Source of the DNA: Guillardia theta CCMP2712
Lineage: Eukaryota; Protista; Cryptophyta
Length of the DNA stretch: 64,000 nucleotides
Assembly (NCBI RefSeq): GCF_000315625.1
Contig: NW_005434597.1
Coordinates: 46,924-110,923, forward strand
Direction of reading: 5' to 3'
Positions 1-64,000 of this stretch are shown here, one piece after another (positions within the stretch are counted from its first letter, which is position 1; every line of letters begins with the position of its first letter). The notes below the pieces were generated by a model. The model did no database searches and had not been told where the DNA came from. It was given only the letters and a program-made list of their open reading frames with translations. The translations under genes were made by a program, and so were the position numbers.

Positions 1-3000
1 TTGCTGATCTTCTTGCTGAAGCACAAGAGAAGTTCCCTGATGGTGCGTCGCCTGCCTTTGGAAGTGCTTCCGCGGATCATCTCACCCAGCAAGCGCTTGC
101 AGTGCTGCAGGTGGATTTGACTGACATCCTCGACACCACTAGCCTGATCCAGGCGATCAAGCGCTACAGCTCCTTTGCGGGGACCGATGACCAAGGGTGG
201 AGGATTCGGCAACACCTGTCACCCCTTTCTAGTCATCCTGCAGCTTTGAAGCTCTACTGCAAACATATCCTCCAAGGGGTCCTTCTTGGCCGGATGCCGG
301 ATCTTCTTATTCCTGCCCTGTCAGCCATTCGTCGAGGAGGCAGATTTATTCCCCTCTCCAAGGGAGCTGATAAACCTGGTCTCCGGCCAATTGTCATCGG
401 TTCTGCACACCGTCGACTCGCGACGAAGCTTGCTTTGGCAGCGATTCGCTCATTTCTTGACCAGCACTTCCTCTCGTCTCACCCTCGAGCGATTCAGTTC
501 GGACTCGATCGAGACGGCTGTCTGAAGTTCTCGCAAACCGCGTCAGCGCTCCTGCCCCTTCACGCTCGCGGTGATGATGAGGATGTTGCCAACCCCACAG
601 TGCTGGTGAGTTTGGATGCAAAGAACGCCTTCAACTCCCTCGACCGCCAGGCTCTCTTCGACGCAATCGAGGGACGTGCGAGTCGCGACTACTTTGATGG
701 GAGCATCACTGAAGGCGCAAGCTTGCCCTCTTGCGAGCATCTCCGTTTGTTCGCCTCCTACCTCTCCAGCTACTATGGAGACTCTGCTGACCTTCGACTC
801 TTTCACAAAAGTCAGTCAGCCTCCGTTCAGTGTACCTCGGGCGTCTGTCAGGGCGATGTCCCCTCCAGCGTATTTTTCTGCCACAGTATCCACCCCCTGC
901 TCCTCCATATCGCAGAGCTTTTTCCCTCTGTTCGAGTCTTGGCCTATGCTGACAACGTCGTGCTTGTCGGTCCACTCGAGGATGCCGTTGCAGCTACGTC
1001 CGCTATGAAGAAGTACATGTTAGCTGATCTGAAGCTAGAGATTCAACCTCGCGAGTCGAAAGTTTACATCCCCTCCTGGCATCAACACCCTGATCTCTCG
1101 CAGCTGAAGAAGAGCCTTAAGCGCCGTCTCAAGACTCAACTTCTTCACTTCGAGGTCGTCACTGGCGGGATTACACTTGGCGGCCTGCCTATCGGCACGG
1201 ATGGATTTCATGCTAGTCAGCTCCGAGCGAAGGTTTCTACCCTCAACGAAGAGCTCTCGAAGCTCGGGCTCGTCCAGCATGGCTTCATGTTCAAGACGCT
1301 GGTGAGGGCGAGCCATCTCCAGAAGCTGCGCTTCTTCCTCCAGGGGTCTTCTCCGTTTCTCCCGCGGGTCCAATCACAGATTCGTCGCTTTGACCTCTCT
1401 GTCCACCTGGCGCTTGAGAAATACCACCGCTGGCCTTCCTCGCAGTACCTTGCCGCGCATCCCGACCTGCTAGAGTTTGCGAGGTTCAAGCGGGAGCTTC
1501 CGCATAGTCGGGGAGGGGACGAGTTCACGCCCTCTGAGGGTCTACACCCCGCTGTTTACTATACGGCTATCGCTCGCTTCCTCGCTTGGTACTCTGACCA
1601 GCCGATGTCCCGGATGTTGCCCTCTCCTCATAGCCTGGACGTTCACTGCTCGAGATCTCTCCGTGCCCAGAAGCATCCTCTGGCGACCTTCTTCGTTGAG
1701 GCGCACGACTTCGTTCATAATGCTGGAGCGATCCTCTACCGTCGTGTCAAGGCTCCTGCACCGGCTGCAGATGGCGCGGCGATCCCACCTGCCCCGGCTG
1801 CTGTGCCTGATGACGCAGGACGCCCCCCGGCATCTGTGGTACACATCCCTGGTTTGCGCGCTCTCGTCGACTCGTCTCATGAGCACTTCATTCCTCCCCC
1901 TGCGCAGCGAAATGTGACTCCTCTTGTAATGCGCGTCTTCCCTCGACATGTGCATGCTCGCGCTGCGCTGACCGCTCAGCAGCGTGATATCCTCACCTTG
2001 CACAGCCGCAGGACACACTCGCTCAAGTCGCAGGATAGGGTCTTGCAGTCTACCATCTTCGCTCATTTTCCTGAGCGAGACCTGAGCCACTCTCCGATGC
2101 GAGTCTCGAGCTACTACCCCCTCAAGGCCTTCCCGCACCGCTATGCTCAGATGCTCGACTGCTATCTCCATGGCATGCCGATCTGCCAGTGTCCGACGAA
2201 ATGTGATGGATGTCAGCGCGAGCTCGATCCCTCCGTTGCTGCACATCATCTCCAGACCTGCAAACGCCGATCCTCCAAGCTTCCCACGGCGCATGACAAC
2301 CTTACTCGTACGATTCGGTCGATGCTGAACGAAGCTGGTCTTCAGAGCGTCATCGATACAGTGGGGGATCCTCGTTCTCGACGGCAGGTACCCTCCCATC
2401 CTCATGACCGCAAGATAGGGCGATATCCACATCCCTGGAATCCGCGATCGAGGGTCCGAGCAGTACGAGGGCTTGATGGCGGACGTGACGTTGGTCCACC
2501 CTTACATTGGTAGCTCTGCCGACCTGACCAAGTGGGGGGAGGTCAACCTCGACGCCCTCCATGTTGCAGCGTCTGAGAAGATTCGCAAACATCGCGCTGC
2601 ATATGCTATGCCTACTCCTCCTCGAGCGTTCATCCCTCTTGCCATCTCGACGGACGGTACCCTGCATCCTGACACCCTCCGCTTCATCTGGTATTTGGCG
2701 GACATCATTGCTCAGCGCTCGATGCCTCTTGAGGATGCGGCGTTTGGTCGGCACTTCGTGCCTGATGACGGACCTGCTGCTGAGGTCTTGGCTCGCAAAC
2801 GCGCCGCCACCTATCAGCGCCTCACCATGCAGCTGACGCTGGAAGCGCTCTTGTCTGGTGCGAGGCGCATGACGCCCTTGCGGGCGCAAGCACTTCTCGA
2901 GCCAGAGGACAGCTCCTCCTCGGACTTTGTCGAGTCGCCCGAGGAGTCTTCGCCGGAGGACGTCTCGACTCCGATGGGGGAAACCCTTCGAGTGGCCCCG

Positions 3001-3045
3001 ACGATCGGCGCGGAGCTGGCGAAGCGTCTCCGTCCCTCACTGTGA
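1..3045 (+). mobile_element. CRE-like non-LTR retrotransposon ORF (RT + CCHC zinc knuckle + restriction-like PD-(D/E)xK endonuclease), one frameshift, 5' end off-window
   Basis: The frame is open from position 3. RT motifs: LRPIVIGSAHRRL, QFG, LDAKNAFNSLDR, GVCQGDVPSS, AYADN. Then CDGC-x10-H..C and AHD. After a +1 frameshift near 2415-2420 the reading continues HDRKI/GDI...MADVTLVHP...SEKIRKH...FIPLAISTDG (ORF 2473-3045), the typical RLE layout. Confidence 0.9.
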
Positions 3046-3668
3046 CGTCGGGTGCCTCCGGAGAGCTCGACACCACTGGGGTGCTTGCTGCTGGTCCGAG
3101 CTCGCCTGCTTCCTCCCCGGCATCGGTCGCCGGGTCACGCCGGTCCTTGGGCATTGCCGCGGCGTCGCCGCCGTCACGGGCGGCTACCACTGACTTGGCT
3201 ACCGCTGACTCGGAGGCTAGCGAGGAGGACTACCTCGAGCGGTACCGTGTTCATGTGTCCAGCCTCCCTCCGTCCGCTGCCCCAGGCGGACCCCCGGGCA
3301 ACGCCGGCTCCTTGTCGGCGGCTGCCCTTTCTCCGTCCCCGGCCGCCCGCTTTGTGGCGGCAGCGGACGTCTCGACTGACAGTGGTCAGTCGGCTGCCTC
3401 CGGGTATCGCGTCTAAGGGATTTTCTTCCTCCTGCATGCTCCTGCTGCTTGTTGCTTGATTGCTTGACCCTTAGGCTGCTTGTCTGCGCGGCTTCGCGCT
3501 TGGGCTGGCGCTGCCGCGTCTGGGTGCCAGCAGTGCTGGTTGTTTTCGGGCTTGTGTTTTGTGTGTGATTGTGCAGCTTCTCGCTGTGGACTGTGTACCT
3601 GCCGGTTCAGCTTGTTCCTGCTTTGTTTTGCTTGAGGCACTTTTTATCTTCTGCCAGTAAATCCTATA
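3046..3668 (+). mobile_element. 3' UTR of the CRE-like element, ending ...CTGCCAGTAAATCC(TATA) with no poly(A)
   Basis: Follows the stop at 3045. Downstream copies repeatedly end or begin at this same point. Confidence 0.75.
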
Positions 3669-6407
3669 ACTGTAAAAAGTGCGCCGGGGGTCTCCGACTC
3701 CGATGGGGGAAACACGTCGAGTGGCGCCGACGATCGGCGCGGAGCTGGCGAGGCGTCTCCGTCCCTCACTGTGACGTCGGGTGCCTCCGGAGAGCTCGAC
3801 ACCACTGGGGTGCAACAGGAGGAGACCTACGGATTTGCAACAAGCAGCAGGAGCATGCAGGAGGAATAACATCCCTTGTTGCTTGATTGCTTGACCCTTA
3901 GGCTGCTTGTCTGCGCGGCTTCGCGCTTGGGCTGGCGACGCCGCGTCTGGGTGCCAGCAGTGCTGGATCTTTTTGGGCTTGTGTTTTGTGTGTGATTGTG
4001 CAGCTTCTCGCTGTGCGCTGTGTGCCTGGAGGTTTAGCTTGTTCCTGCACTTTTTACCTTCTGCCAGTAAATCCGTACCTTCCGTCCGCGGCCGCCAGCT
4101 TTGTGGCGGCGACTGACAGTGGTCAGTCGGCTGCCTCCGGGCAGTCCGATTTACTGGCAGACCGGGTATCGCGTCTAAGGGATTTTATTCCTCCTCCTGC
4201 ATGCTCCTGCTGCTTGTTGCTTGATTGCCTGACCCTTCGGCTGCTAGAGTCCCGTCTGAATGATAGTGGATTTACTGGCAGAAGGTAAAAAGTGCCTCAA
4301 GCAAAACAATAGTGGATTTACTGGCAGAGGGTAAAAAGTGCCTCAAGCAGAACAAAGCAGGAACAAGCTAAACCTCCAGGCACACAGCAAAATAAAGCAG
4401 GAACAAGCTAAACCTCCAGGCACACAGCGCACAGCGAGAAGCTGCAGTGCACAATCACACACAAAACACAAGCCCGAAAAGAACCAGCACTGCTGGCACC
4501 CAGACGCGGCAGCGCCAGCCCAAGCGCGAAGCCTCGCAGACAAGCAGCCTAAGGGTCAAGCAATCAAGCAACAAGCAGCAGGAGCATGCAGGAGGAATAA
4601 AATCCCTTTAAGGAGACGCGATACCCGGAGGCAGCCGACTGACCACTGTCAGTCGAGACGTCCGCTGCCGCCACAAGCGGGCGGCCGCGGACGGAGAAAG
4701 GGCAGCCGCCGACAAGGAGCCGGCGCTGCCCGGGTGTCCGCCTGGGGCAGCGGACGGAGGGAGGCTGGACACAGGAACACGGTACCGCTCGAGGTAGTCC
4801 TCCTCGCTAGCCTCCGAGTCAGCGGTAGCCGAGTCAGTGGTAGCCGCCCGTGACGGCGGCGACGCCGCAGCAATGCCCAAGGACCGGCGTGACCCGACCG
4901 ATGCCGGGGAGGAAGCAGGCGATCTCGGACCAGCAGCAAGCACCCCAGTGGTGTCGAGCTCTCCGGAGGCACCCGACGTCACAGTGAGGGACGGAGACGC
5001 CTCGCCAGCTCCGCGCCGATCGTCGGCGCCACTCGACGTGTTTCCGATCAAGCAACAAGCAGCAGGAGCATGCAGGTTTAGCTTGTTCCTGCTTTGTTTT
5101 GCTTGAGGCACTTTTTACCTTCTGCCAGTAAATCCTATACTCTTCCTGCAGGTATAGGATTTACTGGCAGAAGGTAAAAAGTGCCTCAAGCAAAACAAAG
5201 CAGGAACAAGCGCTGATAGGTGGCGGCGCGTTTGCGAGCCAGGACCTCAGCAGCAGGTCCGTCATCAGGCACGAAGTGCCTGCAGGAACAGCACTGCTGG
5301 CACCCAGACGCGGCATCGCCAGCCCAAGCGCGAAGCCGCGCAGACAAGCAGCCTAAGGGTCAAGCAATCAAGCAACAAGCAGCAGGAGCATGCAGGAGGA
5401 ATAAAATCCCTTAGACGCGATACCCGGAGGCAGCCGACTGACCACTGTCAGTCGAGACGTCCGCTGCCGCCACAAAGCGGGCGGCCGCGGACGAAGAAAG
5501 GGCAGCCGCCGACAAGGAGCCGGCGTTGCCCGGGGGTCCGCCTAGGGCAGCGGACGGAGGGAGGCTGGACACAGGAACACGGTACCGCTCGAGGTAGTCC
5601 TCCTCGCTAGCCTCCGAGTCAGCGGTAGCCGAGTCAGCATCCTATGCAAATCAGCGGTAGCCGTCCGTGACGGCGGCGACGCCGCAGCAATGCCCAAGGA
5701 CCGGCGTGATCGGAGTCGGAGACCTCCGGCGAAGACTCCCCCTCGGGCGACTCGACAAAGTCCGAGGAGGAGCTGTCCTCTGGCTCGAGAAGTGCTTGCT
5801 TCCGCAAGGGCGTCATGCGCCTGGCACCAGACAAGAGCGCCTCCAGCGTCAGCTGCATGGTGAGGCGCTGATAGGTGGCGGCGCGTTTGCGAGCCAGGAC
5901 CTTTTGTCTGCGTGGCTTCGCGCTTGGGCTGGCGCTTGAGGCACTTTTTACCTTCTGCCAGTGGTCAGTCGGCTGCCTCCGGGTATCGCGTCTAAGGGAT
6001 TTTATTCCTCCTGCATGCTCCTGCTGCTTGTTGCTTGATTGCCTGACCCTTCGGCTGCTTGTCTGCGCGGCTTCGCGCTTGGGCTGGCCGCCTGCCGCGT
6101 CTGGGTGCCAGCAGTGCTGGTTCTTTTCGGGCTTGTGTTTTGTGTGTGATTGTGCAGCTTCTCGCTGTGCGCTGTGTGCCTGGAGGTTTAGCTTGTTCCT
6201 GCTTTGTTTTGCTTGAGGCACTTTTTACCTTCTGCCAGTAAATCCACTTGCAAGACCCTTCATCTTGCGGCCATGAGGATGGGAGGGTACCTGCCGTCGA
6301 GAACGAGGATCCCCCACTGTATCGATGACGCTCTGAAGACCAGCTTCGTTCCGAGCATCGACCGAAAAGTGCCTCAAGCAAAACAAAGCAGGAACAAGCT
6401 GAACCGG
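3669..6407. repeat. Scrambled mosaic of CRE-like element 3' fragments in both orientations (left part)
   Basis: Examples: 3690-3813 matches 2960-3083 (+); 4310-5047 is the reverse complement of ~2985-3665; 5710-5900 reverses ~2785-2975; 6270-6365 reverses ~2315-2415. Confidence 0.9.
5081..5211. repeat. Perfect 60-bp inverted repeat with 11-nt spacer, formed by two element termini tail-to-tail
   Basis: 5081-5140 (gcttgttcct...aatcctatac) is the reverse complement of 5152-5211; the spacer is tcttcctgcag. Confidence 0.9.
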
Positions 6408-6900
6408 TATCAGAGCTCATAGGATAGCGAGCCCAACACAGGAGTGGTCAACACTCGAAATGTGGACAGCACACAAGGATAGCCTCTACAACTATCCAGA
6501 CGAAAGACAGTGATTCTCTAACGGCTACTTTGGTTCAGAAGTCGGACCCCTCCGGGACGGCTTCCCTATCAAGCACCGGTGGAGCTCTCCTTTCTGGTAG
6601 AAACAAGAACAGGAGCAGCGCATGGACCAAAGGGGCCATAGCGACGGCACGAGGCAGGAAGACTCGTGCAAGCGAGGACCACTACCCCTGGGACTTCCAC
6701 AGGGCTATAAAAGGATCAAGATCTTCATCTCTAGGTGGTCTGTCTTCCCTCCCTCTGTGTACCACGCATTTCCCTGTGTTGGTGTGGTTGCTGCAATAAA
6801 GCTTGATAATACTGTCTAGCACCATCTGTGGGAGTCCAGCGGAGGTTCTTTGAGCATTCGCTTGGCTAGTGTGCAACCCGTAAAGCTTCGGGGTGTAACA
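6408..6900 (+). repeat. 5' LTR (493 bp; TATCAG...GTAACA)
   Basis: Matches 12179-12670 except about 1 substitution and 1 indel (ctgtgggagtcc vs ctgtgtgatcc). TATAAAA at 6706-6712, AATAAA at 6795-6800. Followed by the PBS-like TAAATTGGTAGTGAAG. Confidence 0.95.
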
Positions 6901-6990
6901 TAAATTGGTAGTGAAGTGTTGGTGCAGTGTTATCTTGCGGATTTGTGGTGACCGTGTTTCTACTTTCCCCCTTTCCCCTGCCTACCCCTG

Positions 6991-9900
6991 ATGACACATT
7001 ATACACGTCGCACTGCTCACGCTAGCAAACAGACAGCGACCGGAGACGCACTGCTTTCTGATACGGAATGGCAGTCTGCGGCGGGTCACAGCGATACGGA
7101 GGATTTGCTCCCTCAGGAGGAAGATACCCAGCAACTGCCACAAACCTTCGGTGTGCCCACGGAGACGCTTACGATGGAGGGTCTCGCGCAACAAGTGGCC
7201 TTGCTGCAGGCGCAATTAGCCGCCGCCTTTCAGATGGGTGCTCTGATAGCCCCTCAGCAGCCCGCGGCGCCGACGCCGGCAGCTTCTACTGGACAGCATC
7301 CCGCAGCGGCGGGACGCTCCAATGTGTCAGGTGACACACATGCTCAGATGGTGGCAAAGTTGCGCTCAGTGCCAAAGCTGGACACTACGAGGCAGTCACC
7401 ACAACGCAACATTCTCACATGGCTCACAGCTATGCAGTATGAACTAAAGTTGCATCAGATACCCACAGCCTGCTGGGTTCTTTGTGCCCTGGATTTCTTG
7501 GACCAGGCGGCACGCGACTACTATGTGCAAGCCTATTCGGCTACCGAACTTCGAGAGCTTCCCTGGGTGAAGTTCGCCACCCAGCTCAAGTCCCAACACA
7601 TGCCATTGGGACTTCGAGCACAACTCGTTGCCTGTCTGGATCACCTCCGTCAGGAGCCGCAAGAATCCATGGCAACATACTACAAGCGTACGAAGCTTCT
7701 GCCAAAGAACAACTAGATCTCATTCCCGGTGGTGCGGCATTCGCCACCGATGTGATCCTGCGTGAACGCTTTGCAACGGGCATCACTAACGTGACAACGA
7801 AGCTTCTCCTCAATGCATGGAGTGCTTCCCATCTGCAAACGACAGGCTCGGAGCCGACGTTTCCCCGGAAACGTCGGCTTCCCCCGGAAACGTCGACACT
7901 GCACGATGCCAGATGGCTCCGTCAAACAGCTGAATGCTGTGATGCGGGTAAGCCCAATCGAGGTAAGGGAACCCCTGCTGTCACGGGAGTCCCGGGTCAG
8001 TCCCGTTCGGGGGGCAATCCGCAGCACACACGGGGTCGCTCAGGACGTCACTCGTCCAGGGATCAACGACGGGATAACGGCCGTCGCCAGGAGCGACAGC
8101 CTTCTCGATCACCCAGCGCAGAGCGCCGCAATGTCATCTGCCATGCATGAGGACGCTCGGGACACTATGCTAAGGACTGCCGACGAGCTCGTCGCAGCCA
8201 GAGCCCTCATCAGGCCCGCGCACGATCCCCTCGTGCATCGTCCTCGCCAGCGCGCGAAGATGAACAATTCCCCTCTGGTGAAGAGGACGAGCCCACTACC
8301 GCTGCCGTGACGACTCGGCAGGGTAAGCGTGCTGACGCTCAGTCTCGTCGACGCCACCACGTGCAGTTTGATGGCGAAGCACAAGACTTGCTGCAAATGA
8401 ATACGCTGACAGTTCAGACCGCCTCGACGCTGACTCAGGCGGCAGACATCGACTCCAACCTGCTCTACCTGCCCATTCAAATTGAGTCGGAACGAGCAGA
8501 ACAACCCAGAGAAATCCTGGCGCTCCTGGACACGGGGGCGCAGGCATCCATTCTCTCGCGTGCGATTGTAGACGAACTCAGGTTATCTACGCACAAGATC
8601 GCCACCCCGGTGAAGGTCCAGTTCGCCAAGGACGACAGATCGGTTATAGTTCGGGACGCATGTCACCTTGACTTCCGGATCACAGGCACTGACGTCAGGG
8701 CTCAGGAGGAGTTCCTCATCCTTGATGCACACGCGGCGCTGCCCGCCATTCTGAGCCACCCGTTCATCACGAAGTTAAAGATGCAGATCGACTTCTATGA
8801 ACGACGGATTTCCATTCCCTCCTCGACCCACCCCGGACGTCGACAGCAGCTTCCTGTCGCTATGATGTTCCCGCGTGGTCCGCCGGCTGATACATCCTCA
8901 GCGCAAACGACGCCTGCGGGTGCTTGCATATTTCATCCCACTGCTGACACGCTGTGCCATGACATGCGACACGATCTCGCAGGATCGAGACCTCTGGGTC
9001 CCGATGAATTCCCTTGGATCATGACGTCGCTGACAGAAGAGTTTCCGACTACGATGCACGCGCCGTCGGATCCGAGCCCCGAATCCCTTGACGCCGCCGT
9101 CGCGGCATTACTTCAGCAGCTGATCAAGGACTTCGACGACGTCATTGTCGATGAACTTCCAATCCAGGCTCCCATCTCTCGCGGTGAGTATGATGTCGAC
9201 CTGAAGGTTCGCGAAGGCGCGCAGCCGGTGCGTCTTCGTCCATATCGTCTTCCCTCGGCGCTTCAAACTCCGATGGGAAACACACTTCGCTTCCTGCTGG
9301 AGCGCGACCTCATTGAACGGGACGACAATGCTCTTTACCAGAGTCCGGTTATCTTCGTCCGCAAAGGCACCTCGCCTAATGGTGAGCCCATCTGGCGCTT
9401 CTGTGTGGACTATCGGCAAGTTAATGCACAACTCATCGATGACAATTTTCCCCCTCCCATTCCCACAGAACTCATGGAGCGTGTGGGGCGCCAACTGGCA
9501 GCAAACCCGCCAGGTACTCCGCTATGGTTGAGCAAAGTCGACTTAGCTAGCGGGTTTTGGCAACTGAAGCTCACACCTCAGAGCAGTCAGTACACAGGAT
9601 TTGTGACTGAGCAAGGGGCTTACAAATTCAAAGCGCTTCCGTTCGGTCTGAAAACAGCGACGGCCGCCTTCCAAAAGTTTACGCAAGGTATACTGGCTGA
9701 CATCCCCAACGCGCTTGTGTACGTTGATGATGTGCTCCTCTGTACAGCGGGCACGCAAGAAGCGCATCTCGAGGATATTCGCCGCGTCCTGCAGCGCTTC
9801 CGTGAGCACAGAGTTTATGTCAAACGTAGCAAGTGCTCATTCATGCAACAGCAGCTTGATTTCTTGGGGTATACCATCACCCAAGCTGGCATCGCCACGG

Positions 9901-12073
9901 AGCCTAACAAGGTCCAGGCCATTCAACAATATCCGACGCCGGCTTCCGTCAAACGGCAAACTTCTATCGCAAATTCGTCAGCAACTATGCGCGCCTATCC
10001 TCTACGCTGTCAGATCTCTTACAGAACAGTCAGCGCCGTTTCGTATGGACTAAATCTGCTCAGATCGCATTTGATGCCTTGAAACAAGCATTAGCCACTA
10101 CTCCAGTCTTGTGGCACTTTCAGCAGGATCGCGCGACCATCCTGTACACCGATGCTAGTGACCTAGCCATTGGCGCGACTCTACATCAACGCGATCGACA
10201 TGGCAATGAGCATCCAATCGCCTACTATAGCAAGAAGCTGTCTTCCGCTGAACGCAACTATTCGACCTATGAACGCGAGCTCTTGGCTCTCAAGGAGAGT
10301 TTGAAGCACTTCTCCTACTACCTCATCGGACGCCGCTTCAAAGTCAAAACCGATCATCATAGCTTGATTCGCCTGACGACTCAGCCCGAGCTATCCCCTC
10401 GCCTTGCCAGATGGCTGTCTATCTTCCTGCAGTACGATAGGGAAATCGAGCACATCCCAGGGGAACAGAATTCTGTTGCCGATGCGCTCAGCCGTGTGGT
10501 CGACTCCTCGCCCGATCCGGCATCCGCTGCAGCTCGCGAGACGCGCATTGACGACATGGCCAGAGATCTCCTCGTGGGTTTGCATCACATCCAGATCCTG
10601 ACCAATGCCAACTTCTCTCAACAGCTCCTCCATCACTATGCGACCTGCCCGGACTTCCAGATCCTCTTTCAACTAGGACGTGACGGCGAGCTGGTAGGAC
10701 AACCAGGCTGCAAGTCGTTCATCTACCAAGACGAACTGCTCTTCCATCAAGACTCCTTGGGTCGTCGTCGCATCTGCATCCCCATCGCCATGCGGCCAGC
10801 CATACTCCGCATGGGCCATGACGAAGCGGGTCACCTCGGCTCTGACAAGACATATCTCGACCTGGCCACCAAGGTATATTGGTCCAACATGAAGCGTGAT
10901 GTTGAGAATTATGTGCATTCTTGTCTGACCTGCCAAGCCGCCAAGGCATACAAGCAGAGGCCTGTGGGGCTTCCAAAGAGCCATGACGTTCCGGCTGACA
11001 AATTCGACGTACTCTCAGTTGACATTCTCAGCGGACTTCCCATTACCTCTGAAGGCTATGACGCCATCTTCGTCATGGTTGACTCCTTCTCGCAGCATGT
11101 TACCTTGGCTCCGACGACCAAGGACGCAACACAGAACGCGGGGTCTGCCCAAGGCGATCATCTCCGACAACGGCTCAAATTTGTCTTCCCGCTTCTGGGA
11201 TGCGTTGTTTGAGACTCTGGGTGTACAGGTCCGCCACTCATCCAAGTATCACCCTCAAAGCAATGGCCGGGTGGAACGCGCAAACGCTACCATCCTCGAC
11301 ATGCTCAGGACGCGCCTGACCGCCGCTCGTGACGATTGGAGCTCTCATCTTCCTTTTCTCGAGTTTGCCCTCAACCATGCGCCTCGCAAGGAAACGGGTC
11401 TCTCGGCCTTTCAAGTGGAGTACCGGGTCGCAATCCTCGCTCCGCCATGGACTTGACGCTCAGTCCGGTGATTCCTGAGGTGCAATCTACACTTGATCTC
11501 ATCCAGGTGAATGAGAATGTCGTGCGCGACAAGCTCGCAGCAATGGCCAATCGCACCGAAGCTGCCTTACTTCAGACGCGCAGAGTTCTCAACTGGCACG
11601 TTGGTGATCAGGTGTGGCTGGATGCAAGACTCTTCAATCAAACCTTTGAAGTGCGCAAGTTTCGTGAAAAGTTTCTGGGACCCTTTGTGATCACTGAAGT
11701 CTTATCCAACAACAACTACAGAATCAACGTGCATCAACGTTTCCCCAAGATGACCATCGACGTCTTCAACGCCAAGTTTCTTCGTCCTCACATTCAACGA
11801 CAGCCCCAGCTGGACTCAGCTCCGCCTCCCCAGCCTCTCCCGGACTTCTATGAAGTGGAGCGCCTACTCGCTGATCGCACGCAGCGCGGACGCAAGGAGT
11901 ATCTCGTTCGCTGGAAGGGTTTCTCCTCTGCTGATGACACATGGGAACCAGTGGAACATCTCGTTCGCACTCGAGCGCTTCGCAACTTGGTTCAACGCTA
12001 CGACAGGGCCAAACAGCGTGAGCGACGTCCGGTACCTTCCTCTGCTCAGGGACGGCGTTCACGCCGCCTTTGA
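6991..12073 (+). pseudogene. Disrupted gag-pol polyprotein of the chromovirus
   Basis: Gag (LRQEPQESMATYY); zinc knuckle CHA*GRSGHYAKDC; protease LLDTGA; RT WRFCVDYRQVN, KVDLASGFWQ, YVDD; RNase H TDASD...RNYSTYERELLA...TDH; integrase HDEAGH...CLTC, SDNG, HPQSNGRVER; chromodomain YEVERLL...EYLVRWKGFSSADDTWEP. About 5 disablements. Confidence 0.95.
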
Positions 12074-12178
12074 CCGCTCTTTGACTTTGGTCTAGGTGCG
12101 AGTTTGCGGGAGCGTATCAGAGCAAAGAAAGCGAAGTTTTCTGAGTCCTGAGCACTCCAAGAAAGCGCAGAAAGAGCG

Positions 12179-12670
12179 TATCAGAGCTCATAGGATAGCG
12201 AGCCCAACACAGGAGTGGTCAACACTCGAAATGTGGACAGCACACAAGGATAGCCTCTACAACTATCCAGACGAAAGACAGTGATTCTCTAACGGCTACT
12301 TTGGTTCAGAAGTCGGACCCCTCCGGGACGGCTTCCCTATCAAGCACCGGTGGAGCTCTCCTTTCTGGTAGAAACAAGAACAGGAGCAGCGCATGGACCA
12401 AAGGGGCCATAGCGACGGCACGAGGCAGGAAGACTCGTGCAAGCGAGGACCACTACCCCTGGGACTTCCACAGGGCTATAAAAGGATCAAGATCTTCATC
12501 TCTAGGTGGTCTGTCTTCCCTCCCTCTGTGTACCACGCATTTCCCTGTGTTGGTGTGGTTGCTGCAATAAAGCTTGATAATACTGTCTAGCACCATCTGT
12601 GTGATCCAGCGGAGGTTCTTTGAGCATTCGCTTGGCTAGTGTGCAACCCGTAAAGCTTCGGGGTGTAACA
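12179..12670 (+). repeat. 3' LTR (492 bp), preceded by a purine-rich PPT-like tract
   Basis: Copy of 6408-6900. AAGAAAGCGCAGAAAGAGCG lies immediately upstream. Confidence 0.95.
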
Positions 12671-14400
12671 ACCGGCAGGTACACAGTCCACAGCGAGAAG
12701 CTGCACAATCACACACAAAACACAAGCCCGAAAACAACCAGCACTGCTGGCACCCAGACGCGGCAGCGCCAGCCCAAGCGCGAAGCCGCGCAGACAAGCA
12801 GCCTAAGGGTCAAGCAATCAAGCAACAAGCAGCAGGAGCATGCAGGAGGAATAAAATCCCTTAGACGCGATACCCGGAGGCAGCCGACTGACCACTGTCA
12901 GTCGAGACGTCCGCTGCCGCCACAAAGCGGGCGGCCGCGGACGGAGAAAGGGCAGCCGCCGACAAGGAGCCGGCCGGGCGCTGCCCGGGGGTCCGCCTGG
13001 GGCAGCGGACGGAGGGAGGCTGGACACATGAACACGGTACCGCTCGAGGTAGTCCTCCTCGCTAGCCTCCAGCAACGCTAAGGGCCCGCGACCCCGGCCG
13101 GTTCCCCTCTCGCGGGCCAGGAGATACCAGTCGAGCATCTGAGCATAGCGGTGCGGGAAGGCCTTGAGGGGGTAGTAGCTCGAGACACGCTAGACTGCAA
13201 GACCCTATCCTGCGACTTGAGCGAGTGTGTCCTGCGGCTGTGCAAGGTGAGGATATCACGCTGCTGATCGGTCAGCGCAGCCTGGCAGCGCGAGCATGCA
13301 CATGGCGAGGGGAGACGCGCATGACAAGAGGGGTCACTGCCATGTCCGGCGCTGCGCACTGAGGCGGAGGCAAAACTTCGCCGGAGGTCTCCGACTCCGA
13401 TGGGGGAAACCTTTCGAGTGGCGCCGTAATGGCTGGCGAGGCGTCTCCGTCCCTCACTGTGACGTCGGGTGCCGTGCTTGCCCGAAAAGAACCAGCACTG
13501 CTGGCACCCAGACGCGGCACCGCTTGCCCAAGCGCGAAGCCGCGCAGACAAGCAGCCTAACTAAGGGTCAAGCAATCAAGCAACACATGGCATATCCAGC
13601 GCGACTCAGTTTGCGAATCTTCTCCAACGCTGCAACATGGAGGGCGTCGAGGTATATTCTCCCCGTTCAAGGCTTTTCGGGCTTGTGTTTTGTGTGTGTT
13701 TGCCAGTGCAGCTTCTCGCTGTGAGCTGTGTGCAAGCAGGTTTAGCTTGTTCCTGCTTTGTTTTGCTTGAGGCACTTTTTACCTTCTGCCAGTACTACTT
13801 GAAATCCGGCCATGTTACTCCCCCCACTTGGTTAGGTCGGCTCACAATGAGTTTTACCCGCAGTGGTAATTGCGAAGATGATTTACTGGCCGCGAAGGTA
13901 AAAAGTGCCTCAAGCAGTGGTTGATGTCCAACCTCCGAGGCTTCCTCTATATTCATGAGCGCTGAGTCTCGTCCTCATGTCACTGCGTCTCACCTTTCGG
14001 TGAGACTGCAGAGCTTTGGCTGACTTGTCTTGTGTCTTTTTGCTGCAATTCTCGAAGATTGACTGGCAGAAGCCTGGTAAAAAGTGCCTCAAGCAAAGCC
14101 CGCCGAGGAACGGAAAGTAAACCTGCTTGCACACAGCGCACAGCGAGAAGCTGCACAATCACACACAAAACACAAGCCCGAAAAGAACCAGCACTGCTGG
14201 CAACCGTCAGCACTCGGACCCGGCATCGCCAGCCCAAGCGCGAAGCCGCGCAGACAAGCAGCCTAAGGGTCAGGCAATCAAGCAACAAGCAGCAGGAGCA
14301 TGCAGGAGGAAGACGCAATACCCGGAGGCAGCCGACTGACCACTGTCAGTCGAGATGTCCGCTGCCGCCACAAAGCGGGCGGCGGGCCGCGGACGGAGAA
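12671..14400. repeat. Scrambled mosaic of CRE-like element fragments (right part), including reversed coding pieces
   Basis: 12671-13070 reverses ~3215-3605; 13125-13330 reverses ~1915-2170 with deletions; 13590-13655 reverses ~2545-2605; degenerate termini near 13786, 13880 and 14058. Confidence 0.88.
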
Positions 14401-14700
14401 TGAGTCGGAATCCGGGGACACCTGACAGTGGCACTGAGCACTGCTCCCCCCGGGCCCCCCGGGCCCCGGCGGCGGGCCCGGAGTCCGGGCCCGGCGCCGC
14501 CCGCGGGACTGATAGTACCTCCGCCACCGTGGCACCCGTGACGGAGGCTAGGGCCCGCGGGCCGGCGACTCGGCGCCGGGTCACTGATGAGTAGCCTGGG
14601 AACTTCAACGGCAACGCCCGCGTGACTTTGGCATGATCGTCTTCGTGACCGGCGTGGTCGCCCCGGGAAGTTGACCAGCCGGCCAACAACCACCCCCACC
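14400..14700. other. GC-rich palindrome-dense island 1
   Basis: Dense CCGG, GGGCCC and GCCGGC words plus CACTGA/GTGAC motifs; same composition as 35290-36110, 55185-55760 and 63925-64000. Confidence 0.55.
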
Positions 14701-15737
14701 CCTTTTAGATGCTTCAAGTACCCCGTTGTCCGCTAGAACATTGTGACGCCTCTAGCTCGATCTTGAAAGTTGATAGACCAGTCAAACCTCCTCATGCTGA
14801 CAGACATTCAGATACAATCACGCTACCTCTAGCGACTGCTGACGGATGGGAGTGTCATCACTGTACAGAGACTCCTTATACTGCAGCGTTTCAATATCAC
14901 TCGTCTCCTCGGAGCTAGTCTCGTCGCCGTAGCCCGAGGGACTACCCCACTGCTGACATTCTTATCTCTGGCTTTCTATCACTCACCCCTCCTTTCTAGT
15001 CTTTTCTGACTGTACCCTCAATTAAGTACCCCTTCTCTTGGACCCCCTACCTTGTAAATCAGCAACTGGCAATTGCAAGCAGCACATTTGCCCTCTTCCT
15101 TTGTTCTGTCTTGTCTCCTTCAATGTTTCCTCATGCCTTTCCTCATGATTGGTTTCCCTCTCGACCTCCTAGACCAACATACCCTCCTTTCTCCACCCCT
15201 ACCCCCATTTAAACCGTCACCCACCTCTGTTTCTCGCTGACCAGGCTGACAAATGAACAAGGTTGCGACTGCTCTACCAAAGTAAAGAGGGTCAGAGAAA
15301 TCATTATGCTGACATTGACTCATACATTTTACAATGTTTCGAAGGAGGTACCTGTCATCAAATCTATCTGCTGACAAATTTGTACTGCAGGGTAGTCTCA
15401 TGCTGATTCATATGCTGACCATTTACTCCAGTACTGAAATGAAATAGTGTTATTTCACTATTCTCTCCGACAATTGAAGCGGCGTTAAGTACCAGGAACT
15501 GTCAGCACTGTCATCAGCCCCCCCCACCACCTTTTAAAACCCTCAGGCGCGCTCCCGTCTCCACCACCTTCTCCTCCTTGTCCTCGCACACGCGCTCCTT
15601 CCTCGTCTGCTGCATTGAGAACCCCCACAACCCCCCACCCCCTCCAGCCCACTTCCTAACCCCCCCCCCTCCTCTCACGTCCTTCCCTTCTCGCCTCCCT
15701 CCCCTCCCTCTCATCAAACCCTCCTCAGCTAGTTGAA

Positions 15738-16931
15738 ATGCCTCGCCCACGCGCATCGCCTGAGAACCTCAGCCTGGCATTGGAGCTGTCTAGGATTGTT
15801 ACAACTCGTGATGGTACGACAGAAGAAAACTTCGTCGCGCGCCATGGCAGCGCGAGTCTCTTCAGTGCACTTGCGAGGTGCGTTCCTCCCGTGGTGAGGA
15901 CTACAAACTCTTCATCCTCAGACCGAACATCCATTTCTGAGGCTGAGATGCTGCGGATGCTTGAGACTCAGGACAACAAAGAAGAATTTGTTCGTTTCCG
16001 AAACAGGAAGGGGCTTAGAAAATCAGAAGATCCCACCGGAGCCGGCGTGAGCATGTTTATCGGGAGACGCTGGAGAGATCCTGAAGATGCATCTGACCGT
16101 CGCGTACTGGAGGAAGGGCATGCAAAGCTTCAATCTTCTTTCCCGATCTATGCGGCTCATTGCTCGATCTCGAAGTTGCTCGAGGTCGTTCGTTCAATCC
16201 GTCATAGCTGGAACCTTCTGTGCATGGAGTTGGATGCTCGTGAAGCTTCCCGATCGCCGTCACAGAGGGAATCTGAGTCGCTCAAGACAGATTCGTATCA
16301 TTCAGAGTCCTTCTCTGCTGTTTTCCCCCAGGCGTCCGTCGAGTGCGGCAAGAGATTCCGCCATGAGTTCGAGCAGTCGGCTGGGTCCCTCAGCATTGGC
16401 CACGTGGAGTATCCCCCGGTTTACCACACGGTTGGGTCGGTGCAGCTGAATGGCCTTGAGAACGGATGCGACGTGAGGCCTGTGAGCGAGTCTCCGCCAA
16501 GTGCTCCCTACTTCTACCCTGTGCAGCTCCCCAACGACCATGGCGACATGAACAGCTGGGGCAATAAGAGAATGCGGCATGATGAGGAATGGCGCCAGCC
16601 CCTCAGCTGCGAGGCTGCGAACCGAGTACAGATGGTTCAGCACGAGTGCCCTGTGATGGCTCACTCGCAGGACCTGCGCAGCTCTCACTGTCAAGACTTT
16701 GGCACCTTGTGCGTACTCGAACCTATGGGAGGAACGTTGATAGTGAGAGAATCAGCCTGCCGCTCCTACATGGGCGAGGAGAGGACCTATCAGCTACCGG
16801 TTGACAGCCAAGCCATGTGGATGGACTTACACGCCAAATCTGTTTTCGATGACTTCGATTTCGTGAGAAAGAGTGACGACTGGTACGGATGGAACAGACT
16901 TGCTCATTGTCCTCAGCCCGTGCACTCTTGA
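15738..16931 (+). CDS. Hypothetical protein (397 aa, apparently single exon)
   Basis: Long ATG-to-TGA ORF with normal codon use; globular-looking N-terminal half (EFVRFRNRKGLRK...FIGRRWRDPED). No family recognised. Confidence 0.7.
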   Translation: MPRPRASPENLSLALELSRIVTTRDGTTEENFVARHGSASLFSALARCVPPVVRTTNSSSSDRTSISEAEMLRMLETQDNKEEFVRFRNRKGLRKSEDPTGAGVSMFIGRRWRDPEDASDRRVLEEGHAKLQSSFPIYAAHCSISKLLEVVRSIRHSWNLLCMELDAREASRSPSQRESESLKTDSYHSESFSAVFPQASVECGKRFRHEFEQSAGSLSIGHVEYPPVYHTVGSVQLNGLENGCDVRPVSESPPSAPYFYPVQLPNDHGDMNSWGNKRMRHDEEWRQPLSCEAANRVQMVQHECPVMAHSQDLRSSHCQDFGTLCVLEPMGGTLIVRESACRSYMGEERTYQLPVDSQAMWMDLHAKSVFDDFDFVRKSDDWYGWNRLAHCPQPVHS

Positions 16932-17049
16932 TCGGATTGCGGTGCTTTGGGACTATTTTTCGCATTGTTTTGATGTAAATTTTCAATAGAATTCATTCAA
17001 ACATGATTGTAGTGCTGATTCACTGTCAGAACTGATGACCTTGACCTTG

Positions 17050-19340
17050 TCATGTTCGCCCCTCAGCGTGCTTCCCAAACAACTTCTCGTAGATGTCGTT
17101 GAGCGGCTGTGTCGCTCTGGTTAGCACCATGGAGAAGGGGAGGGCAGGGAGAGGCTCACCTTGTTGGGAGCATTGTTGAGGTAGTTGCGAGTCTCGAGCG
17201 AGTTGATCACCCATCTGCAAGCTAGTTGACCAGCTGGAGCAGCAGCAACAAACGAACCCGAACAGACCGAAGAGACTGCGCATGATGTGGGCAGTGCGCC
17301 ATTGAGTGAACTTGGCCTGGAACTCTTCACCTAGAGTCCACTTGTACCACTCGGGAGATCGCAGGAATGAGCTGCAGCGACGTGTGACCAGCTCCAGGTC
17401 CAGCTCAAAGCAAACCTCGTGAGCACGTCATCCAAAGGCGTGCAGACAAGGTTGGTGATGAAACAGATGGTGTAGGACGCAATCTACATGAGCCGTCAGA
17501 CTGAGAAGATCAAATTCCTGTGCGTCACCAAGAACATGTCGAGCCAGAATTGGTACCTTCCACGAAGCATCCAACCAGCCATCTGATCCTAGATCACAAG
17601 TCAGTCGCTGTGCTTGTATGTAACTTCGCCATCACCTTTGAAAACTTGTCCAGAGCTCCAACCAATGCAACAGAAGACAGAAACAAGAAGGCCCTCTGAT
17701 ACATCATGAGAAAGTAACAATACTTTCAAAGAAAACTGACTTGTGTGTCATCTGCTATCGGAGAAAATGATCTCAGAAATGAGCGTTGATCAGTATGCAC
17801 GATCAAGTAGAAATGAATGATTCCGATCCCTCCGAGAATTCCCTTCAAGTCGGTCAGCTGAGCACGTTTTGCACTGAAAATTTTGTGGGACCTGGCAGAA
17901 TATGAAACTTGAGGCGATCAGGGCAGCGATCAAGTCGAGGCAAGTTTCAAGGTTCTTGTCTCGCCCATGCCTGCACGTTGACTCAAGTCAATCGAGGGCT
18001 GCAGCAAACGAGGGGACAAGACAAGTAAAAGCACCTTCCTTGACTCAACAAGAACGACTTCGAGTCATCTCTGTGTTGCTTCTTCCGTCGAAAAACCTTG
18101 GCAAGAGTGAGCAAAGGGATCCAAGATCAGCTTCCATCACTCCAGTCCCGGTCGCCTCGACATAAACATCGGTCTTCCCCTGACACCAACATGAGAGAGC
18201 ACTTGTAGCAACACAAGGGAAACACCTGCATGGCGGAGTCTTCTTCTTTGCCTCCCAAGACCTGGTGTCGCATTAACCGCTTGCAGAGCTTGGAACATGG
18301 AGCTACCGGGATGCTGACGTCTTGCTCGTTCATCAGATCTTCTGGGCTCACATGCGGGAGAGTGAAGGATTCCGCGTGGCCTAATCAAGTTTTACAGCTC
18401 CATACACGCATGCAATCAGTTCACCTCTCTCAGCATTCCTCCCCCGGCTTCTTGACCCTCCAACTGCTTCTGCACTTGCCTGAGCACCAGCCTTGGTATC
18501 GCCCTGGCCTCTCATCACCACAAGAAACTCTCGCGGAAAGAAGAGGGAAGAGAGGAACCTGTTCTCGAGCAGAGGCCTGCTTGCCTTCCTCCTCCTTCAC
18601 TCGAGATGCTTCATCAGCAGATATCTGCGATGAAACTATTCAGCGCATACAAGCCACATGCACTCTCATTCTCCGTGGACCTCGGTGTCTTTTGCCGCAG
18701 TTTGTTCGTGCTCATCCTTGGGCCTGTAGCAGCGGCGTTATCTCGAGTCAGGGAAGCAGCGCAATGAACATGTTTGCTGCTTTTCCCTCCTGTCGGTGTC
18801 TTCCTCGTCTCCTCCCCTTGTCCTCGTCAGCCTTGTGTTCGTGATCCAAGTTCGAAGTATCGTCCGTCTCTTGAGCCTTATTTGTCGAAGAAGAAGTTCT
18901 TTCCGGAAGATTTTCATCCTGTTTGCCCTCGTGGTGCTTCTCTCGTCTCCTCCTGCTCTTCTTCTTCCCTTCTGTTTCCGACGCATCCAAGGATGGCAGT
19001 TGCCGAGCATGCGGCAGAGGCTCAGCGGCACCTCCTCCTCTCACCCATGGGAACTCAGACGACATGATTGGTCAGCAATCGAAGCCTCTGAGAATTCGTA
19101 AGCTCCAACGATGGCTCGCTGCCTTCCACTGGCCCTTGCAGTGATCCTAGTCAAGTTCTCCAGCTCCTGCTCGATTCTTACAAGCCAATCGATGGATAGA
19201 TGTGTATTAAATCTGAACGAGCTCAGCGCTCTTGCTCGTCTCTTCCTTCCTCTCACTGTTTTATCGCCTTCTCCTCTCCTCTCCTCTCCTTCTCTCCCCT
19301 CCTGCCCCCCGCCTCCTCTCCTTTGCCTTTCCCGCCATAA
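17050..19340 (-). CDS. Multi-exon hypothetical protein (charged/coiled segments; exon structure not resolved)
   Basis: Coding-like minus-strand pieces (EASRVKEEEGKQASAREQ; DLMNEQDVSIPVAPCSKLCKRL; last exon ...NDIYEKLFGKHAEGRT*) bounded by splice-like sites. Start uncertain. Confidence 0.45.
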
Positions 19341-19510
19341 CCGCCGGTCCCTTCCAGACAGCCCCAACACAAACACTACAGGCAGTACTACCCCTGGTAA
19401 TAGGCCGTTTTGGGGGTAGAGGGTCCAACGAATTCTTTGTAGGGGTATTTTAACAGGAAAAGGAGGGGGTAGTCAGGTGTATTCGAGGTGGTCAGCAGAT
19501 CCGCAGGGCC

Positions 19511-20318
19511 ATGGCAAACAAAGCAACGCCGGTGCTAGTGTGGCTGGCGATGGCAGCGACTGTGAGCGCTTATCAAGGAGGAGGAGTGAGATGGCTCAAG
19601 ACTCCTTGCTTGCTCACCCATGCAGCCTCCCATGCCTCCCATGCCTCCCTGAGGCCTAGGGTTCCTGCAGCCGCTGGCAGGGGGGCAATGTCGACACTGC
19701 GGATGGGGAGGATAGGCGGGGAGGCAGAGGCAGAGGAACAAAGGACCGTCAGGAGAACCTTCCTGCAGCTCGGAACAGGTGTAGGAATGATCTTGCTAGA
19801 CGCCGTCCTTCCTGCGGGTGCCAAGGGACCCAAGAAAACCACGGAGGACGTTGTGACATCCTTCGGGCAACTGGTACAGGCGCAAGGGACCATTGAGAAA
19901 GCAGATGCTCTCGCACAGAAGAGTGACTGGGAGGGAGTGAGAAGTTTGTTCAAGCAAGACGAGATCAAGAATATTGAGAACCTCCTCCTCGACCTGGTAT
20001 CTCTTGCCGCGGTCGGACCCTTGAAGCGTTCTAACTGGAGGGGTACAGGTGAATGGGCCAGTGATAAGTGCCGAGGACAAGAAGACGATCGGGACGAGGA
20101 AGAGGTACGGAATCGCTGCTGACGTCATCTACGGCATCGATGGCGTCCTCTCTGGCATCGATTCTCTCTCTACCCCGCAGGTCCAGAATTGCTCGGCAGG
20201 CTCGTGCAGCGGGGAGCTGGTGGAAGGGGAGGAGGAGATCAAGAAGTCCTTTAAGAACCTCAAGGCCTCGCTGAGCGAGATCCTCACCCTCTGCCGAGCT
20301 TACAAGGAGCTCAAGTAG
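19511..20318 (+). CDS. Nucleus-encoded plastid thylakoid-lumen protein (signal peptide + transit peptide + twin-arginine lumen signal)
   Basis: MANKATPVLVWLAMAATVSA-Y signal; RRTFLQLGTGVGMILLDAVLPAGA Tat-like signal with AxA cleavage; in-frame GT-AG intron 19997-20048. Confidence 0.75.
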
Positions 20319-20459
20319 CCTCCACCTCCTCCTGGTTTGCGACGGGTCGAAGCCTCTACCAACTTGTAAGCCAGTGCGTGTGCGGAGGGGCAACTCGAGC
20401 TTGTCTCGGGGAGTTTGAGAGTAAAGAATGCAAGCAAGAAGAAGAGGAGGGAGCAGAAG

Positions 20460-23118
20460 CTAGCAGAGCTGATTCTGCTTCTCCAACACCAGCTGGTGGT
20501 TGAAGAAAACCTTGACGTAGTCCACGCGCTTCCCCGCGTGCCCATCCTGCAACCTGATCTCGCAGTTCATTCCCCCGTCGTCGTTGAAGGCTCGGAATGA
20601 TGCTCGATGCTCCTGATCGACCTGCAGCTCATACCGCACCTGCCCGTTCTTCATAGCCTTGAGCGTGTTGCCGTTCCGCTCCTGCCCGTCGTGGTCCAAG
20701 GGAGGCTCGTGGTTGGCCAGCACCTTAAACGCGTGCTGGATGGAAGGGATCGCGCGGTAGATGGCGGCGAGTTGCCGATCATGAACGAACTTGAGGCTGC
20801 CGACGCCGACTGTGAGCTCGTGGAACTTGCTAAGCACACCTGTGATGAGCTCCATGTTCTCTTGCTCCACGTTGAGGCTCGGGAGAAACTTTCCGCTGTC
20901 ACGATTCGCAATCAGCCCGACCGGGAGGGAGCAGGGAGGCAGGGCGCCGCTGGGGGCCTGGTAGAGCGCGAGATTGTCCTCATCAGCCTCCCACTGGATG
21001 ATGAGGACGATGAACTTCCAGCTGCTGCCATGCTGCTCGTCCATCTGGCGAATGAAGTTGGGGATCTCGTCGCAGAGGTTCTTGTAGTAAAAGATCTCAG
21101 GGTTGGTGATGGCGATAAATCGACGATCCGTCGTCTTCAAGATGCTTCGATGATCTCGCGAGACAACGTAGGCTGGCACCATGGTGTCATAGCTCCAGCT
21201 CAGAATCGCCTTATCCGACATCATCGACCCGCACAAGTCGTACATCTCCTCAGCTCCCAGGAACCTCGTCCAGGTGGGGAAGTCAAGGTAGGCAGAGACC
21301 GAGTCGGGGTAGGCCAGGAAGCGCTGGCTCATAGAGCCTCGCTTCATCATGATCAGCTCCTTGATGTTCTCCAGACACTTGCTGCTTCCTGCCGCGCTGC
21401 CGACGATTCGAAGGCCCTCAACCTCGATGAAGCCTTTGTCGATGGACTCTTGGGAGAAGCAAGTCTGAGGGACGGAGGGGTCGAGAGAAGGAGCGATCAT
21501 GACATCGCCCGCGAGAACCTTGAACGCGCTTTCCTTGCTGTATGGGATACTGAGAGGCACGTGGAAGCCTCCATGCTTGTACAGAACTTCTAAGGCCAGC
21601 AGCTGCATGGCAGTCTGGTCCATCTGCCAGGGTTGATCGGTGTACATGTTACAGCAGAAGTAGTCGCCTTTCAGTTCCTGCATGCTACTCCAACACTTGT
21701 ACGTCCAGCCCTCGTTCTGACGGCAAAACTCTTCCGCCCAGCTCTGGATCCATCGCTCCGGCTTGCTGCCCTGGAAGGCGAACTGATGGATCACCTTGGG
21801 TATCTTCGCTCCTGGAGCTGCTGAACCAGCGTCGGGGAGGGGAACGAGCTTGCCGAGCGGCCACTCGAGCTCCTTGAGCTGGGGACATTTATCAAGCCAG
21901 AAGTTGTCGAGGGTGCAACGCCTGATGCTGTTGGCTACCCAGCCCTGCAAGCCGCTGCAGGTGTAGCCGAACTGAAAGGCGTAGGAGTGAGGAAAGTCCT
22001 TGAGGTTGATGGCGTCAGGGTTCGGGACGTAGTGGAACTTGGGGTAGAACCTGCGACAAGTCAGCTGGAGACGGCAAGAACAAGCTAGCTGAGGAGACGG
22101 CAAGAACAAGCTAGCTGAGGAGACGACAAGAACAAGCTAGCTGAGGAGACTCACCAGACCTGCGGTGGAACAGTCCACGGCATCTGAGTGTGGGAGATGC
22201 ACTTAGTGAAGGCCAGAGGTCCAGTGACCCACTCGACGCCATGATAAGGACGTTTGTGCGGGTAGACTCCCTGGATGTACTTGATCAACATGTCCACCAG
22301 TGGATGCTTGGGGGTGCAGGCGATGAAGCTGTTGCCGATGACGGAGTAGGGCTTGTCTTTGGTGTCTGGCTCATAGCCGCAGAAGAAGCCTGTGTCCTTG
22401 CTGGCATCGAGCACGTCCTGAAGGTCCTTCTGCAGCCACACCATGTCCGCGTCAATGTAGATTCCTCCTTCTCTCCACAGAATCTCCAGCCGCAGCAGGT
22501 CAGCCTTGCACTGATACATCCGCTCGCTGTCATAGAGGTCCTGCGTTCTCAGCTGGAGCTCAGCTACTTCCTGGTCTGTCCAGAGCTTGTACTCCCAGCC
22601 CGGATAGTGTGACCTGTACTTCTTCCTCCAGGTGTCCAGCCAGACGATCTACAAGACAGCAAGTCAGAGGGCGAGAACAAGAGAGTCTCACAAGACAAGA
22701 CGGGGGATGTGCGGAGAGTATGAATGGATTGCGCAAGGTATACCGGAGGTTGCTTGGGACCGATCCAGATCTGATGGATCTTCTTGGGAATCTTTTCTCC
22801 GATCCCTGTGTTCTTCTTGAGAAAGTCACTCATGAAGTTTCTCCACTCCTCCGCGTTCTCCACAGAGCATTCTCGATGATCCCAGTTGTTGAACTTGGCG
22901 ATGTTGGCGATCTTCAACGGGGGAAAAGGACTCTCTTGCTCGCTGCCGCCTTTCAATCGCAGGAGTCCGTGACGGGACGAGACAGCAAGAGGAGCGAGAT
23001 AGGCAGTGGAAGAGGCCTGGGGGGAAGAGATCCGCAGCCATGATGGAGAGGATCGCTCTGCTGAGCTCCCTGGTGCCGCCATTGCCGCCATTGCCAAGCC
23101 AAGCAACAACGCGGCCAT
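20460..23118 (-). CDS. Secretory-pathway GT32 (DXD sugar-binding) glycosyltransferase with two tandem GT32-like domains
   Basis: Signal peptide; domain 1 IPKKIHQIWIG...KADLLRLEILWREGGIYIDAD...TGP; domain 2 IPKVIHQFAF...LEVLYKHGGFHVP; several introns, e.g. 22051-22154. Confidence 0.88.
22067..22150. repeat. Intronic 26-bp tandem repeat x3.2
   Basis: ggagacggcaagaacaagctagctga at 22067, 22093 and 22119. Confidence 0.9.
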
Positions 23119-23301
23119 GGCGGGTAAGTAGGAGGGAGGAAGAGACTTTAGTGGGTCAAGGGGTTAGGGGTCACAGAGCGACCTCGAAGTACGGGTACGT
23201 TTAGCTGAGATAGTATGCTACAGGAGATGGTGGGGTAGTACTGCAGGGGTCATCAAAGGGGATATAAGGGCCTAGTGAAGGCGTAGGAGGGGGAGGAGGG
23301 A

Positions 23302-23420
23302 GAGACTGAAGGAAAAGATAGGATGAGACTGAAGGGAGAGATAGGATGAGACTGAAGGGAGAGATAGGATGAGACTGAAGGGAGAGATAGGATGAGACGG
23401 GAGGGAGGGAGAGATAGGAC
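23302..23420. repeat. 23-bp tandem repeat x4-5
   Basis: gagactgaagggagagataggat units from 23302. Confidence 0.9.
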
Positions 23421-24682
23421 GATTATCGTAGCGAACTCAACCAGGATCTCCTACTTGTTATCTGTGGATCTAGAGGGGGTGGTGGGTTGGATAGCAGATT
23501 GGAAAGGGAGTGGGGCAGACTGTGTTGGAGCACCGGGAGGAGTGAGGAGACGGGGAGATGGTTGACAGGGAAGCCGGGAGGGAGGGACTGAGGAATACTA
23601 TGATCTAGTAAATGAACTAAGACGAGGGATGAATGGTTAGTAGTGGTAGAATAACAAGTAGCTGGACATAGGAGATGCGTCCTGGTGAAACAAGGAGAAC
23701 GGGTGGGGAATGACTTGTAAGCAGCTCGTGCTTCTACTATGATTAAAAACAAGCCAATGATCTTCACTGCTAAAGAGATTCTCAGTGTGTATCTCGGGTA
23801 AGTGTCAAAATCACGCTACAATCAACAAGTTCTATCTTCCATCCATCATTGACTCTGAGTCTTGAACGTTGAAGTGATGAGTCCGTGGCATCAGTAGTAG
23901 GGGGCTTATGGGCACCGGAGACCTTAGACCTCAGGATTAGCTCCTGGTACAAATGTTCAGTGGAAACGTTTTGAATTCGAACATGCAATGCGAATGTCAG
24001 TGTACATGGTGAGGACTCCTATGATGAACGGGTTTCATGAGGTAAACTTGCAGAATGGCAATGAATGAATGAATCATTGGCTTCGCCTCGATGCATTATT
24101 GATCGACCAACACAAATGGATACCGAATTCTCCGGGGGGTACAGCAAGGCAAGCTTCCTATTCATCCTGGATTCGTAAAAGAACTGAGTCTGACGCCATC
24201 ACGACGGTTCTGAGTAGAAGCGAGTTGAGCTGAGGTGTGTGGACATCGTTGCACTGAAGTTGAGCAACAGATATTCAGTACATGTGATAGTTGTAATGTG
24301 CATCTTAACTTCGTTCCTGTGTTCATTGTAATTGGAACATGAGTAATGTAATCGGACCATGCAACATCTGGTGCGTATTATGCCCTTCTTCATCATGCTT
24401 GTACTTGCTTGTAACATCAGCTACAACAGCGTAAGCTAACGGCTCACACCTTGCAAGCGCTTGTTCTGCGCAAGCATTTCAGTTTCACTACTAATCCAAC
24501 ACTTCCAAAAATGAATTAAAAAGAGAATTTGTACCATGACCTTAACTTTTAGAGTTTTATTATTGAGTGATTTTAGATCGAAACTCGATTACTTTTTTCC
24601 TATATCACACAGCATCACAAGGTATCAGCTGCATGAGCGGGGATGAGGGCAGGCTAGTGGGGAGACTTCGGTACATTTGGGG

Positions 24683-26462
24683 ATGGCAGGGGAGGAAAGC
24701 GGAGGTGAAGGGGCATGGCTGCTAGGAGAGGAGAGGAGAACGCCAAGTGGAGCTCAGGAGTGGAAGGGAGGAAGGGAGGAGGAGGAGGCGGCGGCTGATG
24801 ACAGCATGGAAGGAAGTAAGGATGCCTGTCGAGGTGAGGGACGGCTTCTGAGTTCCCCCCAACCTGTGTCTTGTGTCTTGTGGTTGTGGCTAGCAGGCAG
24901 TGGAGTTGGCGCCATCGTGCTTGGGGCGAGCTTGGGCTTCTCGTCGCCGACCATGGCTGCAGTGTACAATGCGAGTCAAGGGGACGAAGGAAGAGGATGT
25001 GTTGATTGGCAAGGTCATGAAATATCAGAAAACGCAAAGATGCTCAACTGCGAGCTTGCGCTGTCAGACAGCATGTCGTCCTGGTTTGGCTCCCTTATCA
25101 ACATCGGAGCTCTTCTAGGAGCCATGGTGTCCTCCAGCCTGCTGGATCGCTTTGGCAAGAGGGCGGGGATGTTGCTGCTTCACAGTCTCTACGTCGTTGG
25201 GTGGGGTCTGTGTGCTGGGGCCCCTGGTCATGCAGCCACATCGTTGGCGAGAGCAGTGGATCGCGGGCAGGTTGTCATCATGCTGGTGCTCTCAAGGCTC
25301 TTCATCGGCATCGCCGTCGGCATCGCCTGCGCCTCCATTCCCAACTATCAAGTCGAACTTGCGCCTACGAATCTTCGAGGAGCGGTCGGGAGTCTCTTCC
25401 AGATCTCCGTCGTGCTGGGTCTCTTCTTCGTCTACCTCGCCGGCTGCTTCCTCGACTGGCGCTCCATGGCGGTCGCCCTGGTTGTACTCTCTGCTGGTGG
25501 CCTCCTCCTCCTCCTCTTCCTCCCCGAGACTCCCACCTGGCTAGCAAGGAAAGGCAGGTTGCGTGAAGCTCGCGCAGTGCTGGAACGAGCGAGGGGAGGG
25601 GGCGCTTACGATTTCGAGCTGAATGGACCACGAGAAGAGCAAGGAGTAGACGCCGGAGGAATCCTCAGCAAGAGATGCCGCAAGCCGCTGCTGATTGCCG
25701 TCGGGTTGATGTTTGTGCAGCAATGTGAGAACTTGTGTGTGGTGTGTGACTAGTCTGAGAGTTGGGGAGCAGGGAGCGGGATCAACGCGGTCATGTTCTT
25801 CTGCGGGAGCATCCTGCAGAGCGTGTTCTCGGACTCAGCGGAGGCAAACGAGTACTCCATCGGCATCCAAGCCCTCCAGGTCCTCGTTACACTCGTGGCT
25901 GCTCGCTTCATGGACTCGGTCGGTCGGAGGCCTCTGCTGCTGGTGGCAGCCCTTGGGCTGAGCTTGTCCTCGCTCTCACTCTCTCTTTTCTACCTCGTCG
26001 GCCAGCAGTGCGACTCTCAGGGCTGCTCGCAGGTCATCCCCAAGCCCGTCGCCGTCGCCTCCTTGTACGCTTACATCCTCTTCTTCTCCTGTGGCATGGG
26101 CGCCATCCCCTGGTTCATCCTGTGAGAGCGCGAGAGTCTGCCATTTCCTCAAGCCTGACGCATCTTGCAGCGGCGAGATCTCTCCTCCTCATGCACAAGC
26201 CAGCATCAGCGCCATCGCGACGTCAGTCAACTGGATCCTCTCCTTCTCCATCACCAAGTCGTTGGAGCCTCTGACTGAGCTGCTGGGCGGGGCTGGGGAG
26301 GGGCTGGGGAAGGTTTTTCTCTTCTACAGCTGCGTCTGCCTGCTGGGAGCCTGCTTCATCCACGCGTTCGTGCCGGAGACCAAGGGGAAGAGCTTCGAGG
26401 AGATTCAAGCGATGCTGCACGGAGAGAGCGCGGAGAAGCAAGATTTAAAAACAGCAGCATGA
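24683..26462 (+). CDS. MFS sugar porter (GLUT8/ERD6/Tret1-like)
   Basis: LLDRFGKR, ELAPTNLRGAVGS, LPETPTWL, QQ/WSGINAVMFF, MDSVGRRPLL, GMGAIPW, VPETKGKSFEEI; two introns (~25725-25771, ~26122-26170). Confidence 0.93.
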
Positions 26463-26656
26463 AAATTGAAAAATCACAGCACGAAAATCGGAAAAAAGCA
26501 TCATGAAAATTGAAAAGAGCAGCACGAAGATTGAAAAACTGCAGCATGCGGTGAGCGAGAGGATTTTCTTTCTCTTCCTCTCCCTCTCATGATTCCCGTC
26601 AAATTTTGCCTGTAAACAAGTTTCCCTTCCACCTTGTCTGCTAGCACGTAAAACTC

Positions 26657-27053
26657 TCAGCGGTAGTAGAGCAGGAACGTTCGGATCTGCGACCTCAGCG
26701 TCACTCCAGCTCTCCTCCAGCTGTCGCTGCGCACCTGAAGGGGGGCGAGTTTGATCTTCTTGTGCTCCCCGACGGGTTCGCCTCGGAACAAGTGAGACCT
26801 GCTGGCCTGACTCTCCTCGGGCCTCCACCGCCTCCTCCTCTTCTCCATCTCCGAGCGCAACTGCGAGGGACTTGAGCCAAAGAAGGTCGAGGAAGCTAGA
26901 AGAAGCGAAAGACGCAGAAGACAGAGGGACAGGAAGAGGAAAGAAGCAAACACAAAGAGAGCTTCATGACAAGGTCACCTGGTTCCCGCTCAGCGTCAAC
27001 TCGTCGACCTTGAACGGATGCGAAAGATGAGCAACCTAACGACCGTCAGCACT

Positions 27054-27109
<56 letters not shown>

Positions 27110-30100
27110 CCCTTCTCACTGCCTCTCATCATCCGAACCTGCATTTCTCTCGCTCTCTCTCCTTCTTTTTCCTTACCTTGAACAATCTCGCCAACGACAC
27201 AGTCGCTGGTTGTGAAAGAGTTCCATGCTCGCCAATACCAAACTTGTGCGCAACTCGGAGGAGGACTGTATACTCCCCGTGCGTGTTGAGTGGCTGCTTC
27301 TCGATGGTGAGGATGGCGATGTTGGGGGGAAGGGAGTGAAGACTGCCGGAGGAGCTGTTGCACATCCTTGAGCCCTGTCGGATGGCAGAGGCGAGCTGGT
27401 GGGCCTTGCGGGAAGACGCGAAGAGCACAGGCTCCAAGTAGATCTCATCTTGAACTCGTCGGTACCTGCAGGAAGCTCCTCAGATTGTCTCCCCTCCCAT
27501 CCCCCTTCCCCTCCTCCCCTTGAACCATCATCATCTCCAGCTTCTCGTGCTCGTCTCTCCCTCTCCTCTCTCCTCTCGTCCTACCCCTCTGCTGCCGTCT
27601 CAGGCGAGGCGACAGCGAGCACATGCTTCCCTCGCACGACCAGCCCCTTGCCGATCCTGTACGGCTCGTGATGCACGTTATGATCCTCATCCTCCCAGTC
27701 ATAGGGGGAGATAGACTGCGACAATAATCACGTTCAACCACAAGCACCTCCCGCTCCTCCTCCCGCTCCTCCTCTTCTTTCAGCACCCTCCTCCTCCTCC
27801 TCTTCTTTCAGCACCTGGGTTTCATTCAGGGGCTCCTGAACTCCTCGATTGTCATCGAAGAGCAGTCGACGATGGACCATCAACTCTAGCTGCCCGTCTA
27901 CCAGACTTGTTCCTCCTTGGGCCCGGTCCACCAAGACAGCTACCTTGAAGGTCAGCAGGACGACCAGCGGGAGAGTAGAAGGGATGGCGAGAGGAGGTCA
28001 AGAATGGGAGGGAGGGGGGGAAGGGGTTAGAACCTAGCGAGGCCCAGGGGTCTTGGATTGCAATCATCGTGTTGACTGGAAAGAAATTCCCCGCCACAGG
28101 TTGCGTGACGTTGTAGCTGGGGACAGACGGGCGACATTGGGAGTCCTGGGCGTAGAGGGAAGTAGAGCACCTCCTCCTCTCCAAGATGTCTCGCCCGTTG
28201 GAGTCAGTGAGGAAGGAGGACGAGGACGAGATGTTGGTCTGAAACCGAGATATCACCTACCTCTGGGTCAGAGCAACTCACCCCTCCCTCAACCCCGTTA
28301 CCTCCTTGCCTTGCAGGTCCTCCACAGGAATCGGCCCCACAGTCCATTCAACTTCCACCTCCTTGGAGAAGGAGAAGAGGCGGACGGTCTGGATCGCCCA
28401 CTCGCTGAAGGTCTGGTGCACCTCCACAGAGCCCTTTCCTTCCTTCACCTTGATCGTCGCCCTGCAGTCTCTGCTCACACATCGCGCGTCCTGCCCGTCG
28501 GCTGCGGTGTGGTTGGGCCGGAAGATGTATGCTCCAGAGCGCTGCACGTTCTCGCCTTGAGCCGACTCATACCAGAAGAAGTTCTGCGAGAGCTCGATGC
28601 TCACTTGCTGCTCCTTGTTGAGGAACGAGGACAAGAGGCCGGAGGTCATGTTGAAAGTGACCTTGACAAATTTGTTCTCTACCACCAGCTGCTCCTCCGC
28701 TTCCTCCGTCCAGACCGCCTTCTCGAAGCGTCTTGGTGCCTCCTGCTTCTTCCGAGACTGATTCGGCTGGATCAGAAAGGCCCGGAAGCACAGGGGTGGG
28801 AGGAGAGCAGGGAAGGAGAGGACGAGAGACGAGGCGATATCGGCATGTTGCAGCTCCTGTAGCGAACTAGCGAGAGGAGTAGGAGGAAGAACATCTGACG
28901 CAATGACTTCACCCGTCTCAATCGCTGACACCTCTAGAGCCGATGAGTCCACAGGGACCCGGACCTGAAGCTGACGCTCAGCTGAGAGCGGGTTATATAG
29001 GACAACCACGAAGGAATCTCCTGCCCCGGAGGCCGAGGAGGAAGGCTGGCAGACAGTCTCGTTGAGTAGATGGCAGACCGTTAGAGACTTGTCCTTAGGC
29101 AGCCCCAGCATAGTTGCCATCCCCTCCTCAGCCGCCAAGTCTGCCACCAGACATCCAGCGGCCATTCGAGTGGCATAGTCGTATGCCACGTGCTGCATCT
29201 CAGTGCCGGAGACGGCGTCGTGATGCTGCGTGAGAGAGACGGCTGCTGCAAGAGGATCGACGTCTTGCCTGTCCATCCCGTACCAGAAGCGATACCATGG
29301 CTTTGACTTCCCCGCTCGCTTCAGTTGGGAACGCACATGCTTGTTGACAGGCAGGTCGGCGAGCAGCTGGATTTGACGCACAGCTTGCAAGTAGCCAGCC
29401 ATCTTCCTCTCATACCGCTTCAAGGTTGGTCGGCTCGTGAAAAAGCCCGTCCAGTAGGAGTTGTCGTCGTTAGCGAGGGGCATGAAGTCGTCTCGCTTCA
29501 CCGGCCACGTCAGGTTCTCCCGATGCTTCGCTGCCGTGTAGGTCGCGGGCGTGGAGTAGAACACGTTGACTCGACCGTCTTTGTTGACATGGTGGATGAT
29601 CTTATCCAGATTCTTGTACCATCCGTCTGCATTCTCATATTGGAAATCGCTTCCCATCAAGAACATGATGTTCTGTGTAGGTGTTCCTGCCGACCGAGTG
29701 TTGTTAGCATAGCGCAGAGCAGTCTCAACAAACTTGTCGACGTAGAACTTCACGTTCTCATCCTCCATGCACTCGTCATCCATCACGGGAAATCCGCCAT
29801 TGCACTGGTTCTGGTCGAAGCAGAACCCTGGCGGAGGCCCATACCCTCCGTCTAGAAACGCTCCGGTGAAGACTTGGGCGTCAGCTCCCCAGCTCGGCGA
29901 GGCCTGCCAGATCATCTCCATCTCGCGTCGCTCCGTCCGCCGCTTCGCCTCCTGCCAGTCAATGCGCGCAAAGTAGAGCGCGTCGAATCCCATCTCTGCC
30001 GACAGCAGCGACGCTTGGGTAGCCGAGTGTCCGAAGGGGTCGATCTGCCAGCCTATGCTCGGCTTGTAGTCAAACTGATCTTTCAGGAACCTGTGCCCGA

Positions 30101-30566
30101 AGGCCGTGTTTTCGATCATGCTAACAAAGTGTGTGCATGCCTCGTCGTGCATCGACCAGCCGCCATTGATGAACTCGAGTTGCCCCTTGTCCACCAACCC
30201 CTTCACGATCTCTCGTTTTTCGTCGCTTTGCTCAGTCCACCAACGTTGGAAGAAGGCTTGTTCCACGTACGTGAACTTTCTGTCCGCATTGAGCATGATC
30301 TCATCCAGCACGGTATCGAGGATGTACTGAACCCCTGCGTGCTGGATGGAGTTGTTCGCGCCGTAATAGTACTGGTCGACAGTCTTGAGCCATCCCACGT
30401 CGTCGTGGCTGTGGCAGATGAGGTGGACGTTGAGCCTGCCCTCCGAGGGAGCTCCCTGCGTCACACAGCCTGGTCGGTGCCGCAAGCTCTGCTCCTTCCT
30501 CCCTCCTCCCATCGGCAGTCCCGACGCCATAGCCACCCATACCGCCACCACAAACCCTCTCAGCAT
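26657..30566 (-). CDS. Lysosomal-type alpha-mannosidase, GH38 (MAN2B1-like)
   Basis: Signal peptide; [69 protein letters not shown], terminal IRTFLLYYR*. Confidence 0.95.
27055..27108. repeat. (CCTGCT)n microsatellite in mannosidase intron
   Basis: Seen directly. Confidence 0.9.
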
Positions 30567-31033
30567 AGCAACCCAATCATCCCCCTCATTCCCAGCACTA
30601 ATTTAATCTCCTGAGGCGGGCTAGGAAACTCATCACCCTCGTTCACTCGAGGATTTTGCCGTTCGAAGTTTCAAACATACACGCCTATCACCCCACCCCC
30701 TCCAGTACCTACATACCACCCACCATTTTCTCTTAAGATACCCCACCTTGATTTTTGTCTTGCCCCTTCTAGACTACCTTCATTTTGAACCTACATAGAA
30801 GGGGTACTTGCATAACCCCACCCACCTCCATGAAAAGCCTCAACGGACTTCTCAGACCCCAGTTTCACCACCCTCTATGCACTGACAGGAGCGAGAAGGA
30901 GAGGAGAGGAGAGGAGACAGAAGACAAGGAGACGAAGAGAGGAAGAAGAAGAGAAGAAGAAGAGTTGAACGGCGTTGGACGAACTTGCATCACACGAAGT
31001 ATACCATCTCTGATCCTTCATTCATTCCTCAAC

Positions 31034-33128
31034 ATGGACGCATATGAAGTTTTGGAGAAGCTTGGCAGTGGATCCTTTGGGACCATTAGAAAGATCGTCA
31101 GGAAGTCAGACAAGAAGGTCCTGGTCTGGAAGGAGATCCGATACGGTAGAATGAACGAGAAGGAGAAAAGCATGTTGGTAAGCGAAGTGAACATCCTCCG
31201 CGAGCTCAAGCACCCCAACATCGTTCGCTACAAGGTTAGGTCGCTCTCTTGTTCTATTCCTGTTGATTCCGCCTTGTCAGGATCGCATCATCGATAGAGA
31301 GAGTTCAACCATCTACATCATCATGGAGTTTTGCGAGAACGGCGATCTTGCTTCGGTAGGCCCCGCGCTCCCCTTGCGGCCTGGTGTGACGAGCTTTCTG
31401 CCAGGTCATTCGCAAGTACAAAAGATGCGGCAAGCGGGTTGAGGAGTCAAGAATCTGGACCTTGTTCTTTCAGATCGCCTGTGCCCTGCACGAATGCCAT
31501 TGCCGCAAACAGAAGATCCTTCATCGCGACATCAAGCCTGCGAACGTGTTCATTGACAGGAACAACGGCTTCAAGCTCGGAGACTTCGGGCTCGCAAGGG
31601 TGTTGAGCACGGAGACGCAGCTCGCCAAGACCAACGTGGGAACGCCCTACTACATGGCGCCAGAGCAAGTGAACGAGCTGCCCTACAACGAGAAGTGCGA
31701 CATCTGGTCGTTGGGCTGCCTCCTGTACGAGATGGCTGCCCTCGCCCCTCCCTTCGAGGCTGCCAACCAGCTCGCGCTGGCTGTGAAGATCAAGGCTGGA
31801 AGGGTGTCACGGCTGCCCGAGCAGTACTCGGAGGAGCTGAACCAAGCTGTGCGATCGATGCTGCAGCTGGACAGCGCCAAGAGGCCAAGCATCGAAGATC
31901 TCTTCAAGCTCCCCAAAATGCAGGAGCAGGCCGAGATCGCTGTCCGCAACGCGTCGGCTGTGCCTGCCCAGTACGTTGACCGATACTTCTCGAGCCAGAT
32001 GCGGAGGCTGCAGGCGAAGGAGGAGGAGATCTCGTCGAGGGCTCAAGACCTCGTCAACAAGGAGAAGGAGTTGCGAGGAGCCAAGTATGTGGACAGCGAT
32101 GAGATCAAGAAGAGAGAAGAAGACCTCAAGAAGAAGGACGAGGAGCTCAAGAAGAAGGACAAGGAGCTTTCCGAGATGACTTCATCCTTCCAAGAGCGAA
32201 TCAGAAACTTGGAGGCGAGAGAGAAGGCGGTGAGTTGTGCTGACGTGGCATCAGCCTGGTGTGACGCCTGCCGTCAGATGCTGGCGAGGGAAGAAGCCCT
32301 AGCGAGTCGAGACAGGAGCCTCAGCGACAAGGAGAAGCGGGTGGAGAGAGCCAAGCTCGAGTATCAGTCGCTGTGAGTTGACTTGTCGCATGCTGTGACG
32401 AGGTTGTCACATGACGGCAGGATGAGCGACCTGAAGAAGAGGAGGAAGGCGCTGGACGAGCAGATGGCGCGGGACCAGGACAAGGAGGCTGAGCGAAGAG
32501 ACTCGGGCGACTTGGAGTACCCGGAAGCGAAGAACCTCTTCGATGCCAACAAGGTCTCCTCCTCCTCGCCTGCTCCTCTCCTCTCACTTTCCTTCAGCAC
32601 GATAACTCAGAATTTGCTCACTGGAAGCTCGAGCGGCGCCACAGCTGCAGTGACGTGGAGTCGCCGATCCGATCGAGCTCAGAGCCGAAACGACAGGAGG
32701 AGGCGCCGGGGGGCTGCAACCCGAACCCGCAGTTTGCAGGGAGAGTGCGGGAGCTGCGAAGAATGTGCATGAAGAGCTCAGAGGAACCGCGATCTCCCAC
32801 TCCTCATCCTCGTCAGGGCTACTTGTTCGAGAAGGAGGAGGAGGACGGGAAGAAGAAGGAGGAGGTGGGTAGGAAGATGACGGTCGACAGCAAGCGGCAG
32901 GCGATCTATGGAGCACTGTTCGGGAAAAGAGCTGGAGGAAAGGGCGAGCTGACGTCCAACGACAGCGACAGCGAGGAAGACTCGAGCATCGCTCCTGTGC
33001 GCCTCAACGGACGGTGAGCTGATGTTTGCCCTGGTCCGTTCCTGACGAGCTGTGACAGGCGCATGTTTGCGGCTCCTCTGTGCCAGGACATGGACTCGAG
33101 CATAGATTCACCGCTGACGTCTCGCTGA
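31034..33128 (+). CDS. NIMA-related kinase (NEK2-like) with C-terminal coiled coil
   Basis: LGSGSFG, VLVWKEI, EKEKSMLVSEVNILRELKHPNIVRY, HRDIKPAN, KLGDFGLAR, VGTPYYMAPE; E/K-rich coiled coil; multi-exon. Confidence 0.93.
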
Positions 33129-33188
33129 GCGAGGAGGCACCCAGAGGAGAAGGAGATGCGACTAATCAACTAATTAAACCAACTTCCC

Positions 33189-35267
33189 TCAGCTGTCTCC
33201 TCCCCTCCTCGTCATCTTGGCGACGAACAGACCGCTCGTCCCCGACGTCTCCTGGTCGAAGTACCAGGTGCCCTCGATGCCTCCTGGGCGGCAGGGGAGT
33301 GAGAGGTGCGACGGCATCTGCTCCATGCGGGCGTTGGGCTCGACCTGCAGGAACCAGGAGACGATCTGCTCGTTCTGTTTTTTGTCGAAGCTGCAGGTGC
33401 TGTAGATGAGGGAGCCGCCAACCCTGATAGACACTGAGATCAGAGCAGCGAGGAGGGGGGGAAGGGAGCGGTGGGCTGCGTTACTTGAGGTGTCGAAATC
33501 CGTTGACGAGCAGAGCTCGTTGAAGACTCTCGAGGGAGTCCAGACGTCCTTCTCTGTTCCAACGTCTCTCCATCGTCGACCAGCCCCACTTGTCTGTCAG
33601 CACCTCGCTCAGCTTGTCCCCACCCGAAATCTTCGCTACCAAACTTGGACATGTGACGTGAGGACGCGTCGTGCGTGCACTCAGCGTCGACGAGAACCTT
33701 GTCGAAGCCTCCATGACCCGCCTGCTATGCAGGAGGTGAGGGGCTCGAGCAGGGACAGAGTAGGGAGGAGAGAGGGAGAGAGGGAAGGAAGGTTAGGAAG
33801 GGGAGAGAGAGGGGGGGGAGATGAGAAGGAAGGANNNNNNNNNNNNNNNNNNNNNNNNNNNNNNNNNNNNNNNNNNNNNNNNNNNNNNNNNNNNNNNNNN
33901 NNNNNNNNNNNNNNNNNNNNNNNNNNNNNNNNNNAGGGCAGGGAGGGCAGGGAAGAAGGAGGGCAGCGAGGGGAGGGAGGGGAGGGAGGGCAGGGACTGT
34001 TTACCTGAGCCATTTCACCTGTAGTTTCTCCTTCCTCCCAGCTCCAGTGACTCACCTGCGGCGTCTCGAAGAAGTATCGGGCAGGAGCTTCCTCTCCTTC
34101 CTGTGGCAGCCCAGCAGCACGTGTGAGGCTACAGGAGGTGTCGGCGCCTCCTCGTAACCTTCGCGTCTTGCACAGGCACTTCCCTCGCGCTTCTCTTCCT
34201 CCTCTTCCCGATGCTTCGATCTGCCTCGGCGATTCTTCGCAGAAACCTTATTTTCTCCTCCTCGGCTGCCTCTTTGGAGCACATCCGGGGCCGCGGGGGC
34301 AGGAAGGAGGCCCCATCCTCGAGGTAGAGTCGGATATTCCTCTGCTCGTACCTGCCGCCCCTTGAGTTGTTGGTCAGCACACTAACGAGATCACTTGCGC
34401 AGGACGGTCTTGGTGGCTGCCAGCCTTGGCATCGACACGTCAACGCCTACCACGAAACCTGCTCTCGTCGCACTCGCATCCTCACTCGCCTCACTCCCAT
34501 GCGGTTCTTGCGCTGCAGCGGGTGAGGGAGGTCAACGTATGACTAGACACCTCACTCAGACTGGGCGGACAAACTCGGTCGGCTAGCATGCAGAGCTTCG
34601 CGCCTGGAGCGCCTGGAGGGCAGTGAGCAGAGGGACGCGAAAGAGATGGAGACGCCACAGCAGAGATCCAAGACGATTTCTCCCGCTCGAGGGTCGAGGA
34701 TGTGAACTAATGGCTTACTGTCATCCGTAGCAAATTGAAGTCGAGCAGCGAGAAATTGGAAGGATGAGAATGGGAAATGATAGGGGAAGGACGAGGACGG
34801 TCGCGTAGAAGCAAGAGAAGAGGAGATGGTGGGGGGGGAGACAGAAGGCGAAGGAGGCGGAGGAGGGAGGAACCTGCAGCTGCTGATGCCGCATCGATGC
34901 CGTAAACTTGCCCCTGCTTGTACGGCTCCCACGTGGAGAGTTTCATCGATGCTCTGGGGAGACCACCTCAAGGTCAGCACAGAGAAGAAGGAGAGTCAAC
35001 GTACGGGAGAGCAAAGACGCCAGGGAGCCAGTCGACGGGACGAGGAGACAGCGAGGTGCTGAGGGGTGCCTGGGAAGTGTTGGACGGACTAGATGAATGG
35101 ACAGAGAGGGAGGGGGAGGAGGATCTGTGGAGAGAGGCCTCAGGAGGAGGATGCAGTGCCAGGAGACATGCTAGAATGCTTGACGCTCCTGCTCCTCTCT
35201 CTCCTGCTCCTCTCTCTCCTGCTCCTCCTCTCCTCTCGTTCAGCCTCACGTATCGCAACCCCGACAT
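33189..35267 (-). CDS. NOL1/NOP2/Sun-family RNA m5C methyltransferase
   Basis: GEIVLDLCC/APGAK, GFDKVLVDAECTHD, RVGGSLIYSTCSF...NEQIV, TSGLFVAK; the gene spans an N gap. Confidence 0.85.
33835..33934. other. Assembly gap (other gaps: 43551-43650, 49676-49908, 51819-52041, 52697-53483, 56112-56210)
   Basis: N runs, mostly next to purine-rich or (CAT)n low-complexity introns. Confidence 1.
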
Positions 35268-35289
35268 TCGTGCCCCCACCTCTGGTGCC

Positions 35290-36110
35290 TCAGTGAGGCC
35301 CGGTGCCCGGCGCCGACTCGAACCGTTCGGAACCCGGCGTCACTGCGCCGTTGCCAACACTGAGTTCGGCCCCTTGAACCGTGCCACGGTGCTTCGGACC
35401 GTCCGATCACGGCACGGCATCACACTGCGGCAGATCGGAGACCGGGTGACCGTTGTGGCCACACGGCGGGCGCGGCCCGGCCAACTTGGCAAAGTCACAA
35501 ACCCGGCAAGCTTCCGTCCGTGGCAGGCTGAGTTCCGAGTTCCACTCCGAGCTCGGACGGTACCACGCCGGGTGACATCATCCGAAGAGAAGAGTCGGAC
35601 CTTAGACGGTCACTCCGACTGAGCACGGCGGCCGGCTGAGCACGGCGGCCCCCGCGAGTCACTGCAGCCAGTCACGCGGCGCCGGGGCACTAGCCCGGCT
35701 GCCGGGCGGCCGCGGGCCGTGTATTATAGTATCATTATAGTACCGTCAGTGCGGAACGGTACCGTACGGGACGGTCAGCCGCCCGGGCGCGGCCCGGCCG
35801 CTGTCCCGGCGGCCGGGCCGCGGTGGCACGTTCCCCGGCGGGTAACGGTGGCGGGGCGGCGGCCCGGGCCGGGCCAGCGGCCCCGGGCCGGCCGGCCGGT
35901 CGGCCCGGGGCCGCGCCCGACGCTGACTCGGAGCCTTCAACGCCCGCCGGGGAGTTACTCAGGCCGGGCCGCAACTTAGGCGGCGGCTTGTAGTCGTGAC
36001 TCAGTGACGGTACTAGTGTCGGCGCGTCATCGCCCACATTTACCGGCGGGCGGGCGGCGTGAACTCCCAAGGAGCCTGGCAGGATCGGATGAGTCACAGA
36101 TGGGTCGCAA
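35290..36110. other. GC-rich palindrome-dense island 2
   Basis: CCGGCCGG, GGGCCC, GTACCGTAC and ACTGAG words; followed by a C-rich TACCCC tract at 36130-36650. Confidence 0.6.
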
Positions 36111-37166
36111 GACTTTAGTTGACAAGTTTTGTCAGCCCCCACCCCCCCCCTACCCCGCGATCAGGTGATTCTTTCAGTGATGGTCATAGTCGCTTTCGAC
36201 CTAGGCGGGTGCTAGTGGGAGTATCCTCCTCTCCCCTTCTCTTCTTCTCCTTCTCCTTATACCCCATCAGGTCACGTGACCCCACACAAATCAGATCCGG
36301 AGCTTTGGGCCTCCGACAGCCGTTACAAAGTATAAACGGTGCCGTAACTGTTGCAACGCCCACAAAGATGTCGGTACTCGCATCGCTTCAAATTCTATTG
36401 GAACCCCCACCCACCCTTTTCGATTATTTTGGACCCGTCAGTTTCCTCTCTTTCCCCACCCCCACCCCATCCCTCCCATCTGCTGAAGGGACACCGATGG
36501 GTCACAGCATTCACCACCCACCCAGAGATTTGGACTTCAAACCACCCCTCCAACCCCTGGCGTGATTGCACTACCCTACCAAACGAGGGATACATAACCC
36601 ACCCAGTGATACAGTTCGACCCCCACCCAACTTCCATGTGACATACCCACCATAGGAAAAGTGAAACCTTTGCAGGCAACTGTACGGGTCTAAAAAAAAG
36701 GACTTGTAATTTCAGGGGTAGGGGTGGTACTCCTCATGGGGGTGGTGCTTCCTGCAGAGTATTGGGGGTGAGGGTGCTCGATACTCGTAAGAAGAGGAGG
36801 GCCAACCCCTGCAACTGTCGGAGAAGGGGGGGGCATGATTTTGTCACCTCACTGAAATATCACATGAAAATATGGTTCATTGTCAAACATATAACAAATA
36901 GTTTCAAATTTATATTCTAAATTATACATTCTGAGCACCCGTGCCGAAACGTTTTTGTCCGCACTCTACTACCCCCTTCGTCTATACAGCACCACCCCTT
37001 GGTAGCCATGTTTTGTATCCCATTACCCTTCTTTTGTACCAGTTTTACACCCCACCCATGACCTACCCCGGTACCCCTACCCCGTTGTGCCCCCCCTTCC
37101 TTGTATTCCATCACCTTGCGTGTCTCGGCCCCCATGCTGGCTCAAAGAGCAGAGGAGGGCGTGGAA

Positions 37167-37387
37167 GGGAGAGGCAGAGGGAGAGGGAGAGGCAGAGGCA
37201 GAGGCAGAGGCAGAGGCAGAGGCAGAGGCAGAGGCAGAAGGAGAGGCAGAAGCAGAGGCAGAGGCAGAAGCAGAGGCAGAGGCAGAGGCAGAGGCAGAGG
37301 CAGAGGCAGAAGGAGAGGCAGAAGCAGGGGCAGAGGCAGAAGCAGGCAGAGGCAGAGGGCGAAGGAGAGGCAGAGGCAGAGGCAGAG
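37167..37387. repeat. (GAGGCA)n hexamer microsatellite
   Basis: Seen directly; a related repeat in reverse orientation lies at 56445-56543. Confidence 0.95.
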
Positions 37388-37912
37388 GTTGAAGTTGAGG
37401 TTGAGGAGGCTCCTCGTGCCTGCAGGCAGCTGTTTGCACAGAGGAGGCTTTTCTTCTCTGCAGGAAGCCGTTTCCCTCACACTCTTCATTGTTATGCTCG
37501 TGGTTGAGGGAGAAACCCTTGCTCATGAGCTACCTAGCCCAGTTGCTCGAAACAGGATCATAATCTGCAAAAAAGGTTTTTTAGGTTGGAAAGTTTGTAG
37601 GTCAAAAGCTCAATTCACATGGTTGACTGCGAGTTTAGGTCTTGAGATGTGGTAAGGCAAGGAGTCACAGACAACAGCTAGGCCATGAGCGTAACAGCTC
37701 AGATGTGTTGGGAGAGACGTCACAATTGTAGCATTACATCCTAGCAAGAATCTATGAGATTGGAAAGTTAGCTGCAGCCGTGATTGAGGCATGTGTGCTT
37801 GCTTGAAGTTGAATCCTTTTGTTGGTGTCTCCTTGTTGATGCGAAGTTTTCAGGTCAGCTGTTCGTCAGTGATCCAGCTTGCGTCTAGTCCTCGGGGTAG
37901 AGGAGGACGAAG

Positions 37913-40900
37913 ATGAGGGTCGCAACGTGTCAGCTCGCAGCTGTGCTGGCGCTTCTCCTTCCATGCGCACAAGCTTTCACCCCTTCCTATGTGAACGGCC
38001 GTTCCATCCAACTCCGTGCTGCCAAGTCATCCGCCGTCTCTGGAGTCCCTAACTTCCTTCGTCTGCGGAACAATGCTGTGCGATCGCTGCAGATGGCGAT
38101 CAGCGATGAAGCAAGAATCTCTACTTCAGGAGGAGCCGGTGGCTTCTTCACGTGAGTCCGACTTTGAAGAGGAGGGGTGCATTGAGCTGACTGGCTTGCA
38201 GTAACTCCAACCCGGAGGATCGTCGTGTTGTTCCTGAGAACGTCAACGGCCGCAAGAAGTTCAAGGTCGTCTACGTCGTTCTCGAGTCTCAGTACCAGTC
38301 CTCCATGACTGTCGCCTGCAAGCGCATCAATGCTGCTCAGGTGATCCATACCGTACTCACTCGCTGGAACTGACGCTTCGGCAGCCAAACATGTGCGTGG
38401 AGGCTGTCGGATACCTTCTTGAGGAGCTCCGCAACCCGGAGACCCTCGAGGCGTTCAAGCGGGACGTTGAGTCGGCGAACATCTTCATCGGCTCGCTCAT
38501 CTTCGTGCAAGAGCTCGCCGAGAAGGTCGTCGAGGTTGTGAAGCCTCTCAGGGAGAAGCTCGATGCTGTCCTCATCTTCCCGTCCATGCCCGACGTGATG
38601 CGCTTGAACAAGGTCAGGCTCTGCCGCCGTCTCCTAGCTGTTCTAACGGGACGCAGGTCGGAACCTTCACCATGGCTCAGATGGGACAGTCGAAGTCCGT
38701 CATCGGTGAGTTCATGAAGAAGAAGAGGAAGGTAAGACTTGGCCCTCCTCCTTCTTCGCATCTGATGGCCTCCTAGGAGGACGGAGCCTCTTTCGAGGGC
38801 TCTATGCTCAAGCTCCTCCGCACCCTCCCCAAGGTGCTCAAGTTCCTGCCGTCCGACAAGGCGCAGGACGCGAGGTCCTTCATGCTCTCGTTCCAGTACT
38901 GGCTCGGAGGATCCCCCGAGAACTTGGAGTCGATGCTTCTCAACATGGCCAACACCTATGTCTATGACGGCAAGATGGTGAAGGAGGAAGAGATCGCCTC
39001 TCCTGTCCTCCTCCCCGACGTCGGCATCTGGCATCCCCTTGCTCCCAAGGTCTTCGAGGACTCGACCGAGTACAACAGGTGGTACAACGAGGAGCACGCA
39101 AACTCTGTAGGCATCGACCCCAAGAAGGCCCCGACCGTGGGAGTGATCCTTCAGAAGTCGCACATCAACACCAAGGACGAGTGCCACTACACCTCCCTCA
39201 TCCAGGAGCTCGAGGCCCGCGGTTGCCGCGTCATGTGCATCTACTCAGGAGGCCTCGACTTCTCGGGCCCGGTTGATCAGTTCTTCACCAACGGCGCTGT
39301 CGTCCCTGACTCCGTCATCAACCTCACCGGCTTCGCCCTCGTCGGAGGACCCGCGTCCCAGGACCACGACAAGGCGGTCGAGACTCTGTCGAAGCTCAAC
39401 CGCCCCTACCTCTGTGCTGTTCCTCTGGTCTTCCAGTCCTTCGAGGAGTGGAAGGCGTCCGAGCTCGGACTTCATCCCATCCAGGTTGCCCTCCAGGTCT
39501 CCCTCCCTGAGATCGATGGAGCCATCGAGCCCATTATCTACGGAGGACGCGACGGCCTCACCGGACGCACTGTCCCCCTCCCTGACCGCATCTCCCTGCT
39601 CGCTGAGCGTGCGATCAAGTGGGCCAACCTGAGGATCAAGAAGAACAAGGACAAGAAGCTTGCCATCTCGATCTTCTCCTTCCCTCCCGACAAGGGTAAC
39701 GTCGGCACCGCCGCCTACCTCGACGTCTTCTCCTCCATCTTCGCCGTCGGTCAGGAGCTCATCCGTCAGGGCTACAACCTCGGCGACTTCCCCAAGTCGT
39801 CTACGGAGCTCATCGATGCCGTTCTTAATGATAAGGAGGCGCGTGTTGGCTCCCCCTACCTCAACGTCGAGTACCGCATGTCCGTCGATGAGTACAAGGA
39901 GCTCACTCCCTACGCTGCCGAGCTCGAGGAGAACTGGGGCAAGCCTCCTGGCCAGCTCAACTCGGACGGTCAGAACCTCCTCGTGTACGGCAAGAAGTTC
40001 GGCAACGTCTTCATCGGCGTTCAGCCTTCCTTCGGCTATGAGGGTGACCCCATGCGTCTCCTCTTCTCCAAGAGCGCCTCCCCCCACCACGGCTTCGCCG
40101 CCTACCACACCTACCTCGAGCGTGTCTTCGGGGCTGATGCCGTTCTTCACTTCGGTACCCACGGATCGCTCGAGTTCATGCCCGGCAAGCAGGTTGGCAT
40201 GTCTGGCTCCTGCTACCCCGACCGTCTGATCAACTCCATGCCCAACATCTACTACTACGCGGCCAACAACCCCTCGGAGGCGACCATCGCCAAGAGAAGA
40301 AGCTACGCTGCCACCATCTCCTACCTCACTCCTCCTGCCGAGAACGCCGGGCTCTACAAGGGGCTCAAGGAGCTCGGAGAGCTCGTCTCCTCCTACCAGG
40401 GTCTTCGCGAGAACGAGGCGAGGGGCCCCAGCATTGTCAACTCCATCGTCGCCTCCGCCCGCACGTGCAACCTTGACAAGGACATCACGGACCTGCCAAC
40501 CGAGGAGGAGGACGCCAAGGAGTTCACCCTCGACAAGCGCGACAAAGTTGTCGGCGCCGTCTACCGCAGGCTTATGGAGATCGAGTCTCGTCTCCTCCCC
40601 TGCGGCCTCCACACCGTCGGCGTCCCCCCCACCGCCGAGGAGTCAGTGGCAACACTGGTCAACATCGCGTCCATCGATCGCCCGGAGGACGGAATCAAGT
40701 CGCTTCCTCGCATCATCGCTGAGAGCCGCGGGAGGGACATCGAGGACATCTACCGCAACAACAACAACAACGTCCTCGCCGACGTGTCTCTCAACCAGGA
40801 GATCACCGAGGCCGTCAGGGAGGCCGTCAGGGCTCTCGTCAAGCGCTCGACCAACATCAACGGACGGGTGGAGGCAGTGAACCCCATGGCCTCGGTCTTC

Positions 40901-42384
40901 GACTCCATGACCGGTGGTACCCCATGGAAGAAGGCTCTCTCGGCCAAGGGCTTCCAGGTCGAGGACTCTGCCATGGCGCCGCTCTTCAAGTACCTCGAGT
41001 TCTGCCTTCAGCAGGTGGTGGCCGACAACGAGCTCGGAGGCCTCGTCGGCGCTCTCGACGGCAAGTACATCCTTCCTGGGCCCGGAGGTGACCCAATCCG
41101 CAACCCCGACGTGCTTCCTACCGGCAAGAACATGCACGCTCTCGACCCTCAGTCCATCCCCACCAGCGCCGCCGTTGACTGCGCCAAGGTCGTTGTTGAC
41201 CGTCTGCTGGAGAGGCTCGCGGCTGACAACGGGGGAAGTACCCTGAGTCCATCGCCTTCACCCTGTGGGGTACCGACAACATCAAGACCTACGGCGAGTC
41301 TCTTGCTCAGGTCCTCCAGCTCGTCGGCGTCCGCCCCGTCCCCGACTCCCTTGGCCGCGTGAACAAGCTCGAGCTCATCCCCCTCGAGGAGCTCGGCAGG
41401 CCCCGCGTCGACGTGGTCGTCTCCTGCTCGGGCGTCTTCCGCGACCTCTTCATCAACCAGATGAATCTGCTCGACCGCGGCGTCAAGATGGCGGCAGAGG
41501 CTGACGAGCCTCTCGAGATGAACTTCGTCCGCAAGCACGCCAAGGAGCAGGCCGAGGAGCTCGGCATCTCCCTCCGTGACGCTGCTACCCGCGTCTTCTC
41601 CAACGCTGCGGGCAGCTACAGTGCCAACGTGGGTCTTGCGATCGAGAACGGAGGATGGGAGGGAGAGCAGCAGCTGCAGGAGCAGTTCCTCTCCCGCAAG
41701 GGCTACGCGTTCAACGCGGACAAGCCGGGCATGATGGAGCAGGCGCAGGAAGTGTTCAAGAGCTCCCTGAGCAAGGTGGACTGCACCTTCCAGAACTTGG
41801 ACTCGTCTGAGATCTCCCTCACCGACGTTTCCCACTACTTCGACTCCGACCCCACCAAGGTCGTCCAGGGCCTCCGCAAGGACGGCAGGAAGCCCACGTC
41901 CTTCATCGCCGATACCACCACTGCTAACGCTCAGGTACATATCTCTTCCCCTTGCTCTCTCTCTCTCCTCCTCTCTCACATATCTGCTCCTGCTCTAACT
42001 CTCCTTCAGGTTCGCACGCTCTCTGAGACCGTCAGGTTGGACGCGCGCACGAAGTTGCTCAACCCCAAGTTCTACGAGGGCATGCTCAACAGCGGCTACG
42101 AGGGCGCTCGCGAGATCACGAAGCGCCTGCGCAACACCATGGGCTGGTCGGCTACAGCTGGGGAGGTTGACAACTTTATCTACGAGGACGCCAACGACGT
42201 TTTCATCAAGGACGAGAGCATGCGGCAGCGGCTGCTTGAGACGAACCCCAACGCCTTCCGTGACATGATCACGACCTTTCTCGAGGCCAACGGGCGAGGC
42301 TACTGGGACACGTCAGAGGAGAACCTCGACCGCCTGCGCGAGCTCTACCAGGACGTGGAGGACCGCATCGAGGGAGTGATGTAA
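37913..42384 (+). CDS. chlH: Magnesium chelatase subunit H, plastid-targeted; apparent 1-nt frameshift at ~41235
   Basis: Bipartite signal ...CAQA-FTP; [95 protein letters not shown]. Confidence 0.97.
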
Positions 42385-42621
42385 GCTGAGGCGCGAGGAG
42401 AGAAACGCAGCGCTCGCCGATAGCGAGCATGCGGTGAGAGACCCTTGCTAGGTAGAGGTTGTCTTATTTGCAGTGAAGTGAACCAACTTATGGATCAGCT
42501 CCTCCTACTCCTCCTTCTACTCCTCCTAGTCCTCCCACCTCCAATCTGTAGCACATCAACCTTCCCTCCCCTCTCCTCACTTCATCTCCCCCTCCCCCTC
42601 CTCTCTCCCTCTAACTCTTTC

Positions 42622-43682
42622 CTATACGTTCACTATCTCATGGCTCTGATAGAGGCCGTGCGCCTCCTGCCTTGCTTGACCTCTTGTTGTCGTCCGCGTC
42701 ACCTGCTCCTGCTCCTGCTCCTGCTCCTCCTCCATCGTCGCGTCCTCCCCCGTCACCTTCAGCCTGCAATGCTGGCATGCTCGTTCCTCCCATCCGCCCC
42801 ATCCCATCTCTGCGGCACACATGCAGCAGCTCCACCATGGGTACTGTGAGAAGTGAGGGGAAGCGAGGAGAGGTCAAGAGACTCACGTCCTGCGAGCGAG
42901 AAGAAGAGAGGAGCGCGGGAGAAGAAAGAGAGTGAGAAGCAGCAGCAGCAAGAGAGCATGCTTACCCCCTGAGGATGCGAGGGAGGAGGAGAAAGCGGCA
43001 CAAGAGTCAGAGGAAGGCGAGGAGACAAAGAGACAGACCGACTGCAAGAGAGTCAGGGAGAGCGACAGCCGAGGAGGGGAAGGAGATGAAGATGAGAAGC
43101 TGACATGCAGCACGACAGAGCATGGGGGGGAGGTAGGAGGAAGGAGAGGAGAGAGTGGAGTAAAAGGGGGTCGAAGCTGAGAGGTCGAGACTCACACAAA
43201 CGTTGACTTGAGTTGGTCCTGAGGCCACTGGTACCTGAAGGGCAGCTTCACGAGCAACTTACATGTCTTCATTCCGGCTGCTGCTCACCCCGCACCGCTG
43301 GCAGGCATGCGGCATCGCCTCCGCTCAGAACTCAGACGATCTGCGAAAGATCAGTCGACATGTCGTTCCTCTCACGTCATAGAAGAGTAACGCCAACATG
43401 GAACGAAGGGGAGGAGATCAGAGACGGAGGACACCAGGACTCAACTTGATCCCCTTCTTTCAACAAGAACATCATCATCACCATCACCACCACCACCACC
43501 ACCACCACCACCATCTTCTTCCACTTCCTTTCCACTTCCTCCTCCTCCTCNNNNNNNNNNNNNNNNNNNNNNNNNNNNNNNNNNNNNNNNNNNNNNNNNN
43601 NNNNNNNNNNNNNNNNNNNNNNNNNNNNNNNNNNNNNNNNNNNNNNNNNNATCATCACTTCATCATCAACTTCATCATCATC

Positions 43683-43714
<32 letters not shown>

Positions 43715-43754
43715 CATCATCTTCATCTTCATCACCATCATCTCCATCACCATC

Positions 43755-43786
<32 letters not shown>

Positions 43787-43969
43787 CAACTTCATCATCA
43801 TCATCGTCATCATCATCATCATCACCACCACCATGATCGTCGTCTCACCTGTGACTTCACTCCCCGACGAGTATCATCAGCTCTGTTCATTCTTCCTCCC
43901 GCTGTTCCTCCCAGTGTTCCTCCCGACTCAGCTTCAGACTCAGCTTGAAGTGAGTGGAGTGAGGGCCAT
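42622..43969 (-). CDS. Multi-exon hypothetical protein
   Basis: First exon MALTPLQAESEAESGG...GVKSQ followed by GTGAG; further small spliceable pieces at 43200-43330, 42890-42965 and 42750-42840. No family recognised. Confidence 0.3.
43470..43835. repeat. (CAT/CAC)n trinucleotide tract around a gap
   Basis: Seen directly. Confidence 0.9.
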
Positions 43970-44129
43970 TAGTGGGTATGAGGGAGATGAATGCCGGGAA
44001 AGTACTCCGGGCAGATCGCAACCAATTCTTTATGGAGCTGAATTTATTCCATCAAAAATTGAAAATTACATTTACCACCATGGAAATATTGGAAAACAAA
44101 CTGAATTGAACTTCCAGTACCCACCAGTT

Positions 44130-45060
44130 CCGTGACCCCCCAACTCCTCAATCTACACCCCTTCTACCCCCCAGAAAGTACCCCACCCTCCAATAGCACT
44201 AGAGACTTCTTCAGGCGACACCCCTTATCGAAATGGACCCCAACCACCCCCGCTCTATCCTACCCCTACCCCCCGTACACAAGTACCCCTGTGTATCTGG
44301 AATGAACCCAATAACCTCTCTCAGTCACATTGGAAACACCCCCCAGTCCTATACCACCCCACCCATAGGTTTCCTACCCATGGAATGCACATAACCCCCT
44401 CAACTACCATTCACCACCCTACATATTCACTATTGAACCTTTTCACTCAGCGTACTACCCCCCCTGTTTCTCTGTCGACTCTTTCCTACTACCCCACCCA
44501 CCAAGGTCTCCTTCGATCGGATTTACTGGCTTACCTCGCACGTCCCCAATAGTACCCCTCATTATGTAGGATCTTGAGCCTCTAAACGGTGGGTAGGGTG
44601 TAGGAGGGGTCGTCACCTCCACATCCTGCAGTTTGGGGGTAGTCGACGATAATCAACGACAGAGAGAAGATGGGGAGGTGGGGTGGTCATCGGATGGGGG
44701 TGGGATGGGGGAAGGGGCGGATGATTTCGCTTGACGGGGTGGGTGGATGGGAGGGGGTATGAGGGGTTGACATGACGGAGGAAATGTGAGGAGGACCAGG
44801 AGATAGGGGTAGTAGTCATCAGGGGTAGTGTGCGTTGTGTGACGATGGTGGGTGGGTGAATTTAGGGGAATAGGGTAGTTGGAAGGGTTCCTAGGGGGTG
44901 GATTGTTCGCATGTACGTGGTTGAGGGGTGGGGTGGGTATTGGGGGTGGGGTAAAAGAACCGACCTGCGCGGTCCATGAAGTAATGGAGGAGAGGTTGCG
45001 ATGAATGAGGGGGAGGGGGAGGAGGGGGAGAAGGAAGAGGAGGAGGAAGGGGAAGGACTT
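44130..45060. promoter_or_regulatory. Divergent intergenic region with mirror-image skew: TACCCC/C-rich left half, GGGGTA/G-rich right half
   Basis: The composition switch near 44520-44590 is visible; a regulatory role is inferred only from its position. Confidence 0.4.
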
Positions 45061-45593
45061 TATGAGGAAGATGGAAAGAGTTGAGGAGGAGGAGTTTTCA
45101 TTGTTCTTGTACACAATAGAAGGTCGCAGAGAGCGAGAGCAGAAACCTTCCGAAGTGGGCCAAGAAAGTTCAGAATGGGAAATTGGACGCGACACAAATA
45201 CAAGAAGATGAGATGAAATCGATGATGCGATAGGGAAGTGGAGTTGTGTGAAGTGTGACGAGTATGAGGAATGATGAAGATAGATGCGAGAAGAATTTGT
45301 TTTTTTGAGTTGAAGGGAGAAGGGAACACCAAGCAAGCTAGGCGAGATCCATCATGAACAGTTAGGAAAGCAAAGGCAATGCCATAGTGACAAGAGTGCT
45401 GAGCTAGACAACCCCATTGGATCATCATTTCCTGAGTGGATGAATGGTGCGCCCTTTATGTTTTCTGACTTGATCATGTAGATGTGCGGACCAGCAACAT
45501 TGTAGTCCTGAAATCAGCCGCTTCGAGACAAGTTTGATTTGGATTGCATGAAGAGACCTTCCTTCATAGTTTAACGTTGTCACTTTACTTGCA

Positions 45594-48500
45594 ATGCCAA
45601 CAAGGTCGCCCACTATTGACCCAAGAGATGACCCTATGGTCCAGCGGCTCAACGCCATCATGGAAGTTGTAGCCATACAGAACAACTTTGCACATGCAGA
45701 ATCGCTTCATCCAAGATCAGATGGACATTGCTTGGTTCAATATCCTGCGAACTATTGCAGAGACAGAGATGTAGAGAGATTCCACAAGGCCAGTGCGGAA
45801 TTTGTGTTTCCGCTTCAAATTGGTATTCCGGGTCGAGTTTGGAAGAGCAAAAGGTTTGCCTGGCACGGTGACGTAGCTACTTTGCCGTCAACCATTTATC
45901 TTCGAACAGAACTAGCTAAACAATCGAATCTTCACGGCTGTGTTGCGGTTCCTGTTCAAGTGGAAGCGGGATCTTTCTTTGTTGTTCTGTTCTATTGCTC
46001 CTATGAGCTTGGCTCTAGTCACATCGTGGAGAAGTTGCTGCAGAGCATTCAGAGTTCATTGGGCGGTGAGGGTATCTTGCCAAGAATGCTCATCCCTGAG
46101 GCCACTCCAAGTGAGGTAGACGTGGTGATAGGAAGCCGAAGTGTGCTTTCAAAGAGCAGAAGTTGGTTAAAGTGCGAACTTGCATTGCAGAAACCAGCGG
46201 AGATTCGGGGTAACGATGATGTAGAGGATATTATGAAGTTTACTCGGCGACTCGAGTTCTTCAAGCACATGGCTGAGGCACAGCGGTATCAACTCTGTCA
46301 TAGGATGACGCTGCAGCGAATCAACGGGGGCGAGCTTCTGCATCGCTCGACAGATCTCCCGGATCAATCGCTTTGGAGGATTGTTGTGCTCGGGAGAGTA
46401 GCAGTCTACGTGACTGAACCCTATGGCAATCCAAGTTATCCCGTGTGGCACTTCGACAGCGGACAAACGTTTGCGCAGTCATACCTCAACTTATTCTTGA
46501 ACAACTATGGCATCACTGCTCACATTCAATCGGTCACGCAATGCCAGTGCCTCCAAGTTCGGATCCCTCCAGAAATGCAGGAGGAATTCAAGGCGTGGAC
46601 AAGACCGCTCTGGTACGAGGAGCTCACTCGATACTTTGGAGTTTCGATCAACGAAGCAGGGGAGGCGCTAGGCATGTGCACGAGCGCGATCAAGAAGATC
46701 TGCCGGCGACATGGAATAGCGCGATGGCCTCATCGTAAGATTGCGAGTGTGGACAAGACTATCAGCTCACTGCAGCAGCGGATCAAAGAGATGGAGCTCT
46801 CTCAGAGTCACGATGGCGATGCCATCGCGAACCTCCGCTCGGAACTGATGGATGCGGTTCGCCAACGCATGCAGTGCGGATCGAATCGTCCTACTTTGCC
46901 TGTCACAACAGGAGACGAAGAGGAGGAGGAGGTGACGGTCTTGAGATATGTTTGATGCGTATGATGATTTTGGAGCAGGATGATGATGATTCGGAGAAGA
47001 GCTCGAAAGGGAGGAGGAGGGCCAAGAAAGAGAATATCAGAGACTCACCGACTGCAGACTCCCCATCTGACAGCAACTCGAGGGAGTCTCCTATCGACGA
47101 GACTTCGAGAAAGCGAGGGTTGATGGAGTACCAAGGGACGCACCCTGTAGAGTTTGGCATCATGCAGCATCAGCTCAACCCGATCCAATCTGTTCACATC
47201 TTCGATGAAGACCAGGAGCTACACGGGGACGAGTCTCCCTCCGACCAGGACCTCTACTCCACCCCGATCAACATTCGTGCCTCCTCCTTTGACAGCTCTC
47301 AGGTGAGTTGGGATTTCGACTCTTATACTTTAAATGTCTTACACGCCTGACATTTGTGCAGGGTATCGATTCTATCTTCCTCGACTCCCTGGATCAGCCC
47401 TCGTCGAACATGCACAACCAACTGCAGGGAGGAGGTGAAGGCTGTCCTTGCGAGTTTCTCGTCTCACGCGACCCTACAGGGAGCATGAGGTCTTCGACTT
47501 CGCTGGGTCAGGCGTCAGCGGAGACCATGGCGAGCGTGTTCGGCGCTGGTGAGCCAGGCGAGGCTGCTGTTGTCTGTACTGACCTGGAGCTGGTAGCGGG
47601 TATCCCTGTTGCTAGTGGTGGCGGTAGCGGTGGAGGAGGAATGGGGTCGATTGGTATGCAGCGACAGAGTGAGGGAGCAGCGCGCTATGGTTCGCAGCTC
47701 ATCGTTGACTTCAGATGACATGGGGGGCTACGGCTATGGAGTGAATCGACCTGCAGGCAAGACGAGAACTTGGCCATTGCCGAACTGACTTGCATCTCTA
47801 GTATACCAGCAGCAGGAAGCACAGTACTCGGCTGTGAGCGGCTCTATGCAGAATCCTTCTGGTTTCGTTGGGCAGAACATGTGAGACCTTGGCCGGCCTT
47901 TACCTGCCTGACCCTCCCATCCTCCATACTGCTTCTTACGCTCTGACCTTCCCATCCTCCATACTGCTTCTTACGCTCTGACCTCGCTCTGCTTCTCTCC
48001 ATGTCTCCCTTCCTCTCCTTCCCCCCTGATCTCTGCGTTGGCTCCTCCCCTCATGCATGATGGGCCAGGAGGTACCCCAACTCGTACCAGGGAGGTTCGG
48101 AACAGCCCTTGAAGACCATGAGGAGCGGTGCGCAAGGAGGGATGTGGATGAACACTGTCGACTCTCTTCATCCGATCCCGGAGAATCGTCAGGCCTATCA
48201 CAATCAGGTGAAGAGAGGGAGCGAGGGAGCGAAGGCCCTGTGACTCGTGTTCCTTTAGATGCCGCAGCACCCTGGACTTGTACAGCACGATACCCAAGGA
48301 AGGGGAGGAGGAATGGTGAACCACCAGGTGATAGAGGACCTCCAGGTAGTGCGTGAACTGACAGCAGCAGCTTTACCAGCAGCAGCAGCAGCCTCAGCAG
48401 CCTCAGCAGCAGCAGCAGCCTCAGCAGCCTCAGCAGCAGCCAGCTGTTCAACAATCACTTGCTCGGCACGACATGTCACGGCCTGTGCTGGTGAAGGAGT

Positions 48501-48772
48501 GAGAGTGCGGGAGGATGATGATGACGAGGAAGCAGATTGTGCGGGGAGCAACAGTGCCGGAGGAGGTGCAGGAGGCGATGAGGAAGTGGAACGTCCAACG
48601 AGTGGTGAGGAAAGGAGGAATGAAAGGGGAAGAGGTTGAAGTTGAGGCAGCGGAGGAGGGAGAGGGTAGAAAGGTGGGGGGTGGAGACGGAGGTGGCGGT
48701 GGAGGGGTAGCTGACCGTCAGGTTTGCAGTCTCAGGGACTTCAGCCTGTCACCTTCGAGTTCGCGTGATTGA
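45594..48772 (+). CDS. RWP-RK (NIN-like) transcription factor: GAF-like domain + cyclic-nucleotide-binding-like domain + RWP-RK + Q-rich tail
   Basis: GIPGRVWKS...IYLRTELAKQSNLHGCVAVPV (NLP-type GAF); LQKPAEIR...LEFFKHM...IVVLGRVAVY...GQTF (CNB fold); ELTRYFGVSINEAGEALGMCTSAIKKICRRHGIARWPHRKI; later exons include polyQ/P at 48363-48440. 3' exons approximate. Confidence 0.88.
47908..47983. repeat. Intronic 35-bp tandem duplication
   Basis: ctgacc(c/t)tcccatcctccatactgcttcttacgct x2. Confidence 0.85.
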
Positions 48773-48943
48773 TATCCTCTAACATGTTGCACATGTACCA
48801 ATAGCTTCGCTCATCCCTAAACTCGTTGTTTCCTTGTTCGCCTCCCTGGTCTCCCCCCCTCCCCCCGCGTCTCTTCCTCCCCTCCTGCCTCTTCTCTCAT
48901 GTCCCCCTGGTCACAAGGAGCATACTAAAGCGAAAGTGAAACT

Positions 48944-51238
48944 TTACAGCAACTGTGGCGTCTGCCTGTTCCCTCCCTCCTCCCCTCACATCACGATGTC
49001 TTCGCTCTCAAGCTGCTCGTCAACCTCCTCGGCCTGCCCAGAGAGTCAAGCGATGCGAGAGAGGAGAAGGGCAAGGAGAGGGAGAGAGGGGGGGGAGGGA
49101 GAGAGCGAAGGGAGGGAGAGGAAGTCAACCGGCTTGAGCGAAACTTTTAGGCCGATGGAGTACCTGCGAAGTTCGATGAGCAGGAAGCAAGAGAATGAGG
49201 TGAAGGAAGAAGCGAAGGATGGGAAAAGGGGGAGGGGAACTCGTAGAAGGACCAGTAGAAGGACCAGTAGAAGGACCAGTAGAAGACCAGTAGCCGTCGA
49301 AGGAACGAGGAGGAGGAAGGGAGAAGAGAGGAAGAATGAGGAAGAGGAGGGGCAGGAGGAGAGGTGGGGAGGTGTCTCACAGGTCAGCAAGGTACTCGAT
49401 GTCCTTGCGGATGGCGATGGAATATCTCAACTGCTTCCCGTCAGCTCCTCTCTCGCTCCTCCTGCAGGCCTACCAGGGGCAGAGTCTCCGAAGGCTCCCG
49501 CATGGCCTCCTCCCCTCGACCGTTGGACGGTGAAGCCTCCTTCCTCCTGCTGTAAACGCGACGGAAAGTGAGGCAGGGCCAAGGAGCAGGGAGGCAGGGA
49601 GGGAGGGAGGGAGGGAGGCGAGGGAGGCGAGGCGAGGCAGGGAGGGAGGGAGGGAGGGAGGGAGGGAGGCAGGAGNNNNNNNNNNNNNNNNNNNNNNNNN
49701 NNNNNNNNNNNNNNNNNNNNNNNNNNNNNNNNNNNNNNNNNNNNNNNNNNNNNNNNNNNNNNNNNNNNNNNNNNNNNNNNNNNNNNNNNNNNNNNNNNNN
49801 NNNNNNNNNNNNNNNNNNNNNNNNNNNNNNNNNNNNNNNNNNNNNNNNNNNNNNNNNNNNNNNNNNNNNNNNNNNNNNNNNNNNNNNNNNNNNNNNNNNN
49901 NNNNNNNNGAGGGAACTTCGCGCCTCACCCGAACTCTGACACACTAGGAGGAGGAAAGTTGAGCCTCGTGCCGAAAGGTTCCTCGATCATGTGGCCGACC
50001 ATCTACTCCAGTCAGAGGAAGAAGGAGAACAGGGAGAGGGAGAGGGAGAGGGAGAGGGGAGGATCAGTTGACCTCGGTGCCAAGGAGAGCCCAGCAGATG
50101 AAAAAGTGAGCGACCTGAGGAGAGTCAGAGGGAAGGAGGAGGGCGAGGAGGAAGAAGGGAAGAAGAGCGCGAGGGGAGGGAAGTCGAGGGGGCAGGGAGA
50201 AGAGGAGAGGAGGAGAGGAGGAGGGGAGAAGAGGGGAGGGAGCGGCAGGGCAGGAGGAGAGGAAGGTACCATAGCCATGAGAGGTCCGCAGTAGCTGACG
50301 AGGAAGAAGGGGAGGGTGAGGGTCCAGACCTGAGGGCCGTCAGGGAGCAGCAGGCGACATGCCCTCTTGCTCACCGAGAGAAATCGAGAAGTATGACGAG
50401 AGTAGGAGAGAGGAACCTGATGCCTAGCTTAGAGCTCTGCTCCCTTCCTCCTCACTCCTTCCTCTCTCCCCATCTCCCCGCCTGCCTCCCTCCCTCCTCC
50501 CTCGTCCATCGCCGCGTTCGGCTCAGCTTACTGGTGTAGTTGCGAGGCGCTCAGAGCGGGCGATGGCGGAGGAGAGCTCTTGGATGTGCAGATCCAGGTG
50601 ACTCCACAGAGTTCGCTGCTGCGGGCCACTGAAGGAGAGTGAGGAAGGGGAGGAGATGATGGTGAGAGTGGAGGAGGAGGAGCGCGAGAGAATGAAATGA
50701 AAGCAAGAGCAGGGAAGAAGACCGCGAAAGGAGCGAGGAAGGGGCAAGAAGGAGAGAGTAACAGACAAAGGAGGAGCTGGACAGTATGACTAGGAAGCGA
50801 TGGGACGGAGAAGAAGGAGCGGAGGAGGAGAGGAAGGGGAGGGGTGGAAGAGCAGGTGGAAGACCTCGCTTCAAGGAGGAGAGGACGAACTGCGAGTGAG
50901 AGAGCGAAGCAAAGCTGAAGAGGCATGTTGGAAGCCTGCAATGGACGGAGCAGGTAAGGATGAAGAGTTAACAACAAGCCAAAGATAAGAGATAAAAGGA
51001 TTCCTCCGGTCCAGATGTTTGCTCGTGGACAGCAGGGGCAGGAGCACGGGTAGAGGCATCGGCGGCGGCAGCAGCAGCAGCAGGAGTACCTCTGGTAGAG
51101 CCTTCAGGTCTTCAGCCGTTAAGAAGTTGCTGAGCTCCGTCAGGCTGCAAGCAAGTGATGAGACAAGAGGGAGAGAGACGAGAAATACTAGAACGAGAAG
51201 GAGCACCACCACCACCAAACGGCGGCGGCGGCGGCAGC

Positions 51239-51270
<32 letters not shown>

Positions 51271-53606
51271 AGGGCAGGGGAGGGGGATGGCAGTACCTGT
51301 ATTCGCCGCGGAGGTGCTGCTTGAGGGCATAAGGGTAGGCGGTGAGAATCTTGAGGAGAGTCAGCGAGCTGAAGGAAAGGGAGGAAGCGACCTGAAGGAC
51401 TCTAGTGACCATGGGAAGGAAACCCTTTTTGGAAGCAAGGTTCACAATGATCAACCTGACGGTGCTCTTGTTAAAATGACATCCCCCCAACCCCATCCCT
51501 CCTCCTCCTCTACCACCACCACCTCCTCCTCCTTCTCCTCCTCCTTCTCCTCCTCCTCCTCCTCCTTCTCTCCCCTCACCTTGCAAGTGACCGACATCTC
51601 TTGTGCACGTCCCCCCACGCTTTCCTCGCCTCCCAGTATCGCTCATACCCTGAAGCCAGCTGGAGGTCAGAGGATGAAGACGAGGAGGAGCAACGAACCT
51701 GTTTGAGCGCGGAAAGCGATGAGAAGACCCAGGAAAGAGCCTGTCACTCCTGCACACGGACTTCGATTCAGTGACGGAGCAGCGGAATGAAGTAGGGAAG
51801 GAGCAGCGGAAGGAGGGGNNNNNNNNNNNNNNNNNNNNNNNNNNNNNNNNNNNNNNNNNNNNNNNNNNNNNNNNNNNNNNNNNNNNNNNNNNNNNNNNNN
51901 NNNNNNNNNNNNNNNNNNNNNNNNNNNNNNNNNNNNNNNNNNNNNNNNNNNNNNNNNNNNNNNNNNNNNNNNNNNNNNNNNNNNNNNNNNNNNNNNNNNN
52001 NNNNNNNNNNNNNNNNNNNNNNNNNNNNNNNNNNNNNNNNNTTTTTGAATTTTTATACCTTAATTCGTTGGTTCGATCAATTCGTCCGCCCTTCCCCATT
52101 TTGCTCTGTCTACTCCCCTATTCGCCCACTATTTACAGTCCTTTTCGCCGCCCTTATTTCGCTGTGTGGTTTCCAATCCATTTGACTTTCCCTAATAAAC
52201 ATCTCACAAATAATTTCCCTGAAGCTGTCTGCTATCATGATTCCATCGCCGTCTGATATCTATCTAGATGTTTAAGGGGATCAACTTTCCCCAACTTACC
52301 TCCTCAAACTGACGAGTGGTGAGGTAAGGAGAGGAGGTGAGCGGGGAGGAGAGGGGTAGAGAGGAGAGGAGGTGAGGTGAGAGGGGAGGAGAGGAGGAGA
52401 GAGGAGACGAGGTGAGGTGAGAGGGGAGGAGAGGGCAGGGCAGGACAGGAGAAGGTACAGGAAGGAAGGGTCAAGAGAGAGAACAAGAACAAGAGGGAGA
52501 GGAGAGGAAGCAGAGCGAGTGGACCTGATGAGACGAGCACGTTGACTGTCAGGTGAGGAAGAATTCTTCTGAAGACTCGGGACTGAAAGCTGACAATCAT
52601 GCTGTCAGCAAGACCTTGATGCTCCTCCCCTCCCCTCCGTCAATCATCATCATCATCATCTCCATCATCATCTCCATCATCATCTCCATCATCATCNNNN
52701 NNNNNNNNNNNNNNNNNNNNNNNNNNNNNNNNNNNNNNNNNNNNNNNNNNNNNNNNNNNNNNNNNNNNNNNNNNNNNNNNNNNNNNNNNNNNNNNNNNNN
52801 NNNNNNNNNNNNNNNNNNNNNNNNNNNNNNNNNNNNNNNNNNNNNNNNNNNNNNNNNNNNNNNNNNNNNNNNNNNNNNNNNNNNNNNNNNNNNNNNNNNN
52901 NNNNNNNNNNNNNNNNNNNNNNNNNNNNNNNNNNNNNNNNNNNNNNNNNNNNNNNNNNNNNNNNNNNNNNNNNNNNNNNNNNNNNNNNNNNNNNNNNNNN
53001 NNNNNNNNNNNNNNNNNNNNNNNNNNNNNNNNNNNNNNNNNNNNNNNNNNNNNNNNNNNNNNNNNNNNNNNNNNNNNNNNNNNNNNNNNNNNNNNNNNNN
53101 NNNNNNNNNNNNNNNNNNNNNNNNNNNNNNNNNNNNNNNNNNNNNNNNNNNNNNNNNNNNNNNNNNNNNNNNNNNNNNNNNNNNNNNNNNNNNNNNNNNN
53201 NNNNNNNNNNNNNNNNNNNNNNNNNNNNNNNNNNNNNNNNNNNNNNNNNNNNNNNNNNNNNNNNNNNNNNNNNNNNNNNNNNNNNNNNNNNNNNNNNNNN
53301 NNNNNNNNNNNNNNNNNNNNNNNNNNNNNNNNNNNNNNNNNNNNNNNNNNNNNNNNNNNNNNNNNNNNNNNNNNNNNNNNNNNNNNNNNNNNNNNNNNNN
53401 NNNNNNNNNNNNNNNNNNNNNNNNNNNNNNNNNNNNNNNNNNNNNNNNNNNNNNNNNNNNNNNNNNNNNNNNNNNNNNNNNNNCTTCATCCGTCAGGTTT
53501 CTTTGCCTCACAACTTTCACTCACTCTTTCCGTCTCTTGCCGCAAATCTTCCCCAACCTCAGTGAAGCTGGAGGCTGCTGTGGCAGAGTGAGCAAGGAGG
53601 CAACGG

Positions 53607-53657
<51 letters not shown>

Positions 53658-54116
53658 AAGCTCACCTCTGGCTTCATCTGTTTCTCCTTCACTCGTCCGC
53701 TCACCCCAGACGTTTGGTCTTGCGCGAGTGTTAGGGGAGAGCGAGTTGAGGTACGCTTCTACTGACGACGGGTACTCCCCCACGGCCCTGCTCTCCTCAT
53801 AGAAACCGGCGTCCTCCTCCTCCACTCCTCCTCCCGTCCCCCTCCCTGCTGCTGCTGCTGTTCTTCCCTGATCAAACTGCGATGTGATCCAACGCCTGCA
53901 GCCCCGCCCGCTTCTTCTCCGCCCGTCCCTCAGCCGCCATGATGCAGGGAGCAGCTTCTGGCACAGTGGCGAGCTAGCAAGCAACGACCATGCGGGAGGG
54001 AACCCCTGGCCATGGTGGAGGTAAGACGCTGCTCTCCTGGGGGTCAACAACTCGACTAGGACGAGGAGGATGATATGAGCAGGTGTGTGCTTGCTCCAAT
54101 CGCGTGCCATCGCCAT
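48944..54116 (-). CDS. Bestrophin-like anion channel (VCCN/BST, UPF0187 type), many small exons, N-terminal signal/transit-like extension
   Basis: Spliced by eye: SRVFRRILPHL / GSFLGLLIAFRAQTG / YERYWEARKAWG / AYPYALKQHLRGE / ERLATTP-VPLSYSRHTSRFLS-VWTLTLPF / WALLGTE-MVGHMIEEPFG / ETLPL / MQTPQLL*. Confidence 0.85.
53608..53657. repeat. (GGACGA)n microsatellite (intron)
   Basis: Seen directly. Confidence 0.9.
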
Positions 54117-55184
54117 ACACTCACGACATTTCGCCTATCAGGGATTGACCTTGTAATGCCGCCTTGAGCACTGACGACATGCTCAGCATTCCCTACTCCT
54201 CACATTCCCAGCGATCCTAGCTGCACCAGGAACCTAGACAGTGGAAGCCTTAGCAACTGGCAAGCATTCGCGCTGTATCAACTCTGTTAGTACATTACTT
54301 GCTCTTGGGACTGACGCTTTGTTTGAAGATTAATTCTGTTAACCTCAGGTTCTTTCACCGTCGAGGCATCACAAAAGCTTGCATGAGACTACACCTCATG
54401 ATATTCTGACAAACAACATCTTGATCTCTCTCGTCTTATTCGAATGACCTTCATTCCGTTCAACAGGTCTGGTTTCTTGATACCATTCTCCACGCCAGTT
54501 CTGATCTCACTGCTGACTTCCCCTCTAACAAGTCTTATAGTTTCTCAACGCTGCGATATACTACCAAGTGCATTATCTCTCCTCCTGCTCCTCCTGCTCC
54601 TCCTGCTCCTCCTGCTCCTCCTGCTCCTCCACACCGTGTACTGCGTACAGATCGCTTGCCCGACAAAGGTCGATCATGGGGGACGGGGGCAGGGAGGGGG
54701 TGGAAGTCAGGGGGTAGGGGTTACTGTTGATGGGGTGTAATTCGAACCACGAGGGTAGGGTAGTGTCTAGACCAGGGGTACAGCAACGACATTTAAGGGG
54801 GCCAGTGGGTCAGGCAAGGTATTTCCAAAGGGGTGGTGATTAAACACGGGTGTACATCTAGTTCAGTCCGAAAATACACATAGGGTGGGTATGAGTTGAA
54901 AAGTACCTGGTACTTGCAGAGGACCTATTGTATATTTGAAAGGGGTAGGTTCGTGATTGTAGGGGTCTTGTATGATTGAGGAGAAAAATTGTAGCCATTT
55001 GATAGGGTGGGTGGGGTTGGATGGGCCAATGGAGCTTGTGACAAGGGGGTGGTCGAATTTGAAGGTGAGGTCCATCACATGTAGGTAGGGGTGGGTAAAA
55101 CTTTGTTGAGGTTTCAAGGGGGTAGGGGGTCGGGTGAAGTTTGTTTTCAGCAGCACTTGGTCAAGGTGGGGATGAGGGTGAATC

Positions 55185-55760
55185 TCCGGGAGCGGCCCGG
55201 CCCCGGCGCCCGGGCCCGGGACCGTCAGTGCAGCGGCGAGCTGAGCCTCGGAGTTCGAGTCAACGGTTGCGGCGGCCCGGGAAGTTCAGGCCCAGTCACT
55301 ACTCAGTACTGCCAGGGCAGTAAGTGGCCGGGCTGCCAGACTGAGCGGGCTAGTAGGAGCGTATCCACTGCCAGTGGTGTCACAGCCCGGCCCGGCCTAT
55401 CACTCCGGGCCCTCGGAAAGCGGCAGCCGGTCTTACCGCCGGCGTGCTCAGGCTCAGTCAGCGCGGCCGGGCACTCCGGGCCGACCGACTAGCCTTCAGA
55501 ATTTGAGATGTCGAATCAAGCCTACCGTACTACGGTACTACGTGTGACGTGCAAAGACGGTGGCACTCAGCAAGCAGCCGGGACCGTACAGTGACCGAGA
55601 CTCGAACTGAGTTGGTCGATGAGGGACGGCTACGGTGCCGCTCACTGAGTGAGCCGCGGCGTGTCAGTGATGCGGCCCAGCCGCGCTGACTCCCGCCCGG
55701 CGCCGCCCGGCCCCGGCGGCGCCGGGTCACCGGGTGACGGTCACTGGCCCGGCGGGCTGA
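55185..55760. other. GC-rich palindrome-dense island 3, preceded by G-rich GGGGTA tract 54680-55180
   Basis: Same word set as islands 1 and 2 (CCGGGAAGTT is shared with ~14663); arrangement reversed. Confidence 0.6.
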
Positions 55761-55790
55761 TAATTGTGAAGCGACTGCAGGATCAGGGGA

Positions 55791-58700
55791 ATGGACGGCA
55801 GGTTGCGGACGGAGGAGGAGGAGGGAAGGACGCGGGCGGTGATCGTGGGAGGAGGAGGAGGAGGACTGATAGCCGCCCTCGCCCTGTCGTCTGCAGGTGA
55901 TAGAGGACAGGAGCTATCGCGTGCTGTTGTGAGCGGAGAGAGGCGACGTCGGACAGGAGGGAATGGAGGGGGAGGGAGGGGGAGGGAGGGGGGGGTGGGA
56001 GGGGAGGAGGGAGGAGGGAGGGAAGGAGGGAGGAGGAGGAGGAAAGGGGAGGGGGAGGGGAGGGGGAGGGAGGGGGAGGGAGGGGGGAGGAGGGAGGGAA
56101 AGGGAGGGGTANNNNNNNNNNNNNNNNNNNNNNNNNNNNNNNNNNNNNNNNNNNNNNNNNNNNNNNNNNNNNNNNNNNNNNNNNNNNNNNNNNNNNNNNN
56201 NNNNNNNNNNNAGGAGGAGGATGGTGGTGGTGGTGGTGGTAATGCTGAGGATGAGGAGGATGAGGATGAGGATGAGGATGAGGGGAGGGAGGAGGGCAGG
56301 GATGTGAGGGTGGAGTGGGATGATGAAGGTGGCGATGCAGGAGCCTCTTGTCTTCTCGCCCTCGTGTGTGCAGCTCCTTTCTCAGTGGGGCCTCTCCTCT
56401 TTGGACGCCAAAGGCATAAAAGTGATGCCAGGGCTCCTCCTCCACCTCTGCCTCTACCTCTACCTCTACCTCTACCTCTACCTCTACCTCTACCTCTGCC
56501 TCTGCCTCTGCCTCTGCCTCTGCCTCTGCCTCTGCCTCTGCCTGCTCTTCCTCCACTTGCGCCGCCTCTTCCTCTGCTTCTTCGTTCTACTTTGACGATC
56601 TGCTGCCAGCGGCCGGACTTCGGGGGGAAGGCGAGGAGCATCTGGTTCCGCGACCTTCGAGCCTTCAGTGGCAGGTTCATCATCCTCTTCTTGTATGTCT
56701 GCTGCTCCTTCTCACGGGTGCGTCAGGTTGCTGCGGCGGGAGCGCTGGGATTGTGTTTGTATACGACCAAAGGACTTCTGCGAGCTGGTGCGAGGTAGAA
56801 GAGTTGTTGCTTGCCAGTCACACACGGTAGGCAAAGGAGAAGATGCAAGAAAGAAGGTCCTTATTCAACATCTCCCACTCTTGCAAGGTTGCTCCACGGG
56901 CCTTGTGCCCGCCTCTCACACGGAATGAAGGTCACAGAATGCGTTGATGTGTCGTGGGGAGCAGCCATCGTGGGTGAGAATGGTGTGAAGGAAGCAGGTG
57001 GAGTAGCAGGGGAGGGGGATGAGTGGGTGACGGACAAGGTCAGGCGATGTTCTGATCGGAGCGGATGGGATGAAGTCAAGGGTGAGGAGGGCGATAGCTG
57101 GAGAGAACTATCGAGATCAAGTCTTCACGCATGGCTTCACCGTCAGCATACCTTACTCCTCCTCTTGACCTCACGCTCGTTCAGCAATGGAGTGGCGCCG
57201 TTGAGGACGAGAGCTCCGCCTTCCGCTTCTACGACGACGCGATCCACATGTACGGAGGCAAGCAGAGCTGCGCGATCGTCTTCCGGCTCCCGAGCAACAT
57301 CATCAACTGGAGTATCATCAGGCCGACGGAGATGGAAGGTGAGGAGGAGGCGAGCAGGTGGCGTGAGGGCGTGACGGACATGTCAGGAAGGAACGCGTTG
57401 AGCGAGTGGAGGAGCATGATCACAAGCTGGCAGCTGAACGAGGACGGGTCGCTCCTTCCCCGCCTGCATCGCCAGCTTGACGCGCGTCGCTCTCAGGAGC
57501 GTCGAGATCCCTGCGAGCGAGGTGATGCTCCTCCGCGAGTCCTTCGACCTCTTCGACACGGACAAGAGCGGTGCACTTGACATGCAAGAGGTGAGGTAGC
57601 TGGTGGTCAGCTGGGGCTGAGCTGGAGCAGGTCAAGGTTGCCATCGAGCAGTGCGGACTTGCCGTGTCGGACGAGGACCTGCAGGGGATCATCGCAGAGG
57701 CAAGAGGAGGGAGAGGTAAGGGCTTCCTCTTACAGGCCATGCAGATCGACAAGGACGGGAGTGGAGAGTTCGAATTCGTGGAGTTCGTCGAGCTTGTGAA
57801 GACGCTGGTGTTGAGGATCCGAGAGGCGGAGGATGCGGAGGAAACGGCCGTCAAGCTGCGGTCGGAGATCGACGGCATCAAGCTCGAGCTGAAGGTCTGC
57901 TGGCGGTAGTGGCCGCAAGCAGCTCAAGCTGGGCAGGCTCGACAAGAAGAGCTGAAGCTGGCGGAGGCGAAAGTCTTCGAGCTGAGGAAGGCCGGGGCCC
58001 AGGGTGCTGGGGAGAGGTGAAGGAGGACGGACTGAGGCAGCCGCAGGACCTCTCGACATTGAGAAACGAGCTGAGGCAATTCCGCTGGAGCTGGACGGGT
58101 TGAAGGATGACCTAAGCAAGGCAGTGAAGGTCGGAGAGAGAAGGGGAGGAAACTTGCTGAAGCGACGAGCAGAAGCTCGAACGAGCCGAGGCCGTGGGGA
58201 AGAAGAAGCAGGGGGAGGACGAGCTAGAATGGGAGGTGAGAATGATCTTGACCTCAAGATCGCGCGATGATCAAGTCAGACCGCGAGGAAAGCTCTCGGC
58301 CAGTGGCTGAGGAAGGAAGACTGTCACGAAGTCCTTCGCAGACTGGTCGCGCTCCCTTCTCCTGGCCCCTCCCTACCATCTCCCGTCTCCCTTCCTCCAC
58401 CTGCCTCCCCATTGCCCCTGCCCCTCCTCCGTCCCCACAACCTCCTTCTGACTCCCTGCAGGTCAACGCGACAGACCGGCCACAGCGGAAGGTGGTGGAG
58501 GACAGAGCCGTCCTGCCCTCGTGGGTGCTGGGGCGCATGGTGCTTGTGGGGGACGCGGCGCATCCTCTCGTGCCCGGGACGCTCATGGGCGGGCAGGAGC
58601 TCGTGGAGGTCAGTCCTGACCAGCAGCAAGTCCAGCTGAAGCCTTGCAGGACGCGCGTCTCCTTCTCGAGTGCCTTAGCTCCCACAGCATTCCAGCTGAG

Positions 58701-58979
58701 ATTCCCAACGCGCTCGTCGACTTCTCAAGGTCGAGCTATACGGGCTCCCGTCTCACTTGTCAACCGAGCTGCAGGAAGCGAGTCCCCTCTGCCGCCTACT
58801 CTCACTCCCTCGCTCGGCGTCGCTTGCAGCTGCTCTGCACGCCGGTGGAGTGAGAGAGGCAAGACTGAGTCTTGACGCCCCTGCTGCAGGGACTTGACTG
58901 GGAGCTCAGCAGCGAAGACGAGATCGCCTCCATCCTCGAGACTCCAAGCCTGCCTCTCGATTACAGAGCCAGGACTTGA
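55791..58979 (+). CDS. FAD-dependent monooxygenase-like protein with internal EF-hand pair and coiled coil
   Basis: N-terminal RAVIVGGGGGGLIAALAL (GxGxxG); C-terminal WVLGRMVLVGDAAHPLVP...GG...VEDA; internal FDLFDTDKSGALDMQE and IDKDGSGEFEFVEF. Exon chain partly inferred and crosses a gap. Confidence 0.72.
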
Positions 58980-59030
58980 CCGCGCTTATCCGAAGCTATA
59001 TGATAACTACAATATGTACAAAGCAAGTTC

Positions 59031-62000
59031 CTACTGTTCGCCAAGTAGTAGCAAGATATGCTGGATTAGCCTCTTTGACTCCTTCGTCACTTTCTCGTCC
59101 TCGAGCAGCCACTTCAGCGGCTCGATTCCGAACTGAACTCGGATGGTCGCTTTGTTGTCCTCGCACAGCGTGCAAGACTGTCAAAAGACATTAGCTTCTC
59201 CTTCTTCACATATGTGCACAGACCTTAGCAAGAGCTCCAGCCACGTACTCAAGTAGTTGAGGTTTGGTGTCTGCCTGAAGCAGCTCGAGCAGTGGCGTGA
59301 TTCCGTTGCACCTGAGCCAATCATGTCACCGCACGCTCGTTACGTCTATCCAAGTCAAGTACCGATGTAACTCTTCTTGATGTTCCCTAGAATTGACGCA
59401 AAGATTTCTCACAGCGACAATGCAGCATTCCATCAGCTCTGGCGATATCTTCGATCTGATTTGATCAACCAAGATCTGAATGGCTCCTGCGTGTCGTGCA
59501 GCCGATTGATTCTCAACACAATTCGCGCAGGCATTCGCAAGCGCAGCTCCAGCTTGCTCTTTGACAGGCAATGTCCTGCCCATGAAAATCAACTAAACGA
59601 TGACACAAGGCACGCACACTCACCCGTATCTTATCGCCTCCACCAATGCACCGATTCCATTCACACGATTCAGTTCCAACTTGTTTTGTGGACTATTCAC
59701 ACAGGCACTCCTCAAGGCACCAGCTGCTTGTTCTTGTGCAACTGGATTGCCATTGCGAAGGAGGTTTACCAGCCCTGGAATGGCGGCCTTGACTTCCGTT
59801 TTCTCCAAATCATCGTTGGCACATGCCTGTCCGATTGTAAGCAAACACGCTGCACACTAAAAGACTCACCTTCCAAATGGCACCTGCGGCCAATTCTTGG
59901 CCGATCGGGGTTCCAGTGTGCAATTGAGCGATAAGCAGGGGGAGTCCCTCGTACTTTCGGAGATCTCTGGTAGCAGCTTTGTTGTCAACCATGGCATTCC
60001 ACAAAGCTGTGGTGGCGTTTTCTTGAGCATGCAAGTCACCATCTTTCAGCATTTTCAACATGGGAGCAATTCCACCAGCCTCCTGGAAAGCTTCCCTGTT
60101 GTCTGGATTATCTGCCATCGCATTCGCAATAGCTGCTGCCGCCGCTGCTTTGACCCTCGCAATTCCTTTTTGTGCAAGTCGTACCAAATGCTCAATACCA
60201 CCGGATCGATTTAGCTCTTCTTGTGCTTCATGTAGAATCTGGTTATTCCATTTGACATCTTGAGGATCTGGAACCACACCCTCCACTTCTGCCTTTCTCT
60301 TGACGATGTTGGCCAGAGCTTGAGCTGCTCCTTCTTGCATCGGTGGGTGCGGCGAATTAAGCATAGCAACCAATGGTGCAACGATGCCAAGGTTGAGTGC
60401 AGCAATTCTATTGCTTGTATTCGAGGAGCATGCTGCAGCAATACAAAAAGCTGCTTTGATTTGAAGATCAGGTCGATCGGACCTCTTCAACAAATCTGAC
60501 AAACAGTCCATTCCCCCAACTCTTGCCAAGCTAACCTGATTTTCAGAATTGTTTGCGCAAGATTCAAACAATGCTGTAGCAGCTTGGTTCTTAGCATTGT
60601 CGTCACCCTCACGAATGATGTCGATCAAGACATTCAACCCACCCGCTGCTAGGAAGATTGCAGGAGGATTCAAAGCTCCTCTTGGTCTTACTGGTTCATC
60701 TTGCCGGGCAGAATGTTCTTGCGAATACCATCGGTGGGGATCCACATTTGGTGGAACGGTTGAATTGTCGAATCCAATCTCACCAATTCTCTGCCGCTTA
60801 TTGCCGAACTGATCCTCATCTGGCCCAAGTGCCCCGCCATAGTGTTGCATTCTTGTCGAATAGTCTTGGAAGCCTTGCATGCCTCTGCTGAGGGGATAAT
60901 GACCCATCGCAGCACCAGATCCAGTTGCATTACGTCGGTCCCCTGGAAGCACTTCCATTACCATGTTACGCTGAATTGCTTCAAGTTGAACAACAACCAT
61001 ATCTGCTGAGGGTCGGAGATTCGGATTGTGAGCCCAGCAATCCTCAAGGAGCTGGATGTATCCGCAAGGAGCATTCATTCTATGCATTTGCTCAATCGGC
61101 GGCCTGCCCGGTGGTGGTCTCTGAACTTCATTAGCATGGTGCGTAACTTTTTGAATTATTTGTACGACATCCATGTCCTTCCAGGGAATCGTTCCAGTCA
61201 AAACCTCCCACATCACAACTCCCACAGAGTACAAGTCCACTCGCAAACCTTGTGGTTTGCTCTGCATAACTTCTGGCGCCATATATTGAGGAGTCCCAGT
61301 TATTGTCTTCGTGCCCGGGATAACAGAGAAAACATCCAACACTTTTGACAGACCGAAATCTGCTACTTTAAGCCGACCTTCTCTGCTGACCAGTAGATTC
61401 AAAGTTTTGAAGTCTCCGTGAATCATTCCAGCATTGTGAATCGCTCGGAGTCCATACAGAGCGTCTAACAGATATCTGACTCTGTCTTTCCACGAGAATC
61501 TAGAATTGTAGGAAGAATACATTTCATCTTTGTGCTTGTGAATGATCTCAAAGAGCGAACCACACTCAACCAACTCCAAGACAATTCCAGGTGTCGGCTC
61601 AAGCATACCAAAGCAGCGAACAATACACGGATGATTAACCTAAAAGCATTGATCAGAATGTGACTAAAGCAATCGATCGTCATATTTCACCGCTGTCATT
61701 TTCCCTACTTCCAATTCAAACTCTGAGAAAGCCTGATAAGGAGAAAAGTCAGGCATTATTTCTCACTTGACAAACAAAGTACCTTCCCATCGATTCCATT
61801 ACCCTCAAAATTATGTTTCTTAATAGCCACTTGCTGTTGCTCATACATGCCTGCATAAACAGTAGCAACCGAACCGCTCCCAATCTTGTGGCTAAAGAGA
61901 AGTAAGCAAGACAGAATTCCACATTCAACAACGAACCTGATGGTAATCAGACTTTCATGGATACGTGGCGTTGAATTCTGTAATCTAGTATGTGCTGTAA

Positions 62001-62729
62001 CATGGAGATCAATGCCAAAGCAGTCATCGAATCGACTAGAACCTGCACGCGGGAAATTCTGCACTCCAGCAGCATTTTGATAATTTGAGGTTGACTGAGA
62101 CATGGTTGCCGGTGTGAAAACAAATCTCTCTTCAACCACATCAGCCTGATTCACAATGAAAGTAAAGAAGAGAAAGGGATTTCCAAAAGAGTAAACTGGC
62201 TTACTGGGGGAGCTGCCTGTTGTACATAGGTTGTCCTCAACGCACTTGCGGAGGAGGAATTGGACTCGACACTGGAGGTTGCTGCAGCATCATTGTTTGA
62301 TTTGTTACTGGGAAAGTAGAGCCGGAGCATCTTTGTGATGTACATCCTGAAAGACAACGTCACCACACATAGACAAGAAACGTTCAACACACATGGAAAA
62401 GGAAAAATCAACACACAAGGAAGATAGGGGAGTGAGAATCAAAGCATCGCTTTAGCTGAGGGCATACCTGTGGCCCAGACTTTTGATCCCCAATCGGGAC
62501 ATCTCTTCATCAGTAATGTCCAGCAATACTTCTCCATCCACATCGTTCTCGGCCACGATCCGCTGGTAATCATAAACTTTGCTGCCCAGTTTCGGCCTGC
62601 AGATCTCCAAGAAATCCTGCACGTCGCCAACCGTCCATTCCTCCTGTACTCCGGTTAGTCCAAGACAGCAGGAATTGGGCTCTTTCTCACCATGGGACGG
62701 GGAAATCCCGGGGCATCTCGGCGACTCAT
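59031..62729 (-). CDS. SAM domain + TKL-type protein kinase + armadillo repeats
   Basis: SAM EEWTVGDVQDFL...DVDGEVLLDITDEEMSRLGIKSLGHR; kinase IGSGSVATVY, VAIKK, IHGDFKTLNLL, DFGLS, GTPQYMAPE; about 8 ARM repeats (e.g. GGIAPMLKML...AQENATTALWNA). Confidence 0.9.
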
Positions 62730-63419
62730 GACTGAAAAGCACTGATCCATTCCACGCCAAAGCGTGTCGTGTAAAGCCTGAGAGAGATAGCTACGGCTGC
62801 AACACTAGACCAGAAGTTGTTCCGTGTCCTTTACTGCATACGTGTCGGATCGATGAACCCCCTGCGTCTGGTGGATGGTATCACAGCAGCTTCACATGAT
62901 CCGGCATTTGCGTACAAAACACCCCATCTACGGTCTCAATCTTCTCCTCACGCCCTTCATGTCAGTATCCCCGCCTGCCATTGCATTCGCTTCTTTCCTG
63001 CATATCCGATTATCGCATCCCTGCCCCTGCTCCCTTTCGCCCCTGCATACCAGCTCCGACCCTCTGGACCCTCCATATGCCCCTGACACCCACAGAAACT
63101 TTCTTTCATAGTACCAAATTATTTCAGTTATGTTTTTTCCGGTACATATATGGCGATTACTCATACATATTTATTATCAATAATGTAAGTAAAACTATTC
63201 ATACCACCCTTTAGATAACAAACAACCCCCCGTGAAATAAAGATGAGGATGTGGGCCATGGCAGAGGCAGATACGGAGGGCCTGGCCCAAAAACCAAAAA
63301 TTCATGAATAGCATTGAATTGTAATACAAATGTTCAAAATCTTGTTGCTATTTCACATTTATCACTGGTTAATATTTTAAATGTACAGAATTCGTGGGAT
63401 TGCAGAAAAATTCAAGGCT

Positions 63420-64000
63420 GGCGAAACAGGGTAGGGGTACATTGAGCGGGGGTCAGGGTGGGGGCAATTTCAAAGAGGGGTCTAATTCCTTGTAAACAGG
63501 GGGTAGTCTGTGATAGAGAGGGGGTAGTGGGGTGGTAGTACCGTGGGAGAATCATGGGGTAGACATGGAGATGATGAGGGGGGCCCGGTGAAGGAGGTGA
63601 TAATAAATAAGGAGGAAAAGAGGAGGGGAACAAACTTAGGGCTAGTGGGTAGGTGGTTTGATTCGATTGGAGGGGTGGTGATTACCAACACTGGCTAACG
63701 GGACGAGGGCGGGTTGGTAAAGTGGGTTCGGTGGGTGGGGTAGGTGGTGTGGGGTGGGTCTTTTCATCAGGGAAAGACGGGGGTGAAATGTAGTGTCTAT
63801 TTTAATGATGTTTCGCCGGATAAATACAACTCATGGGAGATTATTGACTGAAAAATTGAGGACTTTTCCCCAAGAAAACTTGAGGAGCAACAAGTTGGCG
63901 TGGCAGTAGGGTAGAACATTATTAGGCGCCACGCCCGGCCGGGCCAATCACTGAGTGAAACTTGAAACTTGAAACGGTTGAACCGGCCGCGGGCGGGGGT
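63420..64000. other. G-rich GGGGTA tract followed by the start of GC island 4 (63925-64000)
   Basis: Composition; cccggccgggcc and cactgagt words at the window end. Confidence 0.5.

Follow-up and report, generated by a model that had tools for sequence, protein, structure and literature searches.

Analysis of a 64,000-nucleotide stretch of the Guillardia theta CCMP2712 genome (hereafter the window) indicated that its scrambled repeat locus is best explained as the product of an R2-like retrotransposon family that nests in itself and is probably steered to one place per chromosome, most likely by centromeric chromatin. A 14-mer search, self-BLAST and tiling against a reference copy of the element confirmed the scrambled array described in a first-pass annotation of this DNA, with pieces in both orientations and many 3' termini.

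The nest is made of 40 pieces of one non-LTR retrotransposon, found on both strands; it begins 2.3 kb before the window and runs to position 14383 (Table 1). Of these pieces, 12-13 stop at the 3' terminus of the element. The array had been placed at 3640-14400. Its mosaic nature was confirmed but its limits were not: it starts 2.3 kb upstream of the window, and the interval 6407-12670 lies outside it, being an intact-looking Ty3/Gypsy chromovirus of 6.3 kb with gag, protease, RT, RNase H, integrase and a chromodomain. Self-BLAST and tiling recovered the pieces in switching orientation (23-660 bp) in 3665-6407 and 12670-14383. They come from a single family as proposed, but span the last 1.75 kb of the element and not the 3' UTR alone. 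The 14-mer terminus was detected with 0-1 mismatch at eight sites (3651+, 4061+, 4147-, 4268-, 4314-, 5122+, 5157- and 6232+) against a chance expectation of 0.03. Together with two diverged copies (13879- and 14056-) and two truncated copies that stop at 5962 and 13794, these sites agree with the previous count of about 12 termini. The two mixed sequence variants noted earlier both occur in the window, and both are abundant subfamilies genome-wide (222 and 148 copies with at most 1 mismatch). Ordinary genes were found on both sides of the nest. Further along the window, a GC dip at 52-54 kb is an artefact of N runs.

Table 1 Features of the nest in the window (positions are those of the window; reference, the reference copy of the element)
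Feature	Position	Strand	Remarks
Near-full-length copy of the nest element, its 3' 3,664 bp	1..3664	+	First 1,245 bp precede the window; ~4.84 kb plus a 74-bp insert. Two breaks: frame break near 2418 and, before the window start, a 74-bp 3'-UTR fragment in the poly-Q region
Open frame with reverse transcriptase (RVT_1) and CCHC knuckle	102..2513	+	
CCHC knuckle and restriction-like endonuclease (PD..D-x-K) region	2200..2740	+	Limits approximate
3' terminus of the long copy	3651..3664	+	Without poly(A); followed by a short variable tail, here TATA
Younger mosaic, 21 tiled pieces of 28-660 bp	3665..6406	both	Reference positions 2720-4070; 90-100% identity to reference
Smallest insertion seen	4142..4161	-	15 nt of terminus and 5-nt tail; 5-bp duplication CCGGG on either side; read by eye
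74-bp terminal fragment within an older (-) copy	4314..4387	-	10-bp target duplication
Composite 663-bp block of five pieces inside an older (-) copy	5046..5708	mixed	Host halves 4386-5045 and 5709-5902 contiguous in reference
Tail-to-tail pair of terminal fragments	5071..5211	mixed	21-bp spacer between; as RNA, predicted stem of ~60 bp
Two same-strand pieces	5934..6245	+	8-bp microhomology joint at 5955-5962, 6 nt before the terminus; resembles a template switch
(-) copy split by the Gypsy element, left half	6365..6407	-	Right half at 12670-13070
Ty3/Gypsy chromovirus	6407..12670	+	LTRs 6407-6900 and 12178-12670, 99.6% identical
Older mosaic, 10 pieces	12670..14383	mixed	83-98% identity to reference; right edge of the nest

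Judged by its sequence, the nest element is an R2-like non-LTR retrotransposon of the restriction-like-endonuclease (RLE) type. It is approximately 4.8 kb long, with one long ORF encoding a reverse transcriptase, a CCHC knuckle and then a restriction-like endonuclease. The RVT_1 match of this ORF (E 1.5e-6) fell just under the Pfam cutoff. A 12-sequence profile gave the R2 proteins 9nl3 and 9dou as its best solved-structure matches (E 1e-16), the RT and CCHC/RLE stretches both being aligned, whereas the match to L1 ORF2p was weaker (E ~1e-4). The CCHC/endonuclease stretch aligned with the endonuclease region of R2 (domain E-value 0.005), and residues C763, C766, H778, C782, D837, D857 and K889 were nearly invariant in 12 relatives. 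Like R2 and other RLE-bearing elements (R4, NeSL, CRE, HERO, Utopia), the Guillardia element has a single ORF in the order RT, CCHC, PD..D-x-K, and its copies display the marks of target-primed insertion by elements of this type: a precise 3' end without poly(A), here with a variable tail of 3-5 nt, variable 5' truncation and short target duplications. Each of those families cuts a single defined target (rDNA, spliced-leader or snRNA genes, microsatellites). In contrast, the Guillardia element is confined to one chromosomal domain, and no common motif was found among 17 clean target sites. A DNA-binding domain was not found in the element. Pfam detected no AP endonuclease domain, which, with the endonuclease being restriction-like, excludes the Zepp/ZeppL family proper, and no tyrosine recombinase, so a DIRS identity was rejected. 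A Penelope-like identity was also rejected, as neither a hammerhead ribozyme nor GIY-YIG was found. Exact-protein look-ups of two junction-spanning ORFs returned nothing on record.

Junction statistics were drawn from 11 regions (74 kb) containing 223 pieces with a median length of 79 bp; 77 of these end at reference position 4064 or beyond, a count that is inflated because the sampled loci were picked around termini. Reference coverage in these regions reached 71x at the 3' end compared to 1-5x in the 5' half. The terminus bias at junctions, a check proposed in the first-pass annotation, was present: the last reference bin held 57 of the 223 piece ends, against 1-6 per 10-bp bin elsewhere. 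Terminus-bearing pieces had a median length of 67 bp, the shortest being 15 nt. After the terminus, the element's own sequence resumed within 15 nt in 41 of 56 flanks, in both orientations. We identified 24 triplets with contiguous flanks, of which 19 had a duplication of 4-10 bp and 21 bore a terminus; in 1000 shuffles, the same three counts had means of 2.8, 1.2 and 1.0 and maxima of 9, 5 and 5. With TSD-flanked nesting 8-fold over the shuffle control, these results support the earlier idea that the element targets itself, but not that it is confined to its own 3' region, since target sites are spread along the whole element. In one host copy, successive insertion sites lay roughly 110-180 bp apart. 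Template jumping, the other half of that idea, is plausible at some junctions, judging from the 8-bp microhomology switch at 5955-5962.

The first-pass annotation had also set this pattern apart from ordinary LINE decay. That holds only in part: extreme 5' truncation and nesting account for a good share of the pattern, and much of the apparent shuffling is ordinary target-primed insertion in an extreme form. New copies would be added by target-primed reverse transcription. Their target would nearly always be DNA of the same family, entered in either orientation and with no set target sequence, and cDNA synthesis would mostly abort after 15-150 nt, filling the nest with tiny 3'-terminal fragments, each within a 4-10 bp target duplication. 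Repeated rounds involving at least two subfamilies, combined with insertions accompanied by target deletions and with microhomology-mediated joins or template switches, would then produce the scrambled look. The nests would thereby offer a natural system in which abortive target-primed reverse transcription is very frequent and 15-nt cDNAs are still integrated with target duplications. For the tail-to-tail pairs, double priming at one staggered cut was rejected, as the strand geometry (our own reasoning) predicts termini that point outward, whereas those seen point inward; two insertions close to each other are the better fit, and such pairs are not clearly more numerous than expected by chance.

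Genome-wide, 697 exact termini were detected. On the 11 largest contigs, all 97 termini fell within one span of 1.3-29 kb per contig; some 50 further contigs displayed the same one-nest pattern, which was seen on approximately 100 contigs overall. The first-pass annotation had suggested looking for similar arrays and their position relative to telomeres: the result is one nest per scaffold, internal on each of the four contigs of 1.23-1.30 Mb that carry (TTTAGGG)n at both ends (C2-C5). Two strays were located 56 and 96 kb away from the nest of their own contig (C21:590345 and C90:300739). The nest family differs in this from related RLE families and the Gypsy LTR, whose copies are dispersed in the genome. 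The Gypsy insert in the nest is therefore incidental, and co-targeting of the chromovirus to nests was rejected, its LTR being scattered through the genome.

The presence of one nest per chromosome-scale scaffold makes the nests good candidates for the centromeres of G. theta. On the grounds of position and analogy, which are the basis of this reading, integration would be steered by something present once per chromosome, most likely centromeric chromatin, and the nests would mark centromeres. In Coccomyxa subellipsoidea and Chlamydomonas, clusters of the LINEs Zepp and ZeppL, respectively, form local peaks of GC content and have been interpreted as centromeres (PMC3446292; PMC8226300). The one-nest-per-scaffold pattern of Guillardia matches these green-algal clusters, although the endonuclease class differs; the Zepp-like behaviour of one cluster per chromosome, with the family absent elsewhere, was seen on 11 of the 11 largest contigs, on the four two-telomere scaffolds and across the approximately 100 contigs, apart from the two strays. 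Zepp and ZeppL are L1-clade elements with an AP-type endonuclease and poly(A), whereas the Guillardia element is R2-like, with a CCHC knuckle and a restriction-like endonuclease and without poly(A), its host is a cryptophyte and its fragments are far shorter (median 67 bp). In Dictyostelium, DIRS-1 prefers its own copies as insertion targets, and each chromosome has a single scrambled cluster of it, located at the centromere. DIRS-1 has a tyrosine recombinase and terminal repeats; the Guillardia element differs in that Pfam found no such domain and insertions carry TSDs.

We tentatively propose, with a confidence slightly short of evenly balanced, that an R2-superfamily element may have swapped sequence-specific for centromeric-chromatin targeting, and that the nests may be the centromeres of about 80-100 small (~1 Mb) Guillardia chromosomes. 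No description of cryptophyte nuclear centromeres was found in the searchable literature. If the proposal is true, the nests would be the first sequenced centromeres of a cryptophyte, having arisen independently of the green-algal Zepp centromeres and convergently with them, and would show that an RLE lineage known for strict sequence-specific targets can evolve domain-level targeting without a motif. A once-per-chromosome marker would allow centromere mapping, chromosome counting (~80-100 predicted) and artificial-chromosome design in a model of secondary endosymbiosis.

Alternatively, the nests could be safe havens with no link to centromeres, each grown from one founder insertion per chromosome through homology- or protein-guided recognition of DNA or nascent RNA of the element itself. 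Nearly every insertion is indeed in the family's own sequence, the young Gypsy insert is free of nest-element insertions, and no other repeat common to the nests was found, their flanks being unique. However, target sites occur all over the element, in either orientation and without a consensus, and it is difficult to see how exactly one founder per scaffold, on approximately 100 scaffolds and with hardly any secondary nests, could arise unless a once-per-chromosome feature were involved. We therefore consider this explanation unlikely.

Self-nesting steered by centromeric chromatin does not account for every joint. In the 11 regions, 144 of 212 junctions (two thirds) went beyond simple nesting, several of them with microhomology, indicating that another process contributes. 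Host DNA repair, through Pol-theta-type templated insertions or break-induced template switching in a fragile repeat, could have reshuffled copies after their insertion, much as the first-pass annotation suggested in proposing that transposons are shredded by repair. Overlaps of at least 2 bp at 56% of 68 abutting or overlapping junctions, compared to ~15% expected by our own calculation, and the common fillers of 1-30 bp are consistent with this. Host repair is nevertheless not favoured and appears quite unlikely as the explanation, because the pile-up of piece ends at the RNA 3' terminus (57/223) and the 4-10 bp TSDs on terminus-bearing inserts point to retrotransposition; the Gypsy element within the nest is also unshredded.

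It is highly unlikely that the locus is mainly a hairpin or dual-strand small-RNA source silencing the element in the manner of a piRNA cluster. A perfect stem of ~60 bp predicted in the window (z -18.9) and inverted repeats of ~640 bp with 95% identity (3001-3632 vs 4386-5023) would suit such a role, but mRNA-seq reads over the mosaic were sparse, on both strands, and the 98-100% identity of many copies points to recent activity and hence incomplete silencing. Dual-strand piRNA clusters are likewise dense, mixed-orientation graveyards of transposon fragments; they bring together numerous families and are recognized by their small RNAs, whereas the Guillardia nest is nearly mono-family and known from DNA sequence. 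Transcription through the inverted copies could feed dsRNA silencing as a by-product of self-nesting. Rfam microRNA matches at 5081-5211 were rejected, as they were far below gathering thresholds and reflected only the inverted pair.

An assembly or cloning artefact in the repeat is extremely improbable: although the scaffolds are of 2012 era and gapped and no single spanning read or contig was obtained, misassembly does not make precise TSD-flanked insertions, each of the approximately 100 nests has its own unique junctions, and unitigs (~60 nt) of an independent 2021 DNA run showed numerous other mosaic joints of these same sequences.

Self-comparison of the window (C77:46924-110923; assembly of 87 Mb in 669 scaffolds) indicated that 3000-6400 and 12670-14400 are made up of a single repeat, here called the nest element, with pieces in both orientations, in agreement with the mixed-orientation mosaic described in the first-pass annotation. 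The recurrence of its precise 3' end (the terminus) was also confirmed: a 14-nt terminus sequence with at most one mismatch occurred 8 times within 3651-6245, versus 0.03 expected by chance, and two diverged copies were found at 13879 and 14056. Tiling against a natural 4,070-bp reference copy, whose position 1 lies 405 bp upstream of the window, resolved -2323 to 14383 (negative positions are upstream of the window start) into 40 pieces, 12-13 of which stop at the terminus. All tiled pieces derived from reference positions 2320-4070 and, except for a near-full-length (+) copy ending at 3664 (the long copy), measured 23-660 bp. The order of pieces is that of the assembly scaffold; reads over this region gave only short unitigs. 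Identity to the reference was 90-100% for pieces left of a Gypsy element and 83-98% for those at 13.1-14.4 kb, indicating that this cluster of nested pieces (the nest) grew over time. Ordinary genes were found beyond it, in both window and flank. An apparent fall in GC content to 0.32 at 52001-54000 was accounted for by N runs (52697-53483 and others), ruling out AT-rich DNA.

The Gypsy element is a 6.26 kb Ty3/Gypsy chromovirus (6407-12670) with LTRs 99.6% identical, sitting within a (-) copy of the nest element. Its family is dispersed across the genome, and its presence in the nest is therefore incidental. The chromovirus coding region (6991-12073) is split over overlapping frames (gag, PR-RT, RH-IN and IN-chromodomain); despite the near-identical LTRs, this arrangement reflects either frameshifts or programmed frame changes.

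Pfam analysis of the nest-element ORF (102-2513) detected a weak RVT_1 match and no other domain. A library-wide search found 757 relatives, the majority metagenomic. In P0081, a metagenomic relative of the nest-element protein, a ubiquitin C-terminal hydrolase (UCH) domain is fused N-terminally to an RT-RLE body. Alignment of 12 relatives revealed a C-x2-C...H-x3-C knuckle followed by conserved residues D837, D857 and K889. The best solved-structure matches of this 12-sequence profile were the R2 retrotransposon proteins 9nl3 and 9dou (E 1e-16), in two stretches corresponding to the reverse transcriptase and the CCHC/restriction-like endonuclease (RLE) region; L1 ORF2p scored about 1e-4 with the same profile. 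These profile matches identify the nest element as an R2-like, RLE-bearing non-LTR retrotransposon. Its 5' end is common to six genomic copies and, in the long copy, precedes the window start by 1,245 bp. The reading frame is already open at the element's first base, with the first ATG only 67 codons in. No DNA-binding domain was recognised in the N-terminal part of the protein, where a poly-Q tract is present; this long CAG/poly-Q tract separates the N-terminal part from the RT (L001:9380-9900; window -640 to -90). The long copy has two breaks: a 74-bp piece of the family's own 3' UTR within the poly-Q tract and a frame break near 2418. The 3' end has no poly(A); the terminus is followed by a variable tail of 3-5 nt (TAT plus one base in 30/57).

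Junctions were analysed after pooling the window with ten additional regions, drawn from six scaffolds (223 pieces in 74 kb). In these loci, which were chosen around termini, 57 piece ends fell in the last reference bin versus 1-6 per 10-bp bin elsewhere, a terminus bias on which the first-pass annotation had made its reading depend; 77/223 pieces ended at reference position 4064 or beyond. Reference coverage dropped from 71x (3' end) to 1-5x (5' half), and terminus-bearing pieces had a median length of 67 bp (<100 bp in 49/77). In 24 cases, one piece split an older copy into halves contiguous in the reference, with a 4-10 bp host duplication in 19 and the terminus in 21. When piece order was shuffled 1000 times, these three counts averaged 2.8, 1.2 and 1.0 and reached at most 9, 5 and 5, respectively. 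Such short, terminus-bearing, duplication-flanked inserts are signatures of target-primed reverse transcription aborting very early and are not what misassembly would produce. No motif was common to 17 clean target sites. The DNA after the terminus was the nest element itself, in either orientation, in 41/56 cases, which supports the self-targeting proposed in the first-pass annotation. In one host copy (L002, C43:413400-415500), short terminal insertions, all on one strand, occurred at five reference positions (2050, 2230, 2350, 2462 and 2570); their spacings (181, 119, 114 and 107 bp) may reflect a nucleosome-scale periodicity of target choice.

Allowing multi-piece blocks gave 34 nesting events, 28 with a terminus at one of the outer edges, and left 144/212 junctions unaccounted for by criteria that would miss insertions with target deletions. 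Some resemble switches mediated by microhomology, as at 5955-5962, where a piece halts 6 nt before the terminus and resumes at reference position 3782 via 8 shared bases. By our own calculation, abutting junctions overlapped by at least 2 bp in 56% of cases versus about 15% expected. Either the reverse transcriptase, by the template jumping suggested earlier, or DNA repair may be responsible for such joins. Nearly all window junctions were found nowhere else in the sample, indicating that nests are not copies of one another.

Coordinates of nested insertions, terminus pairs, flanking genes and related elements
Feature	Position	Remark
74-bp fragment	4314-4387	10-bp duplication; window example of nested insertion
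15-nt terminal fragment + 5-nt tail	4142-4161	CCGGG on both sides; read by eye
Tail-to-tail terminus pairs	C3:644393-644408, C3:645303-645328, C43:416976-417009, C10:560646-560666, window 5135-5157	
ABC transporter		upstream of nest
MFS transporter, GH38 mannosidase, kinases, Mg-chelatase H		other side of nest
Other RLE family copies	C19:796730-800500, C22:193553-197260, C4:598680-602105	outside nests

Tail-to-tail terminus pairs recur with different spacers (14-32 bp), each side bearing its own TAT-type tail. For the pair at 5071-5211, folding predicts a perfectly matched stem about 60 bp long (-117 kcal/mol, z -18.9), and self-comparison also identified inverted repeats of 640 bp in the window. 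Based on this predicted stem and these repeats, the nest could be a source of silencing dsRNA, as previously suggested. Few RNA reads mapped over the mosaic, on both strands, and contigs from presumed RNA runs contained colinear element sequence, not the window mosaic. Many element 3' ends elsewhere were 98-100% identical, indicating that the family was recently active.

A genome-wide count of such arrays, proposed in the first-pass annotation together with their position, revealed one nest per scaffold. The exact 17-mer terminus occurred 697 times. Its 97 occurrences on the 11 largest scaffolds were all confined to one 1.3-29 kb span on each, in randomly mixed orientations. The 100 sites listed for a rarer terminus-plus-tail pattern fell on about 50 further scaffolds, in one place each. 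Two 3'-UTR variants extended nests to more scaffolds, with two strays outside nests (C21:590345 and C90:300739). Scaffolds C2, C3, C4 and C5 (1.23-1.30 Mb) appear to be whole chromosomes (about 1.25 Mb each), since the nuclear telomere repeat (TTTAGGG)n was found at both ends in the correct orientation; each has a single nest, located internally at roughly 56%, 50%, 32% and 57% of scaffold length, respectively. Short interstitial telomere-repeat blocks were observed 2-16 kb inside some ends of C1-C7.

The same pattern is described for ZeppL in Chlamydomonas (PMC8226300), and TE-built algal centromeres were confirmed by CENH3 ChIP in Chlorella (bioRxiv 10.1101/2024.02.27.582245). By analogy, the Guillardia nest element may work like ZeppL/Zepp-type centromere clusters. 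Unlike the L1-type endonuclease of that family, its endonuclease is restriction-like, which places it outside that family. Our literature search yielded nothing about the centromeres of Guillardia or about the nest element, and no publication that connects RLE elements with centromeres. Other RLE families in the genome, with 36-47% protein identity to the nest family, were dispersed; confinement to nests is thus specific to this family rather than the outcome of selection against all insertions. At least two such RLE families were observed, with ORFs of 1,350-1,468 aa and several frames open.

What the first reader, a model, noticed from the sequence alone, without database searches (positions are those of the whole stretch)
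45594..46870. GAF + cyclic-nucleotide-binding-like + RWP-RK: a two-sensor NIN-like transcription factor
One exon encodes an NLP-type GAF (F..AS..F.F..G.PGRVW; YLR...A....LHGCVAVPV), then a CNB-fold segment (LQKPAEIR.NDDVEDI...LEFFKHM...LCHRM...IVVLGRVAV...GQTF), then a canonical RWP-RK. Known plant NLPs are GAF-like/RWP-RK/PB1, with the N-terminal region sensing nitrate. I do not know of a described RWP-RK factor with a CNB domain. The phosphate-binding cassette is degenerate (FAQ...GITA in place of FGE...R.A), so the ligand may not be cAMP/cGMP. Inference: a one-component regulator integrating nitrogen status with a second signal, CRP-like in logic, in a eukaryote.
Basis: partly seen in the sequence, partly recalled or inferred. 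Interest (0 to 1): 0.82.

Follow-up and report, generated by a model that had tools for sequence, protein, structure and literature searches.

The report
Cryptophyte GAF–pseudo-CNB–RWP-RK transcription factor
This cryptophyte alga gene encodes an RWP-RK transcription factor whose DNA-binding domain is preceded by a GAF sensor domain and a cyclic-nucleotide-binding fold, a combination found in no paper searched here, but that fold has lost every residue needed to hold cAMP or cGMP.

Summary
ORF 45594-46955 (+) is exon 1 of a spliced, expressed gene on Guillardia theta scaffold JH993041.1. It encodes three domains.

- **GAF:** NLP-type by Pfam GAF_NLP (31 bits, cut-off 24.1). The predicted fold matches GAF domains at Z 11-16.
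- **CNB fold:** the family profile matches Epac2 at E 2e-10. The AlphaFold2 model has pLDDT 89, and every top Foldseek hit is a CNB domain.
- **RWP-RK:** canonical, E 3e-19.

A helical hairpin and a long low-complexity tail follow. There is no PB1 domain.

All named family members are cryptophytes (Guillardia, Chroomonas, Geminigera, Rhodomonas, Baffinella), in several paralog groups. The one exception is a pair of divergent proteins from an unidentified EukProt transcriptome (TSA GILK01). That pair keeps a near-canonical Epac-like phosphate-binding cassette and passes Pfam's cNMP_binding threshold.

The window protein lacks the cassette Gly, the Glu/Lys and the Arg, and also the β2-β3 loop Gly that co-varies with the Arg. 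cAMP or cGMP binding is therefore unlikely.

My best reading is a GAF-regulated RWP-RK factor in which a conserved pseudo-CNB acts as an allosteric relay onto the DNA-binding domain. A non-nucleotide ligand is not excluded. The "two-sensor, nitrogen-integrating" reading is untested.

No paper searched here links RWP-RK with a CNB domain. I rate it a new variant of a known kind, of moderate to high interest.

The parts
45594..48836 (+). Whole gene: start codon at 45594, stop at 48766-48768, poly(A) site near 48836
   Evidence: An MMETSP transcript ORF (P0167) starts at 45594 and is 100% identical over exon 1. JGI model P0001 maps to 45636-48604. Raw RNA reads show junctions 48489>48535 and 48603>48729 and poly(A) tails at 48836. 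Stop codon position.
45594..46931 (+). Exon 1, which carries all three domains. A GT donor follows at 46932.
   Evidence: tblastn of P0001 and P0167 gives 100% identity to 46931, resuming at 46973. Sequence read.
45636..46085 (+). NLP-type GAF domain (ORF aa 15-164)
   Evidence: Pfam GAF_NLP E 2e-7, above the cut-off. In the AF2 three-domain model, aa 1-150 match GAF folds: bHLH-MYC_N 7fdl Z 16.4, and fRMsr and PDE GAF domains at Z 11-12.
46086..46151 (+). Flexible linker between GAF and CNB
   Evidence: pLDDT is below 50 at model residues 161-168. The region is variable in alignment A3.
46152..46613 (+). CNB-fold domain (ORF aa 187-340): N-terminal helices with an Epac-type L-x-K-P...R...D-x-E-x-I motif, an 8-strand β-roll, and C-terminal hinge helices
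   Evidence: Profile against PDB: Epac2 E 2.3e-10. AF2 pLDDT 89.4. Foldseek: Epac2 E 1.4e-9. VIA: 1o7f Z 14.0. Atlas fold hits are all CNB.
46470..46526 (+). Degenerate phosphate-binding cassette equivalent (F-A-Q-S-Y-L-N-L-F-L-N-N-Y-G-I-T-A-H-I)
   Evidence: The HMMER alignment to Epac2 places F-A-Q on F-G-E. The model has a helix at 116-122 between β6 and β7. Translation.
46614..46751 (+). RWP-RK DNA-binding domain (ORF aa 341-386). It begins directly after the CNB C-helices.
   Evidence: Pfam PF02042 E 2.8e-19. Three helices at model residues 327-358.
46731..46871 (+). Two long helices after the RWP-RK motif (putative dimerising helical hairpin or zipper)
   Evidence: AF2 helices H366-388 and H394-412. 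Conserved across the family in A3.
46973..48768 (+). Downstream small exons encoding an acidic, Ser-, Gly- and Gln-rich low-complexity tail with no recognised domain
   Evidence: tblastn mapping of P0001. Pfam on P0001 finds nothing there. The last two introns are confirmed by RNA reads.

Best explanation
This is a nuclear gene of the cryptophyte Guillardia theta. It encodes a lineage-specific RWP-RK transcription factor with this domain order: NLP-type GAF, linker, Epac-type CNB fold, RWP-RK helix-turn-helix, helical hairpin, and a long low-complexity tail that is probably an activation region.

The architecture is shown. The CNB fold is a pseudo-receptor: it keeps the β-roll, the N-terminal helices and the hinge helices, but has lost every residue that contacts the cyclic phosphate and ribose.

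The rest is inferred. The GAF domain is the input module, for a small ligand or a partner protein. The conserved CNB fold works as an allosteric relay or autoinhibitory hinge. Its C-helices run straight into the RWP-RK domain, so the fold could control DNA binding or dimerisation, geometrically like CRP/FNR but without cAMP.

The ancestor of the family probably had a cNMP-competent CNB. A divergent relative, from an organism I could not identify, still has a near-canonical cassette. The biological role is probably NIT2/NLP-like nutrient-responsive transcription. That rests only on the GAF_NLP kinship.
For: - **Domains:**
- **Compact three-domain model:** pTM 0.80, pLDDT 83.9.
- **Coupling of CNB to RWP-RK:** the Epac2 structural alignment runs from model residue 178 to 354, through the hinge into the first RWP-RK helices.
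- **Lost cassette residues:** Gly to Ala, Glu/Lys to Gln, Arg to Ile, plus a 4-residue insertion. The window protein also has no Gly in the β2-β3 loop. Kannan et al. report that this Gly co-evolves with the cassette Arg, and that PDZ-GEF is a natural non-canonical case (PMC2246266).
- **The degenerate cassette is under constraint:** T113, Y118 and F122 are invariant and F114 nearly so. The CNB domain averages 61% column identity over 16 sequences from two or more paralog groups.
- **Intact relatives:** P0065 and P0069 pass Pfam cNMP_binding (33.4 and 30.8 bits against 27.5). The P0069 cassette aligns ungapped to the Epac2 cassette, including Gly and Arg.
- **Expression and splicing:** an MMETSP transcript is identical over exon 1, and RNA reads show the junctions and poly(A).
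- **Conservation across cryptophytes:**
Against: - No ligand-binding, DNA-binding or expression-response data exist.
- I could not inspect model coordinates or PAE. The relay role, the pocket state (filled or empty) and the inter-domain contacts are therefore inferred only from pTM and secondary structure.
- The strong conservation of the S-Y-[LM]-x-[LM]-F cassette helix fits a new ligand site as well as an intramolecular contact.
- The best structural matches of the GAF domain are plant bHLH-MYC N-terminal domains, which bind proteins rather than small molecules. The GAF input may therefore be a partner protein and unrelated to nitrogen.
- The direction of change, intact to degenerate, rests on parsimony, not on a rooted tree.
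Confidence: 0.55

Rival explanations
1. True two-sensor factor. The remodelled CNB pocket binds a second small molecule that is not a cyclic nucleotide, for example a nucleoside, 2-oxoglutarate or another metabolite. The GAF binds nitrate or another nitrogen signal, and the two inputs are integrated on one polypeptide.
For: CNB folds with non-canonical cassettes are known to bind other ligands: CooA binds heme and CprK binds chlorophenols (PMC2246266). From my own knowledge, NtcA binds 2-oxoglutarate. Trypanosome PKA-R structures with inosine or guanosine appear among the fold hits (6hyi, 6hyq). The replacement cassette residues are strongly conserved rather than decayed. The review PMC13766177 reports that the GAF-like N-terminal region of NLP7 binds nitrate.
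Against: No ligand is indicated by any test here. No polar or charged residue is invariant across the family in the cassette loop at the Arg position, which is I, V or L in groups A and B. Conservation is explained equally well by an intramolecular contact. No nitrate-binding residues of the GAF domain were tested.
Confidence: 0.25
2. The CNB domain of the window protein still binds cAMP or cGMP in a non-canonical way, making this a eukaryotic CRP-like cyclic-nucleotide-gated transcription factor.
For: The closest sequence and fold relatives are the cAMP-binding Epac2 domains. Relatives P0065 and P0069 have near-canonical cassettes.
Against: Three residue classes that contact the ligand or couple to it are missing: the cassette Gly, Glu/Lys and Arg, and the β2-β3 Gly. 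The cassette is also 4 residues longer. The window protein scores only 15.6 bits against 27.5 for cNMP_binding. PDZ-GEF, with a similarly altered cassette, is classed as non-canonical.
Confidence: 0.07
3. The biological role is cell-type or sexual differentiation, like the RWP-RK factors MID and RKD, not nutrient signalling. GAF and CNB would act as protein-interaction modules.
For: RWP-RK genes are greatly expanded in cryptophytes: 56 in Rhodomonas salina (bioRxiv 10.1101/2023.09.20.558689), and 18 first-reader notes record arrays in this genome. The best structural matches of the GAF domain are protein-binding bHLH-MYC N-domains.
Against: The GAF matches the NLP-specific Pfam model above its threshold. 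From my own knowledge, MID and RKD proteins lack GAF domains.
Confidence: 0.25
4. Artefact: a gene-model fusion, or a chance resemblance of the middle segment.
For: The single-sequence Pfam hit is sub-threshold. The MMETSP transcript P0167 is chimeric at its 3' end.
Against: All three domains lie in one uninterrupted ORF and exon. The same order recurs in at least 30 cluster representatives. Profile E 2e-10, AF2 pLDDT 89, and all fold hits are CNB domains.
Confidence: 0.02

Closest known systems
Plant NIN-like proteins (NLP7) and, from my own knowledge, Chlamydomonas NIT2
   Same: An N-terminal NLP-type GAF domain and a canonical RWP-RK domain followed by helices. NIT2 also lacks PB1 (own knowledge).
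   Different: No PB1 domain. A complete CNB fold sits between GAF and RWP-RK. None of the RWP-RK-only hits among the best 150 of the representative search showed it.
Epac2 (RapGEF4) CNB-A, and the PDZ-GEF (RapGEF2/6) CNB domain
   Same: These are the closest sequence and structure relatives of the middle domain, including the N-terminal helical motif. PDZ-GEF likewise has a non-canonical cassette without the Arg.
   Different: The output domain is a DNA-binding RWP-RK, not RasGEF. The cassette is remodelled differently (T-F-A-x-S-Y, plus 4 residues).
Bacterial CRP/FNR/NtcA one-component regulators
   Same: The same layout of β-roll, C-helix and helix-turn-helix on one chain. DNR sensor domains appear among the fold hits. 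Many members use non-cNMP signals.
   Different: The helix-turn-helix is RWP-RK, not HTH_Crp. The CNB is closer to eukaryotic Epac than to CRP by sequence. There is an extra N-terminal GAF, and the gene is eukaryotic with introns.
Plant bHLH-MYC N-terminal domain (MYC2/3, EGL3)
   Same: The best structural matches of the GAF-like domain (Z 13-16). There is also a weak Pfam and PDB sequence hit.
   Different: A different DNA-binding domain and no CNB. The Pfam score is below the family cut-off.
P0065 and P0069 (EukProt, TSA GILK01, organism not identified)
   Same: The same GAF / CNB / RWP-RK order, homologous over all three domains.
   Different: They retain an Epac-like cassette (F-G-K...R) and the β2-β3 Gly, and pass the Pfam cNMP_binding threshold. 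Identity to the window protein is only about 24%.

Membership tests
RWP-RK transcription factors (PF02042) | RWP-RK domain with the R-W-P-x-R-K motif | tested here: met
   E 2.8e-19, 69 bits against a cut-off of 29.3. The motif RWPHRK is present.
NIN-like proteins (NLP) sensu stricto | N-terminal NLP-type GAF-like domain | tested here: met
   GAF_NLP 31.1 bits against 24.1. GAF fold at Z 11-16.
NIN-like proteins (NLP) sensu stricto | C-terminal PB1 domain | tested here: not met
   No PB1 at E<=0.1 in the 787-aa model P0001 or in paralog P0009.
NIN-like proteins (NLP) sensu stricto | Nitrate binding by the N-terminal region | not testable with these tools
   Known only for NLP7, as reported in the review PMC13766177.
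Cyclic-nucleotide-binding (CNB) domain superfamily | Eight-strand β-roll with a helix between β6 and β7, flanked by N- and C-terminal helices | tested here: met
   AF2 topology. Foldseek and VIA hits. Profile E 2.3e-10 to Epac2.
Cyclic-nucleotide-binding (CNB) domain superfamily | Pfam cNMP_binding gathering score | tested here: not met
   The window protein scores 15.6 bits against 27.5. Ten of 16 family members match at E<=10, best 3.5e-6. P0065 and P0069 pass.
Functional cAMP/cGMP receptors | Cassette F-G-E/K...R-[ST/A]-A with the phosphate-binding Arg, and the co-varying β2-β3 Gly | tested here: not met
   F-A-Q ... I-T-A with 4 extra residues. There is no Gly in the β2-β3 loop of the window protein. 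Criteria from PMC2246266.
CRP/FNR regulators | CNB domain followed by a CRP-type winged helix-turn-helix | tested here: not met
   No HTH_Crp hit. The DNA-binding domain is RWP-RK. Only the layout is analogous.

The most novel reading that the evidence does not exclude
The GAF-CNB-RWP-RK family descends from a eukaryotic transcription factor gated directly by a cyclic nucleotide. That state may survive in P0065 and P0069. In cryptophytes the CNB pocket has been re-tooled to read a different metabolite. The window protein would then be a eukaryotic one-component, two-input (GAF plus CNB) transcription factor, a counterpart of bacterial CRP/NtcA logic.
Probability: 0.2. Interest if true: 0.85.

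Novelty: new variant of a known kind. Interest (0 to 1): 0.6.

Why it matters
From general knowledge, eukaryotic cyclic-nucleotide effectors are kinases, GEFs, channels and a few others. The 2007 census of CNB domains lists CNB fusions to DNA-binding domains only in prokaryotes (PMC2246266). A eukaryotic family that places a CNB fold directly in front of a DNA-binding domain is therefore unusual.

The family contains one branch with an intact cassette and a cryptophyte-wide branch with a conserved but nucleotide-incompetent cassette. That contrast gives a natural system for studying how a CNB module is repurposed.

It also adds a defined, testable regulator to cryptophytes, a group whose nutrient-responsive transcription is, to my knowledge, essentially unstudied. 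It extends the known architectures of the RWP-RK/NLP family beyond GAF-RWP-RK-PB1.

Tried and rejected
- **Weak single-sequence hits:** phmmer against PDB gave ferritin as its top hit (E 0.008). I rejected it because the family profile gives CNB domains at E 2e-10, with ferritin only at 0.15 or worse.
- **Other weak Pfam hits** (Cys_rich_CWC, SH3_2, Cupin_1): sub-threshold, and inconsistent across members.
- **'CNB-only' relatives** (P0036, P0072, P0074, P0187): these are the same family, truncated by gene callers at an intron right after T-K-P-L-W-Y-K. They are not a separate architecture.
- **The 1485-aa MMETSP transcript P0167:** its FG, WW and Kelch C-terminus does not map to the window and matches another protein of the cluster. 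I read it as an assembly chimera.
- **The organism behind TSA GILK01:** two paper searches and one supplement look-up found nothing. A word search with P0069 found no further relatives with the three-domain architecture.
- **ESM Atlas feature search:** the nearest clusters are bacterial cNMP+GAF and chlorophyte RWP-RK+GAF_NLP at 0.77-0.81. These are leads only.
- **Read laying:** the one raw RNA run is 3'-biased, and only about 6% of it was read. It confirms the 3' exons and poly(A) but says nothing about exon 1.
Full report
**What is in the sequence**

The window holds an uninterrupted ORF at 45594..46955 on the + strand, 453 aa. Pfam finds a canonical RWP-RK domain at aa 341-386 (E 2.8e-19). 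It also finds the NLP-specific GAF model at aa 45-153 (E 2.1e-7, 31.1 bits against a curated cut-off of 24.1).

The segment between them gives only a sub-threshold cNMP_binding hit when scanned alone (E 0.016, 15.6 bits against 27.5). A single-sequence PDB search is ambiguous, with ferritin at 0.008 and the RapGEF6 CNB at 0.029.

**The gene and the organism**

A word-index protein search found a 787-aa JGI model that is 100% identical (P0001), plus 16 full-length or partial relatives. P0001 maps to the window as one large first exon (45636-46931) followed by several small exons up to about 48604.

An MMETSP transcript ORF (P0167) starts at the ORF's own ATG (45594). It is 100% identical over exon 1 and follows the same downstream exon blocks as the JGI model for 741 aa. 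Its further FG, WW and Kelch C-terminus does not map to the window and is most likely an assembly chimera.

Raw RNA reads from a 3'-biased library show the last two introns (48489>48535 and 48603>48729, both GT..AG). They also show poly(A) tails at about 48836. The stop codon is at 48766-48768. In ten probable RNA runs from five studies the contigs hold about two thirds of the locus's sampled words, as expected for a spliced mRNA.

The identical RWP-RK fragment sits on NCBI assembly GCA_000315625.1, scaffold JH993041.1. From my own knowledge that assembly is Guillardia theta CCMP2712.

**The middle domain is a CNB fold**

Four lines of evidence agree:

- An alignment of the middle segment from 16 family members (A1; mean column identity 61%), used as a profile against all PDB sequences, hits only CNB domains at significant E-values. 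Epac2 CNB-A scores 2.3e-10, RapGEF6 CNB 2e-7, and PKA regulatory subunits and PKG 4e-5 to 3e-3.
- Ten of the 16 members match Pfam cNMP_binding individually, best 3.5e-6.
- AlphaFold2 on A1 gives pLDDT 89.4 and pTM 0.84. The topology is three N-terminal helices, eight strands with a short helix between β6 and β7, then C-terminal helices.
- In Foldseek against the PDB, every one of the 50 hits listed is a CNB domain, led by Epac2 (E 1.4e-9), and at least 500 hits reach E<=0.001. A fold search of the ESM Atlas returns only CNB-containing clusters, with TM up to 0.73.

The N-terminal helices carry the Epac/PDZ-GEF-type motif (L-x-K-P...R...D-x-E-x-I). The nearest kin are therefore eukaryotic Epac-type domains rather than bacterial CRP.

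**The three domains together**

AlphaFold2 on a 20-sequence alignment of the first 425 residues (A3) gives pLDDT 83.9 and pTM 0.80, with a disordered linker at residues 161-168.

An exhaustive structural comparison gave these matches:

- Residues 1-150 have a GAF fold. The best matches are plant bHLH-MYC N-terminal domains at Z 16.4, 15.4 and 13.2. Free Met-sulfoxide reductase, PDE, histidine-kinase and phytochrome GAF domains follow at Z 10-12.
- Residues 173-355 match Epac2 CNB-A (Z 14.0).

The Epac2 alignment runs through the hinge into the first RWP-RK helices. The DNA-binding domain therefore starts where the lid region of a CNB domain lies. Two long helices (366-388 and 394-412) follow the RWP-RK motif. 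No PB1 or other domain is found in the low-complexity C-terminal 350 residues.

**The cassette**

In the HMMER alignment to Epac2 and in the model, the canonical F-G-E/K...R-x-A is replaced by F-A-Q-S-Y-L-N-L-F-L-N-N-Y-G-I-T-A:

- Gly becomes Ala.
- Glu/Lys becomes Gln.
- Arg becomes Ile (I, V or L across groups A and B).
- The loop is 4 residues longer.

The window protein also lacks a Gly in the β2-β3 loop. Kannan et al. 2007 report that the cassette Arg co-evolves with that Gly. They also report that families such as PDZ-GEF and CooA have non-canonical cassettes with other functions (PMC2246266).

The replacement residues are not decayed. T113, Y118 and F122 are invariant and F114 nearly so in the cryptophyte alignment. 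The pocket region is therefore under constraint for something other than cAMP or cGMP.

**Distribution**

I ran an exhaustive HMMER search of 1.84 billion representatives with a CNB+RWP-RK profile. I then scored the hits locally with GAF, CNB and RWP-RK HMMs built from the family. About 30 cluster representatives carry CNB+RWP-RK. They fall into these groups:

| Group | Members | Architecture |
|---|---|---|
| A | P0001-8, includes the window protein | GAF+CNB+RWP-RK |
| B | P0009-17, about 38% identical to A | GAF+CNB+RWP-RK |
| C | P0025-29 | CNB+RWP-RK, no GAF detected |
| D | P0023, Rhodomonas | GAF+CNB+RWP-RK |
| – | P0036, P0072, P0074, P0187 | Same family, cut by gene callers at an intron just before the RWP-RK domain |

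Every named source is a cryptophyte: Guillardia, Chroomonas sp. CCMP1168, Geminigera cryophila, Rhodomonas salina, R. abbreviata and Baffinella.

The only others are P0065 and P0069, from a EukProt transcriptome with TSA prefix GILK01. I could not identify its organism. They have the same three-domain order. They pass the Pfam cNMP_binding threshold at 33.4 and 30.8 bits. They keep the β2-β3 Gly. The P0069 cassette aligns without gaps to the Epac2 cassette, including Gly and Arg. The most parsimonious reading is that a nucleotide-competent CNB was ancestral and was remodelled in cryptophytes.

None of the RWP-RK-only hits in the best 150 had a CNB match. More distant fusions scoring below about 74 bits would not have been listed, so absence elsewhere is not proven.

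**Literature**

Full-text searches for RWP-RK together with 'cyclic nucleotide-binding', 'cNMP' or 'cAMP-binding' returned nothing relevant. RWP-RK with Guillardia returned only a TAP census and a Rhodomonas salina transcriptome paper that counts 56 RWP-RK genes.

Earlier first-reader notes of this scan record many RWP-RK arrays elsewhere in this genome. None of them mentions a CNB domain.

The 2007 CNB census classes eukaryotic CNB domains into kinase, Epac, channel and miscellaneous enzyme fusions. It lists DNA-binding fusions only in prokaryotes. Automatic annotation may already flag the fold through PROSITE, SUPERFAMILY or Gene3D signatures in InterPro. I could not check that.

**How it most likely works**

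*Shown:*
- The architecture.
- Expression and splicing.
- Family conservation.
- The loss of cNMP-contact residues.

*Inferred:*
- The GAF is the regulatory input. It could be nitrate or another ligand by analogy with NLP7, or a partner protein by analogy with its best structural matches.
- The CNB fold acts as a conserved pseudo-receptor whose hinge helices feed directly into the RWP-RK domain. It would control DNA binding or dimerisation.
- The tail acts in activation.

I put about 0.55 on this reading. I put about 0.07 on residual cNMP binding. Whether the biological role is nutrient signalling or differentiation is open.

**Verdict**

This is a new variant of a known kind: an RWP-RK/NLP-like factor with an inserted CNB fold. 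It is conserved across cryptophytes and absent from every paper I could search. Interest is 0.6. The most novel reading not excluded is a eukaryotic CRP/NtcA-like one-component regulator, at probability about 0.2.

Noticed in passing
P0019 (ENA metagenome protein, 444 aa): The same NLP-type GAF domain (50% identical to the window protein's; GAF_NLP E 2e-8) is fused to four or more Tudor/Agenet chromatin-reader repeats instead of CNB+RWP-RK.
   Followed up: partly
P0065, P0069 (EukProt, TSA GILK01): GAF-CNB-RWP-RK proteins with a near-canonical Epac-like phosphate-binding cassette. They are candidate eukaryotic transcription factors that bind cAMP directly. The source organism could not be identified with the tools.
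   Followed up: partly
P0167 (MMETSP transcript, 1485 aa), against window 45594-48345: The transcript ORF matches the gene for 741 aa. It then continues into an FG-repeat, WW and Kelch region that does not map to the window. This is probably a transcript-assembly chimera with P0168.
   Followed up: partly
P0036, P0072, P0074, P0187 (metagenomic and NCBI gene calls): In other paralog groups an intron lies exactly at the CNB / RWP-RK boundary, after T-K-P-L-W-Y-K. Gene callers therefore truncate the proteins there. In the window gene this boundary has no intron.
   Followed up: partly
P0040, P0061, P0064, P0071, P0082, P0083, P0088, P0093, P0125: Large proteins (860-2650 aa) with two to five tandem CNB domains detected by the family CNB HMM. 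One is annotated 'CRP-like cAMP-binding protein'. Their origin and function were not examined.
   Followed up: no
window 43398-44135 and the N runs at 33835, 43551, 49676, 51819, 52697, 56112: There are six assembly gaps in the window. The ORF upstream of the gene (43398-44135) is a His-run and Ile-rich low-complexity artefact that spans a gap.
   Followed up: no
window 48368-48440 and 48900 onward: A Gln-codon repeat lies in the gene's tail, and the read tool skipped it. A 930-nt Logan contig of very high word depth (842) extends about 600 nt beyond 48900, well past the poly(A) site at about 48836. This suggests a longer 3' UTR isoform, an overlapping transcript, or inflation by G/A-rich repeats.
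   Followed up: no
same genome, other pieces (first-reader notes): Eighteen first-reader notes describe tandem arrays and homogenised cassettes of short RWP-RK genes in this genome. The GAF-CNB type is one conserved subfamily within a large RWP-RK expansion.
   Followed up: no
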